Shown: positions 1-64,000 of the stretch, in pieces
Position numbering within the stretch: the stretch's first letter is position 1
Layout of the letters: the number at the start of each line of letters is the position of its first letter
DNA from: an uncultured candidatus Porisulfidus sp.
GTDB taxonomy: Bacteria; Pseudomonadota; Gammaproteobacteria; Poriferisulfidales; Poriferisulfidaceae
Assembly: GCA_965199755.1 (NCBI GenBank)
Contig: CBDASZ010000001.1
Span: forward strand, 288,001 to 352,000
Direction of reading: 5' to 3'
Length of the DNA stretch: 64,000 nucleotides
The notes under the pieces: generated by a model
Seen by the model: the letters and a program-made list of their open reading frames with translations, nothing else
Databases searched by the model: none
Told to the model about the DNA's origin: nothing
Program-made: the position numbers and the translations under genes

Positions 1-280
1 GCTGTGACAGCGGGTCGCGCACATTGAGTTTGCGGATCCATTGCGCGTCCGTCTCCGGGCGGCCCAGATCCTGCAGGTTGTGTTCGGTGTTGCAGGCATC
101 CACGCAGTCGTGACAGTCTTCGTGACATTGCCGCGTGTCGATCAGCATGCCCCAGCGGACCGCGTCTGTTACTTCCTCATCGGGAGCGCGGGCGTACAGC
201 AGCACACCGGGGGCGAGCGTCAGCGCGCTGGCCGCGCCGGCGTTTTGCAGGAAGTCGCGGCGGCTGTGATTGATGCTCAC
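1..280 (-). CDS. dsrO: DsrO, periplasmic 4Fe-4S protein (5' part; runs off window edge)
   Basis: GTG start overlapping the dsrJ stop (GTGA). Manual translation MSINHSRRDFLQ (Tat signal) ...RWGMLIDTRQCHEDCHDCVDAC (Fe-S motif). Follows dsrJ. Confidence 0.9.
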   Translation of the reverse strand, partial: MSINHSRRDFLQNAGAASALTLAPGVLLYARAPDEEVTDAVRWGMLIDTRQCHEDCHDCVDACNTEHNLQDLGRPETDAQWIRKLNVRDPLSQ

Positions 281-705
281 GGCGTGAACTCCGGCTGTTT
301 TATGTCTTCGGCGCGCAATCGTTCATGGTGCCGCAAGGCATCGTAGGCTTTCGCCGGGCGGTCGGCATGGCATTCAAAGCAATCAATGCGGACACCCGCA
401 TAGATATGGCAGGCGGAGCAGAAATGCTGCTCGCTGCTGGCGCGGGGATAGCTGCCGGCCTCATCGGCGCGGACATGGCATTCCAGACAATTCTTCAGCG
501 AATGCTTCGTTGTGCGGATGCCGCGATGCACGGTTTCGTCACGTTGATGCAGGATGAACTCCCAATGGCGTTCCCGCATTACGTCAGTTGGCTCCACGCA
601 TTGCTCTCCCAAAGGTTTCGGGAGGACAGGACGGGGCGCGTCCGCTTCCAGAGGAGTGCTCACCATCAGTATGAGCATTGGCAGCACCAGCAACGAATGG
701 CGCAT
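277..705 (-). CDS. dsrJ: DsrJ triheme cytochrome c
   Basis: Signal-like N-terminus MRHSLLVL and three CxxCH motifs (CLECH, CSACH, CFECH), between dsrL and dsrO. Confidence 0.92.
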   Translation of the reverse strand: MRHSLLVLPMLILMVSTPLEADAPRPVLPKPLGEQCVEPTDVMRERHWEFILHQRDETVHRGIRTTKHSLKNCLECHVRADEAGSYPRASSEQHFCSACHIYAGVRIDCFECHADRPAKAYDALRHHERLRAEDIKQPEFTP

Positions 706-725
706 GGGGTTTTGACCCGTGCGGA

Positions 726-2681
726 TTAATGATCGCCCAGCGCCATATCGATGTAGCCAGTCGGACAGACATCTGCACAAATATGGCAGCCGATGCAGCG
801 GTCGTAGTCGGTGTCGACATAGCGGCCCGTGGTCTGCTTGTCTTTCTTGACCCGGAACACCGCGTCTTGCGGGCAGAACACCACGCAGTTGTCGCACTCA
901 AAGCACATGCCGCAACTCATGCAGCGGCCGGCCTCGGCGACGGCCTGTTCCTCCGACAGTCCTTCGATCCGCTCCTCGAAATGACCCAGTACGGCTTCGC
1001 TGTCCGGCCCGGTTTCGGAGCGCAGGTTGCGCTCGGAGTAGGGGAAGTGCGCCAGAAACAGTTTTTCATGGCTGATGATTTCCTGACTGGAACGATCCTC
1101 ATAGTTGTGCACCGAGAAATCGCGGTCGCAGGTGCCGCGCGTCTCGCCGACCTCGTAGTCCTCCGGCGAGAGACCGGATTCGGACAGTTTGGCGAGCAGA
1201 TCGAAGTGATGCACATCCACTTTCGGACGTTTGCGCAGTTCCGCCTGCTTCAGATAGTTGTTGATGCCCTCGGCGGCAATGGAGGCCTGACCGATGGCGG
1301 TGGTCAGCAGGTGCGGGCGAATGATGTCGCCGGCGACGAAGTGTCCGGGGCGATCCGTCACTTCAAAGAACTTGCTGGCATCAATCAGACCGCGGCCATT
1401 GTCAAAGTCTTCCAGCCCGCTCAAATCGCCGCCCTGACCGATCGCGGAAACCACCAGGTCGGCTTCGATCTCGTATTCGGTGCCTTCGACGGGAACCGGA
1501 CGGCCTTCTTCCATCTGGCATTTCGCCATTTTCAGCGCGCGGGCCCGGCCATCGTCATCCAGCAGCACTTCCATTGGCATCACGCTGTCGTGAATGTCCA
1601 CACCTTCGTGCAGTGCGTCGTGCACCTCGTGCTCGGCTGCCGTCATCTCATCTTGCGGGAATAGCGATGTCAGTACCACCTGAGCCCCTTCGCGGGCCGC
1701 CGCCATGGCGGAATCATGCGCGACGTAACCGCCGACTACATGCTCCGGGCGCAGCGACTCGTCCATACCGGTAATCTTGCCGAGGCGTCGTGCGACCGAC
1801 ACCACGTCAATTGAGGTATCGCCGCCGCCGACGCAGACCACACGGTCCGCGGTGACCTGAACGTGTCCCTTGTTGAAGGCTTCAAGGAAGGCGACGCCGG
1901 AGATGCAATTCGGCGCGTCGCTGTTGGGGACCGGCAGTTTGCGTCCGGTCTGACAGCCAATCGCCCACAGGATCGCATCGAACTCTTCCTCAATGGCCGC
2001 GACCTCGACGTCCTCGCCGACGCGCGTGTTGTTGCGTACTTCAATGTCGCCCATTTCCAGGATGCGTTCGATCTCCCGATCCAGGTAGTCGCGCGGCGTG
2101 CGATAGCCCGGAATGCCATAGCGCATCATGCCGCCGAGTTCTTCCTGACCCTCGAAAATGGTGCTGGCATGGCCCATGCGGCGCAGCTGATATGCGGCCG
2201 CCAGACCCGCCGGGCCGCCGCCGATGATGGCGACGCGCTTGCCGCTGAGCTCATCAGGGCAGGAGAATTTGAAGCCTTCCGTGTAGGCGGTGTCGCCAAT
2301 GTACTGCTCCACCGAATTGATGCCGACGAAGTCTTCCACGTGATTGCGGTTGCAGCCGTCCTGACAAGGTGCCGGACAGACACGTCCCATCATTGACGGG
2401 AACGGATTGGCGGTGGTGGAGCGCTGGAACGCATATTCCTGCATGCTGATGCCTTCCGGCGGGGTCTCGATGCCGCGCACAATGTCCAGCCAGCCGCGAA
2501 TGTCCTCACCGGACGGGCAACTGCCCTGACATGGCGGGGTGCGATGCACGTAAGTGGGGCACTTGTGCGAGTGATCGGCCTCGAAGATCGAGTCGCCCGG
2601 TCGGCTCCACGTGTAATCATCATCCTCGAAGCGACGAAACGTCAACTTCTGTTCTGAGGGGGTCTGTTCGGTCGTGCTCAT
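726..2681 (-). CDS. dsrL: DsrL iron-sulfur flavoprotein (DsrL-1 type)
   Basis: GltD-like N-terminal Fe-S motifs (PPCQGSCP, GRVCPAPC), FAD site GGGPAG, second site GGGDTS followed by LTSLF rather than YRR, C-terminal ferredoxin domain. Confidence 0.95.
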   Translation of the reverse strand: MSTTEQTPSEQKLTFRRFEDDDYTWSRPGDSIFEADHSHKCPTYVHRTPPCQGSCPSGEDIRGWLDIVRGIETPPEGISMQEYAFQRSTTANPFPSMMGRVCPAPCQDGCNRNHVEDFVGINSVEQYIGDTAYTEGFKFSCPDELSGKRVAIIGGGPAGLAAAYQLRRMGHASTIFEGQEELGGMMRYGIPGYRTPRDYLDREIERILEMGDIEVRNNTRVGEDVEVAAIEEEFDAILWAIGCQTGRKLPVPNSDAPNCISGVAFLEAFNKGHVQVTADRVVCVGGGDTSIDVVSVARRLGKITGMDESLRPEHVVGGYVAHDSAMAAAREGAQVVLTSLFPQDEMTAAEHEVHDALHEGVDIHDSVMPMEVLLDDDGRARALKMAKCQMEEGRPVPVEGTEYEIEADLVVSAIGQGGDLSGLEDFDNGRGLIDASKFFEVTDRPGHFVAGDIIRPHLLTTAIGQASIAAEGINNYLKQAELRKRPKVDVHHFDLLAKLSESGLSPEDYEVGETRGTCDRDFSVHNYEDRSSQEIISHEKLFLAHFPYSERNLRSETGPDSEAVLGHFEERIEGLSEEQAVAEAGRCMSCGMCFECDNCVVFCPQDAVFRVKKDKQTTGRYVDTDYDRCIGCHICADVCPTGYIDMALGDH

Positions 2682-2701
2682 GGTATTCTCCTAATGATGG
2701 G

Positions 2702-4240
2702 TCAAGCGGCCTCGTCCAGTTCGGCCTCGGTGTCGTCGGTATCAGTGGTGCTCCCGGTGAGCACAATGGCGTTGCTCACCAACTGGTGCACACTCACAAT
2801 TTGGTCCATGCGGAATCCGTAATAGGCCATAACCTTGGCGAACTGGCTCTTGCAGATCGCGCAGATCGCGGCCATGTGGGTGACGCCGTGGTGCTCCACG
2901 ACGTGCTGCAAGGCTTCCATGCGCGGTAGCGCACCCTTGACGCGCAACTCAATCAGATCATCGGTCAGCAATCCGCCGCCACCACCGCAGCAGTAGGTGC
3001 CTTCGCGTATCGTATCCGCCGGCATGTCATAAAAGTGATTGCAACTGGCGCGGATGATGTCGCGCGGGATGCTGAACTGTCCGCCCGGAGTGTCGCCCAT
3101 GCGCGAGGCGCGTGCGACATTGCAGGAATCATGATAGGTCAGCACCATGTCATCGTTTTCGGACGGATCAAGGTTCAGGCAGCCTTCCTGAATCAGGCCG
3201 TGAGTGACTTCGCAGATGTGCTGCGGCACCGGATATTCGGGGTCCAGAAAATCAAACGGACCAGCCAGTGTGTTGAGGAAACTGTAGGCGACGCGCCAGG
3301 CATGCCCGCACTCGCCGAAGACAATGCGCTTGACGCCCAGTTCGATCGCCGCTTCGCGGATGCGCAGGGCCAGTTTGCGCATGTTCTCGTAGCTGCCAAT
3401 GAACATGCCGAAGTTGGCCGCCTCAGAGGCGCTGGAACTCAAAGTCCAGGACAGCCCGGCTTCATGGAAGACCTTGGCGTAGCCGATCAGACCGTCGACA
3501 TGCGGTTCAGCAAAAAAGTCAGCCGAAGGCGTAATCAGCAGAATGTCAGCGCCTTTCTCATCCAGCGGGAAGCGTACCGTGACACCGGTGTCTTCCTCCA
3601 CATCTTCCTCCAGCCCCTCCAGCGTGTCTTTCAGCGCTGGCTCAGGTAGGCCGAGGTTGTTGCCGATGACATGCACCTTGCCGATAATTTCGTTGCAGTA
3701 CTTCTGTCCCTTGCCGATGGTGTCCATGACTTCACGCGCGGCCATGGAGATCTCGGCGGTGTCAATGCCGTAAGGGCAGTATACCGAGCAGCGGCGGCAC
3801 TGCGAACACTGATGAAAATACTTGTACCAGTCATCCAGCACCTCTTCAGTCAGATCCTCCGCGCCGACCAGCCACGGCAGGTAGCGCCCGGCCAATGTGA
3901 AGTGGCGGCGATATACCTTGCGGAACAGATCCTGACGCGCGACCGGCATATTCTTGGGATCGGTGGTGCCCAGATAGTAGTGGCACTTGTCGGTGCAGGC
4001 ACCGCACTTGACGCAGGAGTCCAGAAACACCTGCAGTGAGCGATAGCGCTTGGTCAGATCGCCCATCTTCTCGATAGCCACGTCATGCCAGTTGTCGACC
4101 AGTTCGCCGGGGAAGCCCAGCGGCTCCTGAAAGTCCGGCTTCGCCTCATACGGCTGGCTGTGCGCCATGGCGTCTTCCACCAGCTTTGGAATCACCGGAT
4201 AGGGCTTGAGCGTTGGGACGTCGAATTCGGGTTCAGCCAT
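2702..4240 (-). CDS. dsrK: DsrK, HdrD-like catalytic subunit
   Basis: CVKCGAC and CSQCRRC 4Fe-4S motifs, CCG domain (YCCGGGGG, ICAIC). Confidence 0.95.
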   Translation of the reverse strand: MAEPEFDVPTLKPYPVIPKLVEDAMAHSQPYEAKPDFQEPLGFPGELVDNWHDVAIEKMGDLTKRYRSLQVFLDSCVKCGACTDKCHYYLGTTDPKNMPVARQDLFRKVYRRHFTLAGRYLPWLVGAEDLTEEVLDDWYKYFHQCSQCRRCSVYCPYGIDTAEISMAAREVMDTIGKGQKYCNEIIGKVHVIGNNLGLPEPALKDTLEGLEEDVEEDTGVTVRFPLDEKGADILLITPSADFFAEPHVDGLIGYAKVFHEAGLSWTLSSSASEAANFGMFIGSYENMRKLALRIREAAIELGVKRIVFGECGHAWRVAYSFLNTLAGPFDFLDPEYPVPQHICEVTHGLIQEGCLNLDPSENDDMVLTYHDSCNVARASRMGDTPGGQFSIPRDIIRASCNHFYDMPADTIREGTYCCGGGGGLLTDDLIELRVKGALPRMEALQHVVEHHGVTHMAAICAICKSQFAKVMAYYGFRMDQIVSVHQLVSNAIVLTGSTTDTDDTEAELDEAA

Positions 4241-4970
4241 CGCTTCGCTCCAGTTTCATGGCCCATGCGGCGACGTGGCGACGCTCGCGCGGATTGTCAG
4301 CTTGATTGCGGGTCGGACTGAAGAATACGCCGGGCGCGTGCAGCAATTTGCTGAACGGAAAGATCAGCATCAGCAAGGCGACCAGAATAAGATGAGAGTG
4401 CAGCAGGGGATCCATCGGTAGCGGCTGCCAGTCAAACCACATCAGGCCCAGAAAAAAGGCTTTCACGGCCACCACATCGGTGCCGACCGAATAACTCATG
4501 GCGATGCCAGTCAGCCCAATGGCGATCAGCAGCGCCAGCATCAGATGATCCGACAGGGCGGAGATATAGCGCACCCGGTCCACCACAATGCGCCGCAGCG
4601 CCAGACCGGCCAGTCCGATCACCATGGGGATGGCGGCGTATTTGCCGAACGGCTGCAGAAAGGCCACCCATGCCCAGACCGGTTCAATGAAATAGCGCAG
4701 GTGGCGCAACAGCACCAGCAGCAATCCGAAATGAAACAGCCAGCCGAACAGCCAGGTCCATTTGTTGGACTTGAACAGACTCTCGAACAGGGTGAGTTCG
4801 CGCAGCATGCGCAACGCGACACCGCTGCGGGTGGTCGGCGCGGGCGTGGTCGGGATCTTTAGTGGTGCGGGCGTGGTCGCGTAGCGGCGAATGCGCAAGG
4901 CAAGGCCGAGGCCCAGCACCAGCGCGGCACTGTAATACAACAGCGTCATCGCCCAGCTTGCGAAATCCAC
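4233..4970 (-). CDS. dsrM: DsrM, NarI-like membrane cytochrome b
   Basis: Multi-TM protein with LKIPTTPAP, FHFGLL, RHLRYF, PFSKLLH motifs. Confidence 0.93.
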   Translation of the reverse strand: MDFASWAMTLLYYSAALVLGLGLALRIRRYATTPAPLKIPTTPAPTTRSGVALRMLRELTLFESLFKSNKWTWLFGWLFHFGLLLVLLRHLRYFIEPVWAWVAFLQPFGKYAAIPMVIGLAGLALRRIVVDRVRYISALSDHLMLALLIAIGLTGIAMSYSVGTDVVAVKAFFLGLMWFDWQPLPMDPLLHSHLILVALLMLIFPFSKLLHAPGVFFSPTRNQADNPRERRHVAAWAMKLERSDG

Positions 4971-5015
4971 AACAGTCCCCGGTGATGCGGCGCATCGCGC
5001 CTGAACCGGGTCTCC

Positions 5016-5348
5016 TTAGACGCAGCCCGTGGGCTTCGGCAGTCCGGCGTACTTACAAGCCTGTTTGGCCGGGCCGTACGGGAACAGTTCGTACAGGTAC
5101 TTGCTGTTGCCCTTGTCTTTGCCGAGCTTCTTGCCGATCGCCTTGGTCAGGACCCGTACCGCCGGAGCAATTTGATACTCCTCGTAGTACTCACGCAGGA
5201 AATTAATCACTTCCCAGTGGTTGTCGCTGAGTTCAGCGCCGTCGGCCGCAGCCATGGCGTCGGCCAGAGCCGGTTCCCATTCGTTGATGTTGGCCAGATA
5301 GCCTTCTTCATCGGTTTCGTAAGTTTTGCCATTGACGTCAAGTGACAT
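5016..5348 (-). CDS. dsrC: DsrC sulfur carrier
   Basis: C-terminal ACKYAGLPKPTGCV with both conserved cysteines. Confidence 0.97.
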   Translation of the reverse strand: MSLDVNGKTYETDEEGYLANINEWEPALADAMAAADGAELSDNHWEVINFLREYYEEYQIAPAVRVLTKAIGKKLGKDKGNSKYLYELFPYGPAKQACKYAGLPKPTGCV

Positions 5349-5379
5349 AGTCTTATCCTCCCATCTTCTTGGGGGTTAT

Positions 5380-5682
5380 TTATAACCAGGATTGAGTGCT
5401 TTCGTGCTTGCAGGCGAGCGCGACAAAGCGTTCATAATCGACGACTTCCATACCGTCGATCACGCGATCTTGGGACAAGCCCCGTGCCGCCAGATCGGGA
5501 CCCAGAACATACACGGACAGGCGTGACATCGCCTGCTTGATCCGATCCGTTTGTTCACTACCATCCAATGCCGCGACTACGGCATCCTCAAACAGCAGCA
5601 CGGCATGGCCGTCCGCCGCTAGCCGCAGGCAAGAGTCAAGCGCATTGCGCTCAAACGGAGACTTGTTGATCAGGTGCAGCAT
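5380..5682 (-). CDS. dsrH: DsrH sulfurtransferase subunit
   Basis: MLHLINKSPF...DLAARG...QSWL; operon position. Confidence 0.93.
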   Translation of the reverse strand: MLHLINKSPFERNALDSCLRLAADGHAVLLFEDAVVAALDGSEQTDRIKQAMSRLSVYVLGPDLAARGLSQDRVIDGMEVVDYERFVALACKHESTQSWL

Positions 5683-5688
5683 GATGCT

Positions 5689-6102
5689 TCAAAAACTGAA
5701 GACCACGTCCTGATCCGCCATCAGCGCGCTCAACTCGTCGCTGCTGACTACGTGCAGAGAAGGCTTCTCCGCCCAGTCGTCGTCCTCATCCTCATATGTG
5801 AGCGTCTGCAGATCGTCTTCGTTGAGTCCGCGCGCCTGCAGGGATTCGCGCTCGACATAAATGCGGGTGACATCGTAGTCGCCCAGCGCCGAATAGGTGC
5901 GCGAGAAATTTTTCATGCCAATGCCGTCGGTGTCCTGATTCTCGGTCAACTGGAAGACCCCGTCGTCGACAAAAGCCAGACATACATCCTGATCGAAAGC
6001 CGCGCCGATCAGCACCACTTCCAGCGACTCCAGCGCGTAAATCGTGCCGTAGGGTGCTTTGCGGTTGACGTACATCAACTTTTTGATGGTGCCTTCGCTC
6101 AT
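5689..6102 (-). CDS. dsrF: DsrF sulfurtransferase subunit
   Basis: APYGTIYALESLEVVLIGAAFDQ and DDGVFQL motifs. Confidence 0.95.
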   Translation of the reverse strand: MSEGTIKKLMYVNRKAPYGTIYALESLEVVLIGAAFDQDVCLAFVDDGVFQLTENQDTDGIGMKNFSRTYSALGDYDVTRIYVERESLQARGLNEDDLQTLTYEDEDDDWAEKPSLHVVSSDELSALMADQDVVFSF

Positions 6103-6103
6103 G

Positions 6104-6496
6104 TCAGTCTCCGAAGGTCACCAGACGATCCGATTGGACAGCCGCCTCGATCAATTGTCCGAGGCCGGAGATCCGAAAGCCCGGCGCGATATTGTCGGCG
6201 TCCTTGCCGTTGCGTTTGGCTTCGCTTTCATCCAGCAGGCCGCGGCGCTGCGCCGCCGCTACGCATAACACCAGATCCAGTTCGTGCTCTTGCGCCAGTT
6301 GTGACCAGCGCTCGACGATATTGCGATCGTCTTGCGGCGGCACGGTCAGTCGGGTGCCGTTGTTGACGCCGTCGTGATAGAAGAACACGCGGAAAATCTC
6401 GTGACCGGCATCCAGCACGGCTTGCGTGAACTGATATGCGCTGTCAGAAGCCTGATGCTGGTATGGCCCCTCGTTGACCACGATTCCGAATTTCAC
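6104..6496 (-). CDS. dsrE: DsrE sulfurtransferase subunit
   Basis: RVFFYHDGV and active-site LCVAAAQRRG. Confidence 0.95.
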   Translation of the reverse strand: MKFGIVVNEGPYQHQASDSAYQFTQAVLDAGHEIFRVFFYHDGVNNGTRLTVPPQDDRNIVERWSQLAQEHELDLVLCVAAAQRRGLLDESEAKRNGKDADNIAPGFRISGLGQLIEAAVQSDRLVTFGD

Positions 6497-6523
6497 AACA
6501 AACCGCCTGTGCCAGTGCTCGCT

Positions 6524-7597
6524 TCAAAAGCGAATATGAGCAGAGGCATTGAGGCTGGAGCGGGAGCCGCGCCAGTTATCGATGTGAAACTTGGTGAACG
6601 GCAGACCAGTGGCCTCGAAAAACTGTGGCCAGCCAATACGCTCCACCCAGTCATTGATTCGCTCCCAGTCACGGGCGTCATCGCGATAGGCGCGCAGGAT
6701 GCGCTTGACTACTGCGGTCGCTTCCGGCCAGCGCGGCGGATTGTTGGGGATGCCGGCAGCAACCAGTTTCTGGAAGGTCGGCTTACCACGCGCGTTGGAG
6801 TGATTGCCGCCCACCCAGATGGCCAGTTTGGTGTGTTCCGGGTCGTTGATCTGCATCGGCGGGCAGGGTGGGTAGCAGGCCCCGCAGCAGATACATTTTT
6901 TCTCGTCGACTTCCAGCGAGGGCTTGTTGTTGACCAGTGCCGGGCGGATTGCCGCGACCGGGCAGCGGGCCACTACAGACGGGCGCTCGCAGACGTTGGA
7001 GACCAGATCATGGTTGATCTTGGGCGGTTTGGTGTGCTGCACATTGATGGCAATGTCGCCTTGACCGCCACAGTTGATCTGACAACAGGAGGTGGTGATG
7101 TGCACCCGGTTCGGCATGTTCCAGCCGCGGAATTCCTCAATCAGCTCATCCATCATCGCCTTTACCACGCCGGAGGCGTCGGTGCCAGGGATGTCGCAAT
7201 GCAGCCAGCCTTGGGTATGCGAGATCATGGCGACCGAGTTCTTGGTGCCGCCGACCACGAAGCCGGAATCTTCCAGCGCGTTGATCAGAGGCTCGACCCG
7301 AGACTGATCCGCCACCATGTATTCAATGTTGCTGCGAATCGTGAAACGGACATACCCTTCGCCGTACTGGTCGCCGATGTCACACAACTTGCGCAGGGTG
7401 AACACATCCAGAATACGCTGGGTGCCGGCGCGGACGGTCCAGATGGCCTCGCCGTTGTGTGCGACGTGGCGCAATACGCCAGGACGCGGGTCTTCGTGAT
7501 AGGCCCAGTTCCCGTAATGCTTACGCATCAGGGGATGCAGGTACTGGAAGCCGTCAGGGCATCCAGACTCAATGGGCGGGCGATGCTGTTGTACCAT
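6524..7597 (-). CDS. dsrB: Reverse dissimilatory sulfite reductase beta subunit
   Basis: HTQGWLHC, SCCQINCG, CICCGACYPPC and GIPNNPPRWP motifs. Confidence 0.97.
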   Translation of the reverse strand: MVQQHRPPIESGCPDGFQYLHPLMRKHYGNWAYHEDPRPGVLRHVAHNGEAIWTVRAGTQRILDVFTLRKLCDIGDQYGEGYVRFTIRSNIEYMVADQSRVEPLINALEDSGFVVGGTKNSVAMISHTQGWLHCDIPGTDASGVVKAMMDELIEEFRGWNMPNRVHITTSCCQINCGGQGDIAINVQHTKPPKINHDLVSNVCERPSVVARCPVAAIRPALVNNKPSLEVDEKKCICCGACYPPCPPMQINDPEHTKLAIWVGGNHSNARGKPTFQKLVAAGIPNNPPRWPEATAVVKRILRAYRDDARDWERINDWVERIGWPQFFEATGLPFTKFHIDNWRGSRSSLNASAHIRF

Positions 7598-7615
7598 GCT
7601 GTGTCTCCCTCCCCG

Positions 7616-8872
7616 TCAAGCCGCTTGTGATTCGGCTTTGTTCTGGAACCACTTCTCGGCTTCTTCTTCCCAGGAGTCAGTGCGCACGTAAGAACTGGTG
7701 CGTGGCTCGTTGATCATGTTGGGGTCAACTTCAACCCCTACGCCTTCGAGGAAGTTGACCAGCCCGATGCGCTCGATCATCTCGCCGCAACGTTCATGCT
7801 CCAGTCCGTTCTCGGCCCAGAAGTCAATGGTCTCTTCCGCCAGTTCCACCAGACGCTCGTAGTCTTCTTCCGACTCCAGTTTCATAAACGGAACCACCAT
7901 GGTGCCCATCAGGTCACCAATCTTCAGGGTGCGTTTGCCGCCGATCAGAATTGACACACCCTTGTCATCCCCCGGCGAGAGCGCCTTGGGCAGGACATTC
8001 AGGCAGTGCATGCAACGTACGCAGTTGCGATTGTCGACTTCCAGCTGATCATCGTCAGTCAGGGACAGCGCGTTGCTTGGACAGCGTGCGATGACGTTGT
8101 CGACCAGATACTGGCGGCCCTTGCTCTCCAGATAGCCCGCGATGGCGTCCTGATCCACTTTCATGTCGTCGCGCCAGGTGCCGATGATGGCGAAGTCGGA
8201 ACGCTCAATGGAATTCATGCAATCGTTGGAGCAGCCGGAGACCTTGAACTTGAACTTGTACGGCAGCGCCGGGCGATGCACATCATCAGTGAAGTTGTTG
8301 AGCAAGGTGCGGTGAACGCGCATCTCATCGGTGTTGGATTGCTCGCAACGGGCCGCGCCGACACAGGACATGCCGGTGCGGACGCAGGGGCCTGCGCCAC
8401 CTAAGTCAAATCCGTAATCGTTGATTTCGTCAAAAAAGTGCTGGGTATTTTCCGTGCTGGCACCGATAAACATGATGTTGCCGGTTTGCCCGTGGAAGGT
8501 CACCAGACCTGAACCCCAGCGCTCCCAACTGTCGCCGAGCTGGCGCAGAATGTCGGTGCTGTAGTAGTTGCCCGCGGGGGGTTGGACGCGCAAGGTGTGG
8601 AATTCCTTGGAGGCCGGGAATGTTGCGCCGACTTCCGAGAAGCGAGGGATGATGCCGCTTCCGTAGCCGAACACGCTGACCGTGCCGCCTTTCCAGTATC
8701 CCTTGCGGGTTTCGTATGAATGTTCGAGTTGGCCAAGCAGGTCGTTAGCTACTCCGTTGATGCGCTCATCAGGATGTTGATCGCGCAGTCGCTTGATGCC
8801 TGAAATAAAGCTGGGCCAAGGGCCGTGCTCCAGTTCGTCCAGCATTGGCGTGTCATGTTTTTGGTCGGTCAT
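7616..8872 (-). CDS. dsrA: Reverse dissimilatory sulfite reductase alpha subunit
   Basis: TPMLDELEHGPWPSF and siroheme motif CVGAARCE...GCSNDC. Start set at MTDQKH, preceded by GGAGGA. Confidence 0.97.
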   Translation of the reverse strand: MTDQKHDTPMLDELEHGPWPSFISGIKRLRDQHPDERINGVANDLLGQLEHSYETRKGYWKGGTVSVFGYGSGIIPRFSEVGATFPASKEFHTLRVQPPAGNYYSTDILRQLGDSWERWGSGLVTFHGQTGNIMFIGASTENTQHFFDEINDYGFDLGGAGPCVRTGMSCVGAARCEQSNTDEMRVHRTLLNNFTDDVHRPALPYKFKFKVSGCSNDCMNSIERSDFAIIGTWRDDMKVDQDAIAGYLESKGRQYLVDNVIARCPSNALSLTDDDQLEVDNRNCVRCMHCLNVLPKALSPGDDKGVSILIGGKRTLKIGDLMGTMVVPFMKLESEEDYERLVELAEETIDFWAENGLEHERCGEMIERIGLVNFLEGVGVEVDPNMINEPRTSSYVRTDSWEEEAEKWFQNKAESQAA

Positions 8873-9241
8873 GGATCCGTTCCTCCAGTTGTTCACTATC
8901 TGGGGCTTTCCGCCATTCAATAGGATAAATTATTTTTGGGCAAAGATAAATTCCACTTGGGGGGTAAATCAATGTTCGTTGCATCTATCCCATTGGGGTT
9001 AAAGCATCGGCTCTCCACACCGGAGATCCGAACCCTCCATTATAGAGAATGGAGCGCGATTCGGGGGCGGCTTTTTGCCAAGTTAATTAGGTGCAAAGCT
9101 ATCTTCTCTAGGTAGTGCAGGATGCGATCCGGGAACAATTCAGTGTGTGTTGGTATTGCGTTTGGCAATATAATTGGTTCCCGCTGAACATATTTTCTGC
9201 TTCGCAATTTTTTTGGATGACCGTGAAAGGAGGGATTCAAA

Positions 9242-10357
9242 ATGCTTGAAGAGAATAAACATGACGTGTTGGTTCAAAAAATTGAGAGCATAAGGGACAG
9301 GGCATTACGGAGTAAGAAGCCGATGAGTGAGGGCACGGTCATATTGGCTCGTGTGATGCCGATATTGAATATTTTGGGTTGGAATTCGGAGGATTCGAAT
9401 GCGGTGGTGCGGGAATATTCAGTCAGAGGTTACAAAGACAAGCGGGCAGATATTGCGCTGGGAGAAAATATGGAAGAATCTGACGGTAAGGTTCTTGTTT
9501 TCATTGAGGCCAAGGCTTCGAAGGAGTCGTTGCGCAATGCTAAATACATTAGCCAGTTGGAAGATTATTGCCTAAAGCAACATGTTGATCTGGGGGTTTT
9601 GACCAACGGTACCAAATGGGATTTTTATCTGTATCCAAGAGGTGCAGAGCCTCTTCTTGCAGAAGAAATTGATATAAGGCAGGATACAGTTGATTCTGCG
9701 TCAAAAACATTCGATCAAATCCTGAGTCACAAGCACATTTCCGAAAAACGGCATCTACAATTTGCGAACAAGGCCGCGTTTTGCAGATTGACCGAACAGG
9801 TGTGGGAGACCTTTCTCAAGGATCGCGAAGACATGAGGCGTCTAGTGCAAGGACGCCTGCGTAAGAAGCGTGGGAAGCCAGTTATTACAAAGAAGGAGAA
9901 GGGATGGCTTGAGGAATGGCTTGAAAAAAAGATTACGGAATTGCATTCTGTGGCCTCTGAAGAGAAGGTGGAGGAAGCCGCCAATATCAGCAAGAGTGTT
10001 TCTGTGGTCAAGTCTAAAGATAAACCCTCCAAAGCCAGACCCTCTGAAATAACGCATATTATGATGCTCGGGAAGCAGATTAATGTGGAGACCTTCAGAG
10101 AGGCCAAAGTTGCTTGTTTAGAGGAATTAGAGTCGAAACGTCCCGGGTCACTTGAACGGTTGTCAACAGAGCCTCGGCCTGTTTGTTCCAAAGATAAAAC
10201 AGAGTTCCGAGTTCCGAGACAAATTGGAAGCCTGCCGTACTGGACAGATGTGCATGGAAGTGCTGACAGCCATCGGAGGAAATGCCGCAAAGCCTTGGAT
10301 GCCTTGGGCTTGCGGCCGGGCTCTGTTCGGTTCTTTAATGGCGATGGTGAGTGTTAA
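9242..10357 (+). CDS. HsdR-N-like PD-(D/E)XK endonuclease with SeqA-C-like C-terminal domain (copy 1)
   Basis: EYSV...RADIAL...FIEAK...QLEDY...LTNGTKW motif set; C-terminal PRQIGSLPYW; AT-richer than flanks; RBS GGAGG. Confidence 0.75.
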   Translation: MLEENKHDVLVQKIESIRDRALRSKKPMSEGTVILARVMPILNILGWNSEDSNAVVREYSVRGYKDKRADIALGENMEESDGKVLVFIEAKASKESLRNAKYISQLEDYCLKQHVDLGVLTNGTKWDFYLYPRGAEPLLAEEIDIRQDTVDSASKTFDQILSHKHISEKRHLQFANKAAFCRLTEQVWETFLKDREDMRRLVQGRLRKKRGKPVITKKEKGWLEEWLEKKITELHSVASEEKVEEAANISKSVSVVKSKDKPSKARPSEITHIMMLGKQINVETFREAKVACLEELESKRPGSLERLSTEPRPVCSKDKTEFRVPRQIGSLPYWTDVHGSADSHRRKCRKALDALGLRPGSVRFFNGDGEC

Positions 10358-10669
10358 GGGCCGAAGCACCGTCAGGGCTGGAGTTTTAGCGGACTTGATC
10401 TTTGTGATTTCTTGGGTCGCTTCCTATCAAGTGGCTCTGATCCACGCCATTGTTCCAGCCAGTCTTTGCAATGGATTGGTTTTGTTGCAATTGAGGGTTT
10501 CTCCGTGAAAACACTGCGGCTAGGACAATATCATGCTGTGCCTCATATGTATGACGGAATTATTGACATGGGTCAGGGGATTTGGCAATATGGGGCTACT
10601 TAATTGAACAAGTTGATCTGTCACGTGCGGCAGAAATTTCCTTAACTGAACACAATAGGGGTGGGGCAT

Positions 10670-11800
10670 ATGTCTGAAGAAAACAATCGCGTTGTCGAAT
10701 TGACTCAAAAGGTTGAAGAACTGAAAGACAAGGCCTCACGAAGCAAGAGACCGATGAGTGAGGCTACAGTGATATCGGCTCGTGTGATGCCGATATTGAA
10801 TATTTTGGGCTGGGATTCAGAGGAGACGAATGCGGTGGTGCGAGAATATTCTGTCAGAGGCTACAAAGACAAGCGGGCAGATATTGCGCTGGGAGAAAAT
10901 ATGGAGGAATCTGACGGTAAGGTTCTCGTTTTCATTGAAGCCAAGGCTTCGAAGGAGTCGCTGCACAATGGCAAATATATTAGCCAGTTGGAAGATTATT
11001 GCCTAAAGCAACATGTTGATCTGGGGGTTCTGACCAACGGTACCAAATGGGATTTTTATCTGTATCCAAGAGGTGCAGAGCCTCTTCTTGCAGAAGAAAT
11101 TGATATGGAGAATAGTACTGAAACCTGTGTGTCAAAATTTGTTCAAATCCTGAGTCACAAGCACATTTCCGAAAAGCGACATCTACAATTTGCGAACAAA
11201 GCCGCGTTTTGCAGACTGACCGATCAAGTATGGGAGATTTTGCTCAAGGATCGTAAAGACATCAGAGGCCTAGTGCAAAGACACTTGTCTAAGAAGCGTG
11301 GGAAGCCAGTTGCAAAGAAGGAGGAGAAGAAATGGCTTGAAGAGTGGCTTGAAGACAAGATTACGGAATTGCATTCTGTAGCATCTGAAGGGAGGTCGGA
11401 GGAATCCGTCACATCCATCAAGAGTGAGTCTGATGCCAAGCCTAAAGATAAGCCATCCAAAGCTGCCGCATCTAAAGTGACGCATATTGTGGCATTTGGG
11501 GAGCAAATTGAGGTAGAGAAATTTACAGAGGCCCAACTTGCTTTTTTACAAAAATTAGAGTCGGAACATCCGGGCTCACTTGAGCGGTTGGCCCAAGAGC
11601 CTAGGCCTGTTTGCTTTAAGAATACTAACCAGATGAGGGAGAAGGGTGTACCGAAGCAGATTGGGAATATGCCGTATTGGGCCGAAATGCACCGAAGTGC
11701 CGTTGCGCATCGGCAGACATGCCATAAAGCCTTGAAAGCCCTAGGCTTGCCCTTGGGCTCTATTCGGTTTTTTAATGGCGACCATGAGTATAAAGATTGA
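10670..11800 (+). CDS. HsdR-N-like PD-(D/E)XK endonuclease with SeqA-C-like C-terminal domain (copy 2)
   Basis: Tandem paralog of 9242..10357 with near-identical nuclease core; C-terminal PKQIGNMPYW. Confidence 0.75.
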   Translation: MSEENNRVVELTQKVEELKDKASRSKRPMSEATVISARVMPILNILGWDSEETNAVVREYSVRGYKDKRADIALGENMEESDGKVLVFIEAKASKESLHNGKYISQLEDYCLKQHVDLGVLTNGTKWDFYLYPRGAEPLLAEEIDMENSTETCVSKFVQILSHKHISEKRHLQFANKAAFCRLTDQVWEILLKDRKDIRGLVQRHLSKKRGKPVAKKEEKKWLEEWLEDKITELHSVASEGRSEESVTSIKSESDAKPKDKPSKAAASKVTHIVAFGEQIEVEKFTEAQLAFLQKLESEHPGSLERLAQEPRPVCFKNTNQMREKGVPKQIGNMPYWAEMHRSAVAHRQTCHKALKALGLPLGSIRFFNGDHEYKD

Positions 11801-11907
11801 AGGGGCGGGCAGGACTGGTGCGTGCAGAGCGGGGGGATGGCTCGCTGGTCGTTATAATTTAAACTCGAACCCGTATCTCTAATTCTCGCCATATCTCAGG
11901 AGGGAAC

Positions 11908-12246
11908 ATGGGCATTGAATTTGACGGAAAGACTATCGAAGCCACCCCCAACGGCTATCTGACCAATGCCGATGATTGGAGTGAAGCGTTAGCGGAGCAC
12001 ATTGCGCAATCAGAGGATCTGGAATTGACCTCGCGTCACTGGGACGTGATCAACCATTTGCGCGAGGAGTTCTTCCAGCGCGGTGGCAATCAACCGAACA
12101 CGCGCAATTTGGTGAAACATTTCAGCAAGTTATGGGGAGAGAAAATCAGCGCGAAGACGTTGTATGACCTGTTTCCGGGGGACCCGAGCAAGCAGGGCGG
12201 GCGCATCTCCGGCTTACCGGAGAGTCGCCGCAAGGGCGGCTATTGA
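11908..12246 (+). CDS. DsrC/TusE-family protein lacking cysteines (RspA-like)
   Basis: Clear DsrC fold motifs (GYL..DWSE, HWDVINHLR, LYDLFP), but ends ISGLPESRRKGGY and contains no Cys. Confidence 0.85.
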   Translation: MGIEFDGKTIEATPNGYLTNADDWSEALAEHIAQSEDLELTSRHWDVINHLREEFFQRGGNQPNTRNLVKHFSKLWGEKISAKTLYDLFPGDPSKQGGRISGLPESRRKGGY

Positions 12247-12270
12247 TTGCGCCAAAACGGGTTTATTTCT

Positions 12271-13959
12271 TCAGGATTCTGCGGCATCGGTGACAGCACC
12301 TTCCGATGCCGAGATCACACTGCGGGCGTATTTAGCCAGCACTCCGGTTTGATAGCGCGGTTTGTGCAGCTTGAGGTTTTCACGCCGTTGATTGAGTTCT
12401 CGCTTGGGCACTAACAAATTCATCTCCTGCTTGACTGCGTCAATGGAGATTGTGTCGCCGTTGCGCACTAGTGCAAGCGGGCCGCCGACTGCGGCCTCTG
12501 GGGTCACGTGACCGATCACGAACCCGTGTGAGCCACCTGAAAACCGTCCGTCTGTAATGAGCGCCACTTTATCGCCAAGGCCGCAGCCCATGATGGCGGA
12601 GGTTGGAGACAGCATTTCGCGCATGCCTGGTCCGCCGCGTGGTCCCTCGAAGCGGATCACGATGACATCGCCGGCACGGATGCGTCCATCCAGAATTGCG
12701 CGTAGGGCGCGTTCTTCGGAATCAAACGTGCGGGCTCGTCCGGTGAAAGTTTCGCCTTCCTTACCGCTGATTTTGGCAACTGCGCCTTCCGGGGCGAGGT
12801 TGCCGCGCAGGATGACCAGATGTCCGTCAGCCTTGATTGGGTCATTGAGCGGGCGGATGATTTGCTGGCGTTCGGGGTAGTCGGCGACTTCTGCCAGATC
12901 TTCCGCAAGGGTTTTGCCTGTCACCGTCCGGCAACCGCCGTACAGCAGGCCTGCATCCAGCAACCGCTTCATCAGAGGACGGATGCCACCGATGCGCACC
13001 AGTTCCGACATCATGTAGCGTCCGGACGGGCGCAGGTCAGCCAGCACTGGGGTTTTCTCACCGATGCGGGAGAAGTCGTCCAGCGCCAATGGCACGCGCA
13101 TGGAGTGGGCCATTGCCAGCAAGTGCAACACGGCATTGGTGGAGCCGCCGAGTGCGGTGACCACAGTGATCGCATTCAGAAACGCCCGGCGTGTCATGAT
13201 TTTGCGGGGTGTGATACCGAGGCTGAGGAGATTGATGGCAGCCGCGCCGGCGCGTTCACAGTCTTCCCGTTTGGCGCGTGAGGTTGCCATTTGCGCGGAG
13301 CTTCCAGGCAGGCTCATGCCGAGTGTTTCGATAGCCGAAGCCATGGTGTTTGCGGTGTACATGCCGCCGCAGGAGCCGGGGCCGGGGATCGCGCAGGATT
13401 CAATTGCGTTGAGTTCTTTGTTGCTGATTTTTCCTTGCGCGTGTTCGCCGACCGCCTCGAATACCGAGATCACATCAATCTTCTTGCCGCGGTGGTGTCC
13501 TGGTGCGATGGTGCCGCCGTAGACGAATACGGCGGGACGATTCAAGCGGGCGATAGCCATTAGGCAACCGGGCATGTTCTTGTCGCAACCACCGATAGCG
13601 ACCAGCGCGTCGAATCCTTCAGCCGCGGTCACAGTCTCGATGGTGTCGGCGATGAGTTCACGCGACACCAGTGAATATTTCATGCCCTCCGTACCCATCG
13701 AGATACCGTCCGACACGGTGATGGTATTGAAGGTGACGGCCTTGCCGCCTGCGTCATTAGCCCCGGTGGCCGCGTGCTTGGCCAGCTTGTTGATGTGCAT
13801 GTTGCACGGCGTGACTTCGCTCCAGGTCGACGCAATACCAACTTGCGGACGCTGGAAGTCTTTGCTTTCGAAGCCGACGGCGCGCAGCATGGAGCGCGAC
13901 GGCGCGCGCTCAATACCATCGACCAGAATGCTTGAATGGGGGCGGGGAAGTTTGGCCAT
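12271..13959 (-). CDS. ilvD: Dihydroxy-acid dehydratase
   Basis: TPCNMH, SDGISMG, GCDKNMPG and TDGRFSG motifs. Confidence 0.95.
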   Translation of the reverse strand: MAKLPRPHSSILVDGIERAPSRSMLRAVGFESKDFQRPQVGIASTWSEVTPCNMHINKLAKHAATGANDAGGKAVTFNTITVSDGISMGTEGMKYSLVSRELIADTIETVTAAEGFDALVAIGGCDKNMPGCLMAIARLNRPAVFVYGGTIAPGHHRGKKIDVISVFEAVGEHAQGKISNKELNAIESCAIPGPGSCGGMYTANTMASAIETLGMSLPGSSAQMATSRAKREDCERAGAAAINLLSLGITPRKIMTRRAFLNAITVVTALGGSTNAVLHLLAMAHSMRVPLALDDFSRIGEKTPVLADLRPSGRYMMSELVRIGGIRPLMKRLLDAGLLYGGCRTVTGKTLAEDLAEVADYPERQQIIRPLNDPIKADGHLVILRGNLAPEGAVAKISGKEGETFTGRARTFDSEERALRAILDGRIRAGDVIVIRFEGPRGGPGMREMLSPTSAIMGCGLGDKVALITDGRFSGGSHGFVIGHVTPEAAVGGPLALVRNGDTISIDAVKQEMNLLVPKRELNQRRENLKLHKPRYQTGVLAKYARSVISASEGAVTDAAES

Positions 13960-14021
13960 AAAGGTGCTGCGGGCACGAAGTGCGGTTAAAAAGCCCGCCT
14001 ATTCTAGTCTCATACGTTTGC

Positions 14022-14948
14022 TCAGGCGGCTTTGGCGGACGTAGTCATCTCGTGCATTTCGAGTAGCACGCCTTCACGGATTGAACCGTTAGCCGGCTTC
14101 AGCCGCTTGACTTCCAGCAATTCGAACAGCGCATGCAAAATTGCAAGTCCGCCCAGAAACACCTCGACCCGATAGTGATCCAGATGCGTCAGGCGCGCGC
14201 AGACGCGCTTATCAACCAGCACCGCCACCAGTCGATCAATCGCTTCGGCATCAATAGTGCCGTCGGTGTAGCCGAGTTTAATCAGGGTGTTGCTGATGGC
14301 GCGGATGGCCCCGGAGGTGCCGTACAAGACCTGAATGCCTGGAAGATGAATATGCGCCTTGCCGGTCGGCGCGATAATCTCATCGGTGTATTCGATGGCC
14401 GCGTTCCAGTTGTTGAGTCTGAGTCGATCCGTGTGAAAGAAGCGCTCCGTTAATACGGCGCTTCCGACCTGCCAGCTCAGAATGCAACTCGGCCGCGCGG
14501 TGCTGCCGAGAATGAATTCAGTGCTGCTGCCGCCAATATCCAGAATGCAGTTGTCCGGGCCTTGCATGCGCGTGGTTTGCACCGCGCCGCGGTAGATGTA
14601 GTCGCCTTCTTCCTCACTGCTGATCACCCGGATCGGGTGTCCGAGCGCCCGTTCACAGCCGAGCAGAAACCGGTCGTTGCGCTGCAAGCGAAACGCATTG
14701 GTGGCGATGGCGGCGAAGCAGTCAGGTTTGTGCTGCCGGACTACACGAGAGGCTTCTCTCAGACAGTTGAACGCAGCGTGTTGGTACTTGCGGCGCAGAT
14801 CGCCGTTCTTCTTCAGTCCTGAGCCCAGCGAGACGTACTGCTTGAACTTGTCCAGTATCTTGATCTGTCCGTCGTCGTTGACCTGGGCATAGATCATGTG
14901 GAAGCTGTTCGAGCCCAGATCCAGAACGCTATAAGTAGGTTTCATCAA
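14022..14948 (-). CDS. ppx: Exopolyphosphatase Ppx/GppA family (short form)
   Basis: DLGSNSFH, DIGGSSTE and IREG motifs; directly follows ppk1. Confidence 0.88.
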   Translation of the reverse strand: MMKPTYSVLDLGSNSFHMIYAQVNDDGQIKILDKFKQYVSLGSGLKKNGDLRRKYQHAAFNCLREASRVVRQHKPDCFAAIATNAFRLQRNDRFLLGCERALGHPIRVISSEEEGDYIYRGAVQTTRMQGPDNCILDIGGSSTEFILGSTARPSCILSWQVGSAVLTERFFHTDRLRLNNWNAAIEYTDEIIAPTGKAHIHLPGIQVLYGTSGAIRAISNTLIKLGYTDGTIDAEAIDRLVAVLVDKRVCARLTHLDHYRVEVFLGGLAILHALFELLEVKRLKPANGSIREGVLLEMHEMTTSAKAA

Positions 14949-17022
14949 GGGTTCCGTGTGTGTGCATCAGGGCTTCTTGCGCAGCGTAGCGCTTGTGGCC
15001 GCGGCCAATCGCGGGCTGCACGTAGTTGCCGTCCGGCTGCAACTCCCAACTCTGGCAGTTGTCCCGGAAATAAACCTCAAAACTTTCATGCATGATGCGT
15101 TTGCGGATGTCTTGATCCAGCACCGGGAACATGGTCTCGACGCGATTGTGGATATTGCGCGTCATCCAGTCGGCGCTCGACAGATACATTTCCTCGCTGT
15201 CCGGGGTTTTGAAGTAGAACACCCGTGTGTGTTCCAGAAAGCGGCCGATGAGGGCGCGGATGCGGATGTTGTCTGACAGGCCGGGCAAGCCGGGACGCAA
15301 GCGGCATTCGCCGCGCACCAGCAATTCAATGGTGACGCCGGCCTGTGATGCTTCATAAAGCGCGTCAACAACCTGATATTCGGTTAGCGCGTTCATTTTG
15401 GCATACAGGATTGCCTCGCCACCTTCCCGGGCGACCTCAGCCAGCGCGTCAATCTTCTCGAGCAGGCCCTTGCCCAAAGTCAGCGGTGACTGGTACATCA
15501 GACGCAGCTGCGGTGCGCGGCCGAGACTGGCGACCTGCAGGAAGATTTTCTGCACGTCCTCGCACAATTCCTGATTGGACGTCAGCAAGCCATAGTCGGT
15601 GTAGAGCCGGGTGGTGACCGGATGGTAGTTGCCGGTGCCGAGATGCGCGTAGCGACGCAGGCCATGCGCGCTGCGGCGTACCACCAGAATCATCTTGGCA
15701 TGGGTTTTGTGCCCGACCACGCCATACAGGACCTGCGCGCCCGCTTGCTCCAGACGATGCGCGAGCTGAATGTTCGCTTCCTCATCAAACCGCGCGCTCA
15801 ATTCAACAATCACGGTCACCTCTTTGCCGGAGCGTGAGGCGGACTCCAGAATGTCGGCGAGTTCGGAACTCAGACCGGTGCGATAGATGGTCTGCTTGAT
15901 CGCGACCACTTGCGGGTCTGCGGCGGCTTCGCGCAAGAAGCGAATGGTGTGCTCGAAGGAGTCAAACGGATGGTGCAGCAGCAAGTCGCGTTGATCCAGC
16001 ATGCGGAACATGGACGCCTGCTTTTGCACCGTGGTCTGCGGCAGGTTGCTGGGGCGATAGGGCGGGTAGCGCAAATCCGGGCGGTCGATCATCTCCGGGA
16101 AAGTCATCAGGCGGTACAGATTGACCGGCCCGTTGACCTCGTAGACGCTGTCGCTGTCGAGTTGATACTGATCGCACAAAAAGTCGATCACGTCGCGCGG
16201 ACAGTCATCCACCACTTCCAGTCGCACGGCTTCGCCGTACTGGCGTTCCGGCAATACGCCGGCCAGCACATCGCGTAGCGACTCCACTTCCTCCTCATCG
16301 ACGAACAGATTGCTGTCCATGGTGACCCGAAACTGGTGGCAGCCCTTAATTTTCAGGCCGGGGAACAATTCGTTGAGGTTGTCGTGGATGATCGAGGATA
16401 GGAACACGTAGTTGTCGCCGCCGGGGCTGACTTCATCCGGCAGACGCACGATGCGCGGGAGTGAGCGCGGCGCGGTGACGACCGCATACTCCGTACTGCG
16501 TCCGTACGCATCCTTGCCAGACAACTTCACCATGAAGTTGAGACTTTTGTTTTGTACGCGCGGGAACGGATGGCGACTGTCGAGTCCAAGCGGTGACAGT
16601 ACCGGCAGGATGTTACGCTGGAAATACTCTGCGACCCAGGCGCGCTGTTCCGGGTTCCACTCGCGCCGCCGCAAGAAGTTGATGTTGCGCGCGCGTAGCG
16701 CCATCAGTACGCTTTTCTGCAACAGACGGTACTGCACCTTCACGATGTCGTGCGCCTCACGGGAGATTTCCTCCAGTATTTCGCGCGCCGACAAGCCTTC
16801 GCCGCTTTTGCGCTCGGTGCCGTATTTGACCAGTTGTCGCAGCGCCGCCACACGCACCTCGAAGAACTCATCAAGGTTGCGGCTCGCGATGCATAAAAAG
16901 CGCAGTCGCTCCAGAATCGGGGTTCCCTTGTCTGCCCCCTGCATGACCACGCGGCGGTTGAACTGCAACTGTGAGATTTCGCGGCAGTTGTAGCGCTTCT
17001 CAGGCGGACTCTCAGGGGTCAT
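14929..17022 (-). CDS. ppk1: Polyphosphate kinase 1
   Basis: NLDEFFEVRVA, HPFP, KTHAKM, GTGNY and GRFLEH motifs. Confidence 0.95.
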   Translation of the reverse strand: MTPESPPEKRYNCREISQLQFNRRVVMQGADKGTPILERLRFLCIASRNLDEFFEVRVAALRQLVKYGTERKSGEGLSAREILEEISREAHDIVKVQYRLLQKSVLMALRARNINFLRRREWNPEQRAWVAEYFQRNILPVLSPLGLDSRHPFPRVQNKSLNFMVKLSGKDAYGRSTEYAVVTAPRSLPRIVRLPDEVSPGGDNYVFLSSIIHDNLNELFPGLKIKGCHQFRVTMDSNLFVDEEEVESLRDVLAGVLPERQYGEAVRLEVVDDCPRDVIDFLCDQYQLDSDSVYEVNGPVNLYRLMTFPEMIDRPDLRYPPYRPSNLPQTTVQKQASMFRMLDQRDLLLHHPFDSFEHTIRFLREAAADPQVVAIKQTIYRTGLSSELADILESASRSGKEVTVIVELSARFDEEANIQLAHRLEQAGAQVLYGVVGHKTHAKMILVVRRSAHGLRRYAHLGTGNYHPVTTRLYTDYGLLTSNQELCEDVQKIFLQVASLGRAPQLRLMYQSPLTLGKGLLEKIDALAEVAREGGEAILYAKMNALTEYQVVDALYEASQAGVTIELLVRGECRLRPGLPGLSDNIRIRALIGRFLEHTRVFYFKTPDSEEMYLSSADWMTRNIHNRVETMFPVLDQDIRKRIMHESFEVYFRDNCQSWELQPDGNYVQPAIGRGHKRYAAQEALMHTHGTLDETYL

Positions 17023-17082
17023 GTTCAGAATCGACGTATAGAGTGGCGGGATACTCTCATGTCGGGAGGTGCTGGTACGGTA

Positions 17083-18111
17083 TCAGAATTTTCGTAGTAC
17101 CGAGAAGTTAGCGACTTCATTGAGGGCATCGCGCCACCGCGTGTCGCCGATCACATCGAGATTCTGCCGGGCGCGCTGCGCGAATCCTTGCGCACGCTCC
17201 AGCGAGTAGTCGATCGCGCCACAACGATGCATGATGGCATTGACTTCGCTGATCTGTTCGCGCTGGCCGTCCTGAATGACATGCTCCAGAAATTCTCGAT
17301 CGGCGGATTCCGCCTGCCTCAGGGCATAAATATACGGCAGCGTCATGCGGCCACCTGCCAGGTCGTCGCCGATGCTCTTGTCCGCTTCTCCATTGTGCTC
17401 CAGGTAGTCAATGGCGTCATCGGCGATTTGGAACGCGGCACCAAGCAGGCGACCGTAATCCGCCAGCGCCTCAATATGCGCGGATTCCGCCTCTTCAATA
17501 CAGGCGGCGGCTTTACAGGAGGCCTCAAAAAGTTTGGCTGTCTTGCCTTCAATGATGATCAGGTAGTCTTCTTCGCTGAGCGCGATCTGGCGCGCATGCA
17601 TCAACTCCATCAGTTCGCCTTCAGCGATTGCCTTGCTCGCGTCGGCCAGAATCTGAGTTAGTCGGGCGCGGTTGATTTCCGCGATCATGCCGAAGGCGCG
17701 CGCGAAGAAGAAGTCTCCGGTCAGCACGCTGGCGTCATTGCCCCACAAGACATGGGCGGTGTCGCGTCCGCGCCGCATCACGGATTCATCAACGACATCG
17801 TCATGCAGCAGTGTGGCCGTGTGGATGAACTCCACTACGCTCGCCAGCAACAAGGTTGCTTTACGATCGCGCAGGCCACCGAGCGCGTAACCGCACAACA
17901 CCACCAGCGCCGCGCGCAGGCGCTTGCCGCCTGCCTCCACGATATGGCTTGCGATGCGGTTGGCCAGTTCCACGTCCGAGGCCATGTGCTCGCGTGCCAA
18001 CTGATCGACTTCCAGCAGGTCTTTCTCGATCAGTTTGCGTATTTTCTGCAGGCCGATGCGTGAGCGCGGCAAGGTCATGTCCGAGGTGATTTCAGCGGTG
18101 CTTGGACTCAT
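17083..18111 (-). CDS. ispB: Octaprenyl-diphosphate synthase
   Basis: GGKRLR, LLHDDVVD and FQIADD motifs; exact start uncertain. Confidence 0.88.
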   Translation of the reverse strand: MSPSTAEITSDMTLPRSRIGLQKIRKLIEKDLLEVDQLAREHMASDVELANRIASHIVEAGGKRLRAALVVLCGYALGGLRDRKATLLLASVVEFIHTATLLHDDVVDESVMRRGRDTAHVLWGNDASVLTGDFFFARAFGMIAEINRARLTQILADASKAIAEGELMELMHARQIALSEEDYLIIIEGKTAKLFEASCKAAACIEEAESAHIEALADYGRLLGAAFQIADDAIDYLEHNGEADKSIGDDLAGGRMTLPYIYALRQAESADREFLEHVIQDGQREQISEVNAIMHRCGAIDYSLERAQGFAQRARQNLDVIGDTRWRDALNEVANFSVLRKF

Positions 18112-18131
18112 GGTGCTTGGGTATTTTCGGG

Positions 18132-18527
18132 TTATTCCTGTGCGCGCGCCCAGGAGAAGGAGCAGTCCAGTTCGGCGCGCACGCGGCACAGGCCATTGAT
18201 GCCATCATCCAGCATCAATGATAACGGGGTGCGGCTTCTGAAGCGTCGGTGCGGCGTGACCAGCCAGCGTGCGCCAATCTTGCTGTTGCGCGGAAACGAA
18301 GTGCGCAAGGCCTCGGCAATGCCGATGATGTGCTGCGCGCGAGTCAGCAGGGAAGACACCTCCGGCAGCGGCTTGCCAGAGCGAAACTGATCGAGTTGCC
18401 GGCGTCGGGTCGCGCCGCTGAGGTCCAGCAGTGAGACGATTTCATCCGTACTGAGGCTCCATTGATCCAGAGCCGCCATAACTTGACGCGCCATCAGTTC
18501 CCGGTTGACCTCAACGGTGTCGCTCAT
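18132..18527 (-). CDS. Xre/MbcA/ParS (DUF2384-like) antitoxin-domain protein
   Basis: C-terminal WLVTPHRRFRSRTPLSLM pattern typical of the MbcA/ParS C-terminal domain. Confidence 0.6.
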   Translation of the reverse strand: MSDTVEVNRELMARQVMAALDQWSLSTDEIVSLLDLSGATRRRQLDQFRSGKPLPEVSSLLTRAQHIIGIAEALRTSFPRNSKIGARWLVTPHRRFRSRTPLSLMLDDGINGLCRVRAELDCSFSWARAQE

Positions 18528-18817
18528 GTGTCTCGCGGCACCTTTGTGCCGGGCATGGAGACGCTGTGCGTGGTCTTTGGTTCATCACCATAGCGTGGAC
18601 GCTCTGAGGCTTCAAGCCCGCCTTCTTCAAGCAGTTCGCGCTCTCGCGCGGCAATCAACTCGAAGGCTTTGCGGATGTCCTGAATGGTGGATTCGGACAA
18701 CGGATGCTTCATGCCGGGCTGCGGCGTCACCTCGCGTACAATCTGCGACAGCAACTTGCGCATACTGACCAGAATTCGTTGTTCGATGCTTCGTTCCATG
18801 AGCGCAGTGCCGGACAT
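18524..18817 (-). CDS. Conserved hypothetical protein
   Basis: 97 aa; RILVSMRK...TPQPGMKHPLS...IAARERE resembles a small family I recall from sulfur oxidisers; ATGA-coupled to the next gene. Confidence 0.65.
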   Translation of the reverse strand: MSGTALMERSIEQRILVSMRKLLSQIVREVTPQPGMKHPLSESTIQDIRKAFELIAARERELLEEGGLEASERPRYGDEPKTTHSVSMPGTKVPRDT

Positions 18818-18872
18818 CCAAAGCAGTATAGCAATCTAGGCCGGAATCAGGCAGTAAAGACTGGCACGGCGG

Positions 18873-18948
18873 TGGTGGCCAGAGACGGAATCGAACCGCC
18901 GACACGAGGATTTTCAGTCCACTGCTCTACCGACTGAGCTATCTGGCC
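18873..18948 (-). tRNA. tRNA-Phe(GAA)
   Basis: Reverse complement GGCCAGATAGCTCAGTCGGTAGAGCA...CTGAAAA...GGTTCGATTCC...TGGCCACCA, 76 nt with encoded CCA. Confidence 0.95.
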
Positions 18949-18995
18949 ACAAATCTTGGGGATGCCCCGTCCAGATAAGGCGCACAATTATACGT

Positions 18996-19946
18996 TCAGG
19001 CGCGTGTCAGCTGCGCGTGCATTTCCCGAGTGGCTCCCACCAGCGCCGTAGTAATGCCCTGTTCAAGTGCCGAATGGCCGGCTTCCGCGACCAGGTCCAG
19101 CCGCGCACTGGGCCACACCTGATGCAAGGCAAAAGCCTGATCAATCGGGCACACAATATCGTAGCGCCCGTGCACAATCACACCAGGAATCTTCTGCAGC
19201 CGATCTGCCTGCTGCAGTAACTGGTTTTCCGGCAGAAAGATGTCATTGACAAAATAGTGACACTCGATTCGCGCCAGTGACAAGGCGGTATGCGGCTCCG
19301 TAAAACTTTCAATGACACGCGCGTTGTGCTGCAGGTTGGAGCAGCGCGCCTCCCACAACGACCATGCCTTGGCAGCCTTCATGCACACCAGTTCATCATC
19401 GCCAGTCAGACGCTGGTAGTACGCCGCCATCATGTCGCCGCGTTCCGACTCAGGGATAGGCTCCAGATAATCTTCCCAGTAATCAGGGAACAGAATATCC
19501 GCGCCGTCTTGATAAAACCACAGCAAGTCGCGTCTCCGGCACAGGAAAATGCCGCGCAGGATCAGGCCCAGCACCCGCTCACTGTGCGCCTCGGCGTAGG
19601 CGAGCGCCAGCGTGGAACCCCAGGAGCCTCCAAAAATGAGCCATTCATTGATGCGCAATTCTTCGCGGATGCGTTCAATGTCGGCGACCAAATGCGGGGT
19701 AGTGTTGTCGGTCAGATCCGCATGCGGCGTGGACTGGCCGCAGCCGCGCTGATCAAACAGGATGATGCGGTAGTTTTCAGGGTCAAAAAACTGACGGTGA
19801 TACTCTTCGCACCCGGCTCCCGGTCCACCGTGTAAAAATAACACTGGCAAGCCGTCCGCACTTCCGCACTCCTCCAAGTACAGCGTATGCCGCGCGTCCA
19901 CCTGTAGATGATGTGTGGCGTAGGGGCGGATGGCAGGATAGAGCAT
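18996..19946 (-). CDS. pip: Proline iminopeptidase
   Basis: LHGGPG, FDQRGCG, GGSWGS and HGRYD motifs. Confidence 0.93.
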   Translation of the reverse strand: MLYPAIRPYATHHLQVDARHTLYLEECGSADGLPVLFLHGGPGAGCEEYHRQFFDPENYRIILFDQRGCGQSTPHADLTDNTTPHLVADIERIREELRINEWLIFGGSWGSTLALAYAEAHSERVLGLILRGIFLCRRRDLLWFYQDGADILFPDYWEDYLEPIPESERGDMMAAYYQRLTGDDELVCMKAAKAWSLWEARCSNLQHNARVIESFTEPHTALSLARIECHYFVNDIFLPENQLLQQADRLQKIPGVIVHGRYDIVCPIDQAFALHQVWPSARLDLVAEAGHSALEQGITTALVGATREMHAQLTRA

Positions 19947-19997
19947 GAGCAAGCAGGACTTTCCCGGACATTCTATACCTGAATGCCGCGCTGTCGT

Positions 19998-20885
19998 ATG
20001 AGTTCCCCTGATTCACGTCTGTCGCTCGGACTGCTGGCGGTGCTGGCACGTCTGCCACTGAGCGTGTTGCGCCTGATAGGGGGTGTGGCCGGGCTGGTCG
20101 CGGTAGTGCTCAGCCGTCGGCGGCGGCGTATCTGCATGAAGAATTTACGGGCGTGCTACCCGAACCGGAATCATATCTGGCGCTGGTGCATGGCGTGCCG
20201 GAGTCTGATCCATGAGATGTGCACCCTGTTGGAGATGCCTCATCTGTGGCGTTGCTCACTTGAGCAAATCAACGCATTGGTGGTGCGCCAGTCCGGCATG
20301 GAGTTGCTTGAAGCGCAGCGCCAGCGTGGCGCGGGTGTGATTTTCATTACGCCGCACTTCGGCAGTTGGGAGATGAGCGGACTGTACCTGAGCGGACAGA
20401 CGCGACTGTTTTCAATGTATCGCCCCTTGAAGTCGCAAGTGCTTAATCAGTTCGTCAAGCAGGGGCGACAGCAGGTTGGTGCCACGCTGGTGCCGGCTGA
20501 TCGAACCGGGATTCGGGAGTTGATGCAGGCTCTGGATGACGGGCATGCCGTTGGAATACTGCCGGATCATGTGCCGAGACACAAGGGGGAAGGGGTGCTT
20601 GCGCCATTTTTTGGAGTGCCGGCGAGTACTGCCGTGCTGGTTTCGAGTTTGGCGCGACGCAAGGATGTAACGGTGTTGATGGCGCTGTCACAGCGTTGCC
20701 GAGGAGGTTACGCATTCAGCTTGCAGGAAGTGGACCCACGTGTGTATGCGGAGGATCGCGTGGAGGCCGCGACTGGGATCAATGCGACAGTGGAGATGGG
20801 AGTCTCCTGCGATGTGGCGCAGTACTGGTGGAGTTATCCGCGATTCCGCAAGCGGCTCATGGAACCGGAGTCTTTGTATCGGTAG
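19998..20885 (+). CDS. Lipid A acyltransferase (LpxL/HtrB family)
   Basis: HFGSWE, LPDH, APFFG and QYWWSYPRF motifs. Confidence 0.85.
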   Translation: MSSPDSRLSLGLLAVLARLPLSVLRLIGGVAGLVAVVLSRRRRRICMKNLRACYPNRNHIWRWCMACRSLIHEMCTLLEMPHLWRCSLEQINALVVRQSGMELLEAQRQRGAGVIFITPHFGSWEMSGLYLSGQTRLFSMYRPLKSQVLNQFVKQGRQQVGATLVPADRTGIRELMQALDDGHAVGILPDHVPRHKGEGVLAPFFGVPASTAVLVSSLARRKDVTVLMALSQRCRGGYAFSLQEVDPRVYAEDRVEAATGINATVEMGVSCDVAQYWWSYPRFRKRLMEPESLYR

Positions 20886-20982
20886 TTTGCATTGTGTATC
20901 AGGGTAGTGTGGCCGTCGACATTGTTGCGGAGCACTGTGCAGGATACAATTTCATCATCTGGTGTTTAGCGAGGTGATACCT

Positions 20983-21264
20983 ATGTCTGAAAAAATGATC
21001 CCGAAGCCGCTTGCGCGTTCGGGGGACTCCCATTCCAATAAATTGCATATCACCGGGCCTGTGATGGCGGTTGATGTTCGCGCCACGTGCTTCCGACTCT
21101 GGGAAGATGATGAGGCCAGCGTGTGGGTTGAGTTTTCAGAAGGGCAAGAATCAGATGTCATCAGAGAAATTTTCAGTACGGTGCCTGATAAGGAATTGGA
21201 TAAATTGCCGACAGATTTGTCATATCAACTTGATCACTATCTTTATGGAGCGGACAAGCGGTGA
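20983..21264 (+). CDS. Putative antitoxin preceding a PIN toxin remnant
   Basis: C-terminal LPTDLSYQLDHYLYG motif seen in PIN-associated antitoxins; GAGGTG RBS; GTGA overlap with the toxin fragment. Confidence 0.6.
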   Translation: MSEKMIPKPLARSGDSHSNKLHITGPVMAVDVRATCFRLWEDDEASVWVEFSEGQESDVIREIFSTVPDKELDKLPTDLSYQLDHYLYGADKR

Positions 21265-21377
21265 AGACTGTTTTTGCTGATGCTTCGCATTGGGTTGCCA
21301 CCGCCAACCCTAATGATCAATGGCATAAGACATTGCTTAATGACAGATACATATTGGAATCGTACAGTCCACTGTGA
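21261..21377 (+). pseudogene. Truncated PIN/VapC toxin
   Basis: Manual translation (V)KTVFADASHWVATANPNDQWHK... is a typical VapC N-terminus, but the frame stops after 38 codons. Confidence 0.65.
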
Positions 21378-21450
21378 TGCACTTGAACCACATAAATTTC
21401 TTGTTACCACTTTGCAGGGTGCCAGTAGGGGAATCCCCATCTTGGTGACA

Positions 21451-21482
21451 AAGCACCCGTGAATACAAGGGTGCTTACTTTT
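21451..21482. terminator. Hairpin between convergent genes
   Basis: AAGCACCC-N10-GGGTGCTT followed by ACTTTT. Confidence 0.45.
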
Positions 21483-22005
21483 ATGAGGCGCTATCCGCCG
21501 CTTCATGCTCTTCAACCTCGTCGTCATCTTCCTCCTCCTGCAGCCTGCGTTTAATGTCCTGGATTCTTTCATTGAAGAGTTGCATGGTGGCGCGAAAACT
21601 GATCTCGGCTTCCTCGAAGTTGTCTGTTTCTATGGTGTCCCAATCCATCCCTGAGCGGCGTTCGCGCTCGTCTTTCATCTCGCGCATAAGGCGCAGGTAT
21701 TTACTCATGTCATCTTCCAGGCGCGTCAGCAGTTCAATGTCCACCTCATCGCCGATGGTCTGACCATCGTCGTCCTTGCACTGCACGACTTCCACCAGCG
21801 ACTTCGCAGACTGCACCAGATCTTCGGCATCATGGATTATCTGCACGCGCCGTGCTTGTTCCTCAACCCAGTCCTGCTGTTCGTCCTTGGCGACCATTCG
21901 CTCCCAGGATGCTTCAAACCCTGAAAATACAGCCTTAATCAGCCAGTGCACAATAAAAAAAGACAGGATCCAGATACCGATCCAAAACAGAATTACAACA
22001 TCCAT
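21481..22005 (-). CDS. Hypothetical membrane-anchored acidic helical protein
   Basis: N-terminal TM helix and E/D-rich coiled-coil-like body; GAGGAG RBS. Confidence 0.6.
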   Translation of the reverse strand: MDVVILFWIGIWILSFFIVHWLIKAVFSGFEASWERMVAKDEQQDWVEEQARRVQIIHDAEDLVQSAKSLVEVVQCKDDDGQTIGDEVDIELLTRLEDDMSKYLRLMREMKDERERRSGMDWDTIETDNFEEAEISFRATMQLFNERIQDIKRRLQEEEDDDEVEEHEAADSAS

Positions 22006-22215
22006 AATTGCTCCTCAAATGGCCCAAATCCCACGGCCGCACCCACACACTGTCGCATTGCTTTGATGCCTTTAATAATACCACTTCACTGATGCGTCGT
22101 TGCGAGCACACAGCATCCCGTACAATGCCAATGAGAGCATTTCGACCCTGATGTTGCGCCTGCGTGTCCCGATCATGTCACCGGTTCTGCCGTAACGCCA
22201 CCCGGAAACTTTCCC

Positions 22216-24165
22216 ATGTCTGCTCCTGAGCGTGTGTTTCCGGTCTTGCCCGAGACAGCGTGCGCCGCACTGATCAATGAAGAGCGGTATGGCGAACTGT
22301 ACCGCCATTCGATTGAAAACCCGGAAGCGTTCTGGCGCGAGCAGGGACGCTGTCTGGACTGGAGCCGTCCGTACACGCAGGTTCGGGATGTATCCTGGGA
22401 TGCCTCAGATTTGCACATTCGCTGGTTTCATGACGGGCGGCTGAATGCCTGTTACAACTGCATTGACCGGCACCTTGGTGATCGCGGTGATCAGATCGCC
22501 ATTTTGTGGGAGGGGGATGAGCCGGATCAGCAGCGCTCCCTCACATATCGCGAACTGCATGAGCAGACTTGCCGTTTCGCCAATGCGCTGAAGAAGGCGG
22601 GCGTGGCCAAGGGGGACCGAGTCACGATTTACATGCCGATGATTCCTGAGGCGGCCATTGCGATGTTGGCTTGCGCACGCATCGGCGCGATTCACTCGGT
22701 GGTGTTCGGCGGCTTCTCGCCGGAGGCGCTGGCGGGGCGCATTCAGGATGCCGACAGCACCTTGCTGATTACGGCGGATGAAGGTGTGCGCGGCGGGCGC
22801 AAGGTGCCTCTGAAAGCGAATGCGGATGCCGCGCTTGAGGCCTGTCCCGGAGTTCGCCACGTTGTGGTGGCGCGCAACACAGGTGGTGACATTGACTGGC
22901 GCGAAGGCCGTGATCTGTGGTGCCATGAACTGATGGCGGAGGTTTCAGCGGACTGTCCGGTGGAGGAAATGGATGCCGAGGATCCGTTGTTTATTCTGTA
23001 TACCTCTGGCTCGACCGGCAAGCCCAAGGGGGTGCTGCACACTACGGGTGGCTATCTGGTTTATGCGTCATTGACCCACCGTTATGTCTTTGACTATCAC
23101 GATCGGGAAATCTACTGGTGCACGGCGGATGTGGGCTGGGTGACCGGACACAGTTACATTGTGTACGGCCCGCTCGCCAACGGTGCCACCACACTGATGT
23201 TCGAGGGAGTGCCGAATTACCCGGACGCGGGACGTTTCTGGCAGATCTGCGACAAGCATCAGGTTGAATTGTTTTACACCGCGCCGACCGCCATTCGGGC
23301 CTTGATGCGCGAGGGCGAGGAACCTGTGCGGCGCAGTTCGCGCCAGTCATTGCGTGTTTTGGGGACGGTGGGAGAGCCGATCAATCCCGAGGCCTGGATG
23401 TTCTACCATCAGGTCATCGGCGACGGGCGCTGTCCGGTTGTGGATACGTGGTGGCAAACCGAAACCGGCGGCATGATGATCACGCCGCTGCCGGGCGCGA
23501 CGCCTCTGAAACCGGGCTCGGCGACTCGCCCGTTCTTCGGGATTCGTCCGATGCTGGTGGATGACGAGGGCCAGGAACTTGAAGGTGCCGCGGCGGGCAA
23601 TCTGTGCATCGCCGACAGTTGGCCGGGACAGATGCGCACGGTGTACGGCAGTCACGAACGCTTTGTGGACACGTACTTCCGCACCTATCCGGGGCGTTAT
23701 TTCACCGGCGACGGTGCGCGGCGGGACGCGGACGGATACTACTGGATCACCGGACGGGTCGATGATGTTTTGATGGTGTCTGCGCATCGCATGGGCACGG
23801 CGGAAGTGGAATCAGCGCTGGTGGCGCACGCGCAGGTGGCGGAAGCGGCTGTGGTGGGTTTTCCGCACAGCATCAAGGGTCAGGGAATCTACGTGTATGT
23901 CACTTTGCTCGCAGGGGTGGAGCCGACCGAGGATCTGCGCGAGGAATTGCGCCAGTGGGTGCGCGATGCCATCGGCCCGATCGCCACGCCAGATGTGATC
24001 CAGTGGGCCCCGGGGTTGCCGAAGACCCGTTCCGGCAAGATCATGCGGCGCATTCTGCGCAAAATTGCGACTGGCGAGTACGCGGACTTGGGCGACACCT
24101 CGACGTTGGCGGACCCGGCCGTGGTGGAAGAACTGATCGCCAACCGTGTGAGCCCGGAGGAGTAA
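22216..24165 (+). CDS. acs: Acetyl-CoA synthetase
   Basis: [22 protein letters not shown] and [12 protein letters not shown] motifs. Confidence 0.97.
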
Positions 24166-24172
24166 GGGTCTG

Positions 24173-25210
24173 ATGCGCGCTTCTACCGCTTTGTGTGAAC
24201 GGGTGCAGGCGAATTGCGACATCGCGGATGCGCGCCACGCCGGTTCGCTGACGATGTGCGTGTATTTGATGAAGATGCGCGAGTATTTCCGCTGGGAGAT
24301 GGGGCTGGATTTTGGTGCCAGTCTGCCGGGCGACGCGGTGGGCAAATGGATTCAGGAACGCGAGCGGCACTGGGAGGCTCTGGAAGACGAGACCTATCAG
24401 CCCTTGCGCATTCAGGGTCGGGACTACGATCCGTTCGATGCGGAGGGCATTAACCGGGCCTTGCTGCATGACGGTTATGTGTACAGCGCGGGTCTGGGTG
24501 CGCACGGGGTGCCGCATTTCTTTCTGGCGCGTTTAGAAGAGCGGCAGGAACGGGATCACTGTCAGATTTATGAAGCGCGCGAGGAATGCGCGCGGGATCT
24601 GACTGCGCCGCCAGCGATGAGTCTGGGTCGGACGATTTTCGTGCGCCGTGAATCCTTGCGCCGCATGCTGTGGGAGCGCCTGCAGGAATGGCGCTGGGAC
24701 CGGCGCGAAGGTGCCTTGGGTGAGGCGCTGGCGTGCTACCCCTTTGATGAGGATCTGGAAGGCGCGCTGGAGGCGATGACGCAGCGCGAGGCGCGCACTG
24801 CGGTGCTGCATGAGCTCGGCGAAATTGAAGTGGGTCGTGAACTGGGCGAGGACTGGCATGAGTTGCTGCATGCCTTGCCGCGCGGGCCGGTGGAATTGGG
24901 TCTGCGCGCGATGCGCGATCACTGGGCTGATTGTCAGTTCACGTTGCCGGCGCTTCTGGAAGCCGGAGATCGTCAGGCGCTGCTGTTCTATCGCGCCAGC
25001 CTGACGGCGATGCGGCGGCAGTTGTTTCCGGCGCTGGACACGGCCTTTGCGCAATGGCGCAAGAGTGATGATGTGCGCGTGCTGCAGGACACCCTCGCCC
25101 GCGGGCGGGAGCACTGGCGCGTGGCGGTGCCGCGACTGATGCGTCTGGGTTTGCAGAGTGCGGATACGGTCGCGACACTGACCCGGGAGATTGAGGTCGA
25201 GACCTTGTGA
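24173..25210 (+). CDS. Conserved hypothetical protein (Sfum_1244-like family)
   Basis: VQANCDIADA...YLMKMREYFRWE and LHELGE pattern. Confidence 0.65.
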   Translation: MRASTALCERVQANCDIADARHAGSLTMCVYLMKMREYFRWEMGLDFGASLPGDAVGKWIQERERHWEALEDETYQPLRIQGRDYDPFDAEGINRALLHDGYVYSAGLGAHGVPHFFLARLEERQERDHCQIYEAREECARDLTAPPAMSLGRTIFVRRESLRRMLWERLQEWRWDRREGALGEALACYPFDEDLEGALEAMTQREARTAVLHELGEIEVGRELGEDWHELLHALPRGPVELGLRAMRDHWADCQFTLPALLEAGDRQALLFYRASLTAMRRQLFPALDTAFAQWRKSDDVRVLQDTLARGREHWRVAVPRLMRLGLQSADTVATLTREIEVETL

Positions 25211-25803
25211 GCGAGGAATCCGGCGTGCTGCAGGAGTTGGCGGCAGGCAGTTTCATTTGGCAGCGCGAAGGCGCGTTGTCACCTGAGCAGTGTGAGTCTT
25301 TAATCGCGCGTTTTGAGGTGCACCCGGACAAGGTGGCAGGCCGCGCCGGTGCCGAGACGCGGCACCAGCCCGAACTCAAGCGTTCCACCGATCTGGTGCT
25401 GCATGGCGATGAGTGGGAGGACGCTGACCAGTGGTTGTTTGCGTCTCTGTCTGGCGCGATGCGGGAATTACGCCAGAGTTATCCGTATTTTCGCGGGCGG
25501 TTCAAGGACCAGGGCTATGCGATCCAGCGCACTGAGCCCGGTGAGTACTATCACTGGCACGTGGATGCCGACAGCACGGCGTTGGCGTCACGACAACTGG
25601 TCGCGATTTGGTATCTCAACGATGTGCCGGCTCCCGGCGGGGAGACGGAGTTTCTGCATCAGGGTGTCGCGGTGTCGCCGCGGGCGGGGCGTTTGATCCT
25701 GTTTCCGCCGTTCTGGACGCATCAGCATCGCGGGGTGACGGTGCGCGACGGGGTCAAGTACATCGCCACGACTTGGATTGTGTTTGCTGATTCGGAGAGA
25801 TAA
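25207..25803 (+). CDS. 2OG-Fe(II) oxygenase
   Basis: WHVD...YLND...GGETEF...FPPFWTHQHRG...KY motifs. Confidence 0.85.
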   Translation: MSEESGVLQELAAGSFIWQREGALSPEQCESLIARFEVHPDKVAGRAGAETRHQPELKRSTDLVLHGDEWEDADQWLFASLSGAMRELRQSYPYFRGRFKDQGYAIQRTEPGEYYHWHVDADSTALASRQLVAIWYLNDVPAPGGETEFLHQGVAVSPRAGRLILFPPFWTHQHRGVTVRDGVKYIATTWIVFADSER

Positions 25804-25848
25804 TCCGCTATATTTATAGGAGAGAAATAAACACCTTTGCCTCACGCC

Positions 25849-26826
25849 ATGTCTGCCGTATCATTTGACTCTGTCCGTGACCAGGTAGTGGTGGTGGGTA
25901 AACGATCTCTGACATGGTTCGCGGCGCTGTGGGCGCGGCTGTATGCCAGCAGCGAACGGAGCTGTGACTGGGCCAGTGAGCGTCTGGTGAGATGGCTGGC
26001 TCGGGAGAGCCGCAAGCCCGGTGCGCACTCGCCAATTAATTTCGAACATCTTCAGAAAGAGGCGCGCATGGGCGATGTGCTGCTGGTCGAAGGGCGCACG
26101 CAGGTGTCGCGCGCGGTGCGCGCTATCACGCACAGCATCTGGACGCATTCGGCGCTGGTGATTGGCACGCTGGATGAGTTGCGCGACCCGGCCCTGCGCG
26201 CGATCGCGCGAGGCTATCTGAATGAGGATGAATTGAAAGCGCCACTGGTGGTGGAATCCGAACTCGGCCGCGGCACCGTGGTCTCCTCAATCCTGCGCTA
26301 TCGCGATGCCCATTTGCGTCTGTGTCGGCCGATTGGCTTGATGGAGCATGACGCCCGTCGCGTCGCCACCTTCGCCATGTTGCATGTGGGGACGGAATAC
26401 GATGTGCGACATATTCTGGATCTGGCCCGCTTTCTGGTACCGTGGTGGTGGATTATTCCGCGGCGTTGGCATTCCTCCTTGTTTGAGCACAACCATCAGG
26501 ATCCGACCCGGCAGATCTGTTCGACCATGATCGCGCGCGCGTTCAGTCGGGTGCGCTTTCCGGTGTGCGCGCTGATTGTCGAGCGCGAGGGCAAACTGAG
26601 TCTGCTGAGGCGCAATTCCCGATTGGTCACACCGAGCGAATTCGACCAGTCACCGTACTTCGCGGTGATCAAGTACCCGTTGATGGGTGACGATGATCTG
26701 GGTTTCTACCGGACACTGCCGTGGTCGGATGAAGGCCCGGTGGTGGAGCAGTTGGAAGAGTATCTGGATGACTTGCAGGTTCGGCGCGTGCGGTTGGAAG
26801 ACACGGTGCAGGACGGGGCGGGATGA
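25849..26826 (+). CDS. Permuted papain-like NlpC/P60 (YiiX/YebB-like) protein
   Basis: GDVLLVEG...WTHSAL...YD...ICSTMIA: His before Cys, the permuted order. Confidence 0.75.
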   Translation: MSAVSFDSVRDQVVVVGKRSLTWFAALWARLYASSERSCDWASERLVRWLARESRKPGAHSPINFEHLQKEARMGDVLLVEGRTQVSRAVRAITHSIWTHSALVIGTLDELRDPALRAIARGYLNEDELKAPLVVESELGRGTVVSSILRYRDAHLRLCRPIGLMEHDARRVATFAMLHVGTEYDVRHILDLARFLVPWWWIIPRRWHSSLFEHNHQDPTRQICSTMIARAFSRVRFPVCALIVEREGKLSLLRRNSRLVTPSEFDQSPYFAVIKYPLMGDDDLGFYRTLPWSDEGPVVEQLEEYLDDLQVRRVRLEDTVQDGAG

Positions 26827-29276
26827 TGGATATGCTGTCGGGTCTGCTGGCGCAAGTGTTCTTCCTGGTCTTGCTGCTGGGCGGCTGGGTGGTGATTACG
26901 CTCCACGCCGAGACTCCGCGGATCTGGCTGCTGAGTTCCGCGCTGGCGCTGCTGCTGTGGATGATTACCTCAGGGGCGTCGGGGCTGTGGTGGCTGTTGG
27001 TGCTGTTGTTATGGGCGGCACCGGTGTTGTTGTGGGGCGTGCCGGAGTTGCGCCAGAGTCTGATTACGCAACCGCTGTGGCGGCACATGCGCAAGGCTTT
27101 ACCGCCGTTATCCGAGACCGAGCGCGAGGCGCTGGAGGCTGGGCAGGAAGGCTGGGAGGCGGCGTTGTTCGCAGGCTCCGCGCCGTGGTCGAGTTTGTTG
27201 CGCGGTGAGGATGCGCCGCTGGATGCGCGAGAACAGGAATTTCTGGATGGTCCGGTCGCGCAGTTGTGCGCGATGCTGGATGACTGGCGAATTTCAACGC
27301 AGGATTTGGATCTTCCGCCTGCGGTGTGGGCGAAGTTGCGTGAGGATCGCTTCTTCGGCATGGTGATTCCGCAGCGCTACGACGGTCTGGAGTTCTCCGC
27401 GCGGGCGCATTCCGAAGTGGTCATGAAGATTGCCGCGCGCAGTGTGACGGCGGCGGTCACGGTGATGGTGCCGAACTCGCTGGGTCCGGGCAAGTTGTTA
27501 TTGCGCTATGGCACGGATGCGCAGAAAGAACGTTATCTGTCGGCGCTCGCGTGCGGCGAGCAGACGCCGTGTTTCGGTTTGACTGGCCCACGTGCGGGTT
27601 CGGACGCCGCGTCCTTGCGTGATATCGGCGTCGTGTGCATGCAAGAGGTTGATGGCGAGGAAGTACTGGGCATTCGTCTGAACTGGGAGAAGCGCTACAT
27701 CACGCTGGCACCAGTGGCGACCTTGATCGGATTGGCGTTTCGTCTGTACGACCCGGACGGCCTGCTGGGTGAGGAGCGGGATCTGGGCATTACGCTGGCG
27801 CTGGTGCCGGCGGATACGCCGGGAGTGGAGATTGGACGGCGGCATTTGCCGATGCAGGTGCCGTTTATGAATGGGCCGATTGTTGGACGCGACGTGTTCG
27901 TGCCTTTGGAGCAAGTGATTGGTGAGCGTGAGGGCGTAGGGCGCGGTTGGGAGATGTTGATGGCATGTCTCGGTGAAGGTCGCGCGATTTCGCTGCCGGC
28001 GCTGTCGGTGGCGGCGGCCAAGCATGCGGTGCGGCAAACCGGTGCGTACGCCGCGGTGCGTCGCCAGTTCTCCTTGCCGCTGGCGCGTTTCGAGGGGGTG
28101 CAGGAAGCGCTGGCGCGGATTGCTGGAAATGCTTATTTAATGGATGCGGTGCGTGTGGAAATAGCGCGGCTGGAGCAGCGTGAGGAATGCTCTTCGGTGG
28201 CGTCCGCCATTGCCAAGCAGCAGTTGACGGAACGTATGCGACAAGTGGTCAATGACAGTATGGATGTGCATGCTGGCGCGGGCATTTGTTCAGGGCCGCG
28301 CAATCCGGTGTCGCGACTGTATCAGGCCGCCCCGATTGCGATCACGGTGGAAGGCGCGAATATTCTGACGCGCAACATGATTATTTTCGGACAGGGCCTG
28401 ATGCGCTGTCATCCGCATCTGCTCGATGAGATGCGCTGCCTGCAGGCAGAGGATGCGGAACTTGCGGTGCAGGAGTTTGACGCTTTGCTATGTCGTCATG
28501 CGGGAGGCACGGTGCGCAATCTGTGCCGCTTGCTGGCGCTGAACTGGAGTGGGGCGCGCTATCCCGACTCCGGCGTGCCGGGACCGTTCCGGGCGCTGGC
28601 GCGACAAAGTATGTGCTTCGCCTGGGTGGTGGATGTCATGCTGCTGCGTTACGGCGGTTCACTCAAGCGGCGCGAACGGCTGTCGGCGCGACTGGCGGAC
28701 ATGCTCTCAGCGTTGTATCTGGCAGTGTGCGTGATGCGGCGTCATACGGCATTGGGAGAGCCGAAAGAAGACCTCCCCTTGCGTGACTGGGCACTTAAGG
28801 AATGCCAGCGCGACTTTGAGGGCGCGCTCACTGATCTGATCGACAATCTGGAGGACTGCGCCTTGCGGGTGGCGTTGCGACTCACCCGAATGCACATCGG
28901 TGGCGGCGCGGCGTCTTCGGCGGATGCGCTGGATTCGAAGGTGGCGGCGCTGATGGCGGCACCAGGGCCAGCGCGTGAGCGCCTGTGCGCGGGTCTTCCT
29001 GATCTGGCGGAGGGGACGTTGGGTGCCAAACTGGAGCAGGCGTTCGCGGCGGAAGTGGAGTTGGAACCCGTGCGTCGGGCTTTGCGCGAGGCGATGCGTT
29101 CTGGCGCGGTGCGGGAGGATGAGACCTTGAGCGAATTGCAGCAGGCGGTGAAGTGCGGCGCGGTGACTGCTGATCAGGCGGAGCAGTTGCGGGAAGTGGA
29201 AGAATGGCTGGATGATATTCTCGCGGTGGATGCGTTTGAGCCGGGTGAGTTGTCGCGCGAGCGTGCGGATTCATGA
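26823..29276 (+). CDS. fadE: Acyl-CoA dehydrogenase FadE
   Basis: VMVPNSLGP, WEKRYITLAP and ITVEGANILTR motifs. Confidence 0.92.
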   Translation: MMDMLSGLLAQVFFLVLLLGGWVVITLHAETPRIWLLSSALALLLWMITSGASGLWWLLVLLLWAAPVLLWGVPELRQSLITQPLWRHMRKALPPLSETEREALEAGQEGWEAALFAGSAPWSSLLRGEDAPLDAREQEFLDGPVAQLCAMLDDWRISTQDLDLPPAVWAKLREDRFFGMVIPQRYDGLEFSARAHSEVVMKIAARSVTAAVTVMVPNSLGPGKLLLRYGTDAQKERYLSALACGEQTPCFGLTGPRAGSDAASLRDIGVVCMQEVDGEEVLGIRLNWEKRYITLAPVATLIGLAFRLYDPDGLLGEERDLGITLALVPADTPGVEIGRRHLPMQVPFMNGPIVGRDVFVPLEQVIGEREGVGRGWEMLMACLGEGRAISLPALSVAAAKHAVRQTGAYAAVRRQFSLPLARFEGVQEALARIAGNAYLMDAVRVEIARLEQREECSSVASAIAKQQLTERMRQVVNDSMDVHAGAGICSGPRNPVSRLYQAAPIAITVEGANILTRNMIIFGQGLMRCHPHLLDEMRCLQAEDAELAVQEFDALLCRHAGGTVRNLCRLLALNWSGARYPDSGVPGPFRALARQSMCFAWVVDVMLLRYGGSLKRRERLSARLADMLSALYLAVCVMRRHTALGEPKEDLPLRDWALKECQRDFEGALTDLIDNLEDCALRVALRLTRMHIGGGAASSADALDSKVAALMAAPGPARERLCAGLPDLAEGTLGAKLEQAFAAEVELEPVRRALREAMRSGAVREDETLSELQQAVKCGAVTADQAEQLREVEEWLDDILAVDAFEPGELSRERADS

Positions 29277-30565
29277 GTGATGCGTGCACAGTCTATGTAG
29301 TCGATGGTCGGCGTACGCCGATCCTGAAAGCGCGCGGGGTTCCCGGACCGTTTAAGGCCAGCGATCTGGCGGTGTCTTGCGCGCGCGACTTGCTGTTGCG
29401 CTATGCCCACATTCGCGGCGACATTGATGAGAGCATCTGGGGCTGCGTGATGCCGGCTGCGGACGAGACCAATATTGCGCGCGTGATCAGTTTGCGCCTT
29501 GGGATAGACGCGAGTGTGCCTGCGCACACAGTGCAGCGCAACTGTGCTTCCGGCTTACAGGCGCTGGATGCGGCCGCGCAACAGATAAGACATGGGTATG
29601 CGGATCTGGTGCTGGCGGGCGGCACCGAGTCGATGAGTCATTTCCCGTTGCTGGCGCGACCGCAATATGCGCGGTGGCTTGCCGCACTGTATCGGGCGCG
29701 AGGCCCGTGGGCATGGCTTGGGGCCGCACGGCGATTTCGACTCTCCATGCTGAAACCGATCATTGGATTGCAACAGGGGCTGTGTGATCCGGTGGTTGGA
29801 TTGAACATGGGCGAGACGGCGGAAGAAATCGCGCATCTGCTGCAGATTCCTCGCGCGGCCATGGATCAGTTCGCGCTGGAGAGTCACGAACTCGCGGCGC
29901 GCGCCCAGCAAACCGGAATATTTGAAGACGAGATCGCGCCGCTGTACGACACGCGCGGCAAGGCATACGTGCACGATGACGGCGTGCGGGTGGATACGTC
30001 ACTGGCGCAACTTGAGCAGCTCAAGCCGGTGTTTGATCGGGTCTCCGGCGCGGTGACGGCGGGCAACAGCGCGCAGATCAGTGATGGCGCGGCGGCCTTG
30101 CTGTTGGCGTCTCGGGACGCGGTCGAGCGTCATCGTCTGCCGACTCTGGGCATGCTGCATCAGGTTCGTTGGGCCGGACTGGAGCCGCGCATCATGGGCT
30201 TGGGGCCGGTGCATGCGATGCGCGATCTGCTGGAGGACGCCGAACTCAAGGTGGCGGACATTGACTGCTTCGAAATCAATGAGGCGTTCGCCGCGCAAGT
30301 GCTGGGCTGTCTGGAAGCCTGGCGCAGCGAGTGGTATCAGAGCGAACAGTTGGGTCGGGATGACTGCATGGAGCCGATCGAGAAAGACCGCCTGAATCCG
30401 CATGGCGGCAGCATCGCGGTGGGTCATCCGGTAGGTATGTCCGGCGCGCGCATTGTGCTGCATCTGCTGAAGCACCTCAAGCGCATGGGCGGGCGTTACG
30501 GGGTGGCTAGTTTGTGCATTGGCGGCGGTCAGGGTGGGGCCGCGCTGCTGGAGCGTGCGTCATGA
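29273..30565 (+). CDS. 3-ketoacyl-CoA thiolase (FadI-like)
   Basis: NCASG, NEAFAAQ, GHPVGMSG and LCIGGGQG motifs. Confidence 0.9.
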   Translation: MSDACTVYVVDGRRTPILKARGVPGPFKASDLAVSCARDLLLRYAHIRGDIDESIWGCVMPAADETNIARVISLRLGIDASVPAHTVQRNCASGLQALDAAAQQIRHGYADLVLAGGTESMSHFPLLARPQYARWLAALYRARGPWAWLGAARRFRLSMLKPIIGLQQGLCDPVVGLNMGETAEEIAHLLQIPRAAMDQFALESHELAARAQQTGIFEDEIAPLYDTRGKAYVHDDGVRVDTSLAQLEQLKPVFDRVSGAVTAGNSAQISDGAAALLLASRDAVERHRLPTLGMLHQVRWAGLEPRIMGLGPVHAMRDLLEDAELKVADIDCFEINEAFAAQVLGCLEAWRSEWYQSEQLGRDDCMEPIEKDRLNPHGGSIAVGHPVGMSGARIVLHLLKHLKRMGGRYGVASLCIGGGQGGAALLERAS

Positions 30566-32574
30566 ATCAGTGGCGGCACTGGCAACTGGACTGGGACGAG
30601 ACGCGCATCGTCTACTTAATACTGAAGGTGGAGGACCGTTCGGCCAATGTGCTGCATCAGGGCGTCCTTGGAGAATTGAATGAAGTGATGGAGTGGTTGG
30701 CGGAGGTCGAGCCGCACGCGGTGGTGGTCAGCACGCAACCGAGGGATTCGTTTGCGCTGGGCGCGGACGTGGCTGAATTTGAGCAGTTGCAAGGAAAGGA
30801 GCAGGTGCTGGGAATGGTGCGCGCCGGCCAAGCGGTGTTTGAGCGCTGGAGCGCGCAGAAATTCCCAACAGTGGCGGCTATACGCGGCTATTGTCTCGGC
30901 GGCGGGCTGGAGTTCGCGCTGGCCTGTGATTACCGACTGGTGGAGGACAGCCCGGACGTGCGTCTGGGCTTGCCGGAAGTGCTGCTGGGCATTCATCCGG
31001 GCTATGGCGGTACCGTGCGGCTGCCACCGTTGATTGGCGATTTCGCGGCGCTCAAGATGATGCTGTCGGGCAAGACGGTATCCGCCTCTGCCGCGGCCGC
31101 TTTAGGTTTGGTGGATGCGGTGGTGCCGGGGCGGCAGTTGTTGCCGCGCGCCTTGCAGTTGCTGCAGGAGCCAAAGCGACGCGCGGCACGCGCGCGCTGG
31201 TACCAGCGCTGTCCTCATCTGTCCATGTTGCGGCGATTGCTGAGCATTCCGTACGCACGAGCGACGCGCAGTCGGGCGCGCCCGGAACACTACCCGGCCC
31301 CGTATCAGTTGCTGCGGCTTTGGCAGCGCCTTGCGCGCAACCCGACCCGCGCGCTAGAGGCCGAGGCGAACTCCATAGCCGAACTGGTGGACTCATCAGC
31401 GAGTCGGCAGTTGGTGCGGGTGTTTCTGCTGCGAGAGCGACTCAAGCGTCAGTACGCGGACGGGGAACGGGTCCAGCAGTTGCATGTGGTGGGCGGGGGT
31501 GTGATGGGTGGTGACATCGCGGCGTGGTGCGCACTGCGCGGTCTTCGGGTTACGCTGCAAGATACTGACCCTGAGCGATTGGCCGCGGCGATGGTGCGGG
31601 CGCACAAGTTATTCGCACGATACAAGCATCTTCAACGCGACGCCTGGGATCGGCTGCAGCCGGATGTGGAGGGTTGCGGCGCGGCGAGCGCTCAGTTGGT
31701 GATTGAGGCGATCCCTGAAGATCTGGAACTCAAGCAGGAGTTGTACCGCTGGCTGGAGGAGCGCATGTCCCCGAATGCGATTCTGGCCACCAACACGTCG
31801 AGTCTGCCGCTCGAGGCGCTGGCCGCTGGGTTGCAGAGGCCAGAGCGACTGATCGGCGTGCACTTTTTCAATCCGGTGGCGCGCATGCCGCTGGTTGAAC
31901 TGATTCATCACTGCGAAGGACAAGAGGAGCTGCTGGCGCGCGCCGGACGTTTTGTGCGGCAGATCAATCGCATCAGCGTGGTGGTGCGTTCATCGCCGGG
32001 ATTTCTGGTCAACCGAATCCTGATGCCGTATTTGCTGGAGGCGGCGCAACTGGTTGAGGAAGGGCATCGGCCGGCATCGGTGGATCGCGTGGCGAGAGAC
32101 TTCGGGATGCCGATGGGGCCGCTGGAAGTGGCGGATCTGGTCGGTCTGGATGTCTGCTTGTCGGCGGGTGGTGTGATCGCCGCGCACTGTGACCTGCAGG
32201 TGCCTGCCATCCTGCAACGCCATGTCGATGAAGGTCGGCTGGGGCGCAAGGGCGGTGCTGGATTCTATCGCTGGAAGGGGTCGCGCCGCGTCGTCTCGCG
32301 ACCGCGCAAGATACCGGAAGATTGTGAAGACCGACTGATTCTGGGCATGGTGCGCGCGGCGGTGCAATGTGTGCATGAGGGTGTGGTCGCGGATGCTGAT
32401 ACAGCGGATGCGGGGGTGATTCTGGGTACCGGTTTCGCGCCCTGGACTGGCGGCCCGTTGCAGATGATACGCACACAAGGTATGGCGCAGATATGTGAGC
32501 GGCTGAATCAGTTGGAGCAGCGCCACGGCGCGCGCTTTGCGCCGGGGCCAGATTGGGATGCGTTGCATCTCTAA
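30562..32574 (+). CDS. Enoyl-CoA hydratase / 3-hydroxyacyl-CoA dehydrogenase (FadJ-like)
   Basis: GGGLEFALAC, LPEV, GGGVMG and HFFNP motifs. Confidence 0.9.
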   Translation: MNQWRHWQLDWDETRIVYLILKVEDRSANVLHQGVLGELNEVMEWLAEVEPHAVVVSTQPRDSFALGADVAEFEQLQGKEQVLGMVRAGQAVFERWSAQKFPTVAAIRGYCLGGGLEFALACDYRLVEDSPDVRLGLPEVLLGIHPGYGGTVRLPPLIGDFAALKMMLSGKTVSASAAAALGLVDAVVPGRQLLPRALQLLQEPKRRAARARWYQRCPHLSMLRRLLSIPYARATRSRARPEHYPAPYQLLRLWQRLARNPTRALEAEANSIAELVDSSASRQLVRVFLLRERLKRQYADGERVQQLHVVGGGVMGGDIAAWCALRGLRVTLQDTDPERLAAAMVRAHKLFARYKHLQRDAWDRLQPDVEGCGAASAQLVIEAIPEDLELKQELYRWLEERMSPNAILATNTSSLPLEALAAGLQRPERLIGVHFFNPVARMPLVELIHHCEGQEELLARAGRFVRQINRISVVVRSSPGFLVNRILMPYLLEAAQLVEEGHRPASVDRVARDFGMPMGPLEVADLVGLDVCLSAGGVIAAHCDLQVPAILQRHVDEGRLGRKGGAGFYRWKGSRRVVSRPRKIPEDCEDRLILGMVRAAVQCVHEGVVADADTADAGVILGTGFAPWTGGPLQMIRTQGMAQICERLNQLEQRHGARFAPGPDWDALHL

Positions 32575-32583
32575 GGGATCGGA

Positions 32584-34275
32584 GTGAACGTCACGCAGTC
32601 ATTGCCCAACGGCGGCGGCACGTTGGCGCAACTGTTTGAGGCGCGTGCGACGGTGACGCCTGAGGCGATCGCGTATATCGAATACAGTCGCTCTTTAGGC
32701 AAGTGGTTCGAGCGCAGCTGGCGCTCGGTGCAGCAAGAGGCCGGACAGGTTCAAGCCTTCCTGGAGCAGCAGGGGCTGGTCGTCGGCGATCGCATCGGCA
32801 TCATGGCGCGCGGCAGCGTCTACTGGGTGTGTCTGGACATCGCCGCAGCCGGGCTGGGTGTGGTCACGGTGCCGCTGTACCATCGGGATCGCGGCGGCAA
32901 TGTGGCGCAAGTCATGGCGCAGTGCGAATTGAAGGCACTGTTTATCGGCGGGGTCGCGGAATGGGAGCACCTGCGTGAGTCGGAGGATTTTCTGGCGGCA
33001 GCGCCGCCGCTGTTTGCGGCGTCCGAGGTGCCGGATTCTCCAGTGCGCACGTTCTTCAGCGAACTGGCCGAGGTTGAACATCGGCCGTATCAAGTCGCGG
33101 TGGCCGACTCTGAAGCGGTCGCAACAGTGGTGTTTACGTCCGGCACTACGGGTCGCCCGCGCGGCGTGGTGCTGACGCACGCGAACATCATCAGCAATGT
33201 GATTGCGGCGACTGACGCGGTGCCGATTTTTGGTGCTGATCGGTTGCTGTCTTTCCTGCCCCTGTCGCATATGTTCGAGCGCACGGTCGGTTATTACGCG
33301 CCGATGCTGCATGGCGCGACTGTGACATTCGCTCGCTCGGTGCAGAACTTGCGTGAGGATATTCGCATGCATCCGCCGACGATTCTGGTGTCAGTGCCGC
33401 GTGTTTATGAGCGCATTTATCGCAAGTTGTCGAGCACACCGCCGCTGGACGGGTCACTGGGGGCCGTGCTGTTGTGGCTGGTGCAGCGTCTGGGGCGGAG
33501 TGGCCCGTGGTCACTCTGGCGCTGGATTGCGGGTCCATTCGCGTGGCTGGTCGCGCGGCGTTTGCGCCGCGGTCTGGGTGGGCGCTTGCGTTTGGCGATT
33601 ACTGGCGGTGCTGCGATGAATCCGAAAGTTGCGCATTTCTTCGCAGGGTTAGGCTTGAAGGTATTGCAAGGCTATGGTTTGACCGAGACGTCCCCGGTGG
33701 TGAGCGTCAATCGGGAGGATGACGTACGCGCCGAAACTGTGGGGGTGGCGTTGTCGGGTGTGGAGATCCGAGTGTCGCCGGAGGGTGAGTTATGCGTACG
33801 CGGCCCAGGAGTCATGCAAGGCTATCTGGAGGACCCGCAGGCGACTGCCGAAGTCATTGATGGTGAGGGCTGGTTTCATACGGGAGATCTGGTGTGTCTG
33901 GAAGAGGGACACATTCGCATCATTGGACGCGCCAAGGAGATTCTGGTGCTTTCGACCGGTGAGAAAGTGCCGCCGGAAGATCTGGAGCGCGCGTTGATGG
34001 AGGATTCTGATATTTGCCAAGCCTGGGTGGTCGGAGATGGTCAGCCGTTTCTGTCAGCTGTGGTGGTGGCGCATCAGCCGATAGAGGAAGCGACACTGTT
34101 GGAGCGCACGCCGGGGTTGCTGGCGGACTTTCCGGGCTATGCCCGCATCCGACGCATTCATGTGGATACGGAACCGTGGAGCGAGGCCAACGGAATTTTG
34201 ACGCCGACGCTGAAATTGCGCCGCGGCATGTTGCAGCAGCGTTACGCGCGTGAACTTGATACGTTTTATTCCTGA
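32584..34275 (+). CDS. Long-chain fatty acid-CoA ligase
   Basis: FTSGTTGRPRG, QGYGLTE, WFHTGD and LTPTLK motifs. Confidence 0.88.
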   Translation: MNVTQSLPNGGGTLAQLFEARATVTPEAIAYIEYSRSLGKWFERSWRSVQQEAGQVQAFLEQQGLVVGDRIGIMARGSVYWVCLDIAAAGLGVVTVPLYHRDRGGNVAQVMAQCELKALFIGGVAEWEHLRESEDFLAAAPPLFAASEVPDSPVRTFFSELAEVEHRPYQVAVADSEAVATVVFTSGTTGRPRGVVLTHANIISNVIAATDAVPIFGADRLLSFLPLSHMFERTVGYYAPMLHGATVTFARSVQNLREDIRMHPPTILVSVPRVYERIYRKLSSTPPLDGSLGAVLLWLVQRLGRSGPWSLWRWIAGPFAWLVARRLRRGLGGRLRLAITGGAAMNPKVAHFFAGLGLKVLQGYGLTETSPVVSVNREDDVRAETVGVALSGVEIRVSPEGELCVRGPGVMQGYLEDPQATAEVIDGEGWFHTGDLVCLEEGHIRIIGRAKEILVLSTGEKVPPEDLERALMEDSDICQAWVVGDGQPFLSAVVVAHQPIEEATLLERTPGLLADFPGYARIRRIHVDTEPWSEANGILTPTLKLRRGMLQQRYARELDTFYS

Positions 34276-34365
34276 TGAATCACACACCCGTCGAACGCCC
34301 ATCCATACGGGAGAGGCGTTCGGGGATTTGGGCTGGCCGCGGGATTGCGCGGACGCGATCAAAAA

Positions 34366-34911
34366 TCAGGCGTCAGGCAGAATTTTGTGCAGCACGTTGA
34401 GCCGCGCCAATGCTTCGCGGACCGCCGGCAGCGCGTCTTCGTTTTCCTGATACTTCTGGGCCGCTTCTCCGGCGCTGCGAACAGCACGGAGCGCGGACGA
34501 AGAAATCGGCAACTTTTCCAGTTCGGCAAGAATGCGCCGTATCTGCGTCAGTTCGATCATAGCGTCTACGCTTGGGCCATCCCGAATGATCTGCCGGAGC
34601 CGTTCCTGAAGCTGCTCCAGATAGGTCTGCTCCGCACTCTCGGTTTTGGCGGCTGCCTTCGGGGGACTCTTGACCATGGTCTGGACAGACTTGACGTGCT
34701 GCTGGGGCACCAACAGCAGTTCCAGTTCCAGTGCATGCGCGAGTTCGCTCAGGCTGGAGAGGCGCAAATCGACGGCGCTGTTTTCAATTTTTGAGATATG
34801 GCCCTGCGGCACGTTGGCGAGTGAACTGAGTTCACGCTGGCTCAGATTACGGCTCTTTCGCGCATCCTTCAAAGCCTGTGCGATAGCTTTAACTGCTTTT
34901 GCTTTTGACAT
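34366..34911 (-). CDS. XRE-family HTH protein (HipB-like, extended C-terminus)
   Basis: LKDARKSRNLSQRELS...QGHISKIEN...LELELLLVP. Confidence 0.8.
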   Translation of the reverse strand: MSKAKAVKAIAQALKDARKSRNLSQRELSSLANVPQGHISKIENSAVDLRLSSLSELAHALELELLLVPQQHVKSVQTMVKSPPKAAAKTESAEQTYLEQLQERLRQIIRDGPSVDAMIELTQIRRILAELEKLPISSSALRAVRSAGEAAQKYQENEDALPAVREALARLNVLHKILPDA

Positions 34912-35340
34912 GATTTTTAAAATACACAGCTTGGCTGCGAGTGTTTTTGTGAATACATCTTACTGCATTATTTCGCTTAATTCAACGGCGCGGGACAAAA
35001 TTCCCAATAGTAGATATGATTCTGAAGAAGGAAATCTGCCTTGAACAGGCCGATCTTCCGTTTATTCACAAAAGCATAAGATTTATGCCTGTACATAAAC
35101 CGTAGAACTCATTTTCATAGCCGCTATAATAATGCCTTACCAAGGTGTGACTTTCAAACGTTTTCGAGGTCACATAGACCGGGTGACTGGGCATAACATC
35201 GCTCCTTGGGAATGCCTGCATCCGGGGTCTTCACCGACAAGAGCGCAGCTCTTTGAGGTGGAGAAATGTGAAAGGAAGGGCGGTTTCGACTGCCCTTCAC
35301 TTGTAGGCGCATCGCCGCGCAACGCGGCATTCAATCGGCT

Positions 35341-35670
35341 TCAGGCGTCGCCGCAATCAAACCGGGTTTGCGTCATATCGCCGCTGGTGTCAACGTCCAC
35401 GCTTTGCACTTGCGGCATACGCGCGAGGATGTACGCGGCCATCATGGTGGCCATTTCCTGATTGTGATTTTCCATGGCGGTCAGCATGCGATCCGCGGCG
35501 ATCTGGCAGCGCTGCGCCTGATCGGGGCAGTCCACCCAGGTGCGTGACATCTGCCAGCCGCTGTCCATGTCCGCATCCATTTTCGCGAAGAACGCGCTGG
35601 CAGTCTGGACCATTTCATTCGGCACCTGCACCGGATGCGGCTCGCCGTTGAGGACGACTTGCAGGATCAT
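35341..35670 (-). CDS. Conserved hypothetical protein
   Basis: ATGA-coupled to folC; FFAKMDADMDSGWQMSR...RCQIAADR. Confidence 0.7.
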   Translation of the reverse strand: MILQVVLNGEPHPVQVPNEMVQTASAFFAKMDADMDSGWQMSRTWVDCPDQAQRCQIAADRMLTAMENHNQEMATMMAAYILARMPQVQSVDVDTSGDMTQTRFDCGDA

Positions 35671-36947
35671 ATCGATTGCGCGTCGTATTCGGGCAGGCGC
35701 TGCGACAGAAACTCTCCGACCGCGAAGAATGATCCGAACACCACCACGGTGCCTTCTTCTCCGGCTTGCGCACACGCGGCCTCATAGGCATCGTGTATGG
35801 ATGGGTGCGTGCGGGTGTTGCGCAACCGGTGCGTCTGCGCCAGCATGCGCAGGGTCTCAAGTGGCATGGCGCGGGATGACTGCACCTCGCAAATGCTCCA
35901 GCTGTCGAACAGCGGGCTGAGCGCGGTGAATATGCTGGCGACGTCTTTTTCGCGCAACGCGGAGAACACCGCATGTAAGGGGCGGTTGGGGCGAAATCGA
36001 TTCAGGTTGCGACCGAGGTTGATGGCGCTTTCCGGGTTGTGCGCGATGTCCAGGATGGTGTCGACGGGGCCGTCCAGCATCTGGAATCGGCCGATCAGAC
36101 TGATGTCTTGAAGTTCGCGGCGTGCGATGTCCACATCAAAACGGTCGATCAGGCGCAGTGTGCTCAGCACCGAGCCGGCATTGTTGAGTTGCACCCGACC
36201 GGGCAGTTGTGAGGGAATAGGCAGTTTCAGGTTGAGGCCGTCGTTGTGCAGGTAGTGCCAGTGCGTGTCTGAGGTTACTGCTGCGAAAAAATCATGACCG
36301 ATGCGTTGCATCGGCGCGCCGAGACGCTGCGCCTGGTCCAGCAGGCTGACCGGCGGCTGTTCCTCGCCGCAGACGACGGGTTTGCCGGGGCGCATGATGC
36401 CGGCCTTCTCGCGGCCAATGGCTTCGCGGGTGCGTCCCAGCCATTCGGTGTGATCGATGCTGATGCTGGTGATGATGGCAATGTCTGCGTCCCACAAATT
36501 GACGGCATCCATACGGCCGCCGAGGCCAACTTCCAGCACCGCGCAATCGACATCCATTTCAAAGAACACCCACAGCGCCGCCAGTGTGCCATACTCAAAA
36601 AACGACAGACTGATGTCACCACGGGCGAATTCGACCTCCTCGAAGGCGGCGCACAGCAAGGCATCCGCGACTTCGGCACCGTCCACGCGAATGCGCTCGT
36701 TGTAGCGCAGAAAGTGAGGAGAGGTATAGACGCCCACCCGTTCGTGCGGGCGCAGCATGGATTCCAGCAAAATGGCGCTGGAGCCTTTGCCGTTGGTTCC
36801 GGCGATGGTGAGAATGCGGAACTTCGGCTGGGTGAGACGCATGCGGCGGGCGACCGCGCGAATGCGCTCCAGTCCCAGATCAATGCTGCTGATGTGCAGT
36901 TGCTGCTGCCAGTCGACCCACTCCGCGACTGAGGAGAATGTGGGCAT
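35667..36947 (-). CDS. folC: Folylpolyglutamate synthase / dihydrofolate synthase
   Basis: GTNGKGS, YTSPH, LEVGLGGR and DIAHNP motifs. Confidence 0.95.
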   Translation of the reverse strand: MPTFSSVAEWVDWQQQLHISSIDLGLERIRAVARRMRLTQPKFRILTIAGTNGKGSSAILLESMLRPHERVGVYTSPHFLRYNERIRVDGAEVADALLCAAFEEVEFARGDISLSFFEYGTLAALWVFFEMDVDCAVLEVGLGGRMDAVNLWDADIAIITSISIDHTEWLGRTREAIGREKAGIMRPGKPVVCGEEQPPVSLLDQAQRLGAPMQRIGHDFFAAVTSDTHWHYLHNDGLNLKLPIPSQLPGRVQLNNAGSVLSTLRLIDRFDVDIARRELQDISLIGRFQMLDGPVDTILDIAHNPESAINLGRNLNRFRPNRPLHAVFSALREKDVASIFTALSPLFDSWSICEVQSSRAMPLETLRMLAQTHRLRNTRTHPSIHDAYEAACAQAGEEGTVVVFGSFFAVGEFLSQRLPEYDAQSI

Positions 36948-36951
36948 GGGA

Positions 36952-37833
36952 TCAGTCGCTGCGGGTTGTTTCGCGCGCGGGCAGGCGCATCATCAAGCGA
37001 ATCAGGTCGGCGATAGTGTCGCGCATCTCGCCGCGCGGCACCAGCATGTCAATGGCTCCGTGTTCGAGCAGAAACTCACTGCGCTGGAAGCCTTCGGGCA
37101 GGGTTTCGCGCACGGTCTGTTCGATGACGCGGGGTCCGGCGAAGCCGATCAGGGCTCCAGGCTCGGCGATCTGGATGTCACCGAGCATGCCGATCGAGGC
37201 GGAGACGCCGCCCATGGTCGGATCGGTCAGCACCGAGATATAGGGCAGGCGCTGTTCGCGCAACCGCGCAAGAATGGCGGCTGTCTTGGACATCTGAAAC
37301 AGTGAGGTCAGAGATTCCTGCATGCGTGCGCCGCCGCTTGCGGAGAAGCACACCAGCGGCAACTTTTCGCGCAGGCACAGTTGCGCGGCACGTACAAACT
37401 TCTCGCCGACCACCGAACCCATGGAGCCACCCATAAAGCCGAACTCAAAAGCCACGCACACCATAGGCGTGTTGTGCACCTTGCCGCGCATGATCAGCAG
37501 CGCTTCCTTCTCGCCGCTGGCTTTCTGCGCGCGACTGAGTCGCTCCTTGTAGCGCATGCTGTCACGGAATTTCAGAAAGTCTCGAGAGACGAGGTCACCG
37601 GCGATTTCTTCGCGTCCCTCCGGGTCGAGGAACCATTCCAGCCGTTCGCGCGCCGGCAGGCGCATGTGATGACCGCACTTGGCGCAGACATACAGGTTGC
37701 GCTCCAGATCGCTGCGGTATAGCGGGGTGCCACAGTTGTCGCACTTGATCCACAGATCCTGCGGCACCCGGCGACGTGGTTCGCTGGTGTCGATGCGGAT
37801 CTTGGAGGGGATGAGGTGCTGGTACCAGCTCAT
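36952..37833 (-). CDS. accD: Acetyl-CoA carboxylase beta subunit
   Basis: Zn finger CDNC...CAKC, GGSMG and SGGARMQE motifs. Confidence 0.95.
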
Positions 37834-38633
37834 GATGCGTCTGCGTTGTCCTGGCGGTCAATGTTGTTGCGTAATTCTTGCACGAATGCACCGATCCCGT
37901 CGGGGTCGCGGTGGATCTGTTCGACCAGCGCACTGCCTACGATGACCGCGTCCGCGCAGTGCGCGGCTTGCGCGGCAGAGTCTGCGTCGCGGATTCCGAA
38001 GCCAATGCCAATCGGCAGTGAACTGATGGTGCGAATGTGCGCGATGCGATGTTCGATTTCCTGAAAGTTGAGGGTCGTCGCACCGGTGGTGCCGCGCAAG
38101 GAGACGTAGTACAGAAACCCTTGCGCTTGTGAGGCGATGAGTTGCAGTCGGGTGTCGGTGGTGGTCGGGGCCAGCAGGAAGATCGGGTCGACGTCGCGGT
38201 CTTGCAAGGGTTCAATGATGGGGGTGGCTTCTTCCGGCGGCAGATCGACGACCAGTACACCGTCGACGCCGACGCGGGCGGCGTGGTCAGCGAAGCTGTC
38301 CGCACCCATCGCCACGATCGGGTTGCAGTAACCCATCAGGATGATCGGCGTGTCGGCATCACGGTTGCGGAACTCCGCGACGGTGTTGAGCACATCGATC
38401 AGGCTCACGTCATGTTTGAGGGCGCGTTCACAGGCGGCCTGAATGACCGGGCCGTCAGCCATCGGATCGGAGAACGGCACTCCCACTTCCAGCGCGTCAG
38501 CGCCGTGGGCGACCAGCGTGTGCAGTAATGGCGCGGTAGTGTCTGGCGCGGGGTCTCCGGCGGTCAGGTATGGGATCAGCGCGGTGCGTCCCTGTTCGCG
38601 CAACTGCGCGAAGCGTGTGGCGATTCGACTCAC
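37830..38633 (-). CDS. trpA: Tryptophan synthase alpha subunit
   Basis: [10 protein letters not shown] and GFGI motifs. Confidence 0.95.
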
Positions 38634-39835
38634 GGTGTCAGTTCGTCGAGGCGGGTTACGGTGTCGAGATCCTTGTCGCCACGACCCGACAGGTTAACCA
38701 GCACGATGGAATCTTTTGGCATGGTGGCGGCCTGCATGGTGGCGGCCGCGACGGCATGGGCGCTTTCCAGCGCCGGGATAATCCCTTCGGTGTGCATCAG
38801 CAAATGAAAGGCGCGCAAGGCTTCTTCGTCGGTGGCGGCGGTGTAGTCGACGCGGCCGCTGTCTTTGAGGAAGGCGTGCTCCGGCCCAACGCCTGGATAA
38901 TCAAGACCGGCAGAAATACTGTGCGTACCCTGAATCTGCCCAGCCGCGTCCTCCATTAAATAAGTGCGGTTGCCGTGCAGCACGCCGACGGTGCCGCGGG
39001 CCAGCGGCGCGGCATGCGCTTCCGTGTCGAGTCCGCATCCGCCGGCTTCAACGCCGAGCATGCGCACCTCGCTGTCTTGCAGGAACGGGTGGAACAGTCC
39101 GATGGCATTGGAGCCACCGCCGACACAGGCGATCAGCAGGTCCGGGAGGCGTCCGGTAGCGTCACGCATTTGTTCACGCGCTTCGCGCCCGATGACGGAC
39201 TGGAAGTCACGCACCATTTCCGGGTAAGGCGCGGGTCCGGCGACACTGCCAATGATGTAGAAGGTGTCCTCGACATGGGTGACCCAGTCGCGCAAGGCTT
39301 CGTTCAGGGCGTCCTTGAGGGTCTTGGAGCCGCTGTTGACCGACACCACGGTCGCGCCAAGCAATTTCATGCGCGCGACATTCGGGGCCTGCCGCTCAAT
39401 GTCTTCGGCACCCATGTAGACCACGCACTGCAGTCCCAGACGCGCACTTACGGTGGCGGTGGCGACGCCGTGCTGGCCGGCACCGGTCTCGGCGATGATG
39501 CGCTGCTTGTCCCAGCGTCGGGCCAGCATCGCCTGTCCGATGGTGTTATTGATCTTGTGCGCGCCGGTGTGGTTCAGGTCCTCGCGCTTGAGCCAGATCT
39601 GGGCACCACCGACCTCGCGGCTGAGCCGCTCGGCGTAGTACACCGGTGACGGCCGTCCCACGTAATGCTTCAGGTCGGCCTCAAAGGCCTGCCAGAAATC
39701 GGTGTCTTGCTGGACTTCACGGTATAAGGCGGTCAGTTCATCCAGTGGACGAATCAGGGTCTCGGCGACGTAGCGCCCGCCGTATTCGCCGAAATGGCCG
39801 TCGGCATCGGGACTGGTGGGTGTGTTAACTGACAC
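38630..39835 (-). CDS. trpB: Tryptophan synthase beta subunit
   Basis: [18 protein letters not shown] and NLSGRGDKD motifs; GTG start inferred. Confidence 0.95.
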
Positions 39836-40445
39836 GACGCACCTCCTGAATGAATGCGCGCATGCGTTCAGGATCCTTGCGGCCCGGAGCGGATTCCACA
39901 CCACTGCTGACATCGACCGCCCAAGGCTGACATTGCGCGATCGCGTCGGCCACGCAGTCGGCGTCAAGCCCGCCGGCCAGAATCAGAGGTCTGGGGTCTT
40001 CGCTGGTGACGGCATCCCAGTCAAAGGCTTCGCCGCGACCGCCCGCTTCACCGGGAAGGTGGCTGTCGAGCAGGAAGCCTCGGGCGTTGGGATAGGTTTG
40101 CTGGGCCTGTTGCAGGGCTTCCGGGTTGTGCATAGAGACGGCGCGAATCCACGGCCCTCGGAAGTGCGCGCATAGCGTTGGGGATTCGTTGCCATGGTAC
40201 TGGACCAGATCGGGGCGCAGTTCCGCACTCAGGCGATCCAGAAAGTCCGTCTCCGGGTCCATCACGACCGCGCAGGTGCTAACGAATGGGGGCAGGACAT
40301 CGCGGATGGTGCAGGCCTGTTCAATGTCGAGGTGACGGGGACTGGGCGGATGAAAGACCAGCCCGATACAGTCGGCACCGGCGTCAGCGGCGTCGGCGGC
40401 GTCTTGCGGTGTGGTGATACCGCAGATCTTTACACGAACATTCAT
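39825..40445 (-). CDS. trpF: Phosphoribosylanthranilate isomerase
   Basis: VKICGIT, LAGGL and DVSSGVE motifs. Confidence 0.95.
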
Positions 40446-41242
40446 GAGTCAAAAGAGCAGGTGCGGTAGTCAGGAATCCACAGCGGCTGCGGAATGTTGT
40501 ATTCCGAAGGATAGTGTACGCGCACCAGATACAAACCATCGGGAGGTGCCGTGACACCGCCGGCGGTGCGGTCGCGCGCGTGCAGTAATTCGCTGATCCA
40601 TTTTATCGGTTGCTGGCCATCACCGACGCACATCAGCGAGCCAACCAGAATGCGAACCATGTTGTGCAGGAAGCTGTCGGCTTCCACATCCAGGTGCACA
40701 AATGGGCCATGCGCCGCGATATTGAGGCGGTGCAGGGTGCGTGTGGGATTCTTGGCCTGACATCCGGCGGCACGAAAACTGCTGAAATCATGCGTGCCGA
40801 GAAGGGCTTGCGCGGCCTCTTGCATGCGCGCGGCGTCAAGTGTCTTTGGGGTGCGGCTGACGCGGTGGGTCAGCAGGCCGGGAGCGCTGCGGCGCTGCAG
40901 CAGGATATACCGGTAGTGGCGTCTGATCGCCGTGTGGCGGGCATGAAAACTGTCTGGCACGGGCTGCACCCAGCCAATACTGATGGTCGGGGGGAGGTGC
41001 GACCCAGCCCCGCGCTGCCAAGCGTGTGGCGTGCGTTCAACTTCGGTGTCGAAATGAATGACTTGACCGGTCGCGTGCACACCGCTGTCGGTACGGCCGG
41101 CCGTGGTGATCTGAATGGGTTGATACGCGACTGCGGAGAATGCGGTTTCTACCGCGTCCTGAATGCTGGGCGCATGAGTTTGGCGCTGCCAGCCACTGAA
41201 GGCGGAGCCGTCGTATTCAACGCCACAGGCAAAGCGCGTCAT
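40442..41242 (-). CDS. truA: tRNA pseudouridine(38-40) synthase
   Basis: AGRTDSGVHA and FLHNMVR motifs. Confidence 0.95.
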   Translation of the reverse strand: MTRFACGVEYDGSAFSGWQRQTHAPSIQDAVETAFSAVAYQPIQITTAGRTDSGVHATGQVIHFDTEVERTPHAWQRGAGSHLPPTISIGWVQPVPDSFHARHTAIRRHYRYILLQRRSAPGLLTHRVSRTPKTLDAARMQEAAQALLGTHDFSSFRAAGCQAKNPTRTLHRLNIAAHGPFVHLDVEADSFLHNMVRILVGSLMCVGDGQQPIKWISELLHARDRTAGGVTAPPDGLYLVRVHYPSEYNIPQPLWIPDYRTCSFDS

Positions 41243-41465
41243 GGTGTGGGTAATGGGGCAAGGTGTGTGGTGCCGGGACTGAGCAGGCTTTTCATGGGGC
41301 AGTCTTGAGATTTAATAGAAACTATACCAGCATGTATCTGGCATTAAGCACGGAGGTGTCGGGATCAAGACTGGGTGTATTTGAATGGGACTTATATACA
41401 TAACTTGACAGAGCCTTGAAATGCTATACAAAGCCTGAACAGGTGATTTTGATTTGTAAGATACA

Positions 41466-42964
41466 ATTTCTAATTGCTTTGGCGGTCGCGGTCGCTCCGT
41501 TGGCAGCCCAGGCAGAGACCATCAACCTCTACGGCTGGCAAAACCATTCGTGGGAGTTTGTGGATATTGATGGTGGACGCAGCTTTGATCGCATTCAGTC
41601 GAATGCTGGGCAACATCGGCTTCAGCCGCCAGTGTCGACACCGGCATGAACGGCATCAAGGTCAACTTGCAGTGCGAGCAGTTCACGTTCTACAACCGCT
41701 TACAACCACTTCGCGGGCGGCACCGGCTGGTGCAACCGTAACTCGAAGATCGGTCTGGCTCACCCGCAGATGGGTGAGATCATGTTCGCCACCTGGCTGC
41801 TGCCCTACAACGAAGGCGTAGCGCAGTGGGTTGACCCGTTCTACGATGCCGGCGCGGACTCGCATACCAGCATCATGGGTTCCGTAGGGCCAACACCATC
41901 TTCTATAACAGGTTCTGGTCAGCAGCCTCCGCCTCATCTACAACAGGTTTGATGGTTCCGGACAATAGTTTTTGAGAGGATTTCCTGCACTACGAGCACT
42001 GGCTTCAATCGTCGCCAGGAGAACATCATTCAGTACTGGTCACCGAACTGGAACGGTTTTGTGTTCCGGTTTGCGTGGACGGTCGGCACCCGGGATGAAA
42101 CAGCCGCACCGGTCGGTGGTGGTGAAATCGACCCAGTAATTCGTTCCAGCAGTCTGGCCTACACCAATGGCCCCATGTGGCTGGCCGTCACGTGGCAGGA
42201 TCACGAAGACTGGACTGCAGCTTCAGTCGGTGAGATGGCTTCTTCGGATGCTGAAAGCTGGCGTCTTGCCGGTCGCTACATTGCCGATCTCGGTGATGGC
42301 ATGAGCGTTCAGATCTCGGCCATGTACGAAGATCTCGAATATGAGTTCAATGGAGTCAGCAACTTTGATGCTGCTATGGGTGCTTTCGGATATGGCAATT
42401 CGATGAGCTATACCGGCATTAGCCCATCTTCTCGTGCCGATGTCTTTCGTACTCAGCGTACAGGAAGTGGTTCCTCGAACTATTGTCTGGTGCCGATCGG
42501 TCTACTTGTGAGGGACACAGAGATTGCGGCAACGACATGGCGAAACAAAAACTGGAGTATGAACACCAGGTACTGAGGCTGGCATGGCAAAGTTGTATCG
42601 CTGGCACGTCGCAATCATGCGACCGCAGGCAGCAATGTAACGGTCGAACGCGAGGCCTGGATGATTTCCGGCAAGATCAAGTTCGGCGGTCCGGTTGACT
42701 TCCGCTTCTCCTATATGGACGCGGATGATCTGGAGGTTTCCTGCAGCGTTTGCTCAGGCGACTGGGATAACACTGCTGCCGATGCGTGGAACGTAGGCAT
42801 GTTCTACACCATGCCGGCCGGTACGGAACTGCGTCTGACCTATTCCGAAGTCGACAACGACGCAAACGGAACCTATGGTCAGGGTATTTCCGGCACGGGG
42901 CTTGGCTCAGCGCGGAGGTGAAGTTGAAATGTTCGCACTCGGTATCGTGCACTGGTTCGACTAA
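41466..42964 (+). pseudogene. Porin cassette A (start-less and frameshifted as assembled)
   Basis: FLIALAVAVAPLAAQA signal remnant, NLYG, NRNSKIGL, RRQENIIQYWSPNWNGF and C-terminal ALGIVHWFD*; spread over several frames. Confidence 0.8.
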
Positions 42965-42996
42965 TCCGATTAGTTGATCTATAACCGGCATACAAG

Positions 42997-43025
42997 ACAG
43001 GCGCCCTTCGGGGCGCCTGTTTTTT
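42997..43025 (+). terminator. Rho-independent terminator of porin cassette A
   Basis: ACAGGCGCCC-TTCG-GGGCGCCTGT followed by a T run. Confidence 0.9.
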
Positions 43026-43234
43026 ATGAGTTCGCTTGCTGATACCTTGGTACGAGCAGCACATATTTAAGATCAGAATATACGTTTGAATTGCAACAAG
43101 AAGGGGACAATTCCTTTTTTACTGCCTGTGCGGACTTCTTGAAAGAGAAGGGCCTATTTCTCCGCGCGAGCAGATATTTCTCAATAGCACAATTTTATGA
43201 GGTCTGAGCGTGTTCACCAATACGCTTGAACAAC

Positions 43235-43263
43235 AAAAAACAGGCGCCCCGAAGGGCGCCTGT
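43235..43263 (-). terminator. Rho-independent terminator of porin cassette B
   Basis: Same hairpin as 42997..43025, in inverted orientation. Confidence 0.9.
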
Positions 43264-43292
43264 CTTGTTAAGCCGGTTATTGATTGATGCAA

Positions 43293-44728
43293 TCAATCGA
43301 ACCAGTGCACGATGCCGAGAGCAAACATCTCAACCTTTAACACCTGCAGTACCCAGACCCGTACCGGAAACACCCTGACCGTAGGTTCCGTTTGCGTCGT
43401 TGTCAACTTCGGAATAGGTCAGACGCAGTTCCGTACCCGCCGGCATGGTGTAGAACATGCCTACATTCCACGCATCGGCAGCAGTGTTATCCCAGTCGCC
43501 TGAGCACGCGCTGCAGGAAACCTCCAAATCATCCGCATCCATATAGGAGAAGCGGAAGTCAACCGGACCGCCGAACTTGATCTTGCCGGAAATCATCCAG
43601 GCCTCGCGTTCGACCGTTACATTGCTGCCTGCGGTCGCATGATTGCGACGTGTAGCGTGTTCTCCGTTTTGAGCCGCCATCATATTCTTGAACTCAGTCT
43701 TTTGTTTCGCCATGGGGTTGCCGCAAAGTGCATCATCAGGTAGATCCTTCGGCACCAGACAACCCGTTTTGCCACTTATTGCTATGCGATAGTCGTAACT
43801 GGAACTTGAATCGTCGCTAACGCTGTCATAGCTCATCGAATTGCCATATCCGAAAGCACCCATCGCGGCATCAAAGTTGCTGACTCCATTGAACTCATAC
43901 TCAAGATCTTCGTACATGGCCGAGATCTGAACGCTCATGCCATCACCGAGGTCGGCAATGTAGCGACCGGCAAGACGCCAGCTTTCAGCATCAGAAGAAG
44001 CCATCTCACCGACTGAAGCTGCAGTCCAGTCTTCGTGATCCTGCCACGTGACGGCCATCCACATGCGGGCCATTGGTGTAGGCCAGACTGCTGGAACGAA
44101 TTACTGGGTCGATTTCACCATCACCGACCGGCTGTTTGAAACTTTCGTTTCGTCCCGGATAGCCGGGCGTCCAAGCAAACCGGAACACAAAACCGTTCCA
44201 GTTTGGTGACCAGTACTGAATGATGTTCTCCTGGCGACGGTTGATAACTGCCGCTTGTGCCTCTCGCGAATCCCGGATTGTAGTAGGCTTGACCAGAACC
44301 TGCGCCCACGCCTCCCATGATGCTGGTATGCGAGTCTGCACCGGCATCATAGAACGGGTCAACCCACTGCGCTACGCCTTCGTTGTAGGGCAGCAGCCAG
44401 GTGGCGAACATGAATTCACCCATCTGTGGATGAGCCAAACCGATCTTGGAGTTACGGTTGCACCAGCCGTGTTGCCGCCCGCGAAATCCGTGAAGCGGTT
44501 GTAGAAGGTGAACTGCTCGCACTGCAAGTTGACCTTGATGCCGTTCATGCCGGTGTCCATGCTGGCGGCTGAAGCCGATGTTGCCCAGCATTCGACTGAA
44601 TGCGGTCAAAGCTGCGTCCACCATCAACATCGACAAACTCCCACGAATGGTTTTGCCAGCCGTAGAGGTTGATGGTCTCTGCCTGGGCTGCCAACGGAGC
44701 GACCGCGACCGCCAAAGCAATTAGAAAT
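43293..44728 (-). pseudogene. Porin cassette B (start-less and frameshifted as assembled)
   Basis: Inverted paralog of cassette A with the same motifs, ending ALGIVHWFD*; in-frame TGA upstream with no in-frame ATG. Confidence 0.8.
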
Positions 44729-44815
44729 CCGCTTCTACCTGCAACCAGAACCTGCTCAAAACTGGCCCATCATCCCTGTCGCAATTTGACTTTTCGAGAC
44801 TGCAAGAATTGAGAA

Positions 44816-46267
44816 TCAGCGCAGCGCGCGAAAACGCCGCAGGGCCTCATCTCTCCCGGCCGCGAGGTCCAGCACGGGGAAAGGATAGTCTCCTCCCAAA
44901 GTCACTTCGGCCTGCTGCAAAACAGGTGCTGGAGCGCGCCAAGGCTCATGGATATGCCGATCAGGCAGTTTCGCGAGTTCGGGTACCCAAGTGCGCACAT
45001 ACTTGCCTTCGGGGTCGAAGCGACTGCCTTGTCGGACAGGGCTGAACATCCGAAAATAAGGCGCAGCATCCACGCCGCAACCAGCAGTCCACTGCCAGCC
45101 CATGGTGTTGTTGGCCAGATCCGCGTCCAGCAGGGTGTCCCAGAACCAGCGGGCACCTTCCAGCCAATGCACCAGCCCGTTCTTAGTTAGCACTGAAGCC
45201 GTCAGCATGCGAATCCGATTGTGCATCCAGCCGGTGCGCCAGAGTTGCCGCATCCCGGCATCCACCAGTGGAATTCCGGTTTGACCCAGTGTCCATGCTG
45301 AGAAAAGTTCAGGGTTACGCTCCCAACTAAAAGCATTGAATCGCTCGTCGAACGGTTGTTCGGCAGTATGCGGCAGGTGGTACAGGATATTACTAGCGAA
45401 CTCCCGCCAGATTAACTGGCGCAAATAGGCATCCGCTCCATGAGTGACATCTATGGTATCTCTGCTATCGCAAGTCGCTTCCAGCACCTCGTGCCACACC
45501 TGTCGGGCAGACACTTCTCCGAAATGCAAGTGTGGTGACAGACCCGACACACCGTCTTCATAAGGGAGATCGCGTCTGCTGCCGTATTCAGCGATTGCGT
45601 CATCACCAAGGAAATCGCGCAACCTAACCATGGCCGCCTTTTCTCCCGGTTGCCAGTACTCAAGGAATTCGCGATGCCAGTTAAGCGGTGACATCAGACC
45701 CAGTTCCTCCAGAGGAACGGAGCGAACCCCCTGAGGCAATGGTGGGAGGGCATCAGGGCTCGCCGCAGGGCGCGCCTCCGGGCCAGTCAGCAGGTAGCGC
45801 TTGTAGAACGGGGTGAAGACCCGATAAATGCCGCCGTCATCCTTCAGCACAGTCCCCGGTTCACGCAGCAAGGAGCCGGGACAAGTACGCACTTCCGCAC
45901 CCGCGTCGACCAATGCTTTCTCAACAGTCTCATCCCGGGCCCGAATGACAGGTTCATACCGCCGATTCCAGCACACCAGCGCAGCCTTGTTTTCACGCAC
46001 AACTTCCGCCAGCACTTCCTGACTGGATCCCATACGAATCACCAGGCCCGATCCCTTTTCCTGAAGCGTCATGCTCAGAGATGCGAGACTGCGGTGCAAC
46101 CACCATTTTGAGGCGGCTCCAGGCTGCCACGGAGCTTCTTCATCGGGCGCGTGAATGTAGAGAGGAATGACCCGCTCAGCACGATCCAGAGCCTCCAGCA
46201 GCGCCGGGTTGTCAGCGAGTCGAAGGTCGCGACGGAACCAGATAATAGCCGTGTGATACCTAGACAA
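44816..46267 (-). CDS. phrB: Deoxyribodipyrimidine photolyase (class I CPD)
   Basis: WFRRDLRLADN, LSPHLHFGE, GWMHNR and DAAPYFR motifs. Confidence 0.92.
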   Translation of the reverse strand: MSRYHTAIIWFRRDLRLADNPALLEALDRAERVIPLYIHAPDEEAPWQPGAASKWWLHRSLASLSMTLQEKGSGLVIRMGSSQEVLAEVVRENKAALVCWNRRYEPVIRARDETVEKALVDAGAEVRTCPGSLLREPGTVLKDDGGIYRVFTPFYKRYLLTGPEARPAASPDALPPLPQGVRSVPLEELGLMSPLNWHREFLEYWQPGEKAAMVRLRDFLGDDAIAEYGSRRDLPYEDGVSGLSPHLHFGEVSARQVWHEVLEATCDSRDTIDVTHGADAYLRQLIWREFASNILYHLPHTAEQPFDERFNAFSWERNPELFSAWTLGQTGIPLVDAGMRQLWRTGWMHNRIRMLTASVLTKNGLVHWLEGARWFWDTLLDADLANNTMGWQWTAGCGVDAAPYFRMFSPVRQGSRFDPEGKYVRTWVPELAKLPDRHIHEPWRAPAPVLQQAEVTLGGDYPFPVLDLAAGRDEALRRFRALR

Positions 46268-46460
46268 ACCCGCTCCTCAATGGCATGGCTGTGGATTATT
46301 TCGAGTCGATTTCCCCAATAATTAAGGGATACGCCTGTATGGCGCGCACTCCCGTCTCATTGTTGCTTAACGCCGAATACATATCAGAAACGCCAGGAAA
46401 TTCTCTCCCCAATATCCAGATTATTGCTGCCAGTTGCATGTATTTCTGTGCGATCAATCG

Positions 46461-46484
46461 GTGTCTCATTACAGAATGAGACAC
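46461..46484. promoter_or_regulatory. Perfect 10-bp inverted repeat, candidate operator
   Basis: GTGTCTCATT-ACAG-AATGAGACAC between the divergent phrB and mtdA-like genes. Confidence 0.45.
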
Positions 46485-46579
46485 GGCTATTCCAGCGTAC
46501 CCGTGGTTGTATGTAGGATAATGACACCCGGGTTTCGCGCCGTTTGCCGATTTCCTCCCTAATACCCTCACTGAACACC

Positions 46580-47443
46580 ATGAAGAACCTGCTGATCTAC
46601 CTCGATACGGACGCGCAGCCGTCCGCGTTTGATCAGGTTGTCGCCCATGACGCCGGCGCCGACGCGGTGTTGGCTTATGGCTCAGTGACCCCGGAAAACT
46701 GCTTCCCTCTGGTCGAAGGCGCGATCTACACCCGTGCGCCCAAACACAAGCACCATACCGCTATTCTGGTCGGCGGCAGCAATCTGGACCACGCGCAAGC
46801 CGTGGAGGATGCCGTGCGCGGTCAGTTTTTTGCTGACTTTCGCGTGTCGGTCGGACTTGACGCCAATGGGTGCAATACCACCGCGGCGGCCGCCGTCGCC
46901 ACGCTGGGAGGGGCGCATCCGCTCAAGGGATCCCGCGTGGTGGTGCTGGCGGGCACCGGTCCGGTGGGACAACGCGCAGCGCTACTGTTCGCCCAAGCCG
47001 GAGCCAAGGTGTACTTAAGCTCACGCAAACTGGAGCGGGCCGAACAGGCGTGTGACGCCATCGAGCACCGTTTTGGGGCTTCCGTGTTTCCGGTTGCGGC
47101 GTCAACTGCCGACAGCACAGCCGATGCCATTGAAGGCGCGGCGGTGGTTTTGGCAACCGGTCAGACGGGCGTACAACTCTTGCCCGGAACCGTTCGTGTG
47201 AACAGTTCCGCGTTGCGCGTGGTTGGAGACGCCGGCACCTGTCCGCCTCTGGGAGTGGAAGGGCTGCAACTCCAAGACAAGGGGCGAGAGGATGAAGGGG
47301 TGTTGCTGTATGGCGGACTCACCATCGGTGCGCTCAAACTGCACACGCAACGTGAAATGATCGCGCGACTATTCGCACGCAATGATCAGTTCTGGGACGC
47401 CCCGGAAATCTTCGCGCTCGCCCAAACTCTATACAACGCCTAG
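46580..47443 (+). CDS. mtdA: Methylene-H4F/H4MPT dehydrogenase (MtdA-like)
   Basis: DTDAQPSAFD...GAIYTR...DANGCNTTAAA and GTGPVG resemble Methylorubrum MtdA. Confidence 0.8.
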   Translation: MKNLLIYLDTDAQPSAFDQVVAHDAGADAVLAYGSVTPENCFPLVEGAIYTRAPKHKHHTAILVGGSNLDHAQAVEDAVRGQFFADFRVSVGLDANGCNTTAAAAVATLGGAHPLKGSRVVVLAGTGPVGQRAALLFAQAGAKVYLSSRKLERAEQACDAIEHRFGASVFPVAASTADSTADAIEGAAVVLATGQTGVQLLPGTVRVNSSALRVVGDAGTCPPLGVEGLQLQDKGREDEGVLLYGGLTIGALKLHTQREMIARLFARNDQFWDAPEIFALAQTLYNA

Positions 47444-47484
47444 TACGAGCTGGCTCCATCCGGCGCCCTGCATTCCTGTCGGGC

Positions 47485-48153
47485 TCACAGGCGTTCGCGC
47501 AGGGCTAACTCCGCGTCAATGTTCTCAATGCGCGTCTGCAATTCCGCCATGCGATAACTTTCCGTCAACGCATCGCGCGCCTGCTCGACCACCGCGTAAT
47601 GCTGCTGCAGCGCCAGTGTGTATTGGCCCAACAGCGTATCCGGGTCTTTCTGGTCTTGCTGCATGCGGTCCCGAATGTCCTCGTTTTCGCGCAGCGTGTT
47701 CATCACCACCACATAACTGACACCCAGCCGAAAATCGTACGGTTTGTAACTTTGCAAGGTGGTGATATTCGGGCGCAACTCTTCGATGATTCCAGACAGG
47801 GTCGCACGAAAGTTCATCATGTCTTCCGCCAGTTCCGCATCGATCTCGTACAGATCAATGAATTGCGGGATCAACTCCAAAATCCGTACGCGCTCTTCAT
47901 CGTACTCCAGCAATGCCTGCAGCAACTGCGCTTCCATTTTTTCCGGCGGAGCCGGATTTTCGTCCGGCACCTGACCGGCATACACCGCCCGGTGCTGTTT
48001 CAGTTCCGTGGTGTTCAGTTCCTTCAGCGATCCCATCGACGGGAGCTGAGGCACATCAATCATCGGATGCACCGGTTCGCTCTCCGCAAGTAGCGGTGTT
48101 CCGTAAACTGCCAGCACTGCACTCAGCAAGGCGGCAGACACATGGGGTCGCAT
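47485..48153 (-). CDS. Hypothetical secreted alpha-helical protein
   Basis: Signal-like MRPHVSAALLSAVLAVYGTPLLA followed by an acidic helical body. Confidence 0.6.
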   Translation of the reverse strand: MRPHVSAALLSAVLAVYGTPLLAESEPVHPMIDVPQLPSMGSLKELNTTELKQHRAVYAGQVPDENPAPPEKMEAQLLQALLEYDEERVRILELIPQFIDLYEIDAELAEDMMNFRATLSGIIEELRPNITTLQSYKPYDFRLGVSYVVVMNTLRENEDIRDRMQQDQKDPDTLLGQYTLALQQHYAVVEQARDALTESYRMAELQTRIENIDAELALRERL

Positions 48154-48453
48154 GATTTGGGTACCGGAAAAATATGCAGGCAGTATACCGGAATCCGCCA
48201 TCCCTCCACAACGAGCCTCCCGCCGCATCCTGCATTCCCGACAGTCGACCGCTCTCGCAGCAATCCACCCCAAATACCCCGACACAAAAAATTCCCCATA
48301 TATTTCAAAATGCAAGACACTCATTCTGCGCAATTTCCAGCCGCCTCCACACGCCTCACAAACCGTCGCACTTGCAATATGCCAAGCGAACAGGAACAAT
48401 AAGCACCTGAATCCCGCGTGTTCGCCCGCGACTCTGTCTCGAAACCACGGCCG

Positions 48454-50457
48454 ATGCCCACCCAGCGAATGCTAGCCAACGCCATCCGGGCGTTGAGCAT
48501 GGATGCCGTGGAACAGGCCGCATCAGGCCATCCGGGCATGCCTATGGGTATGGCGGACATCGCCGAGGTGCTGTGGCGTCGCCATCTGCGGCACAACCCC
48601 AACGATCCCAGCTGGCCCAACCGCGACCGCTTCGTGGTCTCCAACGGCCACGGCTCCATGCTGCTCTACAGCGCGCTGTATTTGAGCGGCTACCCGCTGT
48701 CGCTGGACGATCTTCGCGCCTTCCGCCAACTTCACTCAAAGACTCCGGGACACCCGGAACGGGACCCGGAGATCGGCATTGAGACCACCACCGGCCCGCT
48801 CGGCCAAGGCCTGGCCAACGCCGTCGGCATGGCGCTCGCCGAGAAGTTGCTCGCGCAGCGCTACAACCGCCCCGACTACCCGGTTATTGATCATCACACC
48901 TACGTGTTCGCAGGCGACGGCTGCCTGATGGAAGGCGTTTCGCACGAAGCCTGCAGTCTGGCCGGAACGTTGGAACTCGGCAAACTCATCGTGTTCTATG
49001 ACGACAACGGCATTTCCATTGACGGCTCCACGCAAGGATGGTTCACGGACGACACCCCCGGGCGTTTTCGCGCGTATGGCTGGCAGGTGCTGCCGGAAGT
49101 CGACGGACACGATGCTGAGGCGGTGGACGCTGCGATTGAGACCGCCAAAGCGGATTCGCGGCCGTCACTGATTTGCTGTCGCACAGTGATCGGTTACGGT
49201 GCGCCCAACAAGCAAGGCACTGCGGACACGCATGGTGCTCCACTAGGCGCAGACGAGATCCAGCAAGCCCGTGAAGCGCTTCAATGGCCGCATCCGCCGT
49301 TTGAAATTCCCCAGGACATCCTTGATGCCTGGGACGCCCGCACACGCGGTGCACAACGCGCCGAACAATGGCAGGATCTCATGGAAGCCTACGCCGCGGA
49401 CCATCCGCAGGATGCGCAGGAGTTGATGCGGCGCCTCAACGGACGATTGCCCGAGGCGTTCTCACGCGCCGTTGACAAACATATTCAAAGCCAGTTGAAA
49501 GAACCGGCGCGTGCCGCCACCCGCAAGCACTCTGGCAATACGCTTGACGCGATTGCCGAAAGTCTGCCGGAACTGCTTGGCGGATCCGCGGATCTGACCG
49601 GCTCCAACAACACGCAGCCGAAAGGCTCCAGCACCATCACCGCGCAAGAACCTGGCAACTACCTGTACTACGGCGTGCGGGAGTTCGGCATGGGCGCGAT
49701 CATGAACGGACTGGCTTTGCACGGCGGTGTGATTCCGTACGGCGGCACCTTTCTGACTTTTTCAGACTACGCGCGCAATGCTGTTCGTATGGCGGCTTTG
49801 ATGCGGCTGCATGTGATCTTTGTGCTCACCCACGATTCCGTCGGTCTGGGCGAGGATGGCCCGACCCACCAGCCGATTGAACATCTCGACAGCCTGCGGC
49901 TGATCCCCGATCTCGAAGTGTGGCGTCCCGCCGACGCGATCGAAGCCGCGGTTGCCTGGAAATGCGCGTTGCAGAACCAGCAACAGCCCAGCGCCATGGT
50001 GCTGTCTCGCCAGACCGTGGAGGTGCTGCAGCACAGCACGCAAACAGTCGCGTTGATCGCACGAGGTGGTTATGTGTTGCAAGACTGCGACGGGACACCG
50101 GATCTCATCCTGATGTCCACCGGCTCGGAACTGGGTCTTGCGGTACAGTGTGCGCAAGCCTTGGCCGATCACAACGTGCGCGTGGTGTCCGTCCCGTGCA
50201 TGGAGCGTTTCGCCCGGCAGGAACTCGCCTATATCGAAGAGGTGCTGCCCCCTGAAGTTCGCATACGGATCGCGGTGGAGGCCGGCACCGGGGTGTGCTG
50301 GCAACGCTGGCTTGGTGAGCAGGGACGCCTTTTGGGCATTACAGAATTTGGCCATTCCGCGCCAGGGGCGTGTGTAATGGAACACTTTGGCATGACTGCA
50401 GATAACCTAACTCGAATGGCCCGCGAACTACTGGGCCGGGAGCAAGCACACACATGA
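48454..50457 (+). CDS. tkt: Transketolase
   Basis: [13 protein letters not shown] and GEDGPTHQP motifs. Confidence 0.96.
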
Positions 50458-51470
50458 GTATCCGCATTGGGATCAACGGCTATGGCCGCATTGGACGCAA
50501 CATTCTTCGCGCCCTGTACGAATCAGACCGCGAGGACGAAATGCGTATCGTCGCCATCAACGACATCGGTGACCTCACGGCCAGCGCGCATCTGACCCGC
50601 TACGACTCGGCACACGGCTCGTTCAACCGCGAGGTACGTACGCAAGAAGACGCGCTGCTGATCGGTGACGACCGCATTCGCTTCACCGCCTGCCGCAATC
50701 CCGCCGACATTCCGTGGCGGGAGTCCGAAGTGGACGTGGTAATCGAATCCACCGGATTGTTCGCCTCGAGCGACAAGGCGCAGGCCCACGTGGACGCCGG
50801 CGCTCCGCGCGTGCTGATTTCAGCGCCTGCCGGCAACGAGGTTGATGCGACCGTCGTCTACGGTGTCAATCACCAGCAACTAAACGCGCAGCACACCATC
50901 ATCTCGAATGCCTCCTGCACCACTAACTGTCTGGCACCGTTAGCCAAGGTGCTGATGGAGGCCGTCGGCATTGAATCCGGCATTATGACCACCATTCACT
51001 CTTACACCAACGATCAAGTGCTGACCGATGTCGCCCACAGCGATCTGCGTCGTGCCCGCTCGGCCACGCAGTCGATGATCCCCACTGCGACTGGCGCGGC
51101 CCGCGCGGTCGGACTGGTGCTGCCGGAGTTGGCCGGACGCCTCGACGGCTTCGCCATTCGGGTGCCGACCATCAATGTCTCGGTCGTGGATTTGAGTTTC
51201 GTGGCGGGTCGCGAGACCAGCGCCGAAGAAGTCAACGCGGCCGTGCGTGCCGCGGCCGAAGGCCCGCTGGCCGGCGTACTGGCGTACAGCGAAGACCCTC
51301 TGGTCTCGATTGATTTCAACCACAACCCCGCATCCTCCTCACTGGACGCCTCGCTGACCAAAGTGCTGCCAGGCAATCTGGTTAAAGTGCTGTCGTGGTA
51401 CGACAACGAATGGGGCTTCTCCAACCGGATGCTGGATGTCATTGCCGCGTGGCTAAATGCCGACACATGA
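50454..51470 (+). CDS. gap: Glyceraldehyde-3-phosphate dehydrogenase
   Basis: [15 protein letters not shown] and WYDNEWG motifs. Confidence 0.95.
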
Positions 51471-52639
51471 GCCATCTCCCCGGCCTTCCGCATCGCTTGC
51501 CTCAAGGCTGCAGGGTCTTGTTGCGTGCCGATCTGAATGTGCCAATCAAAGACGGTCGCGTCACCGCCATGGAGCGTATCCGCGCCAGCGCCCATACGAT
51601 TGAGCGACTGGCGGATAAAGGCTGCCGGGTGCTGGTCATGTCGCATCTGGGCCGTCCCAAAGCAGGGCACCATGATGCGTCCGCTTCACTGGAGCCGGTC
51701 GCTCAGGCGCTCTCAAAGCAATTGAAGCGCGAAGTGCATTTCGCGCGTGACTGGATCAATGGCGTGCCGCTGCATGAAGGCGAGATCTGCCTGCTGGAAA
51801 ATGTCCGCTTCCTTCAGGGGGAAGTCGACAACAGTGATACGCTTGGCCAACGCATGGCGGCCCTGTGCGATGTGTTTGTCATGGATGCCTTCGGCAGTGC
51901 CCATCGCGCTCACGCCTCCACCCACGCGGTCGCCCGCCATGCCCCCAGAGTTTGCGCGGGCCCACTCCTGGTTCGCGAACTGCATATGTTGGAGAAGGCC
52001 CTTGAGGACCCGAAGACCCCGGTGCTGTCGATCATCGGCGGTGCCAAGGTGTCTTCCAAACTCGGTGTGCTGGTACATTTGGCGGAAATTTCCGACGCGA
52101 TGATCGTCGGGGGTGGCATCGCCAATACCTTTATGGCGGCGGCAGGACTGCCGATCGGTGACTCGCTGTTCGAACCCGCGCAACTGGAACTCGCCCGCGA
52201 ACTGGAGCACCCGACCGCCGAACATTATGCCCGCGTGCAAGTGCCCCGTGATGTGGTGTGTCTGTGCCCCAAGAGTTCCCAACCTGTGGTACGCGATGCG
52301 CATGATGTGCAGGGCGATGAGAAAATCATGGACGTCGGCCCCAAAACATGCGAGGACTACGCCAGACTGGTGAAGCAGGCACGCACCGTGATCTGGAACG
52401 GACCGCTTGGCGTGTTTGAGGACGAACGCTTTGCGATGGGGACTTTTTCTCTGGGACGGGCGATCGCGGCGAACGAGGGCGCCTTTACGATCGGCGGCGG
52501 CGGTGATACGCTTGCGGCCGTGTCGCAACTACGCATCAAGAGCCGCCTGTCCTATCTCTCCACCGGCGGCGGGGCCTTTCTCGAATATGTGTCGGGACGC
52601 CCACTGCCTGCAGTGGAAGCCCTGCAGGAGGAGGCCTGA
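51467..52639 (+). CDS. pgk: Phosphoglycerate kinase
   Basis: RADLNVP, SHLGRP, WNGPLG and STGGGA motifs. Confidence 0.95.
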
Positions 52640-54123
52640 TGACTGCGCCCACTTCCGCTCTGCGTCACCGACGCACCAAGATCATCGCCACGCTCGGCCC
52701 GGCGACGGATGAGCCGGGTGTGCTGCAGCAATTGATCGACGCCGGCGTCGATGTGGTGCGGCTGAACTTCTCGCATGGCACTGCCGACGAACACCGCGAA
52801 CGCGCCGAACGCATCCGCGAGATGACCGAGCCGGACTACCATCTGGCCATCCTTGGCGATCTGCAAGGCCCCAAGATCCGCATCACGTCATTTCGCGACG
52901 GCCCGGTCACCTTGCAGCCCGGCGATGAGATCACGCTGGACCCGGATTGCGATCCGCAAGACGGCACCGCTGAGCGGGTCGGACTGACGTATCCCAATCT
53001 CGCCGAAGACGTCGCCCTTGAAGATGACCTGCTGCTGGATGATGGTCGATTGGTGCTGCGCGTGCGGGGTCTGGATGGTGAGAAGATTGTCTGTGAGACG
53101 ATCACTGGCGGTCTGCTGCACAACTCCAAGGGACTCAACCGGGCCGGCGGCGGGCTGTCCGCGCCTTCAATCTCCTCCAAGGACCAGCAGGACATCAAGC
53201 TGGCAGCGGAGATCGGGGTGGATTATCTGGCCGTGTCGTACCCGCGCAGCGGCGGCGACATCTACTACGCCCGCGAACTGCTGCGCGAAGCCGGAGTCAA
53301 CGCGCATATGATCGCCAAGATTGAACGGGCTGAAGCGGTGCGCAATCTTGACGAAATTCTGGAAGCCTCCGACGCGATCATGGTCGCGCGTGGAGATCTG
53401 GGCGTGGAAGTGGGAGACCCGGAACTGCCCGCCATTCAGAAACGTCTGATCCGCGAGGCATGGAAGCGCAACCGCGTGGCGATCACCGCTACGCAAATGA
53501 TGGAGTCCATGATCACCAGCACTGTGCCGACCCGCGCGGAAGTGTTCGATGTCGCGAATGCGGTGCTCGACGGCACCGATGCCGTCATGCTGTCGGCGGA
53601 AACCGCCATTGGCAGCAATCCGGTAGAAGCCGTACTGGCGATGAGCCGCATTTGTGGGGGTTCGGAAGATAACGCCGCCGGCGATGTCCTCAATCTGACA
53701 GCAGACGAAGATGAAGAAGCGCTGGAGACGGATGAGGCGATCGCGCTGTCAGCGATTTTCGCGGCCAACCATCTGGATGCCACCGCCATCGCCGCACTGA
53801 CTGAATCAGGCTCCACGCCGAGGCAGATGTCCCGATTTCGCTCCTGCATTCCAATCTACGCCGTCTCGCGCAATCTGGAAACTCGACGTCGGGTCAACCT
53901 CTACCGCGGCGTGTATCCGGTCACGCTCAGTTCCATCAGCACCGACCACGCGCAACTCAACCGCGATCTGGTGGATGCGCTGAAGCGCTATCAAGCGGTC
54001 ACGGATGGCGACCGGGTTATCATCACCAAAGGTGATCTGGCCGGCGTGCAAGGTGGCACTAACGCCTTAAAAGTGGTCGAGGTCGGAGCGATGGCGGAAG
54101 CCCAGGGCGGCACCTTCGAATAA
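52639..54123 (+). CDS. pyk: Pyruvate kinase
   Basis: TKIIATLGP, DLQGPKIR and MVARGDLG motifs. Confidence 0.95.
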   Translation: MTAPTSALRHRRTKIIATLGPATDEPGVLQQLIDAGVDVVRLNFSHGTADEHRERAERIREMTEPDYHLAILGDLQGPKIRITSFRDGPVTLQPGDEITLDPDCDPQDGTAERVGLTYPNLAEDVALEDDLLLDDGRLVLRVRGLDGEKIVCETITGGLLHNSKGLNRAGGGLSAPSISSKDQQDIKLAAEIGVDYLAVSYPRSGGDIYYARELLREAGVNAHMIAKIERAEAVRNLDEILEASDAIMVARGDLGVEVGDPELPAIQKRLIREAWKRNRVAITATQMMESMITSTVPTRAEVFDVANAVLDGTDAVMLSAETAIGSNPVEAVLAMSRICGGSEDNAAGDVLNLTADEDEEALETDEAIALSAIFAANHLDATAIAALTESGSTPRQMSRFRSCIPIYAVSRNLETRRRVNLYRGVYPVTLSSISTDHAQLNRDLVDALKRYQAVTDGDRVIITKGDLAGVQGGTNALKVVEVGAMAEAQGGTFE

Positions 54124-54181
54124 CCATTAGAATGATTCGCTCATTTCGATTTCCCTATAACTCTCAACTCCTGAATCACTC

Positions 54182-55201
54182 ATGAATCAAGACACCTTGC
54201 GCGATACCGCACAAGCCATGGTCGCCCCTGGAAAGGGCATTCTGGCCATGGACGAAAGCCATCCGACCTGCCAGAAGCGCTTTGATGCGCTGGGGATCGA
54301 GTTCACCGAGGGTAACCGTCAGGCGTATCGCGACATGCTGGTGACCGCCGAAGGTCTCGCGGACTGTATCGGTGGCGCTATTCTGTTTGACGAAACCCTG
54401 CGCCAGACCTTGATGGACGGCACCCCGTTTCCGCAACACCTGCAGTCGATCGGAATCGTTCCGGGCATCAAGGTGGACCGCGGTGCCAAGGCATTGGCCG
54501 GACATCCGGGTGAGAAAGTCACAGAAGGACTGGACGGTTTGCGCGAGCGGCTTGAGGAATACTCCGAACTGGGTGCGCGGTTCGCCAAATGGCGGGCGGT
54601 CATTACGATTGGTGAGGAACTGCCCAGTGAGGCTTGTCTGGAAGCCAACGCGCATGCGCTCGCCCGCTACGCTGCACTGTGTCAGGAGGCCGACATTGTG
54701 CCGATTGTGGAGCCCGAAGTACTGATGAACGGGACACATGACATTGAACGTTGTGATGAGGTGACCACCCATACTCTGGAAGTCACTTTCGATCAGCTGG
54801 CGCGTCAGGAAGTCTGGCTGCCGGGCATCGTGCTGAAACCCAGCATGGTCATATCGGGTGATCACTGTCCGGTGCGGGCGGACGTGGGGACGGTCGCGCG
54901 CAAGACGGCTGAATGCCTCAAGCGTACGGTGCCGGCGGAAGTTCCAGGCATTGCGTTTCTGTCAGGCGGACAAAGTGACGAAGAGGCCAGCGCCCATCTG
55001 AACGCCATTAATCAGTATCCGGAATTGCCGTGGGCGGTGACCTTCTCATACGGTCGTGCCCTACAGCAGCAGGCCATGAAGACCTGGTGCGGAAAAGCTG
55101 AAAACCTAGCCGCGGGACAAGCGGCCATCGCCAAACGGGCGCAGATGAATTCGGCTGCCGCAAACGGGACCTGGCAGGCGGATATGGAACAGGCCGCCTG
55201 A
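54182..55201 (+). CDS. Class I fructose-bisphosphate aldolase
   Basis: GKGILAMDES, FAKWR, VEPE, LKPSM and FSYGRAL motifs. Confidence 0.93.
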   Translation: MNQDTLRDTAQAMVAPGKGILAMDESHPTCQKRFDALGIEFTEGNRQAYRDMLVTAEGLADCIGGAILFDETLRQTLMDGTPFPQHLQSIGIVPGIKVDRGAKALAGHPGEKVTEGLDGLRERLEEYSELGARFAKWRAVITIGEELPSEACLEANAHALARYAALCQEADIVPIVEPEVLMNGTHDIERCDEVTTHTLEVTFDQLARQEVWLPGIVLKPSMVISGDHCPVRADVGTVARKTAECLKRTVPAEVPGIAFLSGGQSDEEASAHLNAINQYPELPWAVTFSYGRALQQQAMKTWCGKAENLAAGQAAIAKRAQMNSAAANGTWQADMEQAA

Positions 55202-55211
55202 CGCTTCTCGT

Positions 55212-56261
55212 ATGGCCACAATCCGGGTCCAGGGGATCGACCGAAGTTTCGAGACCCTGGGCGAAGAATCCCTGCTTGACGCGGCCATCCGCGCGGGGAT
55301 CAGCCTTCCTTATGGGTGTGACGCTGGCAACTGCGGGCTGTGCAAAGCCCGACTGATCGAAGGCGCTACCCGCAAAACCCGACAACACGACTACGTCCTG
55401 TCGCGTGCGCAGCAGGCGCATGGCGATTTTCTGATGTGCTCTAACCAGCCGGACGGAGACATCAGCATTGAAGTCGAAATAGCACAGGATATCGCCTCAA
55501 TCCCGACGCAGACTCTGCAGATGAAAGCCCGGCAGGTGGAGCGTGTCGGCGAGGGTTTGCTCAGGCTGCAGATGCGCGTCCCGCGCTCACAACGACTTCG
55601 GTTTATGGCCGGACAGTACGGTGTCTTGACCTTCAGCAATGGTGCGTCCAGTGAAAGCGCCATCGCCAGTTGTCCCTGTGACGAGCGTTTCGTGGAGTTT
55701 CATTTGCGCCAGTTGCCGGATGACGCATTCTCGGAATATGCGTTTCAGTCCTTGCGTACTGGAGAGATGGTGACGCTCGAAGCGCCCGGTGGGCGGTTCA
55801 CGTTCGATGATGATTCGCCACGGCCAGCGGTATTTGTTGCATTTGACACGGGGTTTGCCGCCATCAAAAGCCTGCTCGAACACGTGACCGCGCGTGAGTC
55901 CGAGACACCCATGCACCTGTACCGAATCTGCTGCTCGCGTGAAGACCTGTATCTGGACAATCTGTGCCGTTCCTGGGCCGACGCCCTGGATGAGATCAGT
56001 TACACCTCGCTGATTATTGGAGAGTCGTATGAACGCTGGGCGGCGGAATTGTCTGGCCTTGATCGCGTCGCCGCCATGCTGACACAAGTGGCGGACGATT
56101 ACCCGGATCTCTCCGAATATGACGTTTACGCCTGTGCGCCAGAAGCGGTGGTGGAGCGGTTCGAGGGGTTGGCGCTCAATGCCGGATTGACGCGCAAGCA
56201 GTTTCGCGCGGAAGTGATCCGTGGCAATTCACATACGCGCTGTCTGGGCAGTATTCGCTGA
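55212..56261 (+). CDS. 2Fe-2S ferredoxin:NAD(P)H oxidoreductase-like protein
   Basis: CDAGNCGLC 2Fe-2S motif, RFMAGQY and DTGFAAIKS reductase motifs. Confidence 0.82.
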   Translation: MATIRVQGIDRSFETLGEESLLDAAIRAGISLPYGCDAGNCGLCKARLIEGATRKTRQHDYVLSRAQQAHGDFLMCSNQPDGDISIEVEIAQDIASIPTQTLQMKARQVERVGEGLLRLQMRVPRSQRLRFMAGQYGVLTFSNGASSESAIASCPCDERFVEFHLRQLPDDAFSEYAFQSLRTGEMVTLEAPGGRFTFDDDSPRPAVFVAFDTGFAAIKSLLEHVTARESETPMHLYRICCSREDLYLDNLCRSWADALDEISYTSLIIGESYERWAAELSGLDRVAAMLTQVADDYPDLSEYDVYACAPEAVVERFEGLALNAGLTRKQFRAEVIRGNSHTRCLGSIR

Positions 56262-56289
56262 CCCAAGTCCGGGAAAGCCCGATGCAGGA

Positions 56290-56627
56290 TTATGCGTGGG
56301 CTTCTCTCAAGCTCTGACTAGTGCTATTGTGGCTTTTTTCGGCCTCAGCCGCCTCAGCCAGACGCGCCTGTGCGAGTTCGTAACTCGCCCGCATTCGCAT
56401 CCAGTGATCTGCATTGCCCCAGCCGTTTTTTCTAACGCTAGAGCCATTTTTGCTGATACGCCAGATTTGCCATTCAGCAGTCGCGACAGCGATACCCGAT
56501 CGCACTCAAGCTGTTTTGCTGCTTCCGTTACGCTGCAGCCTAGAGAGTTCATGATCTCACGGACTAACTTACCTAAATGTGGCGGGTTAAGCATCCTAAT
56601 ATCACGCTCATGCTCCATATCTTTCAT
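56290..56627 (-). pseudogene. HigA-family antitoxin, frameshifted at a homopolymer
   Basis: NPPHLG...SVTEAA...LSRLLNG...MALALEK in one frame, WGNADHWMRMRASYEL in another; junction at the T6 run 56426-56431. Confidence 0.75.
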
Positions 56628-56823
56628 TTATAAGTCTCCCTTTTTAGTAGTTTTTATTCACCTCGGTTATATGGTAGCCGATCAAGCCTGCAGCCACGAA
56701 TTTTCCAGTGAATTCGGAGTTTTTTGGACTTCATTGTTCATGTGAGACAAGCCTTTATCCTGGCAGTCCTTTTTGCCCACGTTGTATACTGCATTTCCCT
56801 ATTTTTCACGATGCAAATGCGTC

Positions 56824-59800
56824 ATGATGGCTACACAATCGCCCAAAGACAGCCTCTATAGCGCCGAGTTTGAGCGCGACAGCTGTGGTTTTGGGCTGAT
56901 CGCGCAAATGGATGATGTGCCAAGCCACGGCTTGGTGCAAACGGCGATCCATGCCTTGGGGCGCATGACGCATCGCGGCGCGATCGCGGCTGACGGCAAG
57001 ACCGGCGACGGTTGCGGCTTGCTGTTGAAGATTCCGGCGGATTACTTCCGTGCGGTCGCCGAGCGCGAGCAGTTCTCTATCGGTGAGCGCAATGCGCTGG
57101 CGATGGTGTTTTTGAGTCAGGACGAGGACCAGGCGCAGGCCGGACGCGATGCGCTGGAGAAGCGTCTGGAGGAGCAGGGCTTCAAACCGCGCGGCTGGCG
57201 TGTGGTGCCGATTGACCCGGAGGCGCTGGGCGAACAGGCGCGTGCGTCCATGCCGCGCATTGAGCAGTTGTTCATTGATCTGCTGGGGGCCAACCCGCAG
57301 CACTGCGATGCCTCATTGATGCTGGCGCGGCGACGGGCCGAGCAGGATGCCGCTGCGGACCCGGACTTTTATGTGTGTAGCCTGTCACCGCATGTAGTCA
57401 GTTACAAGGGGCTGATGATGCCGGAATGGCTGCCGCGTTTCTATAAGGATCTGAATGATCCGGCGCTGGAGTCTTCCATTTGCGTGTTTCACCAGCGCTT
57501 CTCCACCAATACCTTGCCGCAGTGGGCGCTGGCGCAGCCGTTTCGCTATCTGGCCCACAATGGCGAAATCAACACCATTCGCGGCAACCGCAACTGGACT
57601 GAGGCGCGCGCGCATACCTTCCGTAGCGCTGACTTGCCAGGACTGGAACAACTGCGCCCGCTGGTGTCAGCCACTGGCTCAGACTCTTACGCTCTCGACA
57701 ACATGCTCGAGGTGCTGCATGCCGGCGGCGTCGACATCTTCCGTGCGATGCGTCTGCTCATTCCACCCGCGTGGCAGCACGCGACCGACATGGAACCTGA
57801 TTTGCGCGCGTTCTACGAATACAGTTCCATGCACATGGAACCGTGGGATGGACCGGCCGGCATTGTGCTGACCGACGGACGCTACGCGGCCTGCGTGCTG
57901 GATCGCAACGGTCTTCGTCCGGCGCGTTACGTCATCACGCGGGATCGTTGCATCATGCTGGCCTCCGAGATTGGCGTACATGACTATGCCGACACCGACG
58001 TGGTGGAGAAAGGCCGGCTGGGTCCGGGTGAGATGCTGGCGGTAGACACACAGACCGGAGACTTGCTGACATCCGCGCAGATCGACCGCATCAACAGCAC
58101 CCGCAATCCGTACTGGAAATGGCTGCAGGAAGGCTCCCGCGAGATGCGCCATCTGGTTGATCATCGGGTGCGGGACTGGGAAGCGTATCCCCGCGCCACG
58201 CTGCGCCAGCACGAGAAGATGTTTGGGGTCAGTTACGAGGAACGCGAGCAGGTGCTGCGGGTGTTGGCCGACGCCGGACAGGAAGCGACCGGATCAATGG
58301 GCGACGACACGCCATTGCCGGTGATGTCGGGCCAGACGCGATCCCTGTATGACTATTTCCGCCAGCAATTTGCGCAAGTGACCAATCCGGCGATTGACTC
58401 CCTGCGTGAGAAAGTGGTGATGTCGCTGGAGACCTGTTTCGGTCAGGAACTGAATCTGTTCGATGAGAGTCCGGACCATGCCATGCGTCTGGTGCTGGAA
58501 TCGCCGGTGCTGACGCACAAGAAGTTCGAGCACCTGCTGATCATTGAGGATGACGACTATCGGCCGTTGCGCCTGGACCTTAATATTGACGCGGACAGCG
58601 ATTTGCGCGAGGCAGTGTGCGCGGTTGCAGAGGAAGCGGTGGCGGCGGTGCGCGACGGCATTGTGCTGCTGATTCTTTCGGATCGGGAGATCGCTCCCGG
58701 CAAGGTCCCCATTCCGGCGCTACTGGCGACCGGCGCGGTGCACCATGCGTTGGTGCGCGAAGGCTTGCGCTGCAAGGCCAATATCGTGGTGGACACCGGC
58801 TCGGCGCGAGACCCGCATCACTTTGCGGCCCTGATTGGCTATGGCGCGACCGCGGTGCATCCGTATCTGGCGTTTCAGTGTCTGGCGGACATGATGCAGA
58901 TGGGAGAGATCGAAAAAGAAACCTTCTCCATCATTGAAGGCCGTTATTGCGCTGGTGTGGACAAGGGACTGCTGAAGATCATCTCGAAAATGGGCATCTC
59001 GGCGATCACCAGCTATCGCGGCGCGCAGTTGTTCGAGGTTGTGGGGCTGTCGCGCGAGGTGGTCGATGTGTGCTTTGTCGGTTCGGTCAGTCGCATTGAA
59101 GGCACCGGCTTCGCCGAGTTGGCCGACGATCAGCGCCATTTGGCGGAACAGGCATGGAGCCTGCGGGATCTGCGGCAGGGTGGTTTGCTGAAGTACGTGC
59201 ACGGTGAGGAATATCACGCCTTCAACCCGGATGTGGTGCAAGCCTTGCAGACGGCGGCGCGCAGCGGTGAGATGACCGATTACCGCAAGTTTAGCGAACT
59301 GGTCAATCAGCGCGACCCGATGGTGCTGCGCGATTTGCTGCAGGTGCGCGAGGGCGCGACACCAGTGCCGCTTGATGAAGTGGAGTCGGCCAGCGACATC
59401 ACCAAGCGCTTTGATTCGGCTGGCATGTCACTCGGTGCACTGTCACCGGATGCGCACGAGACGCTGGCGCTGGCGATGAACCGTCTGGGCGCGCGTTCGA
59501 ACTCTGGTGAAGGCGGAGAAGATCCGAAGCGTCATAGCAGCCCGCGCACCTCCAAAATCAAGCAGGTCGCCTCCGGGCGTTTTGGCGTCACTCCGGCCTA
59601 TCTGGTCAGCGCGGAAGTGCTGCAGATCAAGATCGCACAGGGAGCAAAGCCGGGCGAGGGCGGGCAGTTGCCTGGTCGCAAGGTGAATGAGTTGATTGCC
59701 AAGTTGCGCTACTGCAATCCGGGTGTCACGCTGATCTCGCCGCCGCCGCACCATGATATTTATTCGATTGAGGATCTGGCGCAGTTGATTTTTGACCTCA

Positions 59801-61290
59801 AGCAGGTCAATCCGCAGGCACTGGTGTCAGTCAAACTGGTTGCCTCAGCCGGGGTCGGCACGATCGCCGCGGGCGTAGCCAAGGCGTACGCGGACCTGAT
59901 TACGATTTCCGGTTATGACGGTGGCACAGGCGCGAGTCCGCTCACCAGCATCAAGTATGCGGGTGGACCGTGGGAGCTGGGCATCAGTGAGGCGCAAGTG
60001 GCGCTGCGGGCGAATGACTTGCGCGGCAAGATCCGACTGCAGGCGGACGGCGGCCTCAAGACCGGACTTGATGTGATTAAAGCGGCCTTGCTGGGTGCGG
60101 AAAGTTTCGGGTTTGGCACCGCGCCGATGGTCGCCATGGGTTGCAAGTATTTGCGCATCTGTCATCTGAACAACTGCGCGACCGGAGTCGCGACTCAGAA
60201 CAAGGTGCTGCGTCGGGATCATTTCATCGGTGAGGCGGACATGGTGGTCAACTACTTCCAGCTGGTGGCTGAAGAGGTGCGTGAATGGCTGGCGGCGCTG
60301 GGCGTGCGGCGTATGGAAGAACTGATTGGCCGCACCGACTTGCTGGAAATTCAAGACGGCGCGACGGCGCGTCAGCAGCGGCTGGACTTGCGCCCGCTAT
60401 TGTCTGATGGCGGGGTGTCGGAGGATCTGCCGCGCTACTGCCAGAGCGATTCCAACCCTTCGTTTGACAAGGGTGAACTGGCGGAGCAGATGGTGCGCGA
60501 TTGCCAGATGGCGATTCGCGACAAGAGTGGTGGCGAATTTCACTACACGATCAACAACACGGCGCGTTCGATCGGGGCGCGGGTGTCTGGAGAGATTGCG
60601 CGACAGCATGGCGACCTGGGAATGGCGCAGGCACCGCTGGTGTTGCGCTTCACCGGTACAGCGGGGCAGAGTTTCGGGGTCTGGAATGCCGGCGGACTGC
60701 ATTTGTATCTGAAAGGAGACGCGAATGACTACGTGGGTAAAGGCATGGCGGGCGGCAAACTGGTGCTGCGTCCGAGTGAGGGCCTTGCGCTGGCGGCGCA
60801 TCAAACACCGATCATGGGCAATACCTGCCTGTATGGAGCGACCGGCGGCAAATTGTTCGCGGCGGGTCAGGCAGGCGAGCGTTTTGCGATCCGCAATTCC
60901 GGCGCGTTGGCAGTAGTGGAAGGCATTGGCGATCATGGATGTGAATACATGACCGGCGGTGCGGTGGTGGTTCTTGGAGAGAGCGGAATCAACTTTGGTT
61001 CCGGCATGACCGGCGGCTTCGCGCTGGTGCTCGATGAGCGCCAGAGTTTCCCGGAGCGCTGCAATAAGGAAATGATCGTATGGAAATCACTGGCGTCCGA
61101 TGAATGCTCGGACTACCAGGTGTACTTGCGGAAGGTGCTGATGGAGCACTGTGGCGAGACCGCAAGTGTTAGAGGGCAGCAGATTCTGGAGCAGTTCACG
61201 CAGTGGCTGCCCAAATTCTGGCTGGTGTCACCTAAGGAGGCTCAGCTCGAAATCCCACCGCCATTGGTTGGGATTCGCGAGGCGGCGTAG
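56824..61290 (+). CDS. gltB: Glutamate synthase large subunit
   Basis: ERDSCGFG, HQRFSTNT, QGAKPGEGG and CHLNNC motifs. Confidence 0.97.
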   Translation: MMATQSPKDSLYSAEFERDSCGFGLIAQMDDVPSHGLVQTAIHALGRMTHRGAIAADGKTGDGCGLLLKIPADYFRAVAEREQFSIGERNALAMVFLSQDEDQAQAGRDALEKRLEEQGFKPRGWRVVPIDPEALGEQARASMPRIEQLFIDLLGANPQHCDASLMLARRRAEQDAAADPDFYVCSLSPHVVSYKGLMMPEWLPRFYKDLNDPALESSICVFHQRFSTNTLPQWALAQPFRYLAHNGEINTIRGNRNWTEARAHTFRSADLPGLEQLRPLVSATGSDSYALDNMLEVLHAGGVDIFRAMRLLIPPAWQHATDMEPDLRAFYEYSSMHMEPWDGPAGIVLTDGRYAACVLDRNGLRPARYVITRDRCIMLASEIGVHDYADTDVVEKGRLGPGEMLAVDTQTGDLLTSAQIDRINSTRNPYWKWLQEGSREMRHLVDHRVRDWEAYPRATLRQHEKMFGVSYEEREQVLRVLADAGQEATGSMGDDTPLPVMSGQTRSLYDYFRQQFAQVTNPAIDSLREKVVMSLETCFGQELNLFDESPDHAMRLVLESPVLTHKKFEHLLIIEDDDYRPLRLDLNIDADSDLREAVCAVAEEAVAAVRDGIVLLILSDREIAPGKVPIPALLATGAVHHALVREGLRCKANIVVDTGSARDPHHFAALIGYGATAVHPYLAFQCLADMMQMGEIEKETFSIIEGRYCAGVDKGLLKIISKMGISAITSYRGAQLFEVVGLSREVVDVCFVGSVSRIEGTGFAELADDQRHLAEQAWSLRDLRQGGLLKYVHGEEYHAFNPDVVQALQTAARSGEMTDYRKFSELVNQRDPMVLRDLLQVREGATPVPLDEVESASDITKRFDSAGMSLGALSPDAHETLALAMNRLGARSNSGEGGEDPKRHSSPRTSKIKQVASGRFGVTPAYLVSAEVLQIKIAQGAKPGEGGQLPGRKVNELIAKLRYCNPGVTLISPPPHHDIYSIEDLAQLIFDLKQVNPQALVSVKLVASAGVGTIAAGVAKAYADLITISGYDGGTGASPLTSIKYAGGPWELGISEAQVALRANDLRGKIRLQADGGLKTGLDVIKAALLGAESFGFGTAPMVAMGCKYLRICHLNNCATGVATQNKVLRRDHFIGEADMVVNYFQLVAEEVREWLAALGVRRMEELIGRTDLLEIQDGATARQQRLDLRPLLSDGGVSEDLPRYCQSDSNPSFDKGELAEQMVRDCQMAIRDKSGGEFHYTINNTARSIGARVSGEIARQHGDLGMAQAPLVLRFTGTAGQSFGVWNAGGLHLYLKGDANDYVGKGMAGGKLVLRPSEGLALAAHQTPIMGNTCLYGATGGKLFAAGQAGERFAIRNSGALAVVEGIGDHGCEYMTGGAVVVLGESGINFGSGMTGGFALVLDERQSFPERCNKEMIVWKSLASDECSDYQVYLRKVLMEHCGETASVRGQQILEQFTQWLPKFWLVSPKEAQLEIPPPLVGIREAA

Positions 61291-61319
61291 TCCCCGGGTC
61301 CCGGGGCGCGTCGAGTGCC

Positions 61320-63116
61320 ATGGCCGGTCGAATCCCGAGGGAGTTCATCACTGAACTGTTGGCGCGTGTGGACCTCGCGCAGGTCATCGCGCCGCACGTG
61401 CAATTGAAGCAAAACGGTCGGGAGTATAAAGCCTGCTGTCCGTTTCATCAGGAGAAGACGCCGTCGTTCACGGTGGTGCCGGACAAGGGGTTCTATCATT
61501 GTTTCGGCTGTGGCGCGCATGGCACCGCGATCAGTTTCCTGATGGACTACACGCGCTGCTCCTTTGTCGATGCGGTCGAGGATCTGGCGCGGCTGGCCGG
61601 TATGCAGGTTCCGCGTGAGGCCGGTGCGCAGTTGCGACAGGAAAAGCGCGAGCCGTTGTACGAATGTCTGAATGCGGCCAATAGCTATTACAAGGCGATG
61701 CTGCGTGAGTCTGACGCGGCAAAGACTTATGCCAAGGAGCGAGGGTTGTCAGGCGAGATTTGCAAGGAATACCAGGTTGGGTTTGCGCCGGCAGGCTACG
61801 ACAGTCTGGAGAAGCATCTGGCTGGCAAGTTTGACCAAGACTTGCTGCTGAAAGCCGGCTTGCTGAAGAAAAGTGAAGACCGCGTGTACGGGCGCTTTCG
61901 TAACCGTCTGGTGTTCGCGATTCGCGATTCGCGCGGGAGGATTGCGGGCTTCGGCGGGCGTGTGATTGATGACGCGGACAAGCCCAAGTATCTGAACTCC
62001 CCGGAGACGCCGGTGTTTCACAAGGGACATATCTTGTACGGGCTTTACGAAATACAACAACGTCGCAGCAAGTTTGAGGAATTGGTGATTGTTGAGGGGT
62101 ATATGGATGTGATTGGTCTGGCGCAGGCCGGCGCAACCAACGCGGTCGCCACGTTAGGCACCGCGACTACCGAGGACCACCTGCGGCAGATGGGCCGGTT
62201 CTGTCGTAAGTTCGTGTTCTGCTTCGATGGCGATGCGGCGGGACAGACGGCCGGCTGGCGGGCGCTGGAGCATATCCTGCCAGTGCTGCGCGATGGCGAT
62301 GAGGTGCGCTTCGCGCACTTGCCGCAACAGGAAGATCCGGACAGTTATATCCGGGCGCATGGTTTGGAAGTGTGGCAAGAGTTCCTGGCGCAAAGCACGC
62401 CGCTGGAGGATTATTTTTTCGCGCATCTGTCAGAAGGACTGAATGTGGAAAGTGTCTCCGGCAGATCAAAACTGGTGGCCAAGGCGCGTCCGCTGCTGGC
62501 GTCAATGGCGGATTCGTCGTTTCGGGATCTGATGCTGAGTCTGTTGTCAGAAATAACCGGTCTGGGGATTGCGCAGTTGCGGGTGCCGTCCAAAGAGAGT
62601 GCGCCGGCACCTTCCGCGCCAAAGACTGCGCCGGCGCAGTCCGGGCGTCCGCCGCTGATGCGCAAGATGATCCGCATGCTATTGGAATACCCGGAACTGG
62701 CAGTCAAGGCTTCAAGTTCATTGCTGCAGCATTTGGAGGGTCTGGAGATGAAGGGGGCTGAAATATTCGCGGAGATGGTGGAAGTCGCGCGCAGTCATCC
62801 GGGCATCAATACGGGGGGACTGATTGAGGCGGTCGGGATGACCCAGGGCGAGGAGACGACCCGGCACTTGCATGCGCTGCTGCGCTGGCAGCCGACAGGC
62901 ATGAAAGAAGTTTCCGCAAAAGAACGGCAACAGCACTTCAGAAAAGGTCTGGCGCGTCTGCAGGATGAACGCCTGAAGGCGCAAATGTCCCGCCTGAACC
63001 AAATGCAGATGGAGGGTAAGCGGCTGAATACTCGGCAACAGAAGCAATATGAAGAATGTGTTGAGCAGCGACGACAACTGAGACGGGAACTGATTGGCGG
63101 CGGGACTCCGCGATGA
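61320..63116 (+). CDS. dnaG: DNA primase
   Basis: CPFH...CFGC zinc finger, KYLNSPET, VEGYMD and FDGD motifs. Confidence 0.96.
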   Translation: MAGRIPREFITELLARVDLAQVIAPHVQLKQNGREYKACCPFHQEKTPSFTVVPDKGFYHCFGCGAHGTAISFLMDYTRCSFVDAVEDLARLAGMQVPREAGAQLRQEKREPLYECLNAANSYYKAMLRESDAAKTYAKERGLSGEICKEYQVGFAPAGYDSLEKHLAGKFDQDLLLKAGLLKKSEDRVYGRFRNRLVFAIRDSRGRIAGFGGRVIDDADKPKYLNSPETPVFHKGHILYGLYEIQQRRSKFEELVIVEGYMDVIGLAQAGATNAVATLGTATTEDHLRQMGRFCRKFVFCFDGDAAGQTAGWRALEHILPVLRDGDEVRFAHLPQQEDPDSYIRAHGLEVWQEFLAQSTPLEDYFFAHLSEGLNVESVSGRSKLVAKARPLLASMADSSFRDLMLSLLSEITGLGIAQLRVPSKESAPAPSAPKTAPAQSGRPPLMRKMIRMLLEYPELAVKASSSLLQHLEGLEMKGAEIFAEMVEVARSHPGINTGGLIEAVGMTQGEETTRHLHALLRWQPTGMKEVSAKERQQHFRKGLARLQDERLKAQMSRLNQMQMEGKRLNTRQQKQYEECVEQRRQLRRELIGGGTPR

Positions 63117-63183
63117 AGAAGGCGGGGTGCGTTTCGGGTAGAGTAAGGGCGCGTGTTGTTGAGCCTGGAGGAGTACTGACGCG

Positions 63184-64000
63184 ATGAAATCGTTTGACGC
63201 CCCGGTGATCATGGGGATCCTCAATGTGACCCCGGACAGTTTCTCGGATGGCGGGGCCTATCCTTCGACGTCGCGTGCGGTCGCCCGCGCGGTGGAAATG
63301 GTGGAAGAGGGTGCGGCGATCATCGATGTTGGTGGTGAGTCCACCCGACCCGGCGCGGAACGCATTGATGCGACTGAGCAGAAGCGGCGTATTCTCGATG
63401 TGATTGAGGAGGTGCGCAAGGCGGTGGGGACAGAGATTCAGATCAGTGTGGATACGACGCTGAGCGAGGCGGCCAGCGCAGCACTGGATGCCGGTGCCGA
63501 CATGATCAACGATGTGTCCGCGGGGCGTGATGACCCAGAGATGTTCGCGCTGGTGGCCGAGCGTGGTGTTCCTTATTGTCTGATGCACATGCAAGGCACG
63601 CCGATGACCATGCAGGATGATCCGCAATACGAAGATGTCGTGATGGAAGTGCGAGAGTTTCTGCTGGAACGCGCCAAGGTGGCGCAAGATTCGGGCGTGG
63701 CGCGTGAGCAGATTGTGCTGGACCCTGGCATTGGGTTTGGCAAGCGCACCGAGCATAACTTGCAACTGATCGCGAATCTGCGCCAGTTGGTGGTAAGCGG
63801 CTATCCGATTCTATTGGGCACCTCGCGCAAGCGGTTTATTGGTGAGGTGGCGGGTTCTTCAGATCCGGCCTCACGGATGCCGGCGACGGTAGCGACTACA
63901 GGCTTGGGGGTGTCCGCAGGAGTGCGAATATTCCGCGTGCATGATGTCTGGCAGAACTATCAGGCGATGCAAGTCGCGCAGGCGCTGCTGGAGCGGGAAT
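63184..64000 (+). CDS. folP: Dihydropteroate synthase (runs to window edge)
   Basis: Manual translation MGILNVTPDSFSDGG, GGESTRPG, DPGIGFGK, SRK, RVHDV. Confidence 0.94.
   Translation, partial: MKSFDAPVIMGILNVTPDSFSDGGAYPSTSRAVARAVEMVEEGAAIIDVGGESTRPGAERIDATEQKRRILDVIEEVRKAVGTEIQISVDTTLSEAASAALDAGADMINDVSAGRDDPEMFALVAERGVPYCLMHMQGTPMTMQDDPQYEDVVMEVREFLLERAKVAQDSGVAREQIVLDPGIGFGKRTEHNLQLIANLRQLVVSGYPILLGTSRKRFIGEVAGSSDPASRMPATVATTGLGVSAGVRIFRVHDVWQNYQAMQVAQALLERE

Follow-up and report, generated by a model that had tools for sequence, protein, structure and literature searches.

The 64,000-nucleotide stretch of DNA analysed here (the window) carries two full-length Porin_4 genes, A and B, arranged tail to tail as an inverted pair. 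Both begin at a short site that an IS110-family recombinase and a guide-like RNA, encoded elsewhere in the same genome (G000), appear built to recognise, and the bacterium, a sponge symbiont, may therefore switch its surface porin by DNA inversion. The best explanation, in our view, is that RNA-guided recombination at this site reassorts start-bearing flanks and porin bodies, a proposal that could equally well prove right or wrong. Slightly more tentative is its genus-wide form, in which an IS110-family bridge-RNA recombinase has been domesticated in this genus of sponge-associated gammaproteobacteria and, by recombination at the site, moves one start-bearing 5' end among up to ten full-length porin bodies. 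The pair in the window may then be a minimal two-cassette version of a porin shufflon, served by a recombinase that acts in trans.

Porin A, a 16-strand general porin related to Porin_4 as judged by tblastn against the database homolog P0001 and by a structure model, occupies positions 41449..42964 of the forward strand. Porin B (43293..44728, reverse strand) is likewise a full-length body, but no start codon precedes its site. Six inverted-repeat blocks of 301, 253, 236, 165, 83 and 65 nt link the copies at 92–98% complementarity, and the terminator hairpins of A (42992..43025, forward strand) and B (43235..43268, reverse strand) form a 34-nt inverted repeat, I8, with 100% complementarity. 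Homology starts with the same letters in both genes, at 41466 and 44728 (edge ATTTCTAATTGC). In A and B alike, the body opens with a site of 12–14 nt, ATTT-CT-AATTGC, located within the signal-peptide codons: site A (ATTTCTAATTGCT; 41466..41478, forward strand; CT core 41470-71) includes the first base of the A/B homology, and site B (44716..44728, reverse strand) is inverted relative to it. Beyond the site, A and B do not differ for roughly 95 bases. The convergent copies with near-identical barrel-coding blocks, their identical terminators, their common homology start and three divergent segments, placed at the same coordinates, had all been described in a first-pass annotation of the letters alone, and these descriptions were borne out; a fourth, small divergent segment lies at ~41702-41722. 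As a whole, the earlier observation was confirmed in part: the inverted pair is real, but A is not start-less and the frame breaks described below had been missed.

Fragments of the window match Pfam PF13609 weakly (20.0 and 19.4 bits, cut-off 27), and intact homologs at 58–86% identity carry a precomputed PF13609 (Porin_4) assignment; a search of P0001 against NCBIfam profiles gave no match. An AlphaFold2 model of P0001 has 16 strands (pLDDT 61.8, pTM 0.61), and its best Foldseek matches are Omp32, VhChiP, OmpF and PorB (E 3.5e-12 to 1e-8, TMt 0.59–0.69). In the model the 16 strands form a beta-barrel in which long loops and short turns alternate, and the protein sequences read as beginning with a putative Sec signal peptide with AxA cleavage (...APLAAQA, then ETINLY). 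As the first-pass annotation had suspected, the variable segments are predicted to be loops, the model placing the A/B divergence in long loops of the outward, extracellular type. These are the distal loop L3 (41886..42005 in A on the forward strand, where it is garbled; B counterpart 44244-44305), loop L4 (42087..42108, forward strand; B counterpart 44132-44162) and loop L6 (42412..42605, forward strand; B counterpart 43652-43827). Across the family, L6 ranges from about 60 to 300 residues. P0001 and P0002 have L3 in common but differ in L6, indicating mosaicism.

The two copies differ in what precedes the site. The upstream flank of A (41405..41465, forward strand), read from the sequence, contains TTGACA (41405-10) and TGnTATACA (41422-30), followed by an SD-like AGGTGAT (41441-41447) that precedes an in-frame TTG start at 41449. 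P0001, which is intact, opens with the same six residues as A does from this TTG. The flank of B (44729..44815, reverse strand) comprises the 87 nt between the stop codon of a photolyase gene (44816) and the site; it holds no terminator-like site, and no in-frame ATG, GTG or TTG occurs upstream of B before a TGA 18 codons away. A strict sigma-70 consensus promoter scan found nothing upstream of either gene, and a canonical porin start (SD plus ATG) is absent from the whole genome. Both flank junctions are identical in contigs of two studies. The inverted sites therefore bound a segment, 41466-44728, for which a start appears to be available on the A side only, and the A flank is a candidate expression flank. 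Most copies in the genus lack the Met-Lys start, as claimed earlier for both genes; B has no start at all, whereas A, with its SD-like sequence and TTG, is not start-less.

In the assembly, the frame of A is broken at about 41607-41700, 41886-42005, 42430-42600 and 42912, giving three out-of-frame stretches, each of which returns to the main frame, and one more shift before the last strand; B has at least six frame changes. These breaks were checked against contigs assembled from short reads of four public runs from two studies, two RNA libraries included. Extra letters at 41607-10 (one), 41623-26 (one), 41691 (ten) and 42912 (one) were missing from the contigs of all four runs, the extra letter at 43335 from those of one run, and the extra letters at 44132/44137/44139 from those of two. 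The same runs' contigs showed 0–1 differences from the unique flanks (41300-41493, 44701-44900) and the B loop at 43623-43857, which was identical in all four, the two RNA libraries among them. For the A loop at 41886-42005, one contig from DNA and another from RNA have loose ends that run into an intact P0001-like loop; at about 42389-42630 the contigs gave no cover, and bins there, like runs X2, X4 and X5, are not evidence. Since the surplus letters are missing from short-read contigs at all reported breaks, assembly error is the most likely source of the broken frames in A and B. Recoding of TGA was also weighed, the three stops met when A is read through all being TGA, and was rejected: homologous residues lie in other frames, and neighbouring genes are normal under table 11.

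A reading of A and B as true pseudogenes, in decay within a reduced genome and with the intact contig versions derived from other strains, is very improbable. Such decay would be in keeping with a genome that is the smallest in the genus (1.39 Mb versus 1.6–2.0 Mb) and has lost its canonical porin copy, and with contigs that differ by ~5% from the window over the N-terminal half of B. However, indels far exceed substitutions, and despite them A and P0001 share, by tblastn, an unbroken run of 139 identical residues in the middle block. A contig of run X3 spanning 41520-41809 lacks the 12 extra letters at a depth of 10, against 10.1 at the unique flank. The neighbouring genes are intact, as is the recombinase, whose dN/dS against relatives is 0.07–0.13. 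Hypervariable multi-copy genes that are corrupted in metagenome assemblies can mimic pseudogenes.

Comparison across the genus shows that the position of the homology edge is not peculiar to this pair. In eight relatives and in G000, all paralogs are homologous from one same base, and the 11-mer CCATTTCTAAT has 21 matches in five genomes, 18 of them at porin 5' ends, compared with 2 for a reversed control. Among 37 copies in the eight relatives, a canonical SD plus ATG precedes nine, the rest beginning at the same site. Three have an ATG without AGGAG, every one in G005, and 25 have neither arrangement; 16 of these 25 lack any in-frame start before a stop, and 14 of the 16 stay open for 1.3–1.9 kb. 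Nearly the full set (35/37) is open through the C-terminal GIVHWFD. Database homologs with an N-terminus are canonical in 25 of 100 cases. Gene finders call internal starts in 60 of 100 homologs; such a start would cut the signal peptide to 12 residues, with neither a charged N-region nor an SD. Copy number reaches ten per genome, and one member only is canonical in four of the nine convergent pairs of recombinase-bearing relatives. Signal peptides are genome-specific and common to all paralogs within a genome, which points to concerted evolution. In G005, a complete single contig, all four porins have their own ATG, the site reads TCCCTAAT, and searches detected no recombinase and no RNA region.

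The first-pass annotation had taken A and B for silent donor cassettes that feed an expression locus by gene conversion, possibly alongside recombination between the inverted arms. Parts of that interpretation are supported, namely the multi-copy porin family, the variable long loops and the fixed base of homology, and it would accommodate the few start-bearing and many start-less copies of the genus, the identical bodies with and without a canonical N-terminus, the P0001/P0002 mosaicism and, weakly, low-depth contigs that join A-like and B-like blocks. By blastn, the whole-genome check that it had proposed, and by protein search, the 1.39-Mb, four-contig genome of the window holds two copies only, A and B, and the site 12-mer occurs in it just twice, at these two genes. 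With no third copy and no canonical start anywhere in the genome, an outcome that the annotation itself had named as refuting, the idea of donors for a porin expressed elsewhere fails here. Each copy is a complete gene that ends in a terminator of its own and lacks no more than its first four codons, so neither is a partial cassette; A, moreover, has an SD-like sequence and TTG. Neither a separate expression locus nor partial, promoter-less cassettes were found in G000, and donor cassettes would leave unexplained a recombinase RNA loop that matches the site. We consider this reading doubtful in the extreme, if a shade less so than pseudogene decay.

A recombinase is present in the genome. The first-pass annotation was correct that none lies beside the pair, but contig C4 encodes a single-copy IS110-family recombinase at about 12852-14293, not adjacent to the porins. 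It matches NCBIfam NF033542, 'IS110 family RNA-guided transposase', over its full length (225 bits, cut-off 140; 341 of 343 profile positions), and the ortholog in G001 matches Pfam PF01548 (7e-17) and PF02371 (3.3e-18). The first D and E motifs of DEDD are visible in the alignment, and the protein is predicted to combine a DEDD RuvC-like domain with a Tnp domain; phmmer against the PDB gave no match. One ortholog each occurs in G000 and in 12 of 15 genus relatives, at 69–93% identity to that of G001, and in none of 37 genomes from other families of the order; two genomes hold an additional, more distant paralogue (about 52–53% identity). In 10 of 13 genomes the gene is a neighbour of porin genes; it lies away from them in G000 and G015. 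Its dN/dS of 0.03–0.13 indicates strong purifying selection, and in G000 the start of its ORF overlaps the stop codon of kdsA. Since the module occurs in at least three genomic contexts, it has moved; among the genomes examined it was never inserted at the porin site, and its junctions in G000 have no site-like sequence. A mobile element would be expected at its target and in several copies, whereas there is one ortholog per genome. The recombinase gives the impression of a domesticated protein, not of a mobile element.

A conserved, structured non-coding region of ~240 nt lies 3' of the recombinase gene (contig C4 ~12852-13121 in G000) and could be aligned in all ten of ten genomes. The consensus fold pairs 96.2% of cells and shows covariation, with changes on both sides in 32 of its 70 pairs; 0 of 500 shuffles reach this fold, and slid controls pair at 35–44%. 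The G000 copy folds at z = -4.0, and the region is presumably transcribed as RNA. Its unpaired loop segments, GGCATTTCTA and CAATTAGACA, have cores (ATTTCTA and TTAGA) that are invariant in the ten genomes. The porin site ATTT-CT-AAT(T/C)G is matched by these segments (columns 50-59 and 115-124): the internal loop presents the left half-site with its CT in the same sense, and the right one, again with CT, as reverse complement, a layout that corresponds to the target-loop guide geometry of bridge RNAs as given in PMC11208160. The match holds for the 12-mers of both site A and site B. Guide and site show no covariation beyond ATTTCT and CTAAT; in G013 the guide differs from the genome's own site, and in G000 the RTG-like segment needs a G-T pair. 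One conserved guide loop only was found, the loops of arm 2 (columns 138-212), where a second, donor loop was sought, being unconserved among the ten genomes. Searched against Rfam, the locus of G001 and the recombinase locus of G000 gave no family and two sub-threshold, terminator-like matches. The region upstream of the recombinase is unconserved, and an RNA candidate there was therefore rejected.

In the mechanism that we favour, the recombinase–RNA complex would act in trans from C4 to recombine the porin sites. With the sites of A and B inverted, the 3.26-kb segment 41466-44728 would flip, placing body B behind the A flank with its SD-like sequence and TTG start, and body A behind the start-less B flank; the outcome would be a two-state porin switch. 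Recombination between the inverted arms had earlier been thought to exchange 3' halves, but the recombinase RNA points to the 5' site and to a swap of whole bodies instead. No read or contig shows both orientations, the contigs being short and the ~95 identical bases blocking phasing. This tells against the proposal, as do the single conserved guide loop, the limited covariation of guide and site, the distance of the recombinase from the porins in G000 and G015, and the lack of a strict sigma-70 consensus upstream of A. Opposite-strand A/B joints at 42007/44313, 42218/43925, 42450/43657 and 42649/43843 (contig depth 2.9–8.4) were set aside as single contigs with short sides. A second process, homologous recombination or gene conversion across the barrel blocks, would homogenise the copies and reshuffle their loops. 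Gene conversion among copies is likely, because signal peptides are common to paralogs and identical bodies occur with and without a canonical start.

Alternatively, these could be ordinary paralogous porins subject to gene conversion, each expressed alone, in a genome where the RNA of an IS110-type element matches the site by chance and no programmed switching takes place. Gene A would use its TTG; B would rely on a non-canonical or internal start, or on photolyase read-through. We regard this as unlikely, while giving it appreciable weight. Several comparisons are compatible with it. The L6 type on the canonical start is alike in G001, G012, G007 and G003 (43–72% identity), so promoter–body pairing looks stable across species, which also weighs against switching; the recombinase module has moved; concerted evolution accounts for the signal peptides; and internal starts are those that gene finders call for most homologs. 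On the other hand, the element was never seen at the porin site, is single-copy and under strong purifying selection, and lies beside porins in most genomes that have it. An internal start would truncate the signal peptide as described above, the copies with no possible upstream start mostly remain open, and G005, with no recombinase found, has an ATG on every copy.

Spacer orientation differs between G001, G007 and G012 on one side and G008 and G003 on the other. This species comparison was rejected as proof of switching: the L6 type travels with the promoter, and the difference between G001 and G003/G008 is therefore better read as an inversion of the whole porin–spacer–porin unit. Over 586 residues, P0009 shows 100% identity to P0126, the canonical copy in G007, but it is called 8 residues shorter in another assembly, a possible signature of the switch. 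P0051 and P0131 are identical bodies at canonical and start-less positions; they fit non-reciprocal gene conversion better than reciprocal inversion, and could be two calls on one contig. A scan of JGI metagenomes (55 loci, ~10 close) found no identical body on different flanks. In one of these comparisons, locus L043 and G001 are identical at 100/100 positions just upstream of the site, a local conservation within a locus that is ~88% identical.

RNA-guided recombination at the site would have partial precedents. At tfpQ/tfpI of Moraxella lacunata and M. bovis, Piv inverts oppositely oriented variable bodies through a crossover in the 5' coding region, so that either body can be served by one fixed start. 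We know of no guide-like RNA for Piv, whereas a conserved candidate is present here. Both recombinases belong to the DEDD IS110/IS492 lineage; unlike the Piv system, the one described here involves porins, a recombinase of about 390 aa, a gene that is not adjacent and up to 10 copies. According to PMC11187229, Piv is a relative of IS110/IS1111 transposases that catalyses inversion, recombinases of the Piv/IS492/IS621 branch have 315–330 aa, and IS1111-type elements carry their RNA region downstream of the gene, as here. IS621-type bridge RNA (seekRNA) recombinases are also similar, being of the same family by NCBIfam and having a structured RNA beside the ORF. IS110/IS1111 elements differ in that the gene here is single-copy, in an orthologous place in most species and not at its predicted target, and their bridge RNAs differ in that no conserved donor loop was found here.

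The vsa/HvsR shufflons of Mycoplasma pulmonis have one promoter- and start-bearing 5' end and many silent bodies that lack only the 5' end; a short site for recombination lies just within the coding sequence, and copies occur in both orientations. This layout resembles the one proposed here, but those systems use a tyrosine recombinase, vary lipoproteins rather than beta-barrel porins and have no RNA guide. Neisseria pilE/pilS, Borrelia vlsE and Anaplasma msp2 likewise combine conserved flanks with variable surface segments, and a few expressed copies with many unexpressed ones; here, by contrast, there are whole genes with terminators, no separate expression locus in G000, and a site-specific recombinase whose RNA matches the site.

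Work published in 2024 described how bridge or seek RNAs direct selfish IS110/IS1111 elements to their targets. Our full-text searches found no report of a host-domesticated bridge RNA or of one tied to surface variation, and we know of no natural host function for a bridge-RNA system; if true, this would be the first, and a porin shufflon as well. If the reaction is real, it would explain why most porin copies are start-less yet open, and it would give a natural example of RNA-guided inversion at a short, defined target. Uncultured sponge symbionts may in that case alter a major surface protein to evade phages or recognition by the host. Whether RNA is used by Piv-type invertases as well is a question that follows. 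Symbiont genomes in the genus measure 1.4–2.0 Mb and have an expanded porin family.

The two porin copies in the window, A (plus strand, from 41449) and B (minus strand, 43293–44728), converge. A repeat search of the window resolved them into six inverted blocks of 65–301 nt that are 92–98% complementary (41466–42905 versus 43352–44728), together with two 34-nt terminator hairpins, 42992–43025 and 43235–43268, that are 100% complementary to each other. Global alignment confirmed the common homology edge reported in the first-pass annotation, with identical letters from 41466 and 44728, and placed most of the divergence in the three segments claimed there (~41888–42005, 42087–42108, and 42412–42605); an additional small divergent patch lies at ~41702–41722. 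Both copies had been described as start-less, which is half right because A has a TTG start and B has none. In A, AGGTGAT (41441–41447) is followed after a one-base gap by TTG at 41449, and the first six residues are identical in P0001, an intact database homolog. In B, in-frame ATG, GTG, and TTG are absent back to a TGA 18 codons upstream, and 87 nt separate the copy from the photolyase stop upstream. Downstream of the photolyase gene lies an ORF of 299 aa (46544–47443, plus strand) that, judged by eye, resembles a C1-metabolism dehydrogenase dependent on NAD(P).

In the ORF listing of the window, A and B are each fragmented into several ORFs. A search with the longest ORF piece of the pair returned 333 relatives (E ≤ 0.001); most of the best 120 of these contain Porin_4, and lengths are 435–794 aa. 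P0001 (499 aa) is almost the same allele as A. By tblastn against it, most of A is one frame from TTG 41449, with 139 identical residues in a row, three stretches that leave the frame and return, and one more shift before the last strand, while B has at least six frame changes. Such breaks could represent true decay of the porin copies, and public data bear on this. Up to 47% of sampled window words were found in public runs (sponge metagenome-labelled runs and two metatranscriptomes), and contigs over the pair were compared for four public runs from two studies. Across the unique flanks and the B loop at 43623–43857, the window and these contigs show 0–1 differences. Among the matches listed (there are 23 more), all contigs across a listed break lack the extra letters of the window: one letter each at 41607–41610, 41623–41626, and 42912 and ten letters at 41691 are absent in all four runs (the last at full depth), one letter at 43335 is absent in one run, and letters at 44132, 44137, and 44139 are absent in two. 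Because these are indels without substitutions, restricted to a repeated hypervariable gene, the comparison points to consensus errors at the frame breaks, and we regard true decay as very improbable. Parts of both porin bodies, but not the intergenic flanks, are covered by RNA-library contigs; this hints that the bodies may be transcribed, whether in this strain or another.

Modeling of P0001 (alignment A2) gave a structure of moderate confidence only (pLDDT 61.8, pTM 0.61), with 16 strands joined by long and short connections in strict alternation, that matches Omp32, VhChiP, OmpF, and PorB. The variable segments map to L2, the distal part of L3, L4, and L6, all on the long-loop side. In general porins this side is extracellular, and by that rule these segments would be extracellular loops. 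P0001 and a second homolog, P0002, each sit on a 9,998-nt ENA contig, probably one and the same, from a strain very close to the window genome, G000. The B-position porin of this strain has the same L3 as its A-position porin and a long, unrelated L6; both loops differ from those of window B. This pattern indicates that loop modules are reshuffled between close strains.

Porin matches occur in all 15 genus relatives, with up to 20 matched stretches per genome. We tabulated 37 copies from 17 regions fetched from eight relatives. The homology edge, a short site in the signal-peptide codons, is (CC)ATTTCTAAT in every genome tabulated except the relative G005, which has TCCCTAAT. A canonical AGGAG...ATG start (Met-Lys/Arg-Lys-Pro) precedes nine of the 37 copies, three copies (all in G005) have ATG without AGGAG, and 25 have neither; 16 of these 25 have no in-frame start whatever, often with a stop codon at the ATG position. 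Nearly all (35/37) are open through to GIVHWFD, and one additional copy, in G012, lacks the site. Starts were also scored in 100 database homologs that include the N-terminus: 25 have the canonical form, and in 60 the gene call begins internally. Eleven convergent pairs were found in five genomes, including G000. The signal-peptide sequence is specific to each genome and common to all paralogs within it, indicating concerted evolution.

In the relative G001, the spacer of a divergent canonical/start-less porin pair encodes a 390-aa IS110-family protein (PF01548 and PF02371). One ortholog is present in each of 12 of the 15 genus relatives and in G000, and it adjoins porins in 10 of these 13 genomes; none was found in 37 genomes from other families of the order. 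Two genomes carry an extra, more distant paralogue (~52–53% identity). The dN/dS of ten orthologs is 0.03–0.13, with synonymous sites close to saturation or past it. In G000 the gene is intact (contig C4, 13121–14293, minus strand; NF033542 at 225 bits). Its start codon overlaps the kdsA stop (C4, ~14291–14295), exactly where synteny with relatives ends, and the gene appears to lie within a host operon, at the junction of a rearrangement. The G001 spacer (locus L027, 10565–11485, minus strand) also codes for a 306-aa protein with a weak, sub-cut-off BRCT match (19.6 bits), which is found in several relatives' spacers and is absent from the 2-kb spacer of G009.

Comparison of orthologs revealed no conservation upstream of the recombinase ORF, while the ~240 nt that follow it are conserved throughout the ten genomes aligned. 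The RNAalifold consensus has a closing stem of 29 pairs and two arms. On this structure 96.2% of cells pair and both partners have changed in 32 of 70 pairs, although the structure derives from the same alignment, which favours these figures; none of 500 shuffles reached the observed values, and slid controls pair at 35–44%. Frequent G-U pairs fit a predicted RNA on the recombinase strand. Arm 1 contains a 10 x 10 internal loop whose 5' side, GGCATTTCTA, is the left half of the site plus CT in the same sense, and whose 3' side, CAATTAGACA, corresponds in reverse complement to CT plus the right half. Within these segments, ATTTCTA and TTAGA do not vary across the ten-genome alignment. The layout matches the left-guide/right-guide geometry of bridge RNAs, with the core dinucleotide in both guides, as outlined in PMC11208160, and the downstream position is that described as typical for IS1111-type elements in PMC11187229. 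The combined 12-mer target occurs in G000 at A and B only, and 18 of 21 matches to the 11-mer in five relatives lie at porin starts. In G005, a complete single contig, searches recovered no recombinase and no RNA region; it is the sole genome with its own ATG on all porins, and its site differs too. No conserved guide loop was found in the second arm among aligned genomes, nor any guide/site covariation outside the core segments in the genomes compared.

The first-pass observation was thus largely right. Its interpretation, silent donors for a porin expressed elsewhere, holds in its general idea, that of a system which varies porins and includes copies lacking a start, but fails on mechanism for G000, where blastn and protein searches of the whole genome (1.39 Mb, four contigs) recovered A and B only. 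The best-supported reading, to which we assign roughly an even chance, is that an RNA guides site-specific recombination at the signal-peptide site and that gene conversion acts alongside it. No account of a system of this kind emerged from full-text literature searching, and a term search of one programmed-inversion survey (PMC9881135) gave no match to porin, IS110, Piv, DEDD, or signal peptide. No direct evidence of switching was found in public-run contigs, relatives' loci, database homologs, or JGI contigs, the last offering nothing decisive. Relative to the outer flanks, the spacer has one orientation in G001, G007, and G012 and the opposite one in G008 and G003. We set aside 5'-site switching as the cause: the canonical copy has the same L6 loop type in G001, G012, G007, and G003, so the porin body moved with its promoter, and the difference is better read, from these arrangements, as inversion of the whole porin-spacer-porin unit. 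The homolog P0009, from another assembly, is identical to the G007 canonical copy over 586 residues and is called 8 residues shorter; it could be that body behind a flank lacking a start. P0051 and P0131 are identical to each other too, which may reflect duplicate calling of a single contig or gene conversion.

Several further observations were made. G000 contigs C1 and C2 probably abut, as the final 18 bases of C1 recur at the very start of C2. Start-less copies at L025 (G009, ~6911) and L030 (G008, ~13361), both on the minus strand, have ATG followed by five A rather than six, so that the canonical ATG is no longer in frame; either slipped-strand phase variation or a homopolymer error in long-read assembly could account for this. 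Three tandem copies in G015 (L023, sites ~8225, 12726, and 16587, minus strand) share the same 75-nt upstream flank, with TTG seven codons ahead of the site; as direct repeats, they would be excised as circles by site-specific recombination, not inverted. Finally, the 100 nt immediately upstream of a start-less site are 100% identical between L043 (2910–3009) and L027 (11465–11564), genomes only ~86–90% identical elsewhere in the locus, which suggests that part of the 'silent' flank is under constraint.
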